Source: Blepharisma stoltei ATCC 30299 (Eukaryota; Protista; Ciliophora). Taken from it: a stretch of DNA of 64,000 bases. Location: positions 1 through 64,000 of the forward strand of contig CBFDEM010000039.1 in NCBI GenBank assembly GCA_965603825.1, in the 5' to 3' direction. The position numbers were made by a program, and so were the translations under genes. This document shows, one piece after another, positions 1 through 64,000 of this stretch. Under the pieces are notes generated by a model that was given only the letters and a program-made list of their open reading frames with translations, had not been told where the DNA came from and searched no databases. Numbering within the stretch: position 1 is the stretch's first letter; each line of letters opens with the position of its first letter.

Positions 1-3000
1 AACACCCTAACACCCTAACACCCTAACACCCTAACACCCTAACACCCTAACACCCTAACACCCTAACACCACCCCTAACACCCTAACACCCTAACACCTA
101 ACACCCTAACACCCTAACACCCTAACACCCTAACACCCCTAACACCCTAACACCCTAACACCCTACACCTCACCCTAACACCCTAACACCCTAACACCCT
201 AACACCCTAACACCCTAACACCCTAACACCCTAACACCCTAACACCCTAACACCCTAACACCCTAACACCCTAACACCCTACACCCTAACACCCTAACAC
301 CCTAACACCCTAACACCCTAACACCCTAACACCCTAACACCCTAACACCCTAACACCCTAACACCCTAACACCCTAACACCCTAACACCCTAACACCCTA
401 ACACCTACACCCTAACACCCTAACACCCTAACACCCTAACACCCTAACACCCTAACACCCTAACACCCTACCCCTAACACCCTAACACCCTAACACCCTA
501 ACACCCTAACACCCTAACACCCTAACACCCTAACACCCTAACACCCTAACACCCTAACACCCTAACACCCTAACACCCTAACACCCTAACACCCTAACAC
601 CCTAACACCCTAACACCCTAACACCCTAACACCCTAACACCCTAACACCCTAACACCCTAACACCTAACACCCTAACACCCTAACACCCTAACACCCTAA
701 CACCCAACCCCTAACACCCTAACACCCTAACACCCTAACACCCTAACACCCTAACACCCTAACACCCTAACACCCTAACACCCTAACACCCTAACCCTAA
801 CCCTAACACCCTAACCCCTAACACCCTAACACCCTAACACCCTAACACCCTAACACCCTAACACCCTAACACCCTAACACCCTAACACCCTAACACCCTA
901 ACACCCTAACACCCTAACACCCTAACACCCTAACACCCTAACACCCTAACACCCTAACACCCTAACACCCTAACACCCTAACACCCTAACACCCTAACAC
1001 CCTAACACCCTAACACCCTAACACCCTAACACCCTAACACCCTAACACCCTAACACCCTAACACCCTAACACCCTAACACCCTAACACCCTAACACCCTA
1101 ACCCTAACACCTAACACCCTAACACCCTAACACCCTAACCCTAACACCCTAACACCCTAACACCCTAACACCCTAACACCCCTAACACCCTAACACCCTA
1201 ACACCCTAACACCCTAACACCCTAACACCCTAACACCCTAACACCCTAACACCCTAACACCCTAACACCCTAACACCCTAACACCCTACACCCTAACACC
1301 CTAACACCCTAACACCCTAACACCCTACCCCTAACACCCTAACACCCTAACACCCTAACACCCTAACACCCTAACACCCTAACACCCTAACACCCTAACA
1401 CCCTAACACCCTAACACCCTAACACCCTAACACCCTAACACCCTAACACCCTAACACCCTAACACCCTAACACCCTAACACCCTAACACCCTAACACCCT
1501 AACACCCTAACACCCTAACACCCTAACACCTACACCTACACCCTAACACCCTAACACCCTAACACCCTAACACCCTAACACCCTAACACCCTAACACCCT
1601 AACACCCTAACACCCTAACACCCTAACACCCTAACACCCTAACACCCTAACACCCCTAACACCCTAACACCCTAACACCCTAACACCCTAACACCCTACA
1701 CCCTAACACCCTAACACCCTAACACCCTAACACCCTAACACCCTAACACCCTAACACCCTAACACCCTAACACCCTAACACCCTAACACCCTAACACCCT
1801 AACACCCTAACACCCTAACACCCTAACACCCTAACACCCTAACACCCTAACACCCTAACACCCTAACACCCTAACACCCCTAACACCCTAACACCCCTAA
1901 CACCCTAACACCCTAACACCCTAACACCCTAACACCCTAACACCCTAACACCCCTAACACCCTAACACCCTAACACCCTAACACCCTAACACCCTAACAC
2001 CCTAACACCCTAACACCCTAACACCCTAACACCCTAACACCCTAACACCCTAACACCCTAACACCCTAACACCCTAACACCCTAACACCCTAACACCCTA
2101 ACACCCTAACACCCTAACACCCTAACACCCTAACACCCTAACACCCTAACACCCTAACACCCTAACACCCTAACACCCTAACACCCTAACACCCTAACAC
2201 CCTAACACCCTAACACCCTAACACCCTAACACCCTAACACCCTAACACCCTAACACCCTAACACCCTAACACCCTAACACCCTAACACCCTAACACCCTA
2301 ACACCCTAACACCCTAACACCCTAACACCCTAACACCCTAACACCCTACACCCTAACACCCTAACACCCTAACACCCTAACACCCTAACACCCTAACACC
2401 CTAACACCCTAACACCCTAACACCCTAACACCCTAACACCCTAACACCCTAACACCCTAACACCCTAACACCCTAACACCCTAACACCCTAACACCCTAA
2501 CACCCTAACACCCTAACACCCTAACACCCTAACACCCTAACACCCTAACACCCTAACACCCTAACACCCTAACACCCTAACACCCTAACACCCTAACACC
2601 CTAACACCCTAACACCCTAACACCCTAACACCCTAACACCCTAACACCCTAACACCCTAACACCCTAACACCCTAACACCCTAACACCCTAACACCCTAA
2701 CACCCTAACACCCTAACACCCTAACACCCTAACACCCTAACACCCTAACACCCTAACACCCTAACACCCTAACACCCTAACACCCTAACACCCTAACACC
2801 CTAACACCCTAACACCCTAACACCCTAACACCCTAACACCCTAACACCCTAACACCCTAACACCCTAACACCCTAACACCCTAACACCCTAACACCCTAA
2901 CACCCTAACACCCTAACACCCTAACACCCTAACACCCTAACACCCTAACACCCTAACACCCTAACACCCTAACACCCTAACACCCTAACACCCTAACACC

Positions 3001-3039
3001 CTAACACCCTAACACCCTAACACCCTAACACCCTAACAC
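1..3039 (+). repeat. Telomeric repeat array (CCCTAACA)n, heterotrich ciliate type
   Basis: Continuous 8-mer tandem repeat from base 1 to ~3039, with the C-rich strand at the 5' end as expected for a left chromosome end. CCCTAACA is the known Stentor/Blepharisma telomere unit. Confidence 0.98.
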
Positions 3040-3103
3040 GCTTAAAATATTTATAGATCTATAATAGCTCATATTCGCTTTAAAAGCTTTTTATTTTAAA
3101 TAA

Positions 3104-3528
3104 AATTCCAAATCACTAGATAAGAAAGGATGCTCTTTAAATGAATTAGGAAGATATCCAGAAGCAGTAGAAAGCTATGATAAAGCAATCAACATCAATC
3201 CTAATAATGCCAAGTATTACAATATAAAAGGCAATGCTCTTAATATTTTAGAGAGATGTCAAGAAGCAATACAATGCTATGATGAGGCAATCAAACTTGA
3301 ACCCAATAATCCTTTGCATTTGTGCTGTCGAGCTAGAGTATTTAATAATCTCAGCCAAGAAGAAGCAGCTTTGCAGGACTTTAATACGGCTTATAATTTG
3401 AAGCAAGAAAATCAAGAAGGTGGTGTTTTACTAAGAATGAATGGAAACTTTCTGAAAATGATATCAATTTTATTAACAACGTATTAGGCCAAGATCGCAT
3501 TGAACTACTCCAAAAAATGCAGATTTAA
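3104..3528 (+). pseudogene. TPR-repeat protein, 3' fragment (no start codon, one frameshift)
   Basis: Manual translation gives KKGCSLNELGRYPEAVESYDKAININPNNAKYYNIKGNALNILERCQEAIQCYDEAIKLEPNN, i.e. canonical TPRs. It is preceded by an in-frame TAA at 3101 with no ATG. A -1 frameshift in a T run near 3428 leads to ...RIELLQKMQI-TAA. Confidence 0.8.
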
Positions 3529-3669
3529 ATAAAATTTGATTATTAGATTTGAGGTAATAACTAGTTCTAACTTATAGATAGAGAGTAATTGATTATTATT
3601 TTTTTTGAGAGTATAGAGTGCTATTAAAATTCTAAAACCTTTATTTTGAACAGCTCCTACCAGAGAAGC

Positions 3670-3909
3670 TTAATTAGAAGCAAGATCAAATTTCCACAGC
3701 CCATTATTATATATAACGAAGTAAAGGCAACTCTTATAACGAACAATACTTGGCTGACAAAAATCTCCTGGCATGTTATTCGTCCCTATTTGGGCCCGAC
3801 CTAAAATATTGTTTTCAACACTTTCAAAAATCCTTCTCCTTTTCTCGGGTGCATAAACTTTTTCATTTCCTCTAAGCATAAGTTTATAGCAATTATTATT
3901 TAAAACCAT
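3670..3909 (-). pseudogene. Probable C-terminal fragment of a Kelch/beta-propeller-like protein
   Basis: IFESVENN...IG...LWKFDLASN loosely resembles the tail of the adjacent kinase-Kelch protein (IYESELSND...IG...YFKFNLEAK). Confidence 0.35.
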
Positions 3910-3991
3910 TGGTAAATCCTGGAAATGCGAATTATTACTATAATAAAATAAGCCTATTTATTAAATGAGAACTATTTATTAGCAAATTATT

Positions 3992-5968
3992 TTAATGCAG
4001 CTTGTTTAATATTTTTGCCTCTAAATTAAACTTGAAGTAACTATCACCACCCGAAAAGTGTGCAATGTTTATTCTTTCTTTATTATATGATAAATAAACT
4101 TGAACAAAACCATCTACTATTGAGTCTCCAATTCGTCTCCAGGCATTATCATTTGACAATTCACTTTCATAGATTGATCCATTATCACCACATTCAATTA
4201 AATACAGTCTCCTTGTACTTATAAGAATCTTGGATGTTTTATCTTGAAAATCATAAGGAATTGTTGCGAAAGTGTTGCTAACAATTGAATACCTCAAAAG
4301 CTTTTTATATTTCCATCCAGAAATTACAATATTCCCGTTAAATATTGCACTATTGCAACTATCATCAGCTTGCGGCAGTGGCATTAATCCAATTCATCGG
4401 TTTTCATTTAAATCAAATCTCTCTGATAGAGTTAAACTTCATCGATTATTTCCTCCAAAGCAATAAACACTATTATTAAAATAGATAGCTGATGAACGAC
4501 TGCAAGGTTTTCCAGATGGCAGCTCCCGAACTCTATAATCCTCATCAATTATCAATGAAACTCCAGAGCTAGGGTATTTACCATAGCAAAATAAATTACC
4601 ATTAGGAAGCTGAGCAATACAAGTTGTATTATCCAGTGGTTCAGGGGTCTCTATTATCCTATCTTCCCTCCTATCATTTTCTGTATCATAAATAATCAAT
4701 TTACTTCTGTTGTCATCATCGTTAATTGTATAAAGAGATGTTTTTTGGCGATAAGCATTAATATAATCTTGGTAAGCTTGCTGAAGGGCTGGATCATCAG
4801 CACAGACATCGCTAATGCACTTTGAGCAGGCTCTCCTAAAGTCTTGCTCTAACTCTCGGTCATTTGGTCTATTTAAAATTTCAGCTCTCTTCTCTCTTAG
4901 TTCTTGAAGGATCTTTTGAGGGTCTATAACTTCATTATTTTTGATAAGATCTTGAGAATAAAGCAGGTCTTCATTCCTCTTTTTATTCTCATTTATTATG
5001 CTGTTTAAGCGAGCTATTTCTTCTTTAAGCGACTTAATTTCCATTATTTTTACCTTATTCTTTTTTCCAAATATAATTAGCTCCTTTTTAAGCTGCTCAT
5101 TTCTTTCCCTTTCTTTCTCAAGTTGAATTTGGCAAATAGCTGCATTCATAGCAGATGTTTGTGGAATTGTAATGCCTAAGCTTAGAGTTTTGTTGACTAT
5201 AAACTCATTAGTTAAGATATTAACTATTGTTGGCCTCTCTGTTCGCCTTTTTTTTAGGCACCAATCAACGAAATCTCTCAGTTCATTAGAGTATTCGCTT
5301 CTTATCGGCTTATAAGGCGCATTTTTTATTTTATTCACATTATCGCCAAAAGGATGCTCAAGGTTGCAGAGATAATACAAAATGCAGCCGACTGCCCAAA
5401 CATCACTTTCTTTAACCTGGAGATCTCCACTATGAGTCCTAGGAGACTGGTAACTGGCAACACCCTGAATTGTTTTTGTCAGTAAAGAGCGAGAAGTGCC
5501 AAAATCAGCTATTTTAATGTCTTTATTTTGATCTAAGAGAATATTTTGTGGATGAAGATCTCGATGAATAAATCCGTTGTAGTGCAAAGACTCGAGCCCA
5601 AAGCAGATCTGGATAAAATATTTCCAGATTTCGTCTTCTTCAAACATTTCATGGGCATGAATCTTATCAACTATGGCTTTAAGAAGGTCACCATTTTGAC
5701 AATAATCTATGACCATGAAGAAAGTATCGTTTTTAACAAAAAAGGAGTCTAAGCGAAGCTTATATGGATTGACCCATGAGAGTACTTGCAACTCAGCTCC
5801 AATATCCTTCCAGGTTGACCCTGTGCTATTTCTCGTTACAGCCTTTATTGCGTACATTTTCCCATCGTTTCTCTTTATGGCTCTGTAGATAGTTCCATAA
5901 CCTCCAAAATTGAGGTGATCCTTAAATTCAAAAGCGTTTGTTAACTCTTCAGGAAAAAGCTCCATCAT
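3992..5968 (-). CDS. NEK-like Ser/Thr kinase domain + coiled coil + Kelch-like propeller (658 aa, UGA=Trp)
   Basis: ORFs 4439-5968 and 3992-4384 are in the same frame, joined through two TGA codons (FGGNNR-W-SLTLSERFDLNENR-W-IGLMPLP, a Kelch repeat). Kinase motifs YAIK, HRDLHPQN, DFG and DVWAVGC are present. Confidence 0.88.
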
Positions 5969-6480
5969 TATTATAATTATCGATCAAAATTACTAAATAA
6001 AAAACTAAGTTAATCAGAAAAATGGCCTAAAAAACAAAAAGAGTAACAGAATTTTTTATTAAACTGTAATAAACGACTAAATGGGTTTTGTCGAACCCGC
6101 TAATTTTTTCTAATATAAAAGCAAACTCATTAAACAAGTAATTTAAATATCAAAACTATTTTGGCTTTTAGCTATAATAGGCTTTTTTCTAATAGTTTTC
6201 TTTGCTCACGAGAGTGAGGGGATTTAACTAATTAATTAATGAAATTCCGCACATAAAACCTTAAAGTCTGGCCTTTTCTTGAAAAAATCTAATTATTCTG
6301 ATATAATTATATGTATTTCGTAGATTGCATTTGAAAGTTATTTCAAATGCTAAAATATTGGTTTTAGGAAAATTGACTATTAGCTATTTATATAGCAAAC
6401 GAAATAAAAAGCAGGACATGAGAGATTATTTATTTCATTATTTCATAAGTTATAAACAGTTTTAGCAAAGGAAGTTATGA

Positions 6481-9400
6481 TTTTTGCTTTTATTGAATCA
6501 TTTTTATACAAGAAGTTAAGGACTACTTCTTTATACTCTCAATAATTTTCCAAAAATTTATTAGATTTGCTACTAGATAGGGTTAGTGTTTTTGCAAGTA
6601 TAAATCTCAGGAGAGCAATGATATGAAATTAACTTAACGCCTGCGCTTTGTATTGAAGCATTTTTTCATATTTAATTTATTTAGTTTTATATATTATGCG
6701 AAAATTAACCTAAAACTATTAACTTATTTATTATAATAGAAACTCTTTAAAATAAGATATAATAAAATTTTATCATCAAAACTTAATAACTTTCTGTGCT
6801 CTTAAAAGAAACATCTAAAATTGGAGCATACTCTCTGCTCAACCGCCTTTCTGGCATACTCTTAGAAATGCTTTGCTTTCTCTCCCCCAAATTAGAGCCC
6901 GATCTTGCAATAAGATTTTTTCTTCTCTTATTCAAAGATTCTCTTCTCCCTTTATTACTAAAATCAAATTCGATAATCCCAGTCTGTATATCCAGAACAT
7001 TCCTCAAATCAGCGCTTCTTAGCTTGATCAACTCATCATCGTTTGCAGAGTCTTGATTTGCAATGTCAATTGACAGGCCATCATGCTTGACAATTCTCTT
7101 CTCTATTTCTTCAAAGACATCAGGGTATTTTTCAAATGACTTCATTAAATCTTTTTTGTCTAAAGAATAAGTATAGCACATACTTTTCGCAATGACTGAA
7201 AATGCCGATTTTACTGATGTCAAAAATTCCAAATCGCCAATAAGAGATCCTTTTCTGAGGGTTTTCAAGATCGTTTTGCCATTGGCAGATATCAAAGCAA
7301 TTGATCCTTCAATAATGAAGAAAATTTCATCACATGATTTTTCTTTATGAATAATATAGTCTTTTGGCAAGAAAAACTTGAACTTTAAATATATTGAAAT
7401 TTGCTCAAAAAACTTTCGAGAATCTTCAAACTGAAAATATGGGACTTTTTCAAGAATAGATTGACTGCATTCGAAAATTATGGACTTTGAAATGTTTCGA
7501 GGCAGGTATAAAAAGAGATTTCTATAGTCAACAGACCCATAGACAACATTCAAAGACGTTGCAAATGCATGATAAGATTCCAATTTCTTTATTAAACTAT
7601 GGAACTTTTCTAAAGAGCTAGCTACACACATTGGAGATTTCAGTTTTTCTATATAATACTTCAAGTCAGATTGAGGAGTGGCAACCGCAGTTGCCATCAG
7701 CCCAAAAATGACAGCGTTCATCATATCTCCGAAGAAAATAAAAAAACGGTTCAAATTCTTTCAGAATCGTTTGCCTCGAGCATGAATCCACCATATCCAG
7801 TGCAAGTGAGAATATTCAGCACATGGAAAAGCGCTCAACTATACTGGTTCCCAGTTTCTGGATCTTGAAGATCATTATCTTTCACCCATGAAGAGTATCT
7901 TTCATTAAGGCTATAATAGAAAAATGAACAGCTCATAAAATGAATTAAGGCCAATACACAAATCATGGTTTCCAAAAATTTCAGTTGGGCTGAAAACTGT
8001 CTCAATAGATTTCTTATTTTAGCGAACAATGCTATAAGTCTAAAGTTAGCCACAAGCCTCAGCAGCCTTAAGAGGGTAATTAACACTATAGGATCTTCAA
8101 TCTGCTCACTCGCAAAAATTATATTGAATGACGATAATGAAAAGATATCTAAAGCAAAGCAAAGAGAAGATTCTTTGTAAACTTTATCTGTCCCACTTCA
8201 AAAAAAATAATTCTTGAAATTAACAAAAATAAAAGCTGCAGAGACCAATAGGCTAATAATTTCTATTCCAAATAGAAATCAATTGTACTCCATTTCAAAC
8301 CCAATTTCTAAGGGCAACTCAAAAAGAATGTAGGTAAGAAAAAACATATATAGAAATGTAACAGAGTATCATGTATTAGATGATAGCTTTAGAAGTTCTT
8401 CAGATATAATTGCTTCCAGCAGCTTCTGGATATTAGCGTAGTATTTTTTTGAGATTTCTGGACAGTTATGAATCTTTGAGTTTATTTTTTCAAAAGAATT
8501 AATGGCTTCATCTAAAGTGCCTGAAGAAAAAATGGCTATTAGCCTATTTTTTGCGAGCTCAGCCATGCTGCTGTACCACTCTGGATAAGCTTCTCTTAGG
8601 TCCTTGATGCATTTTTCTTCTAAAATTCCTATTTTAGATACTTTTGCTGCGATTATATAAGTTGGACTAGATTATATTAGATCTACCATTGTTGGAATCT
8701 CTCCAAAATGATCCCCAGGATAGAGGATTTCTACTGTCTTTTTACCTTTAAAATCGATAACACGCACTTCTCCATCAAGAATGATCAATAAATCATTCCT
8801 TTTTTCTCCTGCGTCAATAGCAGGGTCCCCCACCAAATAAATTTCGACTTTCAGAAGCCTGAGGATTGATTTTGCCAAAGGCTCATTAATGCTCCCATCT
8901 TGATTTTTAAAGATATTAGCATTCTTAACACTTCAGAATATCTATAAAACTGGATATCTGACATCAAGGATGGAGGAAGCTCTTTTAAGATATTTTCATC
9001 ATAAATTCCTTTGCTTGATCTCAATAAGTAGTCAAAATAATCATTTATTTTTTCCATAAAAATACTGCCTAGCTGCTTTTTATCAATAAAATCTTTAACA
9101 TACCAATAGCTATTTTCGAATGTAAATTTTGGATCAGAAGAACAGAGTTCTGCCACAAGTGAAGTTATGCTCCCAAATAAAATTGAGTAGGCAAAAAGTC
9201 CTATTAAAAAGACAAAGCAGTTATATGCTTTCTCAGCAGGCGAATTGCTGACGACCCATCCATACCCAGCATGCGAAACCACAATTGATGACCAATGAAA
9301 TGCGTGTGTATAGACTGTATCCCTAGTAAGGGGTTCAGAGCTGTTAGTCCTATATTGTTCAGGCTGAGGAGATGGGACTCTTGATAATCATGAGTGATTT

Positions 9401-9886
9401 GCATCTTCTCTTTTAGCACATTCTATGAAATAAGATCCACAAAAATGATTTACCATTACATAAACCACCATTACTTCAAATACTCGAAGATAAGTGAAAA
9501 TTTTGAAATGCTTCTTTTTCATATAGAAAAAGAAACCTGCGATGTAATAAAATCCTGTCAGTCTAATTGTTGAAAATATAGCTGCAAGTTCCCTTGGCTC
9601 CGTAAGATCGCTAGATTTAAAAATTAGGGCAAAGGGAATTGCCAGTATTAAATTGTGTATAAACTTATTGAAAGCTCTGCTGGGGTTGGAAAATTGGAAT
9701 CTCTTTTCTTTTGGTAAAGCTGGAATAGATGTGAGAGCACGGCGAAGCTCCAGATAGTAAAGGCTATTGAGAAGATACAGCAAAATAGATAAAATTTCTA
9801 AAGCCAGCAAAGCTGGACTATATTCATATTCAAATGCAATTTGGAGAGGAGTAAAAATGAAATTATATAAGTTCAAGATGAAATAT
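6481..9886. repeat. Segmental duplication, same orientation as ~16177-19621 (includes ~300 bp of 3' flank)
   Basis: Direct sequence comparison. The flank TTTTTGCTTTTATTGAATCA... occurs at both 6481 and ~16177. Confidence 0.92.
6783..9886 (-). pseudogene. 5'-truncated duplicate of the four-repeat CNG channel (repeats III-IV only)
   Basis: Near-identical to 16504-19621. Lesions: 1-nt deletion in an A run at ~7745, AAA>TAA nonsense at 8672-8674, 1-nt deletion at ~8931, and a 9-nt deletion near the stop. Homology ends abruptly at 9886. Confidence 0.9.
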
Positions 9887-10407
9887 TAGCTGATGGGCTT
9901 ACTTATATGGGCCATGCTTTCACTGCTATAGAAAGATTATTATGGAAAATACTTTGAAAATTGGACAAGTTCTAGCCAAGAAAGGATGCAAAGAACGCTT
10001 TGCTGTTGATTATGTAGTAAGACAACAAGAAGAAGGAGGGCTTGAGTTGCTTACGCTGTAGTAATAACTTTAGATGGGATGAGACTTACCATCCTATGAT
10101 TACAGTAAAAATTTAACTGATGCCCAGCTGACTAAAGATGACCTATTATTAGGAGCGGACTATCAAGCAAAATTTTATATAGCCACAAATACTGTTCAAA
10201 ATGACGTCTATACAGGACTTACCTCAACCGATTTCTTAGACTTGGTTAATTCTACAACGAAAATAGATCTGGCCATTTACTATCTGCAATTTCTATATAT
10301 GGAAAATTTGTGTTACAGCAATTAGAAACTCTGCTGAATAAGCGAAGGCTATTTTTGATAGAGCGCTACAAGTATTGGAAAGAGAAGCAAACCAAATCAG
10401 CTCATAG
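9877..10407 (+). pseudogene. Decayed C-terminal part of a PGM1-related (IQCH-like) ATP-grasp peptide ligase
   Basis: Reconstruction across several frameshifts and stops: DEILADGLTYMGHAF / YRKIIMENTLKIGQVLAKKGCKERFAVDYVV / YAV.I.FRWDETYHPMITVK / TDAQLTKDDLLLGADYQAKFYIATNTVQNDVYTGLTSTDFLDLV / ISIYGK.CVTAIRNSAE*AKAIFDRALQVLEREAN. The blocks match, in order, the family consensus as I recall it. Confidence 0.7.
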
Positions 10408-11341
10408 AAAAATTTCACAGAGCTAGACCAAGCATCCAGATATCAGACCTATTTTGTTCCTATTTTTTCTATTTTTATCTTATAAAACAATGACATAAAA
10501 AATAAGCATGTATATATTTAGCTCAGCTAAGCTCTATAGCTAACTAATGTTTAGTAAAGCAACATCAAGCAACACCGGAAATCCCCAGAAGAACTTATAG
10601 CCAATAATACTATAATTTAGGCATGAATATAAAATTTTAAAAAAATTAAAAAGAATCACTATTACAAAAAGACAGTAAAATAGCTTAGTAAAGCTGAAAG
10701 CATGCTTTCATTTTTTTAGTTTACCCTGTAAATTCACTTTCGAGCATTTTAGATCCTTACTTATGCCTTTACTCTAAATTCAGTATTATTGTAAATTTAA
10801 TCCCACTAGTGGAAATTATTTTTCAGAAGATATGGAGAAAGTTTAATTTCATTAATTGCATCGCTAGAAGAAATAACAATTCTAATTTCGCTTATTTTTA
10901 TTTTTTTATTTTTTGTCAAAATTATTTCAAAGTAAACTTACATCATTTAGCCACTTTTCAGGTCTTAAATTGAAAACTTAAAGCAGTGTTTTTTTGTCTA
11001 TTTTAATTTAATTAGCTATGATTTCTTATTCACTGGATATCGATATCATCAACAGTATGAAACTTTAAAAAGTTTATTAGCTTATCGAAATATTAATTCT
11101 AAATAATTATTTTGACATTAAAAAATGCTTAAAAACTTTTATGAAATTTCCCAAATATAAATATATAAGCCAAATAAAAAGGCTTTGACAAAAAATGGAA
11201 ATTACGCAACAATTTTTTATATTTTTAAAAAAAATTAAGGGATTGAAAACTTCACTTACATATTAAAATTTTAAAGTATTTTTGACACATCTTTATTCTT
11301 CAATCATTGCTAAGTATTTTAATACTTATAAAAATATCCGC

Positions 11342-14300
11342 ATGAATATCATTCCCAAAAAGTCAAAGTCTAATGATCTGATTTCAAACAAGAAATCGTA
11401 TACAGCCTCAAAAAAGCTATGAATATTCATATTGGATTGCTTGATAGAATTATTTAGTCCTCAACTTTCCTCAAAATTCCCTTATAAACAGCAGATAGCC
11501 ATAGAAGCCATAAAAGACTTAATTGTCACTGCTCAAATTGTTTCAATTTCCTGATACCCAAGCATGCCAATTCACAACTGAGACTCACACTCACAGTTTT
11601 GAAGATCATTATTAATTTTAAACTATGACAACCTATGCAATTATTTTGGCTTATATAGTATATGCTACGTCATTGAATTTTCTTTATTATTTTATGCCAT
11701 TTTTGTAACAATTTTATGCTGCATCCTTAAATATTTTTGCCGAAGCCTTCCATTAATATTTCTTCACATAGCGAAAAAAATAATCAATGCTCTCACATCA
11801 ATTCTCTTTATTCCATTTTTACTCATTCCAATTGTTGTTTTTAAATATTCGACATTTCATAATAATCAAGTCCAAGAATATAGTGCAAATGATATATCAA
11901 AATATGATTATGGAAGCTATGGAACTGTTTTAAGCCCTTTTGTTTTGATTATCTTAATTATGATGGCTTTTATCAATGAGCTGTTTACTGCTGATTTAAA
12001 GCATTCAGAGTCAGACATAAATATAAGAGCGAGGTCGAATTCTTTATGAGATTTATTATGAATACTACTTTGCATAATTCAATGTTTACTATACGTATTT
12101 ATGGATACGCACTTGTATATTCACTATTTAATTATATCTTTAGTTATGAACTTATATTTATTTTATTTAGGGTTGAAGTTTTTGCATTATTATAAACCAA
12201 CAGGAATGCTAATTAAAATCTGTAAAGTTGGCACAATTTGTATTGTCAAATTATTTTTTATGCTTGGCTATGCAATGGATGATCCTGCATCTCTTCCTCT
12301 CCTTAGCATATTTATATCACCTTTATTTTCTATATATATGATCTATTTTGTCAACAAAAAATATTCGAAACTAAAAAGAATAACAAATTGCCCATTAAAT
12401 CAATTTGCTTTTGAGCGTGCCTTTAGGCACTATTTGATAGATAGCAAATGCAATAATAAAGAGGAAATCATTAGAGCATTTTGCCAATGTTCTATTCAGA
12501 ACGGTTTTAAATATAATGCCCTTTTTGTTATATGAGAAGTCAATTTTATCAGTCATATAGTCAAAAATCAAAGATTAGCAAGAGTAAAACTTGTAAAAAC
12601 GGCATATTTGCCATCAAATGCCGAAGGAGTTATCCAGAAACAAAAATTATTAAAATATTTAGAAGATGAATTATCCAGAAAATGGCCAGAAATTGACCAT
12701 TTAGAATATTTAACTAATTGTGAGGAAGTGAAAAAGCTTGATGAGGAATTCTGTATTATTTTAATGGATTTTTGAGCAGAAATTATTGATAAAACCTCAA
12801 AAATATCTAGAATCTGTAATTTTACTAATAGAATTTTTGATCTCTCATGCAAAATAAAAGCGCTTTATCTTAGTCTTATACACAAAAATAAACACTCTGA
12901 AGTGCTTGATTTATATGGGATGTTTTTAATAAATATTCTTGGGGAAAATGATGAAGGAAATTTGATTTTGCAAAGAAAGCAAAGTATTAAAAAAATTAAA
13001 TCAGGCATGGGAGATTTCGGAAAACCTTTAGAAGTTACGGAGCATACAGGCTTCATATTAATATCAACCGAGCCTGACTCTTTTGGAGCTATTTCTTATA
13101 TGAATGAAGAAGCTGCTTCAACCCTAAAAGTTTCATCCCTCGACATAGTTGGCGCTGATTTTGGTATTTTTATCCCTAAGCCTTTTTCCTTGATTCATAA
13201 AGACAAAATGAAAGAATTTTATCTCAATTGTAAGACAACTTCGATTCACAAGCCTCAGCCTTTGCCATTTTTGGATTCTACTGGACATATTATTGAGTGC
13301 ATGAACTCAATAAGAATAGTAGCTTTCAATGATAAAGCCTATTATATGGTTTCTTTTTCTAAGTTTAAATCATCGAGGCAATCAATACTTATATCTGAAG
13401 ATGGGTTTATTTATAGCCATACTGCAAAATTATCAACCTGAATTGAGTCAAAGATCAGTGACTTTCAGGACATGCATATATCTGAACTATCTTTTGGGAT
13501 TGATTTAAGGAAGTTAAAGACATTTGAGCCAGCTATCATTCAGCTGAAGCATAAAAGAATAGCGTTAGTATTCATAGTAAAAACAATAAAAGAAACTAAA
13601 ATAAACAATATTTTAGTGCTAAGAGATCAGAATGAAATAAAGCAATGGTTAAACAAAAATTGTGAAGAAAAAAATGGATTTTGTGATTATGATATGCCTA
13701 GCATCATAGAAGGTATTGAAGCATTTGCTACTGACCAAAATGCACAGTTAGATTATTTCGAAGAAAAAAACATTATGGATAATTCTCATGAAGAAAGCAG
13801 TTTTGATAAAAAATATCTGTACCAAGCTAACATAAGCAGCTTTTCCCAAAGTTCTACTACGGATCGTAAATTATATATAGAAAATGCAAATAGATTTATA
13901 AATGGCACTATTGCTGCTATAAAAGATTTTAAATGAATTTTGCTATTCACTGTACTTTTCACTTAGGTTATTTCTATGGTTGGGACAAATATTGGGATTT
14001 TGATATATATGGTAGATGATATTACTCATACAGACTCTTTAGAAACATTTCACCATCTTGGGCAGATCATGATTTATATTAGTTCAATTAGTGGCTTATC
14101 TAGGTCAATTGATTTAGGATTAACTAGAGGAATAGCAGGGCTGGCCAAAAATTTAGAGTATTTAGAAAACAATGTAAAAGCTTTGAGCGACTTAAAAACT
14201 ACAATCCTTGATGATAAATCAAGGTGGAATTATTGTGTTAGCTCAGATATTGTAGTAAAAAATATAATTCCAGTATGAGAATTTGAAAGGGATGATTTTA

Positions 14301-15514
14301 AATTGCAAAAATATAATCTTTATGACACTGTTTCTCTATTTATCGAGCATGTAATTTTTATTCAGGAGAAAGGCTTATTAGAAGATGCTAGACAAAAAGA
14401 TATTGACTATAGAAATCATTTAAAATGGCTTATGATTAATAGTCTAAGTTTTTCGTATCATTACATTGAAAATGCTTTATCAGATTTAGTTGATTGTGAA
14501 ACGAATAGAGTTGAAGAAACCAGCATAAGAATTAATTCGCTTTTGATGCTTGGAATATTTATTCTTATGATTTGTTTAGGCATTCTTCTTTATTTTATTG
14601 CTTTTTTAAAAGTTCATTATGAAAAATTTTGGAATTTTATTAAAAAAACTGTTGTAGCAAATTATCTTTTTATTAGACAAGCTTCTTTGGATCGACTTGT
14701 ATCAGTACATGGATCTGATTTAGGCCAAGACTATAGCTTTACTCAAAAGCCTGCTGCAACAAAGAATTTTTATATAAAAACGACACTCTCATGGAAATTC
14801 ATATGGAGATTAAGTTTTCTAGGTGTTGTTTCCTTATCTTTCTATTTATTGATATTGCTTTATTTTTATAAGGACTGCGAAATCTATATGATAAATCGTC
14901 CAAAGCTTCTTCAGACCCTAAACATTCGCCGATCTCTTTTATCACAAATTGGCTTTTATGCTAGAGATGCCTATCGTCCTATTGCCATAGGTTACTATCC
15001 AAACTCCTATAGTTTTGCAAACTCAAGTTCAGAGTTTCCTAGCTTAATTTCTTATTATAAAACCCATAGCTATGCGCTGTGCGAAAGTAATTTTAAGAGT
15101 TTGATTTCTCATAAACTAGGGAAAAATTTCTATGAGTCAGCTAAATATTCAGAATATGTCTTGGACTTCGGGATTAGGGCAGCTATAAATATTTTTCATT
15201 TTGACTCTTACTATATTGGCAATAGTGCTTTTATATCTGGAAAAGAATATTCTGATTATATTTCGCATTTTATGGTTTTGCAAGATGCGCTTGCTGATGC
15301 ATTTGATATGGCGAATACAAGCTCTAAGCAAGTTATTTCTGGCCAATTAAATTTGATTATATGGGTCACTGCTATTTTTTCTGCTGGTTTGGTTTTATTA
15401 TATTTAGCTTATTTTTTGCCTTTTTTCGAAAAGCAAACATATTTCTTGAGAAAAATGAAAATTTTGCCAAAAATGATTCTAATGAGTGAAAAAGACTTTA
15501 AAACAAAATTTTAA
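11342..15514 (+). CDS. Large multi-pass membrane protein with PAS domain (TmcB/TmcC-like), ~1380-1385 aa
   Basis: ATG at 11342. All five track ORFs share one frame via TGA=Trp. A 15-nt intron at 13952-13966 removes an in-frame TAG; a second probable intron lies at 14351-14365. PAS-like segment: GFILISTEPDSFGAISYMNEEAASTLKVSSLDIVGADFGIFIPKPFSLIH. TM clusters occur at both termini. Confidence 0.85.
13952..13966 (+). other. 15-nt spliceosomal intron GTACTTTTCACTTAG
   Basis: GT-AG, A at position 10; removal deletes an in-frame TAG. Confidence 0.9.
14351..14365 (+). other. Probable stop-free 15-nt intron GTAATTTTTATTCAG
   Basis: Fits the consensus of the other nine introns but is not required for the reading frame. 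Confidence 0.65.
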
Positions 15515-16503
15515 TCTTTTAGTTCCCAAAGCTTTATAGCTATAATAATTATAAGCAATAATTTTAAAAAAATAATAAAAGCTTTAGTTATTTTTTTGTT
15601 TTATATTGAAATAGAAATTTATTTCCAACTATTTTTTATAAAATACAATTTCGATGCTTTAGCTGAATACTATTTTTAAAATATCTAATTTATAGAATCA
15701 TAAAATAAACAGATATTTATAATAAATATTGATATCCACGAAAGGAAAACCCCTTTCACGAACAAAGAGCAATTGTTTATATCATAATATTCAAAAAGGA
15801 TCGACTATTTATAGATTGAAGCTAAGCAATAGGGACTTTTATAAATAATTTTGAAATAAGCCTAGGTTCTTCGGCATTTTCCAACGAAGCAATGATAATT
15901 TTTCTCAAAGATATTTTTAAAAATTATGATTTAAAATACTTTGAAACAGCTTAATGCAATTCTATTGTTTTAAAATGTTGTCAAAGGTAAGAAGAAAAAA
16001 AATTGTTTTGAGCAATTAAAATCCAAAGAAGCACCTTTAATTTTATTTAAAAGATATAGTGAGAGCGAGCCATATGCTTATTTTTAAATTGAGGATGGAA
16101 AAGTTTATTATAGAGCAATTTGCAATATAAATAGTTAAAAATTATTTTACAGAGGGTTTTAGGGAGGAACTTATTATTTTTGCTTTTATTGAATCAGTTT
16201 TATATAAGAAGTTAAGGACTATTTTTTATATTCTCAATAATTTTTACAAAAATTTATTAGAATTGCTACTAGATTGTGAGTATTCCTGTTAAGTGTTTTT
16301 GCAAGAATAAATCTCAGGAGAAGTGCAATGGCATGAAATTAACTTTACGCCTACGCTTTGTATCGAAGCATTTTTTCATATTTGATTTATTTGCAAAAAG
16401 CCGTTTTATATTTACATTAAAACCAACCTAAAATATTAACTTATTTATTATAATAGAAATTCTGTAAAATAAGATATAATAAAAAATTTATGATCAAAAA
16501 TAC

Positions 16504-19500
16504 TTAATAACTTTCTTGGTTTTGAGCTGTGCTCTTAAAAGAAACATCTAAAATTGGAGCATACTCTCTGCTCAACCGCCTTTCTGGCATACTCTTAGAA
16601 ATGCTTTGCTTTCTCTCCCCCAAATTAGAGCCCGATCTTGCAATAAGATTTTTTCTTCTCTTATTCAAAGATTCCCTTCTCCCTTTATTACTAAAATCAA
16701 ATTCGGTAATCCCAGTCTGAATATCAAGAACATTCCTCAAATCAGCGCTTCTTAGCTTGATCAACTCATCATCGTTTGCAGAGTCTTGATTTGCAATGTC
16801 AATTGGCAGGCCATCATGCTTGACAATTCTCTTCTCTATTTCTTCAAAGACATCAGGGTATTTTTCAAATGACTTCATTAAATCTTTTTTGTCTAAAGAA
16901 TAAGTATAGCACATGCTTTTTGCAATAACTGAAAATGTCGACTTCACTGACGTTAAAAATTCCAAATCGCCAATAAGAGATCCTTTTCTGAGGGTTTTCA
17001 AGATCGTTTTGCCATTGGCAGATATCAAAGCAATTGATCCTTCAATAATAAAGAAAATTTCATCACATGATTTTTCTTTATGAATAATATAGTCTTTTGG
17101 CAAGAAAAACTTGGGCTTTAAATATATTGAAATCTGCTCAAAAAACTTTCGTGAATCTTCAAACTGAAAATATGGGACTTTTTCAAGAATAGATCGACTG
17201 CATTCGAAAATTATGGACTTTGAAATGTTTCGAGGCAGGTATAAAAAGAGATTTCTATAGTCAACAGACCCATAGACAACATTCAAAGACGTTGTAAATG
17301 CATGATAAGATTCCAATTTCTTTATTAAACTATGGAACTTTTCTGAAGAGCTAGCTACACACATTGGAGATTTCAGTTTTTCTATATAATACTTCAAGTC
17401 AGATTGAGGAGTGGCAACCGCAGTTGCCATCAGCCCAAAAATGACAGCGTTCATCATATCTCCGAAGAAAATAAAAAAAATGGTTCAAATTCTTTCAGAA
17501 TCGTTTGCCTCAAGCATGAATCCACCATATCCAGTGCAAGTGAGAATATTCAGCACATGGAAAAGCGCTCAACTATACTGGTTCCCAGTTTCTGAATCTT
17601 GAAGATCATTATCTTTCACCCATGAAGAGTATCTTTCATTAAGGCTATAATAGAAAAATGAACAGCTCATAAAATGAATTAAGGCCAATACACAAATCAT
17701 GGTTTCCAAAAATTTCAATTGGGCTGAAAACTGTCTCAACCGATTTCTTATTTTAGCAAACAATGCTATAAGTCTAAAAGTAGCCACAAGCCTCAGCAGC
17801 CTTAAGAGGGTAATTAACACTATAGGATCTTCAATCTGCTCACTCGCAAAAATTATATTGAATGGCGATAATGAAAAGATATCTAAAGCAAAGCAAAGAG
17901 AAGATTCTTTGTAAACTTTATCTGTCCCACTTCAAAAAAAATAATTCTTGAAGTTAACAAAAATAAAAGCTGCAGAGACCAATAGGCTAATAATTTCTAT
18001 TCCAAATAGAAATCAATTGTACTCCATTTCAAACCCAATTTCTAAGGGCAACTCAAAAAGAATGTAGGTAAGAAAAAACATATATAGAAATGTAACAGAG
18101 TATCATGCATTAGATGATAGCTTTAGAAGTTCTTCAGATATAATTGCTTCCAGCAGCTTCTGGATATTAGCGTAGTATTTTTTTGAGATTTCTGGACAGT
18201 TATGAATCTTTGAGTTTATTTTTTCAAAAGAATTAATGGCTTCATCTAAAGTGTCTGAAGAAAAAGTGGCTATTAGCCTATTTTTTGCGAGCTCAGTTAT
18301 GCTGCTGTATCACTCTGGATAAGCTTCTCTTAGGTCCTTGATGCATTTTTCTTCTAAAATTCCTATTTTAGATACTTTTGCTGCAATTATATAAGTTGGA
18401 CTAGATTTTATTAGATCTACCATTGTTGGAATCTCTCCAAAATGATCCCCAGGATAGAGGATTTCTACTGTCTTTTTACCTTTAAAATCGATAACACGCA
18501 CTTCTCCATCAAGAATGATCAATAAATCATTCCTTTTTTCTCCTGCGTCAATAACAGGGTCCCCCGCCAAATAAATTTCGACTTTCAGAAGCCTGAGGAT
18601 TGATTTTGCCAAAGGCTCATTAATGCTCCCATCTTGATTTTTAAAGATATTAGCATTCTTAACAGCTTCAGAATATCTATAAAACTGAATATCTGACATC
18701 AAGGATGGAGGAAGCTCTTTTAAGATATTTTCATCATAAATTCCTTTGCTTGATCTCCATAAGTAGTCAAAATAATCATTTATTTTTCCCATAAAAATAC
18801 TGCCTAGCTGCTTTTTATCAATAAAATCTTTAACATACCAATAGCTATTTTCGAATGTAAATTTTGGATCAGAGGAACAGAGTTCTGCCACAAGTGAAGT
18901 TATGCTCCCAAACAAAATTGAGTAAGCAAAAAGTCCTATTAAAAAGACAAAGCAGTTATATGCTTTCTCAGAAGGCGAATTGCTGACGACCCATCCATAC
19001 CCAGCATGCGAAACCACAATTGATGACCAATGAAATGCGTGTGTATAGACTGTATCCCTAGTAAGGGGTTCAGAGCTGTTAGTCCTATATTGTTCAGGTT
19101 GAGGAGATGGGACTCTTGATAATCATGAGTGCATTACATCTTCTCTTTTAGCACATTCTATGAAATAAGATCCACAAAAATGATTTACCATTACATAAAC
19201 CACCATTACTTCAAATACTCGAAGATAAGTGAAAATTTTGAAATGCTTCTTTTTCATATAAAAAAAGAAACCTGCGATGTAATAAAATCCTGTCAGTCTA
19301 ATTGTTGAAAATATAGCTACAAGTTCCCTTGGCTCCGTAAGATCACTAGATTTAAAAATTAGGGCAAAGGGAATAGCCAGTATTAAATTGTGGATAAACT
19401 TATTGAAAGCTCTGCTGGGGTTGGAAAATTGGAATCTCTTTTCTTTTGGTAAAGCTGGAATAGATGTGAGAGCACGGCGAAGCTCCAGATAGTAAAGGCT

Positions 19501-22500
19501 ATTGAGAAGATACAGCAAAATAGATAAAATTTCTAAAGCCAGCAAAGCTGGACTATATTCATATTCAAATGCAATTTGGAGAGGAGTAAAAATGAAATTA
19601 TATAAGTTCAAGATGAAATATATATAATGTTTGGCAGGAGAACTATAGAGATTGAGAAAACTAAGGCTGATATTTAGCCTCTTGACAATAATTTCGCCTG
19701 GTGGAAAGCTTTGGACTTCTCTGGAAGTCATCATTGTTTCGTTTTCAGCTAGCTCAGACTTTGCTTCTTCTTTTAAATTATTAATGACTGCTTCTTCATC
19801 TTTGAGATTATTCGGGAACTCCAGGCTTTTCCTTTTTTGAATGATCATCCTGCTCATGTTTTCTCTTTCGTCAGCCAATTTTCTCACCTTAATAGAGAAC
19901 TCTGGATAAGTCTCCATGACGAAATTAAAATCATGCTTTAAAAGGACAGCAATAGTCAGATCTGTACTTGCCCTCACTGTCGCTCTCCTTGCAGAAGAAA
20001 AATTACTTAAAAGGGCCATTTCTCCAAAAACAGTGCCTTTGGTCAAAGTATTTAGCACAATCCCAGATGAAATGATTTGGACTTCTCCATCAAGAATAAA
20101 ATACATTTGGAGACCAAGTTCGCCTTCAGCTATTATTTGCTCATCTTTACATGCCATTAAAAGCTTGAATTTTTTTACTATAGCTAGAATGGCTCCTTTT
20201 TCTTCTTCTGGGAAAAAGCCTGACTTTATCAAGCCAGAAAATAAATAATACTTTATGTCAGTTCTTAAGGTTTCTGGAAAGTCCTGCATGATTTCTTCGT
20301 CGTCACAGCCTTGGAGCTTGCTTCAGAGTAATTCATAATAATCAAGCACCCTTTTCTTTAGTTCTTTTGAAAGCTTACTATGGTTCATTCAGCTTTTGAC
20401 AGTCTTCAGCTTCTTGGTGTGCTCAGTGTAGGTTTTATAATAATTTGAGGCAAGACTTGCAGCCTCACCAATAATAAATGCTGCTAAAATCATAGAAAAT
20501 ACCATAAACATGATATTCAAACATTTTTCTGCAACAGTAGGCACTGGTACATCTCCATATGCTCCAGATGTGCTTATTGAATATCCGAAATACAGTAAAT
20601 TAACGTATTGATCGTAAATAGGAATATCTGTAATTATTTTTCCAGGTTCATAATAATTATTTAGTGGAAACTGGCTAATAAAGTTTTGATCATTAAATCT
20701 TGCGTCAGGATTAGCCCAGTATTGCAGCTTCCCTAAATAATAAGAGATGCATGCAATAAAATGGCTGTAGTAAATTGTAACAATAAAAAGAAGCAGCAGT
20801 CTAGAATACGACAAGGATGCATGAGAGTGGGATAAAAAACTTTGGGAAAGCTTAAGGATTCGTTTTACTTTGAAGAGTCTCAGAATCCTAAAAAAGGCAG
20901 GCACATATTGAGCTGATCCTAAACCTGTACAGATAAAATCTATTGGAACAAGAGAAACCAAATCTCACCATAAAAATTTATTGACATAATATTTCCTAAT
21001 AGACGGAATATCTTCTATATATGTTCCTAGTTCTGTATATATTGAGGTGTATAAGTGAATAGGTATATCAACTAAATATACAATATAAGCAATAATATCT
21101 ATTGGGAGCCATATTCCATCTGCATGGTATTGAAATGCGATAGCAAAGGGGATATAAAACAGATAAAATGCAAAACTTAAATATAGTAGTAAGCTTCACG
21201 CATAAAAGCAAGGAGAAAACGCATCAATTAAAAATCCTTCATACTGATCATTATTTCTCGCAGAAAAGAATCATCCAATTCAATTTCTCTCACAAGAAAT
21301 TTTCTGATTTTGAGGACTTTCTTCTTCAATACGTGATTTGCCAGGAGATTCTGGGCTTGGGTCTTCAATCTGGTTTTCATCTCCGAAATCCAAATCTTCA
21401 ACTTTTGTAGTCTCCAGTCTTTGGCGTGCAACCCTTATTAAATAATCTTGGTATTCTGGGAACTCATTGAGTATTTTACAAAGATCTTGTTTGCATATAG
21501 ATGATACCATCGCTGCAGTATAAGCTTTTACAGATACAGTTCTCAGCATATCCAATAGAATCCCAATTTCTCCGAAATAATCGCCTTCATGTAAATAAGC
21601 AATTGTTTTATTAGAGTCAGCTGCAATTACTTCAACGATGCCTGTCTTTATAAAGAAAAAATCATCTGGCACATCAGCTTGCCTTATGATATAGTCTCCT
21701 TTCATAAAAATCTGCAGTGTTAAGCACTCAGTCATTGCTAGCACAAATCCAGGATGAGCTGATGAGAATAATTTTATTTTAGGTATAAGGTCTTCATGCA
21801 TAGCTTCAGAAATTTCGTTTTTAAGAGAACATGGCAAGTCTTCTAAGAAATCTACGTCAATTAGGTAAGAAAAGCGGCTTCTAATTGACCAGTAATAAGC
21901 CAAAACTCGATCCTTCAGTCTTGGGCTCAGCTGCCTAAGTTTGCATCATTTTTTGACCCTTTCCAGTCTCTCTTGTGCCTCGAATTCTTTGAGATTTAAA
22001 GTAATCAAAATAAAAACGATGTTCCCAGATATCCAAGCACACATAGAAGCCCCAACAACCATAATAAAAGAAGACGCGTATTTTTCTGCTAGTGTGAATG
22101 GAGTTGTGTCATTATAAGCTATAGTTGACAAGGTGGCAGTCGCCCAAAACACTGCATCTGTATAAATTTCATAATTTTCCGCCCCACCGTCAATCCAAGG
22201 CTGAAGCCAAGTCCCTTGATTTCCACAGTCTATTTCTACTCTTGCCACAAACAGAAGCAGCATCCCACAATAGTGCAACGTCCCTAATAGTAAAATTAAA
22301 TTTTTGCAAATTCTCATAAAATACCCTTGTGGAGCATTTGCAATTATTTCTTGACTCGAAAAGAAAGTTGAGAGCTGGAAAAGTCGCAGAAGTTTGAAAG
22401 ATCTGAGCGCTGCAATAATGTACCCATGCAAATTCATTCCAAAAAGTAACGCCAAAAAGGAGTATGGGACTGAAGACAGACAAAGGGATACTTTTACCAA

Positions 22501-22887
22501 AAGCATTTCCTTCTCATGAAGCATCCACATTCTTGCTCAGATCTCAGAATTTCTGAAAACAAATCGAGAAATCAAATCGATAAGCAGGGCCAGTTCAAAT
22601 ATAATCTCCAAAGCTAGCCAAACTGACCATGGGAATCCTTTGATTCCTAAAAAGTAAGGAACTGTGAAAAGGTTGTATAGGTTCACGGTAAATATTAGGA
22701 ATGACCATTTGTTCTGAAAATCGCTTTTTCTGCTTGATGCAAGCTTTGCAAGGGTTGATTCGAGTTTTTCTGAGCTTGGCTTGAGTCTTTTTTTCTTGGC
22801 TTCTCAGTCTCCGCTAAGTTGTTCAAAGCCAGGGTTATAGTTTCCTTTTTCTATTGAAGCTCTCCTGGCTATTGTTGGGCTAATCAT
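16504..22887 (-). CDS. Single-chain four-repeat (6TM-pore-CNBD)x4 cyclic nucleotide-gated channel, CNGK-like architecture, 2127 aa
   Basis: One uninterrupted 6384-nt frame from ATG 22887 when TGA=Trp. It has four pore segments (TIAYND, SGAYGD, HAGYGW, CTGYGG), each followed by a C-linker and a cNMP-binding domain (GDYFGEI, GTVFGEM, GDHFGEI, GSLIGDL). Confidence 0.92.
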
Positions 22888-23304
22888 ATTATTTAACTCT
22901 AATTTGATACTATAATTTAACCTCGAAAATGCACAAGATTTTAATTTTCTTATTTTTTACAGAATTGCCTTGATTTCAGATCTTGATTGGATAAAATCAA
23001 GATAATCTCTGCCATTTTCTTTTGATAATTGATGATTTATCTAAAAACTAAGAAGCTAACTTATGGTCTTGATTTATAGTCAAAGAATAAGAGTCAGCTA
23101 CCTAAGAAAATATACACTAAAAATTCTTCTAAGATATATTTATCTATCAAAATTATTTGCAATATTGTAGCTTTGGATGATGAAGGTTATACTATTTTTC
23201 AGTTCCCATACCTTTTAGTATTTGAATGAAGCTTTAATCGATTGCCAAAATAAGAAATAATGTTATACTCTCTTTACATAGGGAAATTATGCGAATGAAA
23301 TTAC

Positions 23305-26300
23305 TTAGCAATTTCAATAAATGTGGGATGCTCGGCATTGAAAAAGCAGAATTTCAATACTAAAAACAAGAAATAATTTAGTGAAAGGCTTTCGATATTT
23401 AATTAGCTTTAAGTTAGTTAGCACAGACCAGCGTAAAGCATAAAAAATCTGTTTAAGGTTGTATAGATAAATTTTCGAAACTATTTATTACCAGGCTTTC
23501 TCTAGGTCTAAAAGTTGCTAATTTTATAACATAATTAATATAAAATGGATAAATTGAGCCTTTTGGAGCCACTGCTTGAAAAAAAGCAAGATTCACCGAA
23601 ATTAAGTTTTCAAACGATGCAAACTTCTGTATCAATGCCTCAGATATTTCACAAAAACGAAAGTGAGCCAGAACTTTTATCCCTGAAGCAAGCAGTTTTT
23701 AATATTTCTTCGGAGTTCGAAAAAAAGCTGCCTCATGCAATCAATATTCCTTTCTGTGTGGAGGAAATGATGTCATTTTCAGATGAAATCCATTACTTAG
23801 TTTCTACTACTAAAGGTAATATTCTTTACTTTAATGCTGTAACTCAGCACTTCGATGAAAAAAATTTTCAGCTGGCTCTTTCTCAATTGTTGTTTTGGAA
23901 AATGAAAGAATTGTTTATTTTTCAAGGGAAAATGAAATTTTCTGCATTAGTATCCCTTCTCTGGAGTTTAAGTCATTTCGAAAGTTTGAGGTTAAGCGTC
24001 GAGTTTGTTTAAAAAATTCTTGGGATAAGAAAAGTTTAATTGCTCATTTTTATGATGAAATTGCTTCGATAAGCTTTTCTAATCCAAAGGAGAAGTAAAA
24101 ACGTTGGTTTCAGGCAAGTTTACCAAAATTGATATATCAAATACAGGCTATTTTGCTCTTATTTCCTCTGAGGACAGGCTAGTGCTTTTGTCTCCTGAAA
24201 GCGAGAAAATTGCTGAAGTAGCGATCGAACCAAAAAGTATTAAACTGAAATTTTCGCCTCAATTATCGATGATTATTATTAGCTACGTCGAAAAAATAGT
24301 TATTTTAAACTCAGGAACTCTAGAAAAGATTCAAGAGATTTTCATGTCTCAAAATAGATTTGGCACCTTCTCCATGACTAATGACGAAAAATTTATTCTG
24401 TTCCCAAATAGAGAAATCCTACATTTCTACGATTTAAGTAGCTTTAGAGACAGAGAAACAGTGAACGTTGATTTTCAAATAATTTTTATTACACAGAGCA
24501 TAAACAATAGCTTAGTTTTTATTAATGGGGCAAATAGACAGTTTTATGTGTTGGCTTTTCCTGTACTTGAATGAGAAAAGTCAACAAATATTACTAGAGC
24601 CTCTAGATAGAACAAGAATGGTAATCAAGAATGATGGTTATTTCAAGACATGAGACTTTGAAACTGATAAAAAAGAGAATATTATTGAAGTCATGCCAAG
24701 AGGCTGAGAAGTTCAAACAGAGAAAATATTTTTGTCTATTGTAGTTCAGATTATATTTTAGTAAAGTAAACATTCCAACTAAAACAGTCTCGACTATTAG
24801 ACAAAAATGCCTATGAAATGATAGAGTCAGCAGCTTTCACTCCTGATGGAAAATATATTATGACTGGAACTAAAAAGAGAGTGTTTTTATGGGACTTTGA
24901 ATCATTGACTATACTTAAAGAATTTAAAGGCAATGATTCCCCTACTTGAATAATGTGCTATTTGGCTAAGTCAAATGCAATAGCAGGAACGGCTGAAAAC
25001 AATACTGTGAGGGTATGGGATATTGAAGCCACACAAAAGAAATTTCAGTAATTACAGAAAATGTTAATACCTATAGTATGAATATAACTCATAACGAAGA
25101 AATGCTTATTTTGGTGCCTGTTGATTCATCGATTAATATTTGGAAATGGAGAAAGAATATTCGTCTTCATACAATAAGAGGTATTAAGCCGTCAATCGTT
25201 AGAATCTCAATAACGGAAGATGATAAATTCATTTTAGGATATACCCGTGATGGGAAGATTCGATTTTCCAGCTTAGAGACTTTCAATCAAATATGTTGGT
25301 ACAAGTTTGAGAGCATGGTTAATGCGAGCTTTGTTAGCGGATAAAATTACATTTGATATTACTATAATGTTAAAACAGAAATCCTCGGGGAAGTGAAAGA
25401 AAAGAAGGCGGCGACCATTAAGAAAACCCATTAAAAGTAAGCAAAGTCACATGTTTAGGCCCAGGGAATGAATATGAGTACATGAAGTACGTTTGCAAGC
25501 TGTTGTAAGGTAAAGAGGTTATTTATAATCTTGAAATGGATGAAGGGCAATCTTCCCTTATATGATTAACACTTTGCATCTTTATGCATACTGTAACTAC
25601 CCCAATAACTTGAAAAAAGCACTTAAAAATAGCTCCTCAATGATTAATAGCGTTTTCAACCAAAATCCTTTATCAATTGCAATATTAAAAGGATTCAAAA
25701 ATTGCATCAACTCAATCATTCTCTCACTTGATAATTATCTAGTTGTTCACATATATACAAATTCAGAGAGCTTAAGGCTAGGAGGAAAACCATCCAAATC
25801 TAATACCTATAGCTAAAAGCCTGTCTAATCGAAGTAGGAGGGTACAGGCAAAGTAAGAAAATCAGATGCAAGGATGGAAACTCTTTTCATGTGACGTAAT
25901 ATTGAGTGCTCAAGAGAGATCCTTAATTAACTTTGCATCTGTTTCTATCTTAAATAGCTTTGGAAAGTAAAATTTCGCACTAATACTATAATCACTAAGT
26001 AAAGATCAGTTCAACTAATATATTCTTTAGCAATTTCAATATATGTGGGATGCTCAGCATTGCAAAAACAGAATTTCAATACTAAATAAAAGAAATAATT
26101 TGGTGGAAGGCTTTCCATATTTAATTAGCTTTAAGCTAGCCAGCACAGTCCAGCGTAAAGCATAAAAAATCTGATTTAAGGTTGTATAGGTAAATCGTCA
26201 AAATTATTTATTAGATAATAAAAATCGGGCTTCTTTAAAAGCTGCTAATTTTATACCATGATTATTATAAAATGGATAAATTGAGCCTTTTGGAGCCACT

Positions 26301-28190
26301 GCTTGAAAAGAAGCTGGATCAACCGAATATAAGTTTTCAAAAGATGCAAGCTTCTGTATCAACAACCCAGTTATTTCACAAAAATGAAAGTGAGCCAGAA
26401 CTTTTATCCCTGAAGCAAGCAGTTCTTAATATTTCTTTGGAGTTCGAGAAAAAGCTGCCTCATGCAATCAATATTCCTTTCCTTGTGGATGAAATGATGC
26501 CATTTTCAGATGAAATCCATTACTTAGTCTCTACTACTAAAGGTAATATTCTTTACTTTAATGCTGTAACTCAGCACTTAGATGAAAAAAAAATTTCAGC
26601 TGGCCCTTTTTCAATTGCTGTTTTGGAAAATGAAAGAATTGCTTATTTTTCAAGGGAAAATGAAATTTTCTGCATTAGTATCCCTTCTCTGGAGTTTAAG
26701 TCATTTCGAAAGTTTGAGGGCAAGCATCTTGTTTGTTTAAAAAATTCTTGGGATAAGAAAAGTTTAATTGCTCTTTTTGATGATGAAATTACTTCGATAA
26801 GCTTTTCTGATCCAGGAGAATCAAAAACGCTGGTTTCAGGCAAGTTTACCAAAATCGATATATCAAATAAAGGCTATTTTGCTCTTATTTCCTCTGAGGA
26901 CAGACTAGTGCTTTTGTCTCCTGAAAGCGAGAAAATTGCTGAAGTAGCGATCGAACCAAAAAGTATCAAACTGAAATTCTAGCCTCAATTATCGATGATT
27001 ATTATTAGCTACGTCGAAAAAATAGTTATTTTAAACTCAGGAACTCTAGAAAAGATCCAAGAGATTTTCATGTCTCAAAATAGATTTGGCACCTTCTCCA
27101 TGACTAATGACGACAAATTTATTCTGTTTCCAGATAAAGAAGTCCTACATTTCTATGATTTAAGTAGCTTTAGAGACAAAGAAACAGTAAACGTTGATTT
27201 TCAAATAATTTTTATTACACAAAGCATAGACAATAGCTTAGTTTTTATTAATGGGAAAAAAAGACAGTTTTATGTGTTGGCTTTTCCTGTGCTTGAATGA
27301 GAAAAATCAAAAATTATTACTAGCAATGAGCCCCTAGATAGAACTAAAATGGTAATCAAGGAAGATGGTTATTTCAAGACATGGGACTTTGAAACTGATA
27401 AAACAGAGAATATTATTGAAAACAAGCCAGGAGGCTGAGAAGTTCAAAACGAAGAAAATTTTTTTGTCTATTGTTATTCAGATTATACTTTTAGTAAAGT
27501 AAACATTCCAACTAAAACAATTTCGACTATTACCTTAGACAGAAATGTCTATGAAATGATAAGGTCGGTAGCTTTCAGCCCGGACACAAAATATTTTATG
27601 ACTGGAACTGAAAAGAGAGTGCTTTTATGGGACTGTGAATCAATGACTATACTTAAAGAATTTAAAGGGCATGATTCCACTTCCTGAACAATGTGCTATT
27701 TGGCTAAGTCAAATGCAATAGCAGGAATGGCTCAAAACAAAACTGTAAGGGTATGGGATATTGAAACCACAAAAGAAATTTCAGTAATCACAGAAACTTG
27801 CAAAACTTATACAATGAATATAACTCATAACGAAGAAATGCTTATTTTGGTGCCTGTTGATTCATCGACTAATATTTGGGACTGGAGAAAAAATATTCGT
27901 CTTCATACAATAAGAGGTATAGAGCCGCCGATTGTTAGAATCTCAATAACGGAAAATGATTAATCGGACATGATCGCTATTATAACGCGATTTCTAGCCA
28001 TATACTAATAACACTTTGCATCTTTATGCGTATTGTAACTACCCATATCACTTGAAAAAGGCACTTAAAAATGGCTCCTCAATGATTAATAGCGTTTTCA
28101 ACCAAAATCCTTTATCAATTGCAATACTAAAAGGATTCAAAAATTGCATCACCTCAGTCATTCTCTCACTTGATAATTATCTAGTGATTC
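23305..28190. repeat. Tandem duplication: ~23305-25750 vs ~26027-28190, including ~240 bp upstream region
   Basis: Shared upstream sequence TTAGCAATTTCAATA.ATGTGGGATGCTC and shared coding sequence. Confidence 0.9.
23545..25750 (+). pseudogene. WD40-repeat channel gene copy A, 3'-truncated with multiple frameshifts and stops
   Basis: Paralogous to 26272-28190. Frameshifts at ~23865, ~24087, ~24600 and ~25035, with stops after 25340. Homology ends at ~25750, before the TM domain. Confidence 0.85.
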
Positions 28191-29529
28191 ACCCTTATTC
28201 CTTAAAGAATTTGAGCATTGACAGCTTAATCAAGCTCAATCTTTCAAGCTGCGGCTCTTTAGTGACATTTTATCAATCAATATTTAGAAAAGATACGAGT
28301 GAGCACCTCGCCAAATTTTGCTGTAACTCAGCGCAGCTTCCAGTTCAGTTCTTATCAAAAAATATTTACATTGAAAATCGCAATCTTCTTAGCAAAGAAG
28401 CTTTAAAAGAACAAGAAAAGCCTATCGCGTTTATGTCTTCACATATTTTGTTAGACCTGACTTTTGGGTCGCAGAAATCAATTGATTTTCTATATAGCAT
28501 TCATGACTCTCCAAATCCAAATATCATTATGACTTCTTTAATTCAAGATATCATTCGTTATAAGTGAAGAAAAATCAGCTGGGTAATGTATTTTCAAGCC
28601 TTTGTCTATATGCTGTATATGCTCTTGCTTTCTTTTTATGTTCTTTATTTCATTGAAAATGATAGCTTCCTATTCGTTTTGTTCTTTTTAAGCATGCTTC
28701 TATCGCTTTATGAGGTCTATCAGTTCTTTGCTTCTCCGCTGAGTTATATCAAAGACCTATGGAATTATATAGATATTGCACGAACAATTTCTTCAATCTT
28801 ATACTTTGTTATATCTTTAACTACTTCAGCTTCAACCATAACGCGCGAAGTGCTTTCATTTTTAGTCATAATTTCATGGCTGAGAGGAATAGCTTATTTT
28901 AGAGTGTTTTCAAATACAAGATATATGGTAAATCTCATCTCAGAAGTAATTAAAGACATGACTTCTTTTTTAATCCTCCTTTTTTATTCAACTCTTTCTT
29001 TTGCATTTATCTTTTTGGTGCTAGATAACAATAACCCTCAGTTTATTGACTATCTAAAAATATCTTACAGATTTGATGTAGGAGACTTTGACACCGCTGA
29101 TATGAACTCAATGCAGTGGATTTGCTTCTTTTTGGTTTCCATGATCAACATGATTGTCATGCTAAATTTACTTATTGCAATTATGGGGGACACTTTTGGA
29201 AAAGTCCAAGAAAACTACCAAATTGTGACAGCCATGAGCTTTTAGACATGATAATTGAAATTGAAACAATTCTATTTAAGAATAGAGACTTTTTTGATCC
29301 TTGCTACTACCAGATGTGCATTGAAGAAGATACTAATGAAGTGAAGGGCGAAGACCCAGGGATAACTTTATTGAAGAGAAATATCAAAGCTCTCCAGGCT
29401 GAAAATTTACAAATTAAGGAAGAAATTAGCAGTGTTAAAACGCTTGTAGAGAATGGGCAAAAAGAGATGAGAGAAAGCTTTGAAAAACTTTCCCTAGCCA
29501 TTTCTGCTAGGTGCAACGATAAACAATAG
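26272..29529 (+). pseudogene. WD40-repeat + TRP/PKD-like 6TM ion channel copy B, disrupted
   Basis: WD motifs (VLLWD, VRVWD, TNIWD) and a TM domain with DLWNYID, pore YRFDVGDFD and S6 INMIVMLNLLIAIMGDTF. Lesions: TAG at 26980, an internal deletion plus 48-bp insert at ~27961, and a frameshift at ~29227. Confidence 0.82.
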
Positions 29530-29548
29530 TTTATTACCTTAAAATTAA

Positions 29549-31552
29549 TTATTTAAGATTAGTTGCAGACCTACGAAAATCTACCAATGAGCTTTTTCGT
29601 TTTGCTACTCTGACTGGGGAATCAGAGCCTTTGCTTTCTTTAGGTATCATAGTCCCTTGTCTTGAGCTAGTCATTTTTCTTGGTATCGCCATACATGTAG
29701 TAAAAGCAGGCTTATTATTAACAAACACGTCCTGAAGAATTTTTGCTGCTTTTTGTGGAGATACGTCCACTTTTCCTTTTGTCTGCTCATTAACTACTTA
29801 TATCTTACCAATAGTGCTTGCTAATTTTCCCATAAAGGTTTTTCTATTAGGATTAGATTCAGCTTTCTTAATTGCTGCGAATTTTTCTAGCTCAATAACT
29901 GTATAAGCGTCCACAAATTCATCAATTTGCATGAAACCTCCACCAATTCTGATAATAATTTTTCCGTTTTCAATCTTAATGAACACTTTTTTGGATCCAA
30001 AAAGGTAGAGACCTTCATCTTCTCTTACAAATGGGACTTCTAGAGGCTGCTCACGAGAGTTCATATATTCAGCTATAGCAGCATCAACAGGGTCATCTTT
30101 TACCGGAACATATACTGGCCTAGCTTTTTGCATTTCTGCAATCATTTCTCGGAGGATTTCGATTTCTGCTTCTTTTTCTGAGACAACTGAGCATACTTTA
30201 TTGATAGTTCGCTGTTGGCCTAATGCTTGTTCTGATTGGGCTAAAATATGCTCGCTCATACCATCTAGTTCTTTATAGACTTGCTTATGGATATCTAAGG
30301 TAAATTGGCTGACTTGATTTAGTTGATCTTGAATTGCTGAGGAATCATGATGGAGGATTAAGCTTTCTTCTAGCTGAGCTATGTGGGTGTTAAGGTCCTG
30401 TTGCTTATTGTAGGAATGGGTGAGGTCCTGCTTAAGAGAATTTATAGTATCTTCAAGCCTATTATTGTCGCCTTTAAGCAATTGATTTTTATTGAGAATT
30501 TCATTTTTTTCTTTATTTAATTTTGCTATTTCTGCTTGGAATTCTTCACTAATGGCTTTGATTTTTTTATTTAACGATACACATTCCTCTTGGTGCGCTT
30601 TTGAAAGTTTCTCCATTTGGAGTGCTTTATTTTCTTGGTCCTTTAAGTTCAATATTTCTCTATTTTGGCTTTCATTTACAGCTTGCAGATTGATAATTTG
30701 ACTAGCTTTTTCCTGATTAAGTACACTCAGTTCATTGATTGTTTTTTTAGCTGAATTTAGTTCATCTCTTAAATTAGAGTTATCTTTCATCACATTTTCT
30801 ATTTCTCGATCCATTTCTCTTCGTTTTTCATCAAAATCACTAATACTTTTACTATACAAATTCCTTAATTCATTTCTTTTCTTTTCGCCTTCTTTTACAT
30901 TGAATTTCAATTGAGAAATCATTTCTTGCATATTATCAAAATTTCTGCCTTCTGCTTTGATTTTTTCTAGCTCTGCTTTTGTTATTTCTAGCTCACATTT
31001 AACTTTTTCTTCATCTAGGATTTTACGCTTTAAGTTAAGATGCTGTTCCATTAGGGATTCGATAGCTCGGTCTCTTTCTTTTTTCATTTTCTCTAAGCTC
31101 TCATTTTGCTGTATTTTTATTTTTTCAACATCTTCAAGGGTTTCTTTGATTGTTTTATGCAAAATTTCTCGGGCTGAAATTCCTTGTTTGGCTTGCTGGC
31201 TGAATTCTTCAATACGAGTCTCGATTGTTTGGTAGGTTTTTAGTTTTTCATTGAGGCCTAAGATGAGAGAACGGAGGTGTTCAGCTTCTTTTGCAGATGC
31301 TTGGCCTCTGCCTTTGTGAAGTAAGTCTAAATCTAAGGCTAACTCTTGGCTTGTTATATCCGTTGAAATAATTATTTCAGGATGCAGGGCTCTTGCGATT
31401 TCTAGGATAAGAGCATGAGTCTCTTTTAGGTTGCTAAGAGCCTTATGATTTGATGATACTTTTTCTTCATAAATTGTGCAAGACTTGCATGAGTCTAGTA
31501 ACAGATTTTCTGAATCTTTTGAGCCTACTATTGGAACCCTTTCACTAGTCAT
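29549..31552 (-). CDS. Coiled-coil protein with GAS2/GAR microtubule-binding domain (~662 aa; intron 29794-29808)
   Basis: DDPVDAAIAEY...FVREDEGLYLFGSKKVFIKIENGKIIIRIGGGFMQIDEFV is GAR-like. The 15-nt intron GTAAGATATAAGTAG joins the ORF in frame to 29549-29770. Confidence 0.85.
29794..29808 (-). other. 15-nt intron GTAAGATATAAGTAG
   Basis: Removes an in-frame TAA and joins two ORFs. Confidence 0.85.
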
Positions 31553-32028
31553 TATAATTAAAACTATCAAAATAACAACCAATAAGTTCAGATTAAGAAA
31601 AGAATTTTAAAAATTACAATAGAGATTTTAAAGCAAATAAAATGACAAATGCAATAAATTATACTAAAATGAAGAATTTAATAGACTAATTTAAGTATGT
31701 CTCTCAAAAATTTAAAGTCAATAGCTTTGCTTGAGACTCCATGGTATAGGTATAAATATTATTTAGATTTATTGAATTATTACTTTTCAGGCTATTATTT
31801 CATAAGGATTATTCTTTGAAGATTTAAGGACAGATGAGATAAAGGCCAATTTCTATGACCATGAAGGGCTTCGGCTAGTTAAAAAAATTTCGTACTCAGC
31901 GTTTTAAGCTGGATAATAGAAGCGTAATATCTGAGAGTATCGGGTATGAAGCCCACCTAATAAGTAAACTCGCAAATCATGCCAAGCAATTATATAACTA
32001 TTATTAAAGTCTTTTTAATAAATCAGCC

Positions 32029-33090
32029 ATGGACGGGTCATTGGAAATTTTGATGAATTCATTGATTTCTGAGTACAAGCAAGTATTATTAAGAGGATTT
32101 TTCTTCAATTTCATCAATGAATCTTACGAAGAGGTGCTATTCAAAGAACAGCCAAGGATTCACCAAACCCAACAAATCCAAAATTCAAACCCTCAAAGTG
32201 CAGATCCCAAGTTAGACAGCAGACTAGAGCAAGCATTAGAAATGTCTCGAAAAGTAGTTTCAGGCGGCAGAGGCAAAAAAACTCCTGCTCCAGTTGTAAA
32301 AAAGGCTCCTCCTGTGAAAAAACAAGAAATTCCTCAAACCCCAATTATTCTGCCACATTTCCAGTCTAATTTTAGGTTGAACATCCAAGAAGATTTAATG
32401 GGACTATACCAAGAAACCAAATCAAGAACGATAGGTGTCGTTTTTGGCTCTAAAGGAGGAATTGTCCAAGCAAAAAAAGCTGAACTCGCTGCCAAAAAAA
32501 GTTTCTTAACAAATTTAAAAAGTAAATTTCCAGGAGCCCTACAGCAATCCAGCCTTGAGCAGTCCATAGCTGAAACTGCGGCCTCATATCAGCTTTTATC
32601 AGAAATTCGGCGGATCCTTTTAGACAAGCAGCTAATTGAATTATTTAAAAGCTTTATCTTGCTTCCAATCGGAAGATTTAAAATGCCAGAAGACCCAATT
32701 CAGCTTTTCAAAGCTTTTTACATTTTTTCCTGAATCCCTTCCCAGCTAAGTAAAATAAACAGAAACCAATTGAACTACACCAGCCACCTATCTAAGACTT
32801 TTCAGCAGGAATCAGCTCGTTCTCTATCAAATGACCAAATTTCTCGCTTAGAAAGCTTCAAAAGTGAAAAAGGGATCCTAAATAAGCTTATGAAGGCTTG
32901 CACAACTGACGAAATGAATGAAATTATTTCTCAATACAGATCCCTAAACTTTGTATTGCTAGATAAAGAAACCAACAAATTCTTATTCGATTATAAAGAC
33001 ACTGTAAAAAACGTCCACGAGCTCAAAGTTATGCATTCTCTGGTAGCCAAAAACGGAAGGGCCACTTGTACATTGGCTCCGAGTGACTAA
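32029..33090 (+). CDS. Uncharacterised 353-aa protein, possibly TEDC2 (tubulin epsilon/delta complex 2)-like
   Basis: Two track ORFs are joined in frame by TGA at 32731. LEQALEMSRKV, AAKKSFLTNLK and C-terminal KVMHSLVAKNGR resemble remembered TEDC2 blocks; this resemblance is weak. Confidence 0.6.
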
Positions 33091-33135
33091 TAATAATTAA
33101 TTCTCACGTTTAATCTCCATCTTTTTGTCTAATAA

Positions 33136-34218
33136 ATGATTCAACTTTTCTTGAGTCTTTCGTTGGCCTCAGCCTTTTATTATACTGATGACGACCTCAT
33201 TTCAGCCAATCTTAACTGCTTTTCTTATTCTTGCAATAAAAATCTCAATCTTCTCCCTGAAACCTGTGTATTTTACCAAGACTCGAGTTTCTACTTAAAT
33301 CCCTGTGGGAAGATTCCAGGCCTTACTTATTGTCCACCTATAACCCACCGTGGAAACAGTTCTTGCATCCCTCTCCCTCCTTCTACATATCACACTGCTT
33401 GGCCTGGAGAGCCTTGCACAAGCAACTCTACCTGTGCTTATGGATATTGCAACGATGATAACATATGCCAAGGTCTCCAAGCAGCTGATCCTTGCACAGT
33501 TTCAGACGAGTGTGACCCAGGTCTTAAGTGTACTCAATTAGGTACTGGATACAACTGCACTTTATTATTGTCAACAGGAGTTCCATATTCAGAAGGACAA
33601 GGCTGCACAAGTGATTATGACTGCCAGAACTGGGCTGGTTGTGAAAATAACATATGCTATGACTATTTGTCAAGGGAAGAAGCTGAATATGTAAATTGCA
33701 CGCAGCCTGAAAACTTTTTGTGTGCAAGCACTATGTGTGCAGACAATATATGTGTAGGGTTTATCCCATCAGACCAAACTCCCCCTGTGAAATGTGTTTC
33801 TAATGCAAACTGCATCTCCACTTACTACAACACTACCCCAAATCCTACAGTATTTTACTCTGAGTGTGAATGTGGATTTAATCCTCAAGCCCAAGCATAC
33901 TGCAGCCAGTTCCCGGGAGACCCTGCAACCCTAGCCTATCTGAATATTCTAAGCAAATGGCTTTCAAGTGATGCAATAAAGAAATGCCACTCGGTAAGAA
34001 GACTGTCAATGAACTGCATGAAGCACTATTGGAGCCAGAAAAATTACTTGACTTATGCATATAGGTATTATAGCTTGTATAATTACCCACAGATCCAAAA
34101 CAATGACCAGTGTGTCCAAGAAATCTATACAAGTGCTTACTACAATACAGTGACTGAATATAATGATTTAAGCAGTGCATATGTGTTGGCTGCGAGCGTT
34201 GTTTATTTCTTAATTTAA
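33136..34218 (+). CDS. Cysteine-rich secreted/GPI-anchored surface protein (360 aa)
   Basis: N-terminal signal peptide, repeated C-x4/5-C motifs (GEPCTSNSTC, CTVSDECDPGLKC, CTSDYDC), and hydrophobic C-terminal tail SSAYVLAASVVYFLI. Confidence 0.85.
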   Translation: MIQLFLSLSLASAFYYTDDDLISANLNCFSYSCNKNLNLLPETCVFYQDSSFYLNPCGKIPGLTYCPPITHRGNSSCIPLPPSTYHTAWPGEPCTSNSTCAYGYCNDDNICQGLQAADPCTVSDECDPGLKCTQLGTGYNCTLLLSTGVPYSEGQGCTSDYDCQNWAGCENNICYDYLSREEAEYVNCTQPENFLCASTMCADNICVGFIPSDQTPPVKCVSNANCISTYYNTTPNPTVFYSECECGFNPQAQAYCSQFPGDPATLAYLNILSKWLSSDAIKKCHSVRRLSMNCMKHYWSQKNYLTYAYRYYSLYNYPQIQNNDQCVQEIYTSAYYNTVTEYNDLSSAYVLAASVVYFLI

Positions 34219-34265
34219 GGAGGCTTTATTTTATAAGAAAAATTTTAATTGACTAATTAATAGTG

Positions 34266-37200
34266 CTAAAAACAGTTTGGAGGGGTTCTGTCTCCAGGTG
34301 AAACTGCCCGCTTTATAGGAGACTCGATTTTGGATCGTATGCTGAGAGGGGAGTTCAAAAACAACGAATTCAGCTGTGAATTTTCTGACATATCTGTAGC
34401 CAGTGTAGATAATTTAAGTTCCTGCAAGGTTTTTAGCTGTATCTCAGCTTTATTTATCCCTTTTATACCAATTGACTCTTGCAGCTCCATATACCTCGTT
34501 GCTCATTCTCCTAGGACTTCATTAAGCTTAATTACTTCTAATTGTTTTCTGATCAGCTCTTTTTCACAGTTTTCTTTTAAATCATAGAAAAACGCTTGCC
34601 ATCTTTCTCTCTCGGCTTTTTGGGCGGAAAAAATATCATTCTCCAGCTTCTCGATCATTTCTTGGTACAGCTTTGTCTGCTTTCTGAGCTCTTCGTTGCC
34701 TTTTTTCAGCTGGAAGTTATACATCTGCTGCAAATGGAAATTAGTTTCCAGTGCTTTGTACCTCATATAGAACTCAGAAGTTTCTACAGAAGGAGGATCC
34801 ACCCACGATCCGTGAACACCTACAATTGAATGTGAATCTGAAGATTTCACACTTGGCTCTTGCTTAAATTCTGTGTCTTGTCCTTTAGACTTTTCCTGTG
34901 ACTTTTTACTTGTAAAAGATTTTATTAAGTGACCTTTATTTTGACCGGTGGAGTCAGAACTATTGCGTCTTTTTGGTTTTTTATCAATTTGCTCATAGAG
35001 TTTTATCATGTGTTGATAAGATTCATGCAAATGGTCAAGCATTGATTCTAATGATTTTATTTCTTCTGACTGAAATCTGCAGAGGTTTCTTTTGATTTCA
35101 TATTTGTAGTTCACCAAATTAAGCTTCCAGTTAAGCCCTTGCATACAGCGGGTCATATTTGCGTTGAAAATGCCAGCTTCAATGACTTGGTTTCTTAATT
35201 GGAAAACAGTGATGTCTTTTGATAACTCTGCGTTGGACTCTAAGGCTTTTTGCAGTTCTTTTGCATAGGCACTGGTGTTTATCAAGCTATGAGGCTCAAT
35301 TGTGATACTTCTGGTCGTTAAATCGAGCTCAAAAGTGTTAGTGGCATCACAGCAAGGGTCAACAGAAACTTCATCGACTTCTGTGATAACTGGAAACTCC
35401 TGGCCGGTCATTTCTGAGCGCTCATCAAACTCAACGCACGTCAGATCGATGGTCTTAGTCTGACTCTCTACAAAAGCTTTGAATTTTGAGTCAATTTCGT
35501 TCAGGGACTTGGTAAGACGCTTAATTTGCCTATTTAGGCTTTCGTTTTGTCTTTTCAATAGCCTGTTTTCAGATGATTCTTTATTGATCAATAATGCAGT
35601 TCTATGGTAATTTTCATAGTACTCGTGAGACTGTTGCTCTAATTTAAGTCTTTTCTCTTTAGAAGAGGCTAATTTTGCTTCAAGATTTCTGACTGTTTCA
35701 GTCAAGATTTGGTTTTCTTCTTCTAAAGATTGTGATTTTTTCTGTAACCTATCTATAGCTCTTTCTAGATCTTCTTGCATATTGTCTCTATGCTGGCAGT
35801 AGCTGACAGACTCTAGCTCATATTCAAGCCCTGATCTATCAAGGCTGCTTCCATAGGAAGAAGCTAAAGAGTCTACTTCATAAATAGAATTATTGCCTCC
35901 TTCAAGCTCTTCAATAGGATCTCCAAGGCAGGTAAATATTTTTAGATCGTTTTGGAATCTTTTCATTGTTGATGATAAAGAACTGCTACCTGAGCCTGGG
36001 AAGGAAAGCCTTGGGAGAGGTGAATTTGATATAGAGCTGCTTAAAGAACTCCCAGGCTCTGTAAGCAGCCTTTCTTCTTTGAGAAGCAAAATTTCAGATT
36101 TCGCATTTGTGAGCTCAGCTCTTAGCTGCTCAATTAGCTTAATGTAATTTTCTGGGGAATTTTTGATGTTAATTTTCACGTTATTTTTTATTGACTTGGC
36201 CCTAATCGCGAATTTCATGGTGTTTATTGTTTCTTCTATATATTTATTGGAAGGAGAACAAGCTACTATTAAATTCGTTTTATAGTTCCCTCCCAAAGAC
36301 TCTTGCAAAATCCTTGTCAGCTTTGAATCTCTATAAGGAATATGATCATTATTTAGTACTAATGCATGAATCACATTTCCTAACGCAGATAGCGACAAAT
36401 TAATTTTTTTGGCCTCTTCCATATTGTTTCCGGTAACTCCGGAATGATTTACCTTTTCGCTCCCTGCCAAATCAACTAAATTTAAAATCCCTCTTTTTTC
36501 TGAATCATTCGGCAATTTTTGCAAAACTTCCAGTACAAACATCATATGGGATCTACTGGATGTTTTGTTCAGCTTTGTAGACGCCACCGTTCTCATCGTC
36601 TCCCCTAGTGCTAATAGGTCAAGTAACCCTTTTTCTGAGGTCACACAAACCTGGTTAAGCCCTTGCACATATATTCCTCGCCTTGGGCATTCTTTTATGC
36701 TGAGACTTTTGGTTACGTTATCTAAAAGATCTTTAATTGTTTCTTTATAAATTTCTAGCATTGAGCATTTTAATGTGTACTCGATTTCTCCGTTATCTTG
36801 CCTTACGAATTCAAAAATCTGGCTAGCAGCTCGAGGGATGATGCCTCGGAATTCTTCGTCATAAAAATCGTAGCCCATCATAGTGTAAGTTTTGCCAGAG
36901 CCAGTTTGCCCATATGCAAAAATCGTCCCATTGTAGCCATCAAGGACGTCTTCTATTGTAGGTCTTCCTATGAATTCGTAGACCTCAGACTGGTGCGAAT
37001 TTGGGTCAAAAATTCGGTCAAGTTTAAAAGTTTCCATTTCTTTTCCATATGGAATTCCAACAGTTTTCTCGTCTATGAAAGAAATAATTTCTTGAACGCC
37101 TGGAAGGACCTAAATAAGACATACGATTTCGAAGTCTACGAGTGGCCGAAATCTGCCAACAACTTTAACATTGCTAGAACGTGAAAAAGGCAATTGAGTG

Positions 37201-37316
37201 ACTGAGCTTGTGGAATCGTGCCTTTTTGAGTCACGTCGAAATGGTGCTGTGGAGTCACGCCGCTGGGGAAACATCGTGTGGCTTCTGAGAAGGCTTCTTT
37301 CTTTGTGCGATGACAT
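34266..37316 (-). CDS. Kinesin (kinesin-1-like N-terminal motor + coiled coil), ~1011 aa; intron 37110-37124
   Basis: NVKVVGRFRP, YGQTGSGKT, SSRSH, LVDLAGSE and HIPYRDSKLT motifs. TGA at 34503 read as Trp links to the last ORF. Intron GTATGTCTTATTTAG. Confidence 0.93.
37110..37124 (-). other. 15-nt intron GTATGTCTTATTTAG
   Basis: Restores the kinesin motor N-terminus. Confidence 0.92.
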
Positions 37317-37572
37317 TATGTTTATGGGAAAAGATATTTATGAGCTTAAAATAAAGAAAAGATGAAAATCAATGGTAGATACTTTTCACTGTACTTTTAA
37401 GCTCTGCTTCACTGGCTGCATATAAATTTGTGTATGAAATTGATAGTATTCACAGATTAATTTTTGAATGATTTTTAAGAAAAATCCAAAAATAAATATT
37501 TTGAGAAAATGTATTAGCTGATTAAGGTAAATATATTTTATATAATTAACTTAGCACTACACTTATTATGAA

Positions 37573-40560
37573 TTAAAAAAACTGGGGTGGCGTCTTATCC
37601 CCAGGCAAAACATCACGCCTTATTGGTGGCCCAGGACTTGCCCTTCTATTGCTATTCAAAGGCGAATTCTGGAACAGCACTTTCATATATGCCCCATTGT
37701 CAGGGATATTTAAAGTTGATTTTGGCGTCACATCATCTCCTTGTTTAAATATCATATTTAATTTCTTTGGTCTATTTCCATATGAATCTTGAAGCTCCAT
37801 ATACCTCGTTGTTCATTCCCCTAAAACATTATTCAGCTTGGCAATTTCCAGCTGCTTTCTAACTAGCTCTTTTTCACAATTTTCTTTCATTTCACTGAAA
37901 AATGACTTTCACCTTTCTCTTTCAGTTTTCTGCGCTTTAAATATATCACATTCTAATTTTTCTAGCAATTTTTGGTACTGCAAGGCTTGGTTTTTCAATT
38001 CTTGGTTACTTTTTTTTAGCTGGGCATTATAAAGCTGCTGGAGATTATAGCTTGTTTCTAAGGCTTTATATTTCATAAGGAAAATTCCTGAGTCTGCAGA
38101 ATCATTTTCAATAAAAGACCCGGGGCAAGAAATGAATTGTGACTCAGAAGACTTCATTACAAATTCTTGTTGGGATTTAACTATCTGCATATTATTCTTC
38201 AATAGGTTGCTTGTAAACGATCTGATAAAGCGGACCCTAGGAGTAGTTGTTGATTCATTAATTAATATTCTCCTCGGTCCTTGGTCAATTTGCTCTTGCA
38301 GTTTTACTATTTTTTGGTATGACTCATGCAAGTTGTCAATCATTGCTTCAAGTGAACTAATTTGTTCGCATTGATTTTTACAAAGGTTTCTTTTCAGCTT
38401 GTATTTTTGATTAACTAAATTCAATTTTCAGTCAAGTCCATTCATGATTCTTGTGATATTAGAGTTGCAAATTCCTGCTTGGATCACTTGATTTCTAAGC
38501 TGGTAAATGGTGATATCTTTGCTTAGCTCAGCGTTGTATTCTAAGGCGTTTTTAAGTTCTTGGGCATAAATACTAGTGTTGACAAGACTTTGGGGATCAA
38601 TAAAAAGCCTTTTGGGTGATAGGCACAGCTCAAAGTCGCCACTGAGGTCTAATTCAGTGTTATGGCTTTCGTTAGGAATTTCCTTTTCATGGATCTCTGA
38701 TTTGTCTTCAAATTCAACAAATGTGATGTCTCCTTCAAGCTTTGAGTGGTTTTCTATAAAGGCTTTATAGCTCAGGTCTAGCTCTTTTAATGCGTTTGTA
38801 AGTCGCCTGACTTGTTTGTTAAGTGCATCGTTTTGCTTCAATAACAATGAGTTTTTTGAGGATTCTTTATTAATTTGCAAAGTAATTTTGTGTAAAGATT
38901 CATAATAATCGTGAGCTTTTTGCTCAATTTTGAGCCGCTTAGCTTTAGATGAGCATATTTTTGCCTCTAAGCGCTTAATTTTATCATTGAGGGCTTTATT
39001 TTCTTCTTCTAGAAATTCACATCTTTTCTTGGTAGTTTCTAAATCCTCCCCAAGGCCGTCTCTCTCAGTGTTTCTCCCATCATTAGTTTCTCTATCAGTT
39101 AATTTCCCATCATTTTCAGACTCCAAAGAAGTCTTTTCACTGGTGTTATTAAAAGAGAGGGCTAATGAAGACTCAAAAATCGAACTTTTTTCTTTATTTT
39201 CGTCTAAAATATTATCAATTCCTGATAAGATGCTGGAATACTGCCTTGAATTTTTTGGGCGATCTTTTTTGGCAGACATGGTTGCTCTGAGGTTTTTTGA
39301 GAGAAATAAAGAGTTGTTTAAAGACTGGTTCATTGAGTAGTCACGTACGGTCAACGCTTTTTCTTCTTTTAGCAGAGATATTTCTGATTTAGCATTAGAA
39401 AGCTCAGTCCGCAGCTGCTGGATTATTTTCATGTAGTTTTCTGGGGAGTTTTTTATGTTTATTTTCGCTTTGTTTTTTACTGCTTTTGCTCTAATGGCAA
39501 ATTTTAATGTATTTAAAGTCTCTTCAATTGATTTTGAGAACGAGGAGCAGGCTACGATTAAGCTTGTTTTGTAGTTCCCTCCCAGGGACTCTTGTAAAAG
39601 TCGAGTTAGTTTTGAGTCTCTATAAGGAATATGATCACTATTAGACACTAATGCATGTATCACATTTCCCAACGCTGACAGTGAAAAGTTAATTTTTTTG
39701 GTTTCTTCCAAATTATTCCCAGTCACGCCTGAGTTGCTAACTTTTTCGCTTCCCGCTAAGTCCACCAAATTTAAAATTCCTCTTTTTTCTGAGTCATTTG
39801 GAAGTTTCTGTAGCACTTCCAACATAAAAATCATATGAGATCTTGATGAAGCCTTATTCAGCTTTGTCGACGCAACAGTTCTCATGGTCTCCCCCAGGGT
39901 CAATACATCTAAGATGTCTTTTTCACTTGCAATGCAGACCTCGTTCAGCCCTTGCACATAAATGCCTCTTCTTGGACACTCCTTAATACTTAGTGCTCTA
40001 TTATCAGGGTCAAGTAGATCCCTTATGGTTTCCTTATAAATTTCCAGCATGGAGCATCTTAACGTATATTCGATTTCTCCACTATCTTGTTTAACAGATT
40101 CGAAAATCTGGCTTGCAGCCCTTGGAATGATGCCTTTGGCTTCTTCATCGTATATATCAAAGCCCATCATTGTATAAGTTTTCCCTGAACCGGTCTGCCC
40201 GTATGCAAAAATCGTCCCATTGTAGCCATCAAGTACATCTTGGATTGTCTGGCGTCCTATAAAATCGAAAATTTCAGCTTGCTTTGAGTTTGGATCAAAA
40301 ATCCTGTCAAGAGTGAACGTTTCCATTTCTTTTCCACAGGAAATCCCGATTGTCCTGGAATTAATAAACGAGACAATTTCTTCATTATCAGAAAAAGCCT
40401 ATGTGATTTTTACAGTTTCGAAGTCTATTAGCGGCCTAAATCGAGCTAGGACTTTAATATTGCTTGCTCTCGGACTTAGCAGCTGAGACGAAGAATTTAT
40501 AAGTGATGGTCGTTCACATACACTACTTTTGCTTCTTTGGGTTTTACTTCTTTCTTTCAT
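37573..40560 (-). CDS. Kinesin, tandem paralog, ~990 aa; intron 40399-40413
   Basis: Same motor motifs. TGA at 38428 and 37909 align with TGG-Trp of the paralog. Intron GTAAAAATCACATAG is at the same position. Confidence 0.93.
40399..40413 (-). other. 15-nt intron GTAAAAATCACATAG
   Basis: Same position as in the kinesin paralog. Confidence 0.92.
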
Positions 40561-40800
40561 TAAACAATTATGTATTTTAAACAATTTTGAGTAAAATTGT
40601 AAGCTAAATTTTATATAAAGCTAGATTTTTCAACTGATAAATAAAGGAGCAGTTTCCTTTTAATTTTGAATTACCGTTGGCGGCAAAGAATTATTAATGC
40701 TAGAGTTCTCATCAAAATTCAAAAAATAAAAAAAGCGAATGGAGCAAGACTTATTTATTCACAAAAAATTTATTTATGTTAATTTACTTTTGAATTATGT

Positions 40801-41424
40801 TTAGCTCTCAATCGTTAACTTAATGTTTTTGGTTAAGAGGTCAAGAGCTACTTTATTTTCTGCTCCTCTTGGGACAATGATGTCAGCGTGCTTCATCATT
40901 GGGCTTATGAATTCATCAAAAGCCGGCTTGACAAATCTTCTGTACTGGTTTATGACTGAAAGCACGTCTCTTCCTCGGTATTGTGTATCTCGCAGAATCC
41001 TGCGTGCTAAACACTCATCAGAATCAGTGTGGACGAAGATCTTCAAGTCCATCATGTCTCTGATCTTTGGATCATACAACGCCATAATCCCTTCCAAGAT
41101 TATGACTCTGGTTGGCTTGGCAGCAATGGGGGTATCTGACCGTCTATTATTGACGTAGTCATATACAGGGATATTAACTTCCTCTCCATTCAGAAGCTTG
41201 GACAGGCAGTGTTGCATTTCCTCGAAGTCAAATGCATCTGGGTGGTCCCAGTTATAATTGTGTAAGTTCTGAAGGTCGCTTTGGGAAAGCTCCTTATAGA
41301 AGCAATCGGAGCTTATCAATGTACAGTCCCCGCTGTCAATGGCTTCCTGGATCTTATGGCTTATAGAAGTTTTGCCGCTGGCTGAACCTCCACCAACTCC
41401 AATTAGATATGAACCAGAAGACAT
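40801..41424 (-). CDS. UCK: Uridine-cytidine kinase
   Basis: GVGGGSASGKT P-loop, DHPDAFD, VIILEGI, LARRILRD and ADIIVPRG. Confidence 0.93.
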   Translation of the reverse strand: MSSGSYLIGVGGGSASGKTSISHKIQEAIDSGDCTLISSDCFYKELSQSDLQNLHNYNWDHPDAFDFEEMQHCLSKLLNGEEVNIPVYDYVNNRRSDTPIAAKPTRVIILEGIMALYDPKIRDMMDLKIFVHTDSDECLARRILRDTQYRGRDVLSVINQYRRFVKPAFDEFISPMMKHADIIVPRGAENKVALDLLTKNIKLTIES

Positions 41425-41515
41425 ATTTATGTCACAGCTTTTAAAAATCTTAATATTTAGGACGATTTAGCAATTTCTCCTCCTTAACTATAAAAATCAC
41501 GCACCATTTTAAATA

Positions 41516-42781
41516 ATGATAAAGAGAGTCGGAAACTACGCCCTTGGCAAAACCTTAGGGGAAGGCAGCTATGGAAAGTAACTTTCACTCAGAGTGAGGC
41601 TTGCAGAACACACAGAGACCGGCGAGCAGTTCGCTATTAAGATTCTGGACAAGGTCAAAATAAAGCAAGATAATTTGATAGAAAATTTAAGGCAAGAAAT
41701 ACATATCATGAAGCATATCCGGCATCCGAATATAGTCAAGCTCTATGAGGTCCTGTCGTCTCATTCCAAAATCTACTTGGTCTTGGAATTGGTCACTGGT
41801 GGAGAGCTGTTTATGAAGATCAGAGAAAATGGTCCGATGCCTGAAGAAGAAGCTAGGTATTATTTCCAGCAGATTATCTCAGCAATTTCGTTCTGCGAAA
41901 CTCATAATATAGCACACAGAGACCTCAAGCTTGAAAACGTCCTGCTTGACAGCGAAGGGACTGTAAAAATCAGCGACTTCGGCCTGTCAGGGCTTTTTAA
42001 ATTTGATAGCGTTAATATAGGGCTAATGCACACAACTTGTGGAACTGTAAACTATTTGGCACCTGAAGTGTTTGGAAATCAAGGATATGATGGGAATTGT
42101 GCTGATATGTGGTCGTGTGGGGTGATTTTATATGCGTTACTTTCGGGAACCTTGCCTTTTGAAGAAGAATCGATATCAAAGTTAATAGAAAAAATTGTAT
42201 CTGCTGACTATGAAATGCCAGAAAATATATCAAGCTCAGCTAGAGAGCTGATTTCTTCGATTTTGAACCCAGATCCCAGGTCAAGACTCAGTATTAGGAA
42301 GCTGAAACGACACCCCTGGTTTGTGGTGAACTACGAAGAGCCAGAAGGAATATTTGAAGACCCAGAACACAACCATGAAGACATGCCAGAACTCTATCGA
42401 CAAACGTCAGAAGTCCCTAGGGTGATGAACGCTTTTGAGATGCTTAACTATTTCGCTGGGAGCGCTATGAATAAGCTATTTGACCCTGAAGAATCAGAAC
42501 AGACACATTTTATTACAAATGCAGACCCTGCTGTCACTGAAAGAGCAGTCAGGAAAGCAATGAAAAATGCGAGCATGAAGCCAAGGAAAGGAGAAAAGGT
42601 TTATAAAGTGATTTATGATAGTAAGGACTCTCCATCATTAGCAATTGAGGTAGAAATCCTTGAGATCTTGCAGGATAAATATTTAGTTATTTTTACAAGA
42701 CAGATAGGAGGAATTGCGTCGTTTAAAAGGATTTTCCATGCAGTTTTAGAAGAGCTGTCAAGTTTTATATCTAATTCATAA
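41516..42781 (+). CDS. SNF1-related kinase with NAF motif (CIPK/SnRK3-like), 416 aa; intron 41578-41592
   Basis: Spliced N-terminus MIKRVGNYALGKTLGEGSYGKVRLA. Motifs HRDLKLEN and HTTCGTVNYLAPE, with C-terminal PRVMNAFEML. Confidence 0.9.
41578..41592 (+). other. 15-nt intron GTAACTTTCACTCAG
   Basis: Restores the GEGSYGKV glycine loop. Confidence 0.95.
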
Positions 42782-42885
42782 CTGGTAAAAGAATTATTAA
42801 GCTAATTTTTTACTGAAACTCTTAAGAAACCAATAGAAAATTTTTAAAGAATTAAAAGCCATGCTTATAATAATAGTGTATTAGT

Positions 42886-44784
42886 TTATTTACGTGAATT
42901 AACAGCTCTTCTCCATAGGAGTAAATATGCAACCACTCTGTAAGCGAATAAGAGAATACAGAGATATAAAACACATACTCCAATGCTGTTTGTGAAGTCT
43001 AAGTCTCGCAAAGGATCGCATTTCCTACAGTCTGTGCAGTGTTGGCAGTCCATCCCAAGGTCGTTGTATTCATTTGCACAAAGCGCCTCTACTGCCCATC
43101 TCATACAAGATATGTACTGTATCCACGAAAATCCTTGTGGGTAGTGATTAACACTTGGGAATAATCCAGAGTAGAGCATCATTGGTTGAAGGAAGACTGG
43201 AACAATTGCAAGGGCAACAGTTTCTGTTTTTACTAGAGAGCCTACTATATATCCCATTCCAATTGAAGAAATTTGCAATAGAACAAGGACAAAATAAAAA
43301 ATAAAAAACTTGCTTGCATCATAATCATTGAAAGGAATTACCCAGTATATCATTAGACAGTAAACTAAAAGTGGAAGAAATTGCATTGGAAGGTCAGCAA
43401 TTGATTTAGAGAGGTAGTAAGAAATTGTGGAATAAATCCTTTGCTTGCTTTCTTTGAGGAATAAAGGAGTTTCGCTTGGAAATTGCATGGCTGCGTTTTG
43501 GCAGGAGAAAAAAGCTACTGTTGACATAGAAAGAAAGAGGAGTTGAGTTCTTGTTGTGGAAGAGTCGTAGTTTTTGGCTAAGTTATTGCAGATCAAGTCA
43601 ACTAAGACTGCAACCATAATGTACTCAATGAATAAAAGACGGCCGGAAAGTGGGTCTCTTCTTGCATTAATCCAGGCTCTCCTAAAGAGCAATATAAACT
43701 GCTCAGCAAAGTTAGCAGAGATCTCTAAGTGCTTGTTTTTTAAAGGCTCAAGTTTTGTGCTGTCGAAAGTATCATCTTCCATCTCTATTGAGTTATAAGA
43801 AGAAACCAAATTTTCAATTTTGTCATGTTCTTCCTCTGTTGGATGTTTTCTGTCTACTACATGAAGAAGCCTCATGTAATAGTCAGCTGGGTTCATAAGT
43901 TTTGGACACTCATACCCGATTTTCGCAAAATATTTGGTCGAATCTCTTGCTTTTCCTTGATAAACAAGATGGCCTTCTGCTAATAAAACTAACCTATCAA
44001 ATTTATCAAAAATGCTGGTGCTTGGCTGATGGATAGTCGACATCACAGTTCTGCCTTTTCTAGCTTGTTCTATCAATAAATCAACAACTACTTCAGCTGT
44101 AAAGCTATCAAGTCCTGATGTCGGCTCATCTAACAAAAGTACAATTGGATCTGTAATCAATTCCATCCCAATGCAAACCCTTTTTCTTTCACCTCCTGAA
44201 AGTCCTTTTTTAGTGATGCTTCCAATGACATTATCAGCACACTTCATCAATCTGAGGTCTTGAATGATCCCGTTAACCCTATCTACATGCTCTTGGTAAG
44301 TGCCAGGCATTCTGAGTCTTGACGAAAAGGTTAAAGACTCTCTAGGGGTAAGATTAGGTAGCAAAATATCTTCCTGAGTTACATAGGCTGAATAATACCC
44401 GAAATCTATGTCTTTAATATTGGTCCCGTTGGCTGTGATTTTTCCAATGATTTTGGCATTATTGTTGCTTTTTACTCTGCCTGCCAAGATATTAAGGAGT
44501 GTAGTTTTTCCAGCACCTGAAGATCCCATTAGGACTAAAAGTTCTCCAGGGTTGGCTTTTCCTGAGATTCCTTTGAGAATCTGGGTTTCCTCACCATCCT
44601 TCTCTATAACGTAGCTGATGTTGTTCCATGCCAATTGGACTTTGGTTCTATTGTCGTGAGAAGCCTCAGGAACTTGATCTACCATATCGTTTGAGGGTAG
44701 GATGCTTGGGTCGTCAGCCCTTAGTGAAATTACTTCAATTTCTTGATCGTCGTCTCTCTTGGAGAAATTTTCTGGAGTTATCAT
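42886..44784 (-). CDS. ABCG (White-family) half transporter
   Basis: GSSGAGKT, LSGGERKR, LDEPTSGLD and STIHQP, followed by six TM helices. Confidence 0.95.
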   Translation of the reverse strand: MITPENFSKRDDDQEIEVISLRADDPSILPSNDMVDQVPEASHDNRTKVQLAWNNISYVIEKDGEETQILKGISGKANPGELLVLMGSSGAGKTTLLNILAGRVKSNNNAKIIGKITANGTNIKDIDFGYYSAYVTQEDILLPNLTPRESLTFSSRLRMPGTYQEHVDRVNGIIQDLRLMKCADNVIGSITKKGLSGGERKRVCIGMELITDPIVLLLDEPTSGLDSFTAEVVVDLLIEQARKGRTVMSTIHQPSTSIFDKFDRLVLLAEGHLVYQGKARDSTKYFAKIGYECPKLMNPADYYMRLLHVVDRKHPTEEEHDKIENLVSSYNSIEMEDDTFDSTKLEPLKNKHLEISANFAEQFILLFRRAWINARRDPLSGRLLFIEYIMVAVLVDLICNNLAKNYDSSTTRTQLLFLSMSTVAFFSCQNAAMQFPSETPLFLKESKQRIYSTISYYLSKSIADLPMQFLPLLVYCLMIYWVIPFNDYDASKFFIFYFVLVLLQISSIGMGYIVGSLVKTETVALAIVPVFLQPMMLYSGLFPSVNHYPQGFSWIQYISCMRWAVEALCANEYNDLGMDCQHCTDCRKCDPLRDLDFTNSIGVCVLYLCILLFAYRVVAYLLLWRRAVNSRK

Positions 44785-46139
44785 TTTATGTTTATATGGT
44801 AATATGGCTGGTCGAAAATAAGTGTTATAGAAGTAAGTTAAATTTTTTATACAGAGAGAATTAGCTTAAAATATCAAGTATTATAGACAGCTAAGGACTT
44901 ACTAAAGCTTCGGAAGATTTTTTTATTTATTATGAGATTTTGAAGACCATCTTAGTTTTTTGGCTAAAGTGGGAATTGTGATAGAAACTTTTAATAAATT
45001 TCAAGATTTAGATAAGGTTAAATTAATTATTGGTAGGTTTTGATTAAGGAAGAAAACGGCTGGTTAGATTTTGAATTTCATGATTTGAACTTTTTGTAAA
45101 GGGAGATAAAAAGCATTTGCCATAGTGCCATTTATCGGTTGTTTTTTTTTGGCATCAGTAACTAAAATTCTATGAGATTTTTAAAGAAACTGAATCGAGA
45201 ACTGAATTTTTTTAAAAGAAATGCACATTTCAAATTAAAATAAGCCTTCTTTCAATTTAAAAATTTTTAAAATTTTATTAAGAAGATTGTTGATGGTTTA
45301 GTAGTCTGCTGCTTTAGTTTTCGATTTCTCCTATTAAGAACTAATAATTTTTCAGAATTCATTGAAAATTTCTTCTCCGAGAATTTAATCCATTTTCATT
45401 GGAACACATCAGAAAAATAGACTTCACCATATTTTGCAATTAAGCTAAATTGACATTTAAAGCGAGATTAAGATATAAATTATTTGGAAAAGCTGGCAAT
45501 TTACTTTTATGAATTTTCATTATTAGATTCAGATTGAAAAACTCTGATTTGAATAGTTAAATTTTAACGCCTTAGCAACTTCCACAAAAACAAAGATTCC
45601 CCAAAAAACACTCTAATGAATCCGATTCTTACTTTCCATTGCAATCCCATGCTGCTGCTAAAATGTTTTTGATTTTCAATAAATCACCACATGCACAATC
45701 TCGTCCAAGGTGTGTCACTAAAAATCATGAACTCCACAAGATCAGCAGAATTTTATTTTCAACTTCAAAAAATTCATAAAAAGCTCCTGTAAATTCTCAA
45801 TTTCACTTCATCGATCTCCAACACTCATAACGTCCCACACAGATTTCATGCTGCAAAAGTTTGTTCCGCACAGGTGCTAGAGATTTGCTTTTTATGTATG
45901 CTTTGAGCAAGAAGAAAGCTAATTCATGTAATTTTTATTACAAGAGATATTTATATTTTAAAATTAATAAAAATTAAGCTAATAGAAAATAAATATATTG
46001 CAAATCAAATGAAATAGAAACTCTTATATGATAAATAAATCAAAATATCTAATCAATTTATTAAATACACATGAATTTTATAATGGTTTATTAATTTAAA
46101 CATAGAATAGCTTAAAGCTATACTATAAATACCCACGAA

Positions 46140-48065
46140 TTAAGCCCTTGATTTACTAGCTTTTTTCCAAAGAATTAAAAATCCAATAAACCTATACCCG
46201 ATCCCCAGCAAAACTACATAAATAAAGCACAGCCAAATCTCCCCTGTGAATTTCATATCATTTAACGGATCACATCGATAGCAATTAGTGCAGGTCTTGC
46301 AATCCATATGCAAATCAGTGTACTCATTAATGCACAGCCCTTCAATATCAAATCTCATTGGCTAAATAAATATTACAGATAAATATTGTATCCAGAAAAA
46401 TGACTTGGGATAGCTTTCAACATTTGTGACGACTCCTGTATACATCTCTAGTGGTGTCAGGAAAAGTGGGGTTATTGCGATTGCTAAATGCTCTGTTTTA
46501 CACATAGAGCCAATAATATAGCCAATCCCTGCTGAGCTTCATTGCATAAGGACAAGGCCCAAAACGAAAATTCAAAACTTGCTTGCATCGGTGTTATTGC
46601 ACCCAACTGTCCAATATATCATCAAACAATAAAATATTAAGGCTAGCAGCTGCGTTGGGGTTTCTGCAATGGACTTTGCCATATTATACGGGAATACACC
46701 ATACAATCTCTGTTTGGTTTCTTTTAAAAACAAAGGAGTTTCACTTGGAAAAACTAAAGCTGCATTTTGAGCAGAATAAAAAGAAACTATAAACATTGAT
46801 AAAAACTGTATAATGGTTCGGGAATATACCGATTCATAGTCTGTGCCAAGATTTGGGAATAGTATATCTACAAGTATCGCTATCCCTAAATACTCAATAT
46901 ACAAAATCCAGCTATAAAGTGGATTTCTTCTTGAATTAATCCATGACCTCCTCAGTAGAACCCAGAATTGTTTAAAAGATCCAGAGGGTTTCGAAATGTG
47001 CCGGTTTTCCAAAGGGGTCAATTCTTCAGATAATTCTGGGTTTTCATTTTCATTTTCTAGCTTTGAGTTGTATGAGGAAACTAATGTTTCTATAGTTTCG
47101 GTTTCTTCTTGTGTAGGATGTTTTCTGTCAACTACATGGAGCAATCTCATGTAATAGTCAGCAGGGTTCATCAGCCTTGGGCACTTATAGCCGATTTTTG
47201 AAAAATATTTTCTTGAGTCTTTTGCTCTACCTTGATATACGATGTGGCCTTCACTGAGTAAAACCAACTTATCAAATTTATTGAAGACATTGGAGCTTGG
47301 CTGATGGATTGTGGAAATTATTGTCCTTCCTTTTCTAGCCTGCTCTATAAGCAAATCAATCACAATTTCTGCTGTAAAACTGTCAAGCCCTGAAGTTGGT
47401 TCGTCCAATATAAGAATAAGTGGCTCCGAAATAAGTTCCATTCCTATGCAAACTCTTTTCCTTTCACCTCCAGAGAGACCTTTTTTCATTGCATTTCCCA
47501 CGATATTATCGGCAACTTTCATTAGTTTTAAATCATTGAGAATTTTTTCGACCCTCTCTGCATGCTGTTCGTGCGTTCCTGGCAATCTCAATTTTGATGA
47601 AAAAAGCATAGACTCTCGAGGTGTTAAAAAAGGAAGTAAAATATCTTCTTGGGTCACATAGGCTGAATAGTACTCAAAGTTAAAGTCTTTGATATTTGTG
47701 CCATTAGCAGTTATTGTGCCATATATTTTTGCTTCTCCAGTATTTTGTAGTCTTCCCGACAAAACATTCAACAGGGTGGTTTTGCCAGCTCCTGATGAGC
47801 CCATTAAAACGAGGAGTTCGCCAGGGTTCGCAGTGCCTGAGACACTTTTTAAAATGTTGATTTCGTCTTTGTCTTTTGATATGACGTAGCTTACATTTTC
47901 CCACTCTAGCTTAACCTTGGTTCCTTCTTCTTCATTTCCAGAAACGGTAGGTAGATGTCTCCTTCTGGGAGTATCAGTGTTTTTATCACCTGCATCTTTC
48001 CTTGGTGAGTCTAAAATATCGTATTCACTTGTAGGACTTTCAAGAGGACGATCTGTGATAATCAT
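46140..48065 (-). CDS. ABCG half transporter, tandem paralog (~636 aa; intron 46362-46376)
   Basis: Same motifs. Two TGA=Trp codons (46572, ~46539) and intron GTAATATTTATTTAG join the two track ORFs. Confidence 0.93.
46362..46376 (-). other. 15-nt intron GTAATATTTATTTAG
   Basis: Restores WIQYLSPMRF, aligning with paralog WIQYISCMRW. Confidence 0.93.
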
Positions 48066-48383
48066 TATGATGATTAAATGGATATTTTAGTATTTATGCA
48101 AAAAAAATTGAATTAAAATATTATTTTGTGTATTCATCGATAAGTAGCGATAATTTGATGCTAAAGTGAATAATAAAATATTTAATATAATTTCTTAGTT
48201 GGTGAGCAAATAAAGAATAGAAAATATTATAGAAATCAATAAGCTAAATCGAAAGCACTTGGTTTACTGATTTTAAACAAATTAATTCCCTTTATAGCTA
48301 TTATTTTATCAAATATCTGAGAAATTTCAATTCAGCGAAGATATTTTTATTAGGCTTTCCATTCTTATTATATTTTAATTTTA

Positions 48384-49397
48384 TTAGCTCATACTGAACT
48401 CAACTTTTAAAGGTAAATGATCTGAAGGATATTCACTATTTGGCAACGCTCCTTCCTTAGTAGCAACCTCTTCATTCGGGATCATCAAAATTCTCTTTGG
48501 CTTAAGCTCAAACGTATGAAAAACGTAATCTATACAACCATTAAAATTCAAGGTAAAGTTGCTGAACTTTGGATGTGCCTTACCGTCATATCTTTCATAT
48601 GCAGACCTAAACTTAAACCACGGCTTTATCCTCAAAGATTCGATTTCTAAGTCAATTTCTTTATTCCCAGTTGGTTTCCAAGGCTTCCCATAAAATAAAT
48701 TCAAAACATTGCTAAAAGGCATCGAATTAAAATCCCCACAAATGACAACTGGACATTGATATTTATTTTTCATTTTTATCACTTCATCAATCAGCATTGC
48801 AGCCTGCGCATATTTCACATATTCCAGCTTCGGGTCCCAATATAAATGTGTGCATGCGATTACTATCAATTTTTTGCTTTGCCTTTCTTCAAACACACTC
48901 ACAAACCCAACATTGTCTTTTTTATAGTTAATATTTGTGTCACATTTTCAATGAGAATTATAATCAATTCTTTTGGTTTCTATTTGATGGTATTTTTTCC
49001 ACTTCCATGCGAGGACTAAGCCGTCTCTTGCTTTCATTGAGCTTCTTTCGATAAAATTACTTCTATATTCTATTGAGGATAAAAAAGACTCAAATTCGGG
49101 ATATTTGTCAACCTCTTCTAGGGCTATGAAGTCTGAGTCAAGCTCTTTTAGAAAACTTTGGATAAGAGGAAATCTATAGTTGAAGTCGAGATAGGAGGGT
49201 TTTGTGTAGTAGTGGAAATGAGTGAACATGTCGGCTAGGGTATTGAAAGTTGTTATAGAAAAGGCAGAAGGCTCATTATTATCATCAAAGGTCTTATAAG
49301 AAAATCGCTTTGTTTGGGGACTTTCTGGGGATTTTTTAGAGAATCAGCTGTACAATAATAGAGCTATAAAAACTCCTGATATGAGATAATATCACAT
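48384..49397 (-). CDS. EEP-family CCR4/Nocturnin/Angel-like nuclease-phosphatase with N-terminal signal anchor (337 aa)
   Basis: FSITTFNTLA, DFIALEEVD, THLYWDP, CGDFNS, IDYVF and PSDHLP motifs. The frame is open upstream to ATG-TGA-TAT (MWYYLISGVFIALLLYSWF). Confidence 0.88.
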
Positions 49398-49426
49398 TTT
49401 ATTAGTCTAAATAAATAAAATAAATC

Positions 49427-50416
49427 ATGAAGACAAGTCACCAACACAAGCGGCCCTATCTGATTACAGAAACTTTTGATTTCCCGAACTTGCCTATTGA
49501 TTTGTGCTCTAAATCTCTTTGAGAGCTGTGGCCAAGCAAGAACCAATTTTTTTGCAAAGGCAAAATCATGATTGGCTCTTCACAAGATAACTTGCCTTTT
49601 ATTCTCACCTTAACCTTACTTACTATAGTCCCTATCAGCTTTTTTGTATTTATTTGTAGATATCTATGATATAATGTCACAATATCAATCCCTATTCTTT
49701 CAGGAATTTTCTATTTTGGAAGCATAGTATTTTTCTTACTTACATCTTTTTCAGACCCAGGAATTATCCCAAGGAAAAAAGTTTTTCAAGCCCTCGGCGA
49801 CGTCCCCAAAGAATTCACCGCCGAAGTGTTTTTCACTGAGTTTGGGCACCTTCACAAGTTTTGTGCCACTTGTGAAATATACCGTCCGCCTCGCTCTCAT
49901 CATTGTGCGAAATGCGATAACTGTGTAGAGGTGTTTGACCATCACTGTCCATATGTAAATAACTGTATTGGCTTGCGAAATTATATATATTTCATGATGT
50001 TTGTGATGAATTTGCTATTTTTGGGGATGATCGATATATCAGGATTTATGATTTTTTTATTCTATAACGCAGGGGATGGTAATTTTGAATATAATAAGCG
50101 GTCACTAATAGAACAAAAAGAAGTGATTGCTACAATTGTCGCAATTTTGACTATAATTTCGTTTGCTTTTACTCTCTTTGTAGGCATTTTGTGCCTTTTT
50201 CATTGCTCTCTGTGTGCTTCCGGTGAAACCACAAAAGAGAGGCTCAAAGGAGAAGCATCAGCCAAAAAATGCGGATTCTGCAGGTATAAGAAAAGCTGGT
50301 TTAACAAAAGGATGAAGCTAAATGACGCACAAATAAAAATTTTGATGGCAAAAAGTACGACTACTTTTGAAATAGAGCTAAATGATAGCAGTAAATCTCC
50401 TATTGATATAATTTAA
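49427..50416 (+). CDS. DHHC palmitoyltransferase (ERF2/ZDHHC9-14-18-like), 329 aa
   Basis: DPGIIPR, CATCEIYRPPRSHHCAKCDNCVEVFDHHCPYVNNCIG and ETTKE. The frame is open to ATG 49427 with TGA=Trp. Confidence 0.93.
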
Positions 50417-50422
50417 TAAATA

Positions 50423-50959
50423 ATGGCATTAAAGAAAGAGCTGTCCACACTTTTTAGCCTTTTAACGTCTAAAGCTCAGCTTCTCCCAGTCAAAACGAAA
50501 ACTAGGGCTTTAAAAGATATCCAAACGATTTTTAAAGACTACGAAACAATAGAAAATGCAGCAATTCTGGAAGAGATCAAGACTAGAGCTAATAATAAGC
50601 TGATAATTATGGAAATGTCAGTCCCAGACGAGCCTGAAGAAAAGAAAACTACATTTGAAATCCCTGGGGTCAAAAAGTTCCACGTAAAGGACGGAAAAGT
50701 AGTAGAAGGAGAAGCCCCACAGAAGCATGCGACTGATTTTTCTAATTGATACGCAGGAAATGTTGACCCCAGTGACCTAAAAAGACACAAAGAACTGAGA
50801 GATAGGATGTGCTACTTTGGGCCGTTTTGGGAAGGACGCAAAAGAAATCCAAGCATCCTTGATGAGCCTGCTGGGGTTTACCCAAAAATGGAAAAAGAAG
50901 AAAAACCTCCAAGAGACATAGAAATGGAAGAAAATAATTTTGAGCTGGTTAAACGATAA
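50423..50959 (+). CDS. Uncharacterised 178-aa protein (possible LYR-like mitochondrial protein)
   Basis: TGA at 50747 read through gives SN-W-YAGNVDPSDLKRHKELRDRM..., ending at TAA 50957. Confidence 0.7.
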
Positions 50960-50962
50960 ATG

Positions 50963-51457
50963 CTACTTAATTTCGTTAATTACATCGTTTTTTAATGCAT
51001 ATTCCATAAACTTTTTCATTGGGTCTTCTCTGTACCTAAAATTTTCATTGAATTCTTTGTATTCTTTTTCTTTTTGCCTGAAAGCTTTTATTGGCTTGCT
51101 GCCTGGAAGAGACTCGAAGTAGATTTTTCTTATGATTTTTCCGGCTGGGGTGTCTTGAAGTCCAAGGCGATAGTAAAAGGTTTCTTCATAAAAAAGCTCT
51201 AAAGTGGTAAAACTTATGCTAAATGTAAGCCCGCCAGCTAAGAATTTGCCTAGAAACCCTTCTTTTCGAAATATATAGATTGCAGAGAAAGTAGATAGTA
51301 AAGCAATAATAGAGGATCTGTAGAGATCATATTCCAGTTCTTCAGATAGGTTTTTTTGCTTAAGTTCTTTATAGATTCGTCTTCTGACGAGCATTGCTTC
51401 ATGGAATGAAAGGATCCTTTTAAATAATTTTCCTTTAAGTGGGGTTCTATCTTCCAT
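50963..51457 (-). CDS. Uncharacterised 164-aa protein with two hydrophobic segments
   Basis: Intact ATG-TAA ORF fitted between neighbouring genes, with two TM-like stretches. Confidence 0.7.
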   Translation of the reverse strand: MEDRTPLKGKLFKRILSFHEAMLVRRRIYKELKQKNLSEELEYDLYRSSIIALLSTFSAIYIFRKEGFLGKFLAGGLTFSISFTTLELFYEETFYYRLGLQDTPAGKIIRKIYFESLPGSKPIKAFRQKEKEYKEFNENFRYREDPMKKFMEYALKNDVINEIK

Positions 51458-51581
51458 TGCAAATTAATTTCTTTATCTATTATATGAAAATTTACTATAA
51501 TTTTCGATCCCCTTATTAAATTCTAAGTTGCTTGATTCCTCATTATACTAATAGTTTCAATTAACTAAATATCTAAGTAAT

Positions 51582-52058
51582 ATGGAAGACCAATCTGAAA
51601 TCCTAGCTAAAATCCAAGCCCGATTTCCAAGGGCTGCTGAAGGCATCCAAAGTGGGAAATGCCACCACTGTGGAGCTAATAAAATCGTAATCGGCTGCTT
51701 CCCTCCTGAAGGCTGCGATATTCGCTACTGTGAGCACTGTTTAAAAGGCCAATACCACGAAGACGTCGTAACAAAACTTGAGCAGCTAACCTCCTGGATA
51801 TGTCCCTACAAACAAGGAAAATGCAGTTGCACTGCATGTGCAGTTAAGCACCTACGTGTTTATTACTCAGAAAAATCAGATGATCTCATTCAAAGCGCTT
51901 TAGATTACAATGCTCAATTGCTGCTGCAGCTTAACCACAATAGGGCACTGATGACTAAGCAGGATACAGACTTGTGTATGAAAATTTTATACGAAAACTT
52001 GAAGCATTTGTCGAAGCTGGCTGATTTGCATAAAAAAGAGGAGAGAGGACAAACTTAA
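51582..52058 (+). CDS. zf-4CXXC_R1 (CDCA7/JPO-type) zinc-finger protein
   Basis: CHHC...C...CDIRYCEHCL..QYHED...WICPYKQGKCSCTAC follows the CHQC..CxxCL..YGE..WxCPxCRGICNCSxC pattern. Confidence 0.75.
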   Translation: MEDQSEILAKIQARFPRAAEGIQSGKCHHCGANKIVIGCFPPEGCDIRYCEHCLKGQYHEDVVTKLEQLTSWICPYKQGKCSCTACAVKHLRVYYSEKSDDLIQSALDYNAQLLLQLNHNRALMTKQDTDLCMKILYENLKHLSKLADLHKKEERGQT

Positions 52059-52102
52059 ATTAATAGCAATGGAAATTATAGTTTATATATAATTAATATA
52101 AA

Positions 52103-52345
52103 ATGCTGAGCAGGTTTGAGCCGACTGCATTGAGGACTTTTATTATTACGACACTCAGCATCATTGTGTTCCCAGTCATGACTTATTATATTGCGAGCTG
52201 TAATGGTTAAGCAGATCTTACAAGTGATTTTTTGCCTTCAAATCAGATCATAATAAGCGGGTTTTCTGCTGTTTTTGCCGTGCATATTGTGATTGGCTGC
52301 TTTCTTTTTAAAGTTTACAAAGACGAAATAGTTAAAAATAAATAG
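52103..52345 (+). CDS. VMA21: VMA21-like V-ATPase assembly factor (75 aa; intron 52200-52214), absent from ORF track
   Basis: Spliced protein MLSRFEPTALRTFIITTLSIIVFPVMTYYIASYLTSDFLPSNQIIISGFSAVFAVHIVIGCFLFKVYKDEIVKNK has two TMs with the VMA21-like P..TYY and SG..AV..VH motifs. Confidence 0.8.
52200..52214 (+). other. 15-nt intron GTAATGGTTAAGCAG
   Basis: Removes an in-frame TAA in the VMA21-like gene. Confidence 0.85.
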
Positions 52346-52841
52346 CTTATGATTGTGAGGAATCTTTTTGATTTAAACATTTTTTGATAAAATGGGCTGT
52401 CATTGTTCATCTTCTTTTAATAGCAGCTGCATTAAAATTAGCAAATAAATTGAGTATCTTGATAGCATATGTCTTGATAAAATGTTGCACCTTTAATATA
52501 TTAAAAACTTGATCTAGTAATTATTGAAGAGCCAAAAATACGATAATTATATCGATATGCTTAAACTTTGTCTCATAAAATATTTTATATTGTAGCTTGT
52601 AACTGTCCATATTTTAATGAATAATTTTCTAACTATAGCTAATATGTTTGGCTTAAAAGCCATCAAAATTATAATTTTAATACTTAAGTTTATGAATATC
52701 ATTTTAATGGAGAAAAGAGTACCATAATGATAAAGCATTTTCATTAACGAGGTCAAAATTTCAGCCTCAATAGATTTCATTATTTTAATAATTTTTGATT
52801 AATATTAGGATTTGATAAGGCCGGATCGTAACTAATAAATT

Positions 52842-53570
52842 ATGGGCGATATCTTTAAACTTGTAATCGAAGCTCTTTCAGGTTCCCCAGATCAGCCAGA
52901 CACACTCAATCAGCAACTATATGAACTAGACCAATTTCTTAAGGGGTCTGATGAATTTACAATAAATGCAGTCCGAGAATTATCTGGAACATTAGTCCTT
53001 CAAGGAGTCATTCCTCAAGATGATTCTGAAAAGCTATTTCATTATTTAGACTCAATTAAAGCCAGAGAAAACCCTCCAATCCCTAAGCTCCAATATCTCC
53101 AAGGTCCAGTTTCCCACTACAAAGCAAAAAACGCGGCTAAGCTGCTATCTTCTTTGCAAAAATTGCAGATTATAAGGCTTAGCAACATCTGTTTTGCGTT
53201 TCATCAGCTTTTCACTTATAGTAATAAATTAAAGGTAAACGAAATCGAAAGAAATCATAAAACAGCTTGCAGATTTCTAGCTCTCGGCAAATTGATCAAA
53301 AATAAGAAAAATCTCATTTATAAAGCTTTTGATATATGGAGACGTGCATGCATTGCCAAAAGAAAGGAGGAATCAGATAAAATTCTAAATTCGGTCTTTG
53401 GTAAGCAGGCCACAATATTTAAATCATATTTCAGTCACTGGGCAAGAAAATCAGCAAGATTATCTTATACTCCAAACCCAGATTTAATTATGTATAAACT
53501 CAAATCACGACCTATAAGAGCAACTGATATCCCAGTAAAGAAAAAATGCTGCCTATGCTGTTGCTGCTAA
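52842..53570 (+). CDS. Uncharacterised 242-aa protein with C-terminal polybasic/Cys cluster
   Basis: Intact ORF ending KKKCCLCCCC. Confidence 0.78.
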   Translation: MGDIFKLVIEALSGSPDQPDTLNQQLYELDQFLKGSDEFTINAVRELSGTLVLQGVIPQDDSEKLFHYLDSIKARENPPIPKLQYLQGPVSHYKAKNAAKLLSSLQKLQIIRLSNICFAFHQLFTYSNKLKVNEIERNHKTACRFLALGKLIKNKKNLIYKAFDIWRRACIAKRKEESDKILNSVFGKQATIFKSYFSHWARKSARLSYTPNPDLIMYKLKSRPIRATDIPVKKKCCLCCCC

Positions 53571-53618
53571 GCAGAAACAATTAATTAAAAATAAATCTAA
53601 AAAAAATTGTATATTAAA

Positions 53619-54458
53619 ATGGAAAGCGACTCAGCAAGATCAAAAAGAATGGCATCTCTAGCGAGATTGAGAAGCTCGAACGAGGAATCATCTCAGGTTG
53701 CTAGAAGCGTTGTGAGCTTTGGATATTCTGAAGACCAAAACAGAAATTACAGAGATTCTATGGAAGATCGACATAAAATTATTGATAATTTTTTAGAAAA
53801 TCCTTATCAAGGATATTTTGCGATTTTTGACGGCCATGGAGGTTTTGAAGCTTCAGAATTTTGCAAAAATTTTTTTCATGATGAATTCAGGAAAAACTTA
53901 TCAATTAAGAACACAATCCGAGAAGTATTTCACGACACATTCAAAAACATTGACGAAATATTTAGAGCCCGAAACTTTTTAGCATTAGGCACCACCGCTA
54001 CTATTTGCTATATTCGCAAAGAAGGAGCCGAAAGAGTTTTATATACAGCTAACGTAGGAGACTCTCACGCAGTGCTAGTTAATTCTCGAGGAGTAGAAAG
54101 ATTAACGACTGAAGATCGGCCTAGCAACCCTAGAGAAGTAGAAAGAATAAAGAAATCTGGAGGAATTATATCATCAGGAAGAGTAGGTGGGCAGTTGTCA
54201 ATCACCAGAGCACTAGGAGACACCATGCTCAAAACTAGTGGATTAATAAGTGAGCCTCATCTATCAAGAAGAGTAATTGTCCCAAATGATCTTTATTTAA
54301 TAATCGCTTCTGATGGGCTATGAGACTCAGTAAACGAATCTGAGCTGAGAAACATTTCAGGACGGAACTGCTTAGAAATCGCAAATGGCCTCGTCCAAAA
54401 AGCTCTTCAAGCTGGCTCAGTCGATAACACCTCTGTTATAGTTGTAAAACTGAATTAA
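53619..54458 (+). CDS. Protein phosphatase 2C (279 aa)
   Basis: MEDRH, FDGHGG, ANVGDS, ITRALGD, ASDGL-[TGA=W]-D and GSVDNTSVIVV. Confidence 0.95.
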
Positions 54459-54478
54459 AATTAAAGCAAAATTATTTA

Positions 54479-55447
54479 TTAATTTGGGTTTGAAAGAAGC
54501 CTCTGTTGCTCCTGCTCCACATAAGGATTCAGAAATCTGAATAATGGCCCAGGCGTTTTTAAGGCGATTTCAAACTCCAAAAACTTTGCAGGACTTGCGT
54601 ATAAATTCTTAAGCCTTGGGAGATCAAGAATATCGGCTCTTATCTTTTTTATGATTGGGTTTAAGGACTCCCCATCTTTGTATTTTTCTATTAATTTGCT
54701 AGCAACACTATGCTGGTTTAAGCTTGTGCAGGCAATAATTAACGCTGAAAAGCCAACCTGGGAAGCTTTGAAGTCCAAATGTGAGTAAAAAATCTGTGAA
54801 TAGTAGCATATAATTTTAGCAGTCTCAAAAACAGACTGCGGCAATCTAAATTCTGTAGCCAAGGATAGCAAAAAATCATAGCAAGTCGTAAAATTGACCC
54901 TGAATCCTAAAAATTTCAGCATTAAAAGCTCAGTGATTTTTATATCTGGATAGGTCAGTCTATTATGAGCGATTTTTTCTATTATTTGTTTTAGCCTTAG
55001 TGGGACATTGTCTTCGAATTTTGAAGCAATAAACATTGAGGTCACCCCTAAGACATGTAACATGGAGGTTTCGAGGGGTTTAATAAATACAGCGAAGAAC
55101 TTGTCCATGATCTTGGTAGCTAAGAAAAAAGTCTGAGGAGTACAGAAGGTGGCGGTGACCTCTACCATTCAGTCTACCATCATGCTTCGGTTTTCTGGAG
55201 TAATTATTTGGTGGGCTAGAGGCTTGGGGATAAAGGATTGAGCCTCGGTGATTAGAAAAGTTTGAGGAATTGACTCAGAAAGGGGAAGGTTGGATATGTT
55301 TTTGATCCTAGGAATTGGAGATGAGGATCTCCTGGGAGTTCTGGACTTGCCTTTGGTTATTTTGATGATTGTTATATTTTCTTTGATTGAACCTCTCATT
55401 AAGGAGTGAGATGATGATGAGCCATGAAGCTTTCTTCTTGTTAGCAT
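54479..55447 (-). CDS. Cyclin (A/B-like), 322 aa
   Basis: Cyclin box RSMMVD-[TGA=W]-MVEV, plus LGVTSMFIASKFED and ELLMLKFLGF. Confidence 0.92.
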
Positions 55448-55836
55448 TTTATATTTATAAATTTCTCACTCGAGGATACCCATATTTGTTTGATACCGCC
55501 ATTTTATATCTAAAAATCTGAAGAAGTCTGACTGTGTAGTGACATTAGTTAAAAATTTTAGTAGCTTATATTGTATTTTAGTGTTTATAAACTTCTTTGT
55601 TGAATTAATTTAATTTATTTAGACTTATACAGTCTGGAAAATAATAGATCTCGATCCCTTTAGAAATTATGCAGATCAATGCGTTTTTATTTCTACCTTA
55701 TTAGATTTTCAAAATATTATCGTTTTCTTTGATTAAATAACGCTTGTCTTAAAATATTTTAATGAAAGAAAATAATAAGGGAAATATTAATTTATTTAAA
55801 TTTTCACTTGCCTTAAAGTACAAAATTGAAAATTTA

Positions 55837-56376
55837 TTAATTTATAGATCTGGTTAAAGAAGCAGAAGCATTGGACTTGAATCTATACCGATGCGTAGAT
55901 TGAGTCCTCTTCCCGAATCTTGATTTACTAGGATTTGGAGTTTTTGCTCGCTCATCAATCCCAGTAAGCTCAAACAAATCAGTAAAGCGCCCTGGCTCTG
56001 TCTTTAAAGTTAACTGCAACCTGCTTTGAGTTTCCACTTTGATTGGCTTATTGTTTGCCATTTCTCTATAGTGGTTTAGCTTGCTATTTCTAGCATCATA
56101 AGCGTTCTTATAGAATCTGATTTTCCTTTCAAACCTAGATTTTTTTAGCCTTTCTGAAAACTCTTCTAACTGTTTAATTTTCTCTCTTTTTTCTTTAACT
56201 TTTTCTTTAAGCATTTCATTGTCATGAATTCTTTTAGTTTTTTCTTCTTGATAAAATTTCATTGGAAAAATATCCAACAATTTATCAAAGCCATTTGACC
56301 TGCTCTTAGCCGAGTGGTCGAACAACTCAAAACATTTAGAAATTCTAAATGCCATGACTCTCCATTCTTTTTCCAT
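55837..56376 (-). CDS. Uncharacterised basic coiled-coil protein (179 aa)
   Basis: Intact ORF starting 10 bp downstream of the previous stop. Confidence 0.65.
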   Translation of the reverse strand: MEKEWRVMAFRISKCFELFDHSAKSRSNGFDKLLDIFPMKFYQEEKTKRIHDNEMLKEKVKEKREKIKQLEEFSERLKKSRFERKIRFYKNAYDARNSKLNHYREMANNKPIKVETQSRLQLTLKTEPGRFTDLFELTGIDERAKTPNPSKSRFGKRTQSTHRYRFKSNASASLTRSIN

Positions 56377-56386
56377 TTATATATCA

Positions 56387-58270
56387 TTAAAACGAAATAT
56401 TACTTATAAGTTTTTCCAGTCTATCCATAAACCCATTCAGCGCTTGCATATCTTGTGTTCCGCTTTTTCTGAAAAATTCGATTTCTTGTCTAAGCCTTGT
56501 TTTCCAATTACTTATTTTTTCTTGAGAAATCATGACCCTTTTTTTCAGTCTTTCTTCAAATTTGTCTTTAAGCTGGGTAATTTCTTCATCCCTTCGCTGA
56601 AGCAGCTGATTAAAATATGCAGCTTCTTCAGTCATTCTTTGATTAAGCTGGTCGTTTTCTTCTTGCAGACGAAGATTGCTGATAGTTGATTTATTGGACA
56701 ATTCTAAATCGTTTTCTTTATGTCTGACAAGTTCTGCGTTAATTTTTTTGCGCTCGATTATAGATTGGTCAAGAGTTATGCTCAAATCATTTACTTTGCC
56801 TTCTAGCTCATATATGACGTCTTGGAGCTTTTTACGGTCTTGATTTAAGACGTCAAGCTCTTCTTCTTTTATGGAGAGTAGTTTAATATAGTGGTCTTTT
56901 GACCTTTGGGCTTCAATTCGGAAGCTTTCCATGTCAAATTCTCGTGTGAGGGTGTCTTTTTCAAGCATTTTTTCATGGTCGTGCTTTATTTCTTCGATTT
57001 GTTTGAGGTAGTCTTGCTCCTTTTGGAAAAGCTCAGACCTTAAAGTTTCCTTTAAAATTTCTACAGAATCATATAGGCTATTAAGCTCCCTTTCTGAGTT
57101 TTCCTCAATTATCTTTATTTGCTCATCAAGTCTGAATAAAATTTTTGATTTTTCATTTATCGACTCTTCTTTCTCTTTAAGTTTTGACTTTAAATTTGAA
57201 TTTTTTTCAGAAATTTCTTTAAAATTGTTTTGTAAGGCTGCTTGGGCTTCCATAATCATATTTGATTCTTGTTTAGCGAAGCTTATATCTGCTTCCATTT
57301 TCGCAATCAAATGTTCCTTTGCAAGAATTTCTTTATTCAGCTTAGAAATCTGCTTCTCTGTTTGCTGCTTTGTTTTTTCCAGCTCAAACACAAGCTCAGT
57401 CTCTTTTTCTTTTGTGATTAAAAATTTATTTTCGTACTCTTCTCTTTGAATTGCAAGATTTTTTTTTAATTCCTCAATTTTTATATTTATTTCGATATTT
57501 TCTTTTTCAAGCCTGCTGCATTTTTGTTTTTCGTTTTCAAGTTTATCAATTATTTCCTGCATTTTTTGGGCTGAAATTTGGCTGCTTTTTTCAAGATAAG
57601 TAGAGTGCTCATGGACTTGCATGTTTGCCCTTCTGATTTTTTCATAGGCTTGCTCTTTTTCAATCCTAAGCTCTGAAGCTGTTTTTTTGAGTTCTTTATT
57701 TTCGTTTATAGCTTCAGTCCATAGTCCATTAAGTTCTTCATTTTGGTTTAGCAGTTCTTCGCATTTTGCAACATATTTTTCAACAGCTTGTTTTAAACTT
57801 TTATTTTCTTCAGAATAGCTCCTAAGTTTCCCTTCAACATTGGAGACTGCTTCATTTCATTCATCAATGGAATCTTGTTTATTTTTTAATTCTCCTCTGA
57901 GCTGGTCTATAAAGTTCTGCAGCTTTGAAAGCTCAAGCTGATTATGATGTGAAAAGGCTTTTTCCTTTTCCAAATTTATTTTACAGGCGTCAAGCTCTTC
58001 ATAAGCCTTTTGTTTTTTCTTTTGAAATGTGCCGAGTTCTTCTGTTTGGGATTGAATTTCGTATTTTAAAGTGTTTACTTGAAGATTCAGCTCGTCGATT
58101 TCTTCTTTGAGAAGACTGTTTTCTCGGAGAAGGTCTCGAGACTGCTTTTCTGCGTCAATTCTAAATTCTTTTTCTTGTTGAAGCTCTTGTTCAAGCGATT
58201 CTATTGTATCTTTGCATCTTAAAAGAAGAGTTTTCTTGCTTTCACTTGCAGATTCAAAATGGTTTTTCAT
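56387..58270 (-). CDS. Long coiled-coil protein (627 aa)
   Basis: Two track ORFs are in frame via TGA at 57857. E/K/L heptad-rich. Confidence 0.85.
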
Positions 58271-58487
58271 ATTTGAATTTTGATCTATTAGCGATTTTAT
58301 TTCTTAAAAATAAGCTTTATAATGCCTCATTTTCTTAAATAATTATTTACTTTAATTATGGTATTATAAGACTTTTATTAATTTTTGCTATATGAGACCA
58401 TATTAAAAATATCGGCTAAAATATGAAGTTTCTGGAATCAATTTTTAGCCTTAATTGAATATTAACTTATTGTTTTATAAATAAAAG

Positions 58488-59363
58488 ATGGTCGTGGAAT
58501 ATTTGATGCCAGTTCTAGCATCAATGCTATTTTATTGTGGCGTCAATATTGCTCTTCAATATGTTGTTGTTCCACCACCAAAACTTACTGACAGCCAAAA
58601 GAAAAATTACATTGGAGAGCATATATCTCTTATCCATTCTATTTTTGCATCAATTCTAGCACTTAGCGTTTATATTAGTGAAAACGGAATTAACTATGAT
58701 ACACCAACAAATGCATCACAAATAATAGTCCTTGGACACTCTATGGGCTATTTTACGTACGATGCAATATACGCAGAGCTTTTCGGCCTTCACGACTGGG
58801 CAATGAGATTCCATCATATTTTTGTAATTTTTGGCGGCTTTCCTGCCTACTTGGCAAGCAATGGAGGCAGCCTAGGAGTTAGTAACATTTAAGCAGCTTG
58901 TTTAGTGATTACCGAACTTTCAAACCCTACAATGCAGCTTAGACTCATCTTAAAAGACCAAGGAAATACTGATAGTCTTCTATATAAAATATCTCAATTC
59001 TCATTTGCAGCAATTTTTCTTTTCAATCGGTAAGACTAACGTAGAGGCGTTATTGGGACGTTTTTAGACTATAATTCTTGGCAATACAACGTAAATATAA
59101 TGCTTGCTATTAGTGTCTCTATGCTTTATGGAGTCAGCTGTTTCTGGAACTACATTATTATCTTGATGATCCTTAAAGAACTCAAAGGAAAAGGCACTAC
59201 TCTTAAAGAAAGACTAATTAGCAAGTCTGTCCATATCCTGAAAAAATCTCAAACAGTTATAGTCGCCCTCATTTTTATTTGGGCTGTCTTTATGCCTCAC
59301 ATTTTGAAGCATTTTGGGTTTACTGCATATCACCTCAAGTATGGGAACTTCACAATAATTTAG
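58488..59363 (+). CDS. TLC (TRAM/LAG1/CLN8) domain membrane protein, TMEM136-like (281 aa; introns 58882-58896, 59030-59044)
   Basis: SLIHS, SMGYFTYD, RFHH, ELSNP and FLFNR motifs are restored by removing two 15-nt introns. Confidence 0.9.
58882..58896 (+). other. 15-nt intron GTAACATTTAAGCAG
   Basis: Removes an in-frame TAA in the TLC gene. Confidence 0.9.
59030..59044 (+). other. 15-nt intron GTAAGACTAACGTAG
   Basis: Removes an in-frame TAA in the TLC gene. Confidence 0.9.
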
Positions 59364-59401
59364 CTTTTATTAACATTTGAATTAAATTTATTCGTACAAT
59401 T

Positions 59402-60211
59402 TTAGGCTTTTATCACTGCTTGGCCTTCAGGCAACATGTATTTCACTTGCTTGGAAAGTCCGTTTCTAGAAAGATCGAGTTCTTTCAAATTCACATTTGA
59501 TCGAATTGATCTTACTAAAACTCTTACACTTTCAAAGTCTATAGGGTTCCCAGCCAAACCAAGCCTTTTTAAGGTTTTAATTTGGCATAAGGTTTGTGAC
59601 AGCAATATCAATCCCCTAGAATAAATATTATTGCTGTTTAACCTTAATTCTTCAAGGCACCTCAAAGAAAGTAGCCCCTTGCACAAAGTCGCAATTCCTT
59701 CATCCCCAAAGCGATTATTGCTCAGATTGAGGACTTTTAACGATTTCATAGTCCGAAAAAAAAGCTTCGTTAAATATTTAATACCTTCATTACAAATGGC
59801 ATTTCCTTGGAGTTCTAAAACCTGCATCATAGGCATTAGTTCCAAGGAAGAATAAAGCCTCTTGATATCTTTTGAGGTAATTTCGGTGTTATTTAATTTC
59901 AGTTCTCGTAAATTCTGGAAATTTTGCAAAACAAATTGCAGATGGTAAATTTCACGAACGTTGAGGTTATGGTAGCTTAGGTCAATTGTGGTGACTTCAA
60001 GCTCCTCTTTGGCGAAAATGGCCTCAAAGAGACCTTTAAGTTTGCCATTCATTGTGGTTTCATTAGCGTAATATGCGAGAAGAAGCTTCCGATTTGGAGA
60101 CACTCCAGGAGTCTCAATTGACCTTTCTTGGGTGATGCAGGGAGCATCTAGTTTTGACGGTGAATCGAGTTTTGATAATTGTGATCGATGTCGTGTCGGA
60201 GAACAGCCCAT
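59402..60211 (-). CDS. RNI-like leucine-rich repeat protein with N-terminal MGC acylation motif
   Basis: Repeats LxxLxLxxNxI (LKVLNLSNNRFGDEG, LEELRLNSNNI); starts MGCS. Confidence 0.88.
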   Translation of the reverse strand: MGCSPTRHRSQLSKLDSPSKLDAPCITQERSIETPGVSPNRKLLLAYYANETTMNGKLKGLFEAIFAKEELEVTTIDLSYHNLNVREIYHLQFVLQNFQNLRELKLNNTEITSKDIKRLYSSLELMPMMQVLELQGNAICNEGIKYLTKLFFRTMKSLKVLNLSNNRFGDEGIATLCKGLLSLRCLEELRLNSNNIYSRGLILLSQTLCQIKTLKRLGLAGNPIDFESVRVLVRSIRSNVNLKELDLSRNGLSKQVKYMLPEGQAVIKA

Positions 60212-60904
60212 CACTTAATTATTTATTAATTCTAACATGCAGCATTTTCCACATGATTTCCGATCATAAGCAGAGTTGAAAAGGGTATTAAAAAACAAAA
60301 TTAGGATTAATTAGTTATAGGAGTAAGGATAAAAAGTATAAATAAGAATATATCTTTAAGGGCAGCTTAATTGATTATTAGCAGCTCATGATAAATGGTT
60401 TTATTTGACACAATTTTTCAACAATAATATTGAAACAGCCAACTAATCTAGATCATTTTAGACATAGCCAATAATTTTCCTAAATAACCTAAAAATTAAA
60501 TAAATTTTTATGTAAAACGTCTTTCCTATCTTAGCAAGAAGGAAAAAATTTCATTAATCATTTCAAGGAAGTTAAATTTTTCTAAGCAGTGTATGGGTAA
60601 ATTTATTATATTAATGATATCAGAAACTGTATTTCACTGGTTATTACATAAAATTAAAAAAAAATTTGGGCATATTAGTCGAGAATATCCCTATTGATTT
60701 TTATCAGATTTTTTTGAAATCCGAAATCTCATTTTTTTGTGAATAAGCTTTATTTATTTACCTACAGCAACCTTTAATTCTCTGCTAATTTATTTAATCC
60801 CAGCAGCTTCTATGTCATAAAAATCTGCTATAGTGTCCGCACTTTACTTTTTTTTATTATGATTATTAAATTTAATTTCATAACTTTTGCATCTGAATTT
60901 ATAT

Positions 60905-61642
60905 TTATTGATTATTAAGAGCTTCTAAGCGTTCAGGAAAACTTATATATTTTTGATATTCTTCTTCAAGAGTTCTTGAAAGCATCATTAAGAGGTTAGA
61001 TCTCTCTATCAGCTCAAGCTCACACTTCCCTCGATACTCTAAAAGCTGGCTTTTAATATCAGCTGTATTTCAAGCTAGTGAGCTTTGGTCCATAACCTTG
61101 CATAATCCATCAAGCTGCTTAGCCAACTCTAAATTTTCTTCATGTTTTGACTCAAGATCAGCCAATTTCCTTGTAATCTCAAATTCCTGAATTACGCTTG
61201 CACCTGATTTCTCGTCTTGTATACTATTAATAGTTTCTTGGATTTTATTTTTCAATTGTGCAGTAAAGGCTGGGACAAAAATAGAAGTCCCCGGTTTTTC
61301 CCACACCATCACGATTTTTCTAAATTCCTCAACAAATTGTTCACTTTTATATTCGATCATGGCTTGCAATATATCGTCAATTATAGCAGTGAACTCTTTT
61401 AAGTACTCTTCACTTCTGGTTTCTCGAGAACTTTTCATTAGAACGTCATTCATGACAAATAGCAATGCAAGCTTCTTTTTCTCTTCAGAAAAATTTCGAA
61501 ATTCACGAAGCCATACTGAAACTAGATGCTTAGCCGCTGTTGTTTGATGGGAAATCATCACTGATGAGATTTCAAAAATTTTATCTTTAGCGGTGGTCAG
61601 GCTGTGTAGTGACTCCAAAAATTGCGCTTCCGCGACTTCCAT
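60905..61642 (-). CDS. RNA Pol II CTD-interacting-domain (CID; RPRD1/Rtt103-like) protein, 245 aa
   Basis: LVSVW...KKLALLFVMNDVL...KIVMVWE. Read through TGA 61070 to TAA 60905. Confidence 0.82.
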
Positions 61643-61657
61643 TTATTAGAAATTAAA

Positions 61658-63586
61658 TTAATATTTCCTAGGAGACTTTGGTGTCACTTCTTGGACAAAC
61701 TCAGAATAGCTCACCCTTCCGTCCTTATTTTTATCATATCTCTGCATAAGAGCTTCTAAATCTTTTCTATTAACAAAAATATTGTGATCTTCTAAAATGT
61801 CCTTAAATTCATCAATCGTAATATACCCATTTCTATCCCTGTCGATAGCCTGAAAAGCTTCATGCATATTAAATTCAGGCCTTCTTGACAATCTTTGTCT
61901 CAAACTTTCTGCAACCCTTTCAGCATCTAAATGAAGCCTAAGGACATCAATAAACAAAGAAGTGGTGTCACGGGAAAACACTCGTCGACGCTGGGCAAAA
62001 CTTACGTTATAAGGCTGCCGATTCCGCAAAAGTCTTGAGTAGTCTTCTTGTTTAGGTGTAAACATTTCTGAAAAATCAGAAAAACGCAACTGGCCGTCTT
62101 GGAGAGAAGAATAGTGACGGATTAGGAGGTATACTTCGTCACGGAGGGCGATAGGGGCCATTTCTTGGATTGCGCTTTCTACGTCTAAAGTGGTGATGGC
62201 ACTTCTGTCATTTAAATCGAAAATTCTGAAGGCGTCGACAAGATTGAAGTCGGGCTTGAGGCTGAGCTCGATTTTTAGCTTGTCAAGATCTCTGTTAAGT
62301 CTGATTTGTTCTTGCAGCATGCTGACTAGCTCGTTTTCTTCATAAATGCTGAATTCTGAGTAGCTTAATTTACCGTTTCTGGATCGTGATTTATTTGGTG
62401 AGGAATAATCAGATTTTTTGGCCGAAGAATGACTTCTTCTTGAGCTGCTAAATGTTTTTTCTGGGCTTCTAATTGATGAATTTTTTTCAGGACTTTGGTA
62501 AAAAGACACACTTTTAGATGGAGATGATCTTAAAGGTGAAGAATTTCTCAATGGTGACCGAGACTGATATAAAGAATCAGTTCGGCTTGGAGATGATCTC
62601 CGCAATGGAGAAGAGTTTCTTAATGGTGATCTTGATTGATAACTGCTTTCAATTCTGCTAGGAGATGAGCTTCTTAAAGGTGAAAATCTTAATGGGGAGC
62701 TTCTTCTAGGTGACTGATAAGTAATTTCATTACGGCTAGGCGACGATCTTCTCAATGGAGAACTTGCCCTTGGCTCATAAAAACTTTTAGAAGGTGACGA
62801 TGTATAGGTGCTTCTCATTGGAGACTCCCTCAACGGTGAAGACCTTGATGGTGACCTCCTCAATGGTGAGCTTGCCCTTACTTCTGAAAATCCTGCAGAG
62901 CTCCTCAAGCTCCCCCTCACAGGTTTAGCAGGCAATAGCCCATCCACAAATTCGCTATAACTAATAATCCCATCCCCATCATTATCAATTCTCCTATAAA
63001 TTGCATCAATATCTTCATCTAGCACCATAAATTCATGCCTCCTCATAAAGCTAAACAGCTCAGCTCTCTCAAACCCTGAGCCTCTCCTTACATCAATAGC
63101 CCTATACGCATCAATTAAATTAAAATCATATCTTTCAGCCAAATTTTTCCTGGAATCCTCCATATCTCTTTGTACCTGAATTTCAGTCTCAAAAAGCCTC
63201 ATCAATAAATACTCCACGTCAGAAGAAACTCTTGGATAAGCTGGTCTTGCTTGTGTGAGGTCTCGTAAAAGCTGATTTGCGCTGGGGAGAGCAAGCTGGG
63301 TAAACTCACTTAAAGAAAGCCGCCCATCAGAATTGGCGTCATATTGTCTTATTAATAGCTGGCAGTCTTGTTCTGTGCAATAAACTCGGTTTCTTTCTAA
63401 AAAGCTTAAAACGTCAATAAGGGAGATGGAGCCTAGACCAGCTCGATCTAGGAATTTAAAGGCACTATATGGCTCAAATTCTCGGTTTTGGCACAGATTT
63501 TGCCGTGCAGCTTCAACTTGTTTTTCTCCCTGTGATAAAATGTAGAGCAGTTGGGCGAGTTTTCTCTCTGTTTCCAGACCTAACAT
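61658..63586 (-). CDS. Multi-EF-hand Ca2+-binding protein with central Ser/Pro/Arg repeat region
   Basis: EF loops DANSDGRLSLSE, DNDGDGIISYSE, DRDRNGYITIDE and DKNKDGRVSYSE. Likely start MLGLETERK at 63586. Confidence 0.9.
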   Translation of the reverse strand: MLGLETERKLAQLLYILSQGEKQVEAARQNLCQNREFEPYSAFKFLDRAGLGSISLIDVLSFLERNRVYCTEQDCQLLIRQYDANSDGRLSLSEFTQLALPSANQLLRDLTQARPAYPRVSSDVEYLLMRLFETEIQVQRDMEDSRKNLAERYDFNLIDAYRAIDVRRGSGFERAELFSFMRRHEFMVLDEDIDAIYRRIDNDGDGIISYSEFVDGLLPAKPVRGSLRSSAGFSEVRASSPLRRSPSRSSPLRESPMRSTYTSSPSKSFYEPRASSPLRRSSPSRNEITYQSPRRSSPLRFSPLRSSSPSRIESSYQSRSPLRNSSPLRRSSPSRTDSLYQSRSPLRNSSPLRSSPSKSVSFYQSPEKNSSIRSPEKTFSSSRRSHSSAKKSDYSSPNKSRSRNGKLSYSEFSIYEENELVSMLQEQIRLNRDLDKLKIELSLKPDFNLVDAFRIFDLNDRSAITTLDVESAIQEMAPIALRDEVYLLIRHYSSLQDGQLRFSDFSEMFTPKQEDYSRLLRNRQPYNVSFAQRRRVFSRDTTSLFIDVLRLHLDAERVAESLRQRLSRRPEFNMHEAFQAIDRDRNGYITIDEFKDILEDHNIFVNRKDLEALMQRYDKNKDGRVSYSEFVQEVTPKSPRKY

Positions 63587-64000
63587 TTGTAAATAATAAT
63601 TAACTGTTAACGGAATAAGAAAATATGGATACTTAAACATTAAATAGTTAGCCCTATAGTCCTTGTACTCTTGCTAGTACATTTCCACACCTTTTGCAAA
63701 TATGTAAAACTTCTTGATATTTATTAAGCAATTTTACATCTCCACAGCTTCGAATAGAACTGAAAAAATACTGGATAGATTTTCATACTCCTAGAGATTG
63801 CAATCGAAAAGTTATTTCTACTGGAGTTTCACTTGAGCAGATACTACAATACATCCTATTAATATTTCCCTGACAATTTTTTTGGATTTGCGATTTTATA
63901 TTTTTTTCAAATGTAAAATTTGGCGATTTTTGCTCAGTTGTTTCCGGCTCTATTATAAGCGTGCTTGCAAGGTGAGAGTTTAAGAGCGCGTTATTGGAGT

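What the first reader, a model, noticed from the sequence alone, without database searches (positions are those of the whole stretch)
16504..22887. Hidden 2127-aa single-chain pseudo-tetrameric cyclic-nucleotide-gated channel with four different, non-canonical selectivity filters
Seen: about seven track fragments form one intronless ORF with (S1-S6 + C-linker + CNBD) repeated four times. The filters differ in each repeat (TIAYND, SGAYGD, HAGYGW, CTGYGG) and none is a clean TVGYGD. The phosphate-binding cassettes of CNBD I (FGEIGILLDMLRT) and II (FGEMALLSNFSSARRA) keep the Arg; III (FGEIPTMVDLIKSSP) and IV (IGDLEFLTSVKST) lack it. S4 of repeat III is nearly uncharged. Known: this architecture is best characterised in animal sperm CNGK channels, which retain GYG-type K+ filters and have non-equivalent CNBDs. 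Inference: this is an asymmetric ciliate channel, possibly not K+-selective and possibly independently concatenated. It is a candidate for the cyclic-nucleotide-dependent sensory responses described in heterotrichs.
Basis: partly seen in the sequence, partly recalled or inferred. Interest (0 to 1): 0.8.

Follow-up and report, generated by a model that had tools for sequence, protein, structure and literature searches.

The report
Ciliate four-repeat cyclic-nucleotide channel gene
This is a real, intact Blepharisma gene for one 2127-residue protein made of four different channel-plus-cyclic-nucleotide-sensor units; it belongs to a ciliate-wide, apparently undescribed family that joined its four units independently of the animal sperm channel CNGK and has largely lost the classical potassium filter.

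Summary
On the minus strand, window 22887-16504 is one 2127-codon frame ending in TAA. Its 16 internal "stops" are all TGA, which is Trp in this organism (Blepharisma stoltei: CCCTAACA telomere, 64 contigs). Pfam finds four cNMP-binding domains and the matching channel domains.

"Hidden" is wrong. The public annotation already calls a 2127-residue product here.

The genome holds two collinear paralogues (58% and 46% identity). It also holds a decaying 3.4-kb partial copy 10 kb nearer the telomere. Four-unit relatives exist in Stentor coeruleus, Tetrahymena thermophila and unnamed assemblies.

In unit trees each ciliate unit position forms its own clade, Tetrahymena included. The CNGK-clade units form a separate clade of their own. 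Positional orthology with that clade is rejected (AU p 0.006 and 3e-58). This supports independent concatenation, before the Blepharisma–Tetrahymena split.

CNGK-clade proteins keep G[YF]G in 16 of 16 units; 14 ciliate proteins keep it in 8 of 56.

In this gene CNBD I and II keep the phosphate-binding Arg, and III and IV do not. S4 of unit III is almost uncharged.

Ion selectivity, ligand gating, transcription and any sensory role remain untested.

The scan's notes hold no such finding on other DNA.

The parts
16504..22887 (-). Complete coding sequence: 2127 codons plus TAA, with 16 in-frame TGA read as Trp; no intron
21313..22740 (-). Unit I (aa 50-525): S1-S6, C-linker, CNBD I. S4 has R/K/R at aa 160-171. 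Filter TIAYND is at 22108-22125. CNBD I is at 21466-21708, with an intact PBC (FGE...LRT) at 21523-21576.
19771..21237 (-). Unit II (aa 551-1039). S4 is the most charged (aa 665-679). Filter SGAYGD is at 20551-20568. CNBD II is at 19906-20148, with the PBC Arg kept (..SARRATVRA) at 19969-20028.
18217..19662 (-). Unit III (aa 1076-1557). S4 is nearly uncharged (one Arg, aa 1192-1203). Filter HAGYGW is at 18991-19008; its His replaces the filter Thr in the alignment to SthK. CNBD III is at 18325-18573; its PBC (18382-18441) lacks the Arg.
16753..18135 (-). Unit IV (aa 1585-2045). S4 is at aa 1694-1706. Filter CTGYGG is at 17521-17538. CNBD IV is at 16861-17112; its PBC (16921-16974) has GD in place of GE and no Arg.
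6459..9886 (-). Partial duplicate of window 16156-19621 (units III-IV plus 3' flank) at 96.1% identity. It carries two 1-nt deletions, a 12-nt deletion and one AAA>TAA change; substitutions are 30 synonymous to 28 non-synonymous. This is a decaying pseudogene fragment, publicly annotated as three short genes.

Best explanation
Window 22887-16504 (minus strand) is an intact, selectively maintained gene of Blepharisma stoltei. Its single 2127-residue polypeptide carries four non-identical units, each made of S1-S6, a C-linker and a CNBD.

Shown:
- The architecture.
- Its conservation in two collinear paralogues and in Stentor, Tetrahymena and other four-unit proteins.
- Position-by-position orthology of the units within ciliates.
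- Separation of the ciliate units from the animal-type CNGK clade.

Inferred:
- The chain folds as a pseudo-tetramer around one pore, as in CNGK, Nav and Cav channels, probably without domain swapping as in other CNBD channels.
- The four P-loops differ (TIAYND, SGAYGD, HAGYGW, CTGYGG). Two lack the first Gly and one the second Gly of GYG. The pore therefore cannot form the fourfold K+ filter, and most likely conducts cations with weak or no K+ selectivity.
- Opening is most likely controlled by cyclic nucleotide binding to CNBD I and CNBD II, which keep the Gly-Glu and Arg of the phosphate-binding cassette. CNBD III and IV would serve as non-binding structural modules.
- The sensors of units I, II and IV keep 3-6 S4 charges and may add voltage modulation. 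The unit III sensor is electrically silent.
- The four-unit fusion arose within the ciliate lineage, before heterotrichs and oligohymenophoreans split, and independently of the CNGK fusion.
For: ORF and genetic code.

Domains. One unit of the paralogue aligns end to end with solved CNG, HCN and SthK channels. The unit III filter aligns to TIGYGD of SthK.

Public gene call of 2127 residues with repeated Ion_trans and cNMP_binding hits.

Selection: 33 synonymous to 7 non-synonymous differences in contigs of other runs, against 30:28 plus frameshifts in the dead copy.

Paralogues of 2127 and 2163 aa are collinear, with filter, PBC and S4 features conserved by position. The 2163-aa one is identical to the database protein P0001 of B. 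stoltei.

Relatives: the library search lists 15 cluster representatives with four full units, and more that are cut short. Named ones include Stentor coeruleus OMJ84131.1 and Tetrahymena thermophila XP_001010072.2.

Trees:
- Ciliate u1, u2, u3 and u4 each form a clade with SH-aLRT 99-100.
- All ciliate units together get 96 (121 rows) and 93 (72 rows).
- CNGK-clade units together get 98 and 100.

AU tests: joining ciliate u1 with CNGK-clade u1 gives p 0.006. Joining all four positions gives p 3e-58.

Filters: G[YF]G is present in 16 of 16 CNGK-clade units and in 8 of 56 ciliate units. CNGK is defined by GYG or GFG pores (PMC4749565).
Against: - No functional datum exists. Selectivity and gating are read from motifs alone, and the literature warns that selectivity cannot be predicted from primary structure (PMC7576140).
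- Transcription as one mRNA is not shown. The four runs are only guessed to be RNA, are kept as short contigs, and none spans the gene.
- Two runs carry a 1-nt deletion variant at 18712, of unknown origin.
- The branch uniting all ciliate units is short, and many rows have deviant composition.
- The AU tests used LG+F+G4 and fast searches, because the site-heterogeneous version did not finish.
- The trees lack Arbacia and Salpingoeca CNGK and named HCN, CNG and KCNH sequences.
Confidence: 0.72

Rival explanations
1. It is a channel of this architecture, but cyclic nucleotides do not gate it. The CNBDs would act as structural or intrinsic-ligand modules, as in KCNH channels or pH-gated zebrafish CNGK. 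Gating would be by voltage (S4 charges in units I, II and IV), pH or another signal.
For: Two of the four CNBDs have lost the PBC Arg. Zebrafish CNGK is activated by alkaline pH rather than by cGMP (PMC4749565). KCNH CNBDs do not gate by nucleotide (PMC7576140). S4 charges are kept in three units.
Against: CNBD I and II keep the full Gly-Glu...Arg cassette in all three paralogues. CNBD I keeps it in all 14 ciliate proteins tabulated, which is the pattern expected for a conserved binding site. The best solved matches of CNBD I are cGMP-dependent kinases and SthK.
Confidence: 0.2
2. It is an orthologue of animal/choanoflagellate CNGK, inherited from one ancient fusion, and still a K+-selective cGMP-gated channel.
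For: It has the same four-repeat 6TM-CNBD plan and a similar length to the CNGK-clade proteins. GYG is kept in units III and IV.
Against: CNGK-clade units form their own clade, with SH-aLRT 98-100. Positional orthology is rejected, with AU p 0.006 and 3e-58. Units I and II lack GYG, whereas CNGK carries GYG or GFG in every repeat. CNBD III, the gating site of sea-urchin CNGK, lacks the Arg here.
Confidence: 0.04
3. The long frame is not one functional gene. It would be four adjacent genes or transcripts, or a pseudogene in decay.
For: No RNA evidence of a single transcript was obtained. A broken partial copy lies nearby. A 1-nt deletion variant at 18712 appears in two runs.
Against: There is no TAA or TAG in 6.4 kb. 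Linkers between units are only about 25-40 residues. The same continuous frame occurs in two paralogues and in Stentor and Tetrahymena proteins. Variation is dominated by synonymous changes, 33:7, unlike the true pseudogene copy. The public gene call is one 2127-residue product.
Confidence: 0.04

Closest known systems
CNGK (tetraKCNG) channels of animal sperm and choanoflagellates
   Same: Both are one polypeptide with four 6TM + C-linker + CNBD repeats and non-equivalent CNBDs. The overall size is about 2000-2400 aa.
   Different: The unit trees and AU tests place the two in separate clades, so the fusions are independent. CNGK keeps GYG or GFG in all repeats and is K+-selective. Here only two repeats keep GYG, and in the ciliate family only 8 of 56 units do. 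In sea-urchin CNGK the third CNBD gates; here the third lacks the Arg.
Uncharacterised four-unit proteins of other ciliates: Stentor coeruleus OMJ84131.1 (2079 aa), Tetrahymena thermophila XP_001010072.2 (3389 aa, 'cation channel family protein'), B. stoltei paralogues on contigs 51 and 23
   Same: Units are orthologous position by position. All share the almost uncharged S4 in unit III, a conserved His before the unit III filter in the heterotrich-like members, and degenerate asymmetric filters.
   Different: This paralogue has additionally lost the Arg of CNBD III. The B. stoltei trio has lost that of CNBD IV, which the 11 other ciliate proteins tabulated keep. The B. stoltei trio keeps GYG in unit III, and two of the three keep it in unit IV, where most others have lost it.
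[quoted passage not shown]
   Same: Both are internal concatenations of 6TM-CNBD units with specialised repeats, and both occur in SAR-group protists.
   Different: Those have two units, not four. That paper reports finding no tandem channels in ciliates. In the trees the unnamed two-unit proteins (P0052, P0058, P0112, P0137) lie outside the ciliate unit clades.
Single-subunit CNBD channels with solved structures (TAX-4, CNGA1/A3, HCN1/4, SthK, KCNH)
   Same: A single unit aligns from S1 to the end of the CNBD, with E about 1e-37 to 1e-28. The C-linker/CNBD and P-loop are in register.
   Different: Those assemble from four separate subunits with identical or near-identical filters. Here four diverged units, only 19-23% identical to each other, are fused in one chain.

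Membership tests
CNBD-channel superfamily (6TM cation channel + C-linker + CNBD) | Voltage-sensor/pore 6TM module (Ion_trans) with a P-loop | tested here: met
   Ion_trans is found in units I, II and IV, and Ion_trans_2 in I, II and III. The unit III pore aligns to the SthK pore. All four units match the unit HMM end to end.
CNBD-channel superfamily (6TM cation channel + C-linker + CNBD) | Cyclic nucleotide-binding domain after S6 | tested here: met
   cNMP_binding occurs four times above the Pfam cut-off. The C-linker + CNBD piece aligns to SthK, HCN and CNG structures.
CNGK / tetraKCNG (animals, choanoflagellates) | Four 6TM-CNBD repeats in one polypeptide | tested here: met
CNGK / tetraKCNG (animals, choanoflagellates) | Canonical GYG or GFG K+ signature in the pore of each repeat (PMC4749565) | tested here: not met
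   Units I (TIAYND) and II (SGAYGD) lack it. CNGK-clade proteins have it in 16 of 16 units.
CNGK / tetraKCNG (animals, choanoflagellates) | Repeats orthologous to the corresponding CNGK repeats (common descent of the fusion) | tested here: not met
   CNGK-clade units are monophyletic at SH-aLRT 98-100. AU rejects the positional clades, p 0.006 and 3e-58. Caveat: the CNGK clade is represented by Tubulanus, Anneissia and two unnamed proteins, not by the type sequences.
CNGK / tetraKCNG (animals, choanoflagellates) | K+-selective current activated by cGMP (or by pH in fish) | not testable with these tools
   Needs electrophysiology.
Ciliate four-unit CNBD channel clade (delineated here) | Each unit is sister to the same-position unit of the Stentor and Tetrahymena proteins | tested here: met
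   The four positional clades have SH-aLRT 99-100, Tetrahymena included.
Ciliate four-unit CNBD channel clade (delineated here) | Nearly uncharged S4 in unit III, and asymmetric, largely non-GYG filters | tested here: met
Two-repeat tandem CNBD channels (dinoflagellates, oomycetes) | Exactly two 6TM-CNBD repeats per chain | tested here: not met
   Four units are present. Two-unit proteins sit elsewhere in the tree.

The most novel reading that the evidence does not exclude
Ciliates built a four-domain cyclic-nucleotide-sensing channel on their own, before their deepest sampled split. They then let the four P-loops diverge away from the K+ filter. This would parallel, inside the CNBD family, the route by which Nav and Cav channels gained asymmetric non-K+ pores. 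The Blepharisma protein would then be a cNMP-gated Na+/Ca2+-permeable (depolarising) channel with only two working ligand sites, and a plausible link between cyclic nucleotides and ciliary or sensory responses.
Probability: 0.3. Interest if true: 0.8.

Novelty: new variant of a known kind. Interest (0 to 1): 0.62.

Why it matters
Four-domain channels with asymmetric pores (Nav, Cav, NALCN) are central to excitability, and how a symmetric tetramer turns into an asymmetric single chain is an old question. CNGK showed that CNBD channels can take the first step, fusion, while keeping K+ filters.

The ciliate family documented here appears to have taken both steps independently. It fused four units. 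It then diverged position by position in filters, voltage sensors and ligand sites, and this pattern is conserved from Blepharisma to Tetrahymena.

The most relevant survey explicitly found no tandem CNBD channels in ciliates (PMC7576140). The family therefore seems unrecognised, although its sequences sit in public databases as hypothetical proteins.

It offers tractable organisms (Tetrahymena knock-outs, Stentor or Blepharisma RNAi). With these one can ask what an asymmetric CNBD pore conducts, how many ligand sites are needed, and whether it underlies cyclic-nucleotide-dependent behaviour in ciliates.

Tried and rejected
- Plus-strand reading of the interval: no long frame. The gene is on the minus strand.
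- Hidden 15/16-nt introns: the two in-frame GTA..TAG 15-mers (19513-19499 and 18479-18465) lie in ungapped, conserved columns of the paralogue alignment. No spliced joint is seen in the laid contigs, and the public product length equals the ORF. Rejected.
They show presence, variants and no joints, but neither transcription nor a single mRNA.
- Origin of the variant contigs: I checked whether they simply come from the 96% partial duplicate. Only 5 of 31 variant sites coincide with it, so mostly not.
- Word search with paralogue P0001 (whole length): only 5 hits, and neither this gene's product nor the contig-51 paralogue's among them. The place look-up later showed that this gene's product is annotated at 2127 residues.
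- AU test under the site-heterogeneous model: did not finish in three tries. It was replaced by LG+F+G4 fast searches. One run failed on thread number.
- PDB search with the unit I S3-S6 piece: nothing at E 1e-8.
- Literature searches for ciliate four-repeat CNBD channels, or for Blepharisma cGMP-gated channels: nothing relevant in the held library. One call failed on a short term.
- Full-length structure model: not attempted. At 2127 aa the protein exceeds the 1200-aa limit, and the product cannot be passed by reference because of its TGA codons.
- Handling of the product: it was never sent to a search tool as one read-through protein. TGA-free pieces and the database paralogue P0001 were used instead. 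Translation under table 4 was done only in local scripts.
Full report
**What is in the sequence**

The interval has no long frame on the plus strand. Its reverse complement, from 22887 down to 16504, is one frame of 2127 sense codons ending in TAA. All 16 internal stops are TGA, and TGG (17 codons) and TGA (16) are used about equally. At this base composition a frame of that length free of TAA and TAG has a chance of about 1e-53.

The window starts with 3 kb of CCCTAACA repeats. The genome has 41.46 Mb in 64 contigs. The published Blepharisma stoltei ATCC 30299 somatic genome has that telomere unit, 64 telomere-to-telomere contigs, UGA reassigned to Trp, and 15-16-bp introns (PMC9942806). A paralogue found later is identical to a database protein named as from B. 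stoltei.

Three observations show that TGA is read as Trp in this very gene:
- 6 of the 16 TGA columns hold W in the Stentor coeruleus orthologue. The rate at TGG columns is the same (8 of 17), against a background W frequency of 1.3%.
- Several TGA columns are invariant W across 13 full-length relatives.
- Codon 1801 is TGG in contigs of other runs.

**Domains and motifs**

The tools take no read-through protein, so I scanned the TGA-free pieces. Pfam gives cNMP_binding four times (E 2.5e-16, 3.9e-15, 2.2e-9, 2.1e-14), Ion_trans in units I, II and IV, and Ion_trans_2 in I, II and III. An HMM built from the twelve units of the three paralogues matches four full units, at aa 50-525, 551-1039, 1076-1557 and 1585-2045.

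One unit of the paralogue aligns from S1 to the end of the CNBD with solved TAX-4, CNGA1/A3, HCN and SthK channels, at E down to 4.5e-37. The unit III pore aligns SHAGYGW to TTIGYGD of SthK.

The four units are only 19-23% identical to one another.

**Is it one intact gene?**

- Only two in-frame GTA...TAG 15-mers exist. Both lie in columns where the paralogues are ungapped and conserved, so they are not introns.
- The public assembly (GCA_914767885.1, contig 39) carries a gene call with a 2127-residue product at this place, with repeated Ion_trans and cNMP_binding hits. The gene is therefore not hidden in the public annotation. It only looks fragmented when TGA is read as stop.
- Four public runs hold the stretch, but their kind is only guessed (RNA?) and they are kept as short low-depth contigs. 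They show no joints and cover most bins, with depth highest at the 3' end. They prove neither transcription nor a single mRNA.
- Their sequence differences are informative. Of the 40 differences listed, 33 are synonymous, and 33 fall at third codon positions. Only 5 of the 31 inside the duplicated segment coincide with the nearby dead copy.
- A 1-nt deletion at 18712, seen in two of the runs, remains unexplained.

**Copies in the same genome**

A 399-residue piece that spans the unit II/III junction finds two collinear loci, on contigs 51 and 23. Under code 4 both are continuous frames of 2127 and 2163 residues, 58% and 46% identical to this gene.

Window 6459-9886 is a 96.1% copy of 16156-19621, that is, units III-IV plus the 3' flank. 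It has two frameshifts, a 12-nt deletion, a nonsense codon, and 30 synonymous to 28 non-synonymous substitutions. This is a decaying subtelomeric pseudogene fragment, and a useful contrast to the constrained parent. Public annotation splits it into three short genes. One of these is database protein P0119.

**Position-specific features**

Across the three paralogues the odd filters are conserved by position:

| Unit | Filter pattern |
|---|---|
| I | T/R-I-[AGS]-Y-N |
| II | G-[AV]-Y-G-D |
| III | H-[AV]-G-Y-G-[WY] |
| IV | T-G-Y-[GS] |

- S4 of unit III has one Arg in all three paralogues. Unit II has the most charges.
- The PBC Arg is kept in CNBD I and II in all three.
- In CNBD III the Arg is lost only in this paralogue.
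- In CNBD IV the Arg is lost in all three, and GE has become GD.

**Relatives elsewhere**

The exhaustive search with the junction-spanning piece returned 9347 hits. Among the best 150 were many proteins of 2000-2400 residues that matched four times and collinearly. Those that carry names are:
- Stentor coeruleus OMJ84131.1 (2079 aa)
- Tetrahymena thermophila XP_001010072.2 (3389 aa, 'cation channel family protein')
- CNGK-like proteins of a nemertean and a crinoid
- four-unit proteins of Phytophthora sojae and Platysulcus

The most relevant survey describes four-repeat CNGK only in animals and choanoflagellates, and two-repeat forms in dinoflagellates and oomycetes. It states that no tandem channels were identified in ciliates (PMC7576140). 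Further searches of the held library found no description of such ciliate channels.

**Origin of the fusion**

I cut the proteins into units and built trees.

With 121 units (IQ-TREE, LG+C20 PMSF, quick search):
- The ciliate units fall into four positional clades, each including Tetrahymena (SH-aLRT 99).
- All ciliate units lie on one side of a branch (96).
- The 19 units of the CNGK-like clade form their own clade (98).

A 72-unit set gave the same picture: positional clades 99-100, CNGK-clade units 100, and the ciliate-versus-rest split 93.

The AU test under the mixture model did not finish. Under LG+F+G4, forcing ciliate unit 1 together with CNGK-clade unit 1 costs 73 log-likelihood units (p-AU 0.006). 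Forcing all four positional pairs costs 237 (p-AU 3e-58).

The simplest reading is two independent fusions. The ciliate one is older than the Blepharisma–Tetrahymena split.

Caveats:
- Several rows have deviant composition.
- The uniting branch is short.
- The CNGK type sequences and named single-subunit families are absent from the set.
- Gene conversion among repeats is not formally excluded.

**What the family looks like**

CNGK-clade proteins (Tubulanus, Anneissia and two unnamed) have G[YF]G in 16 of 16 units. This agrees with the CNGK definition (PMC4749565). In 14 ciliate proteins it survives in 8 of 56 units: 2 in unit I, none in unit II, 3 in unit III and 3 in unit IV.

Unit III keeps a His before the filter in 13 of the 14. 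Several unit I filters carry a Glu. The CNBD I cassette is intact in all 14. CNBD III and IV cassettes are intact in most, but not in this gene.

**How it most likely works**

Shown: the architecture, its conservation and its separate descent.

Inferred:
- The chain forms one pore from four unlike P-loops. Two of them cannot supply the first-Gly backbone conformation of a K+ filter, so K+ selectivity is probably weak or lost.
- Gating probably depends on cyclic-nucleotide binding at CNBD I and CNBD II. The Arg-Thr of CNBD I resembles cGMP-type cassettes, and its best solved matches are cGMP-dependent kinases and SthK.
- CNBD III and IV act as silent modules. The unit III voltage sensor is inert.

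The literature cautions that selectivity cannot be read from sequence alone. I therefore give the functional part about even odds, and the architectural and evolutionary part high confidence. The link to heterotrich photobehaviour rests only on my memory of older work on cGMP in Stentor and Blepharisma, and was not checked here.

**Verdict**

This gene is one of three paralogues of a ciliate-wide, publicly deposited but apparently undescribed family. I class it as a new variant of a known kind (single-chain CNBD channels), and its interest is mainly evolutionary and biophysical.

The scan's notes hold no such finding on other DNA.

Noticed in passing
window 6459-9886 (minus strand): A 96.1% partial duplicate of the channel gene's 3' half plus flank (window 16156-19621). 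It has two frameshifts, one nonsense codon and relaxed substitution (30 syn : 28 nonsyn). Public annotation calls it as three short genes of 263, 305 and 282 aa. The 263-aa ORF (8731-9522) is database protein P0119.
   Followed up: yes
window 9877-10407: The upstream break of the duplicate (9886) abuts the stretch that another first-stage note (s1-634437) reads as a relic of an ATP-grasp ligase. Whether that 'relic' relates to the duplication junction was not examined.
   Followed up: no
window 1-3038: The telomere is 362 exact CCCTAACA units. The channel gene lies 13.5-19.8 kb from its inner end, so it is subtelomeric.
   Followed up: partly
window 18712: Contigs of two of the four public runs lack one base here, inside the coding sequence. 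The other two runs are intact. This is not the deletion seen in the reference pseudo-copy, and its origin is unknown.
   Followed up: partly
window 23305-23490 and about 26027-26213: A 187-nt direct repeat at 89.8% identity, upstream of the gene.
   Followed up: no
G000 contigs, e.g. C53:1492687-1493994, C27:579970-581280, C33:334977-336296: Many loci carry three or four CNBDs spaced about 350 nt apart in one frame. They look like multi-CNBD soluble proteins rather than channels. The first look found 396 CNBD candidates in this 41-Mb genome.
   Followed up: no
P0072 (Phytophthora sojae XP_009518483.1, 2200 aa); P0094 (Platysulcus tardus, 2900 aa); P0116, P0086, P0128, P0161: Four-unit CNBD channel proteins also occur in stramenopiles. 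In Platysulcus and P0116, units 1+3 and 2+4 pair up, the pattern of two rounds of duplication. The 2020 survey reported only two-repeat forms in oomycetes.
   Followed up: partly
P0053 (1040 aa), P0030, P0054, P0059, P0068 (about 800 aa): Shorter database proteins nest inside the ciliate unit III or IV clades. They look like fragments or half-length derivatives of four-unit genes in unnamed assemblies.
   Followed up: no
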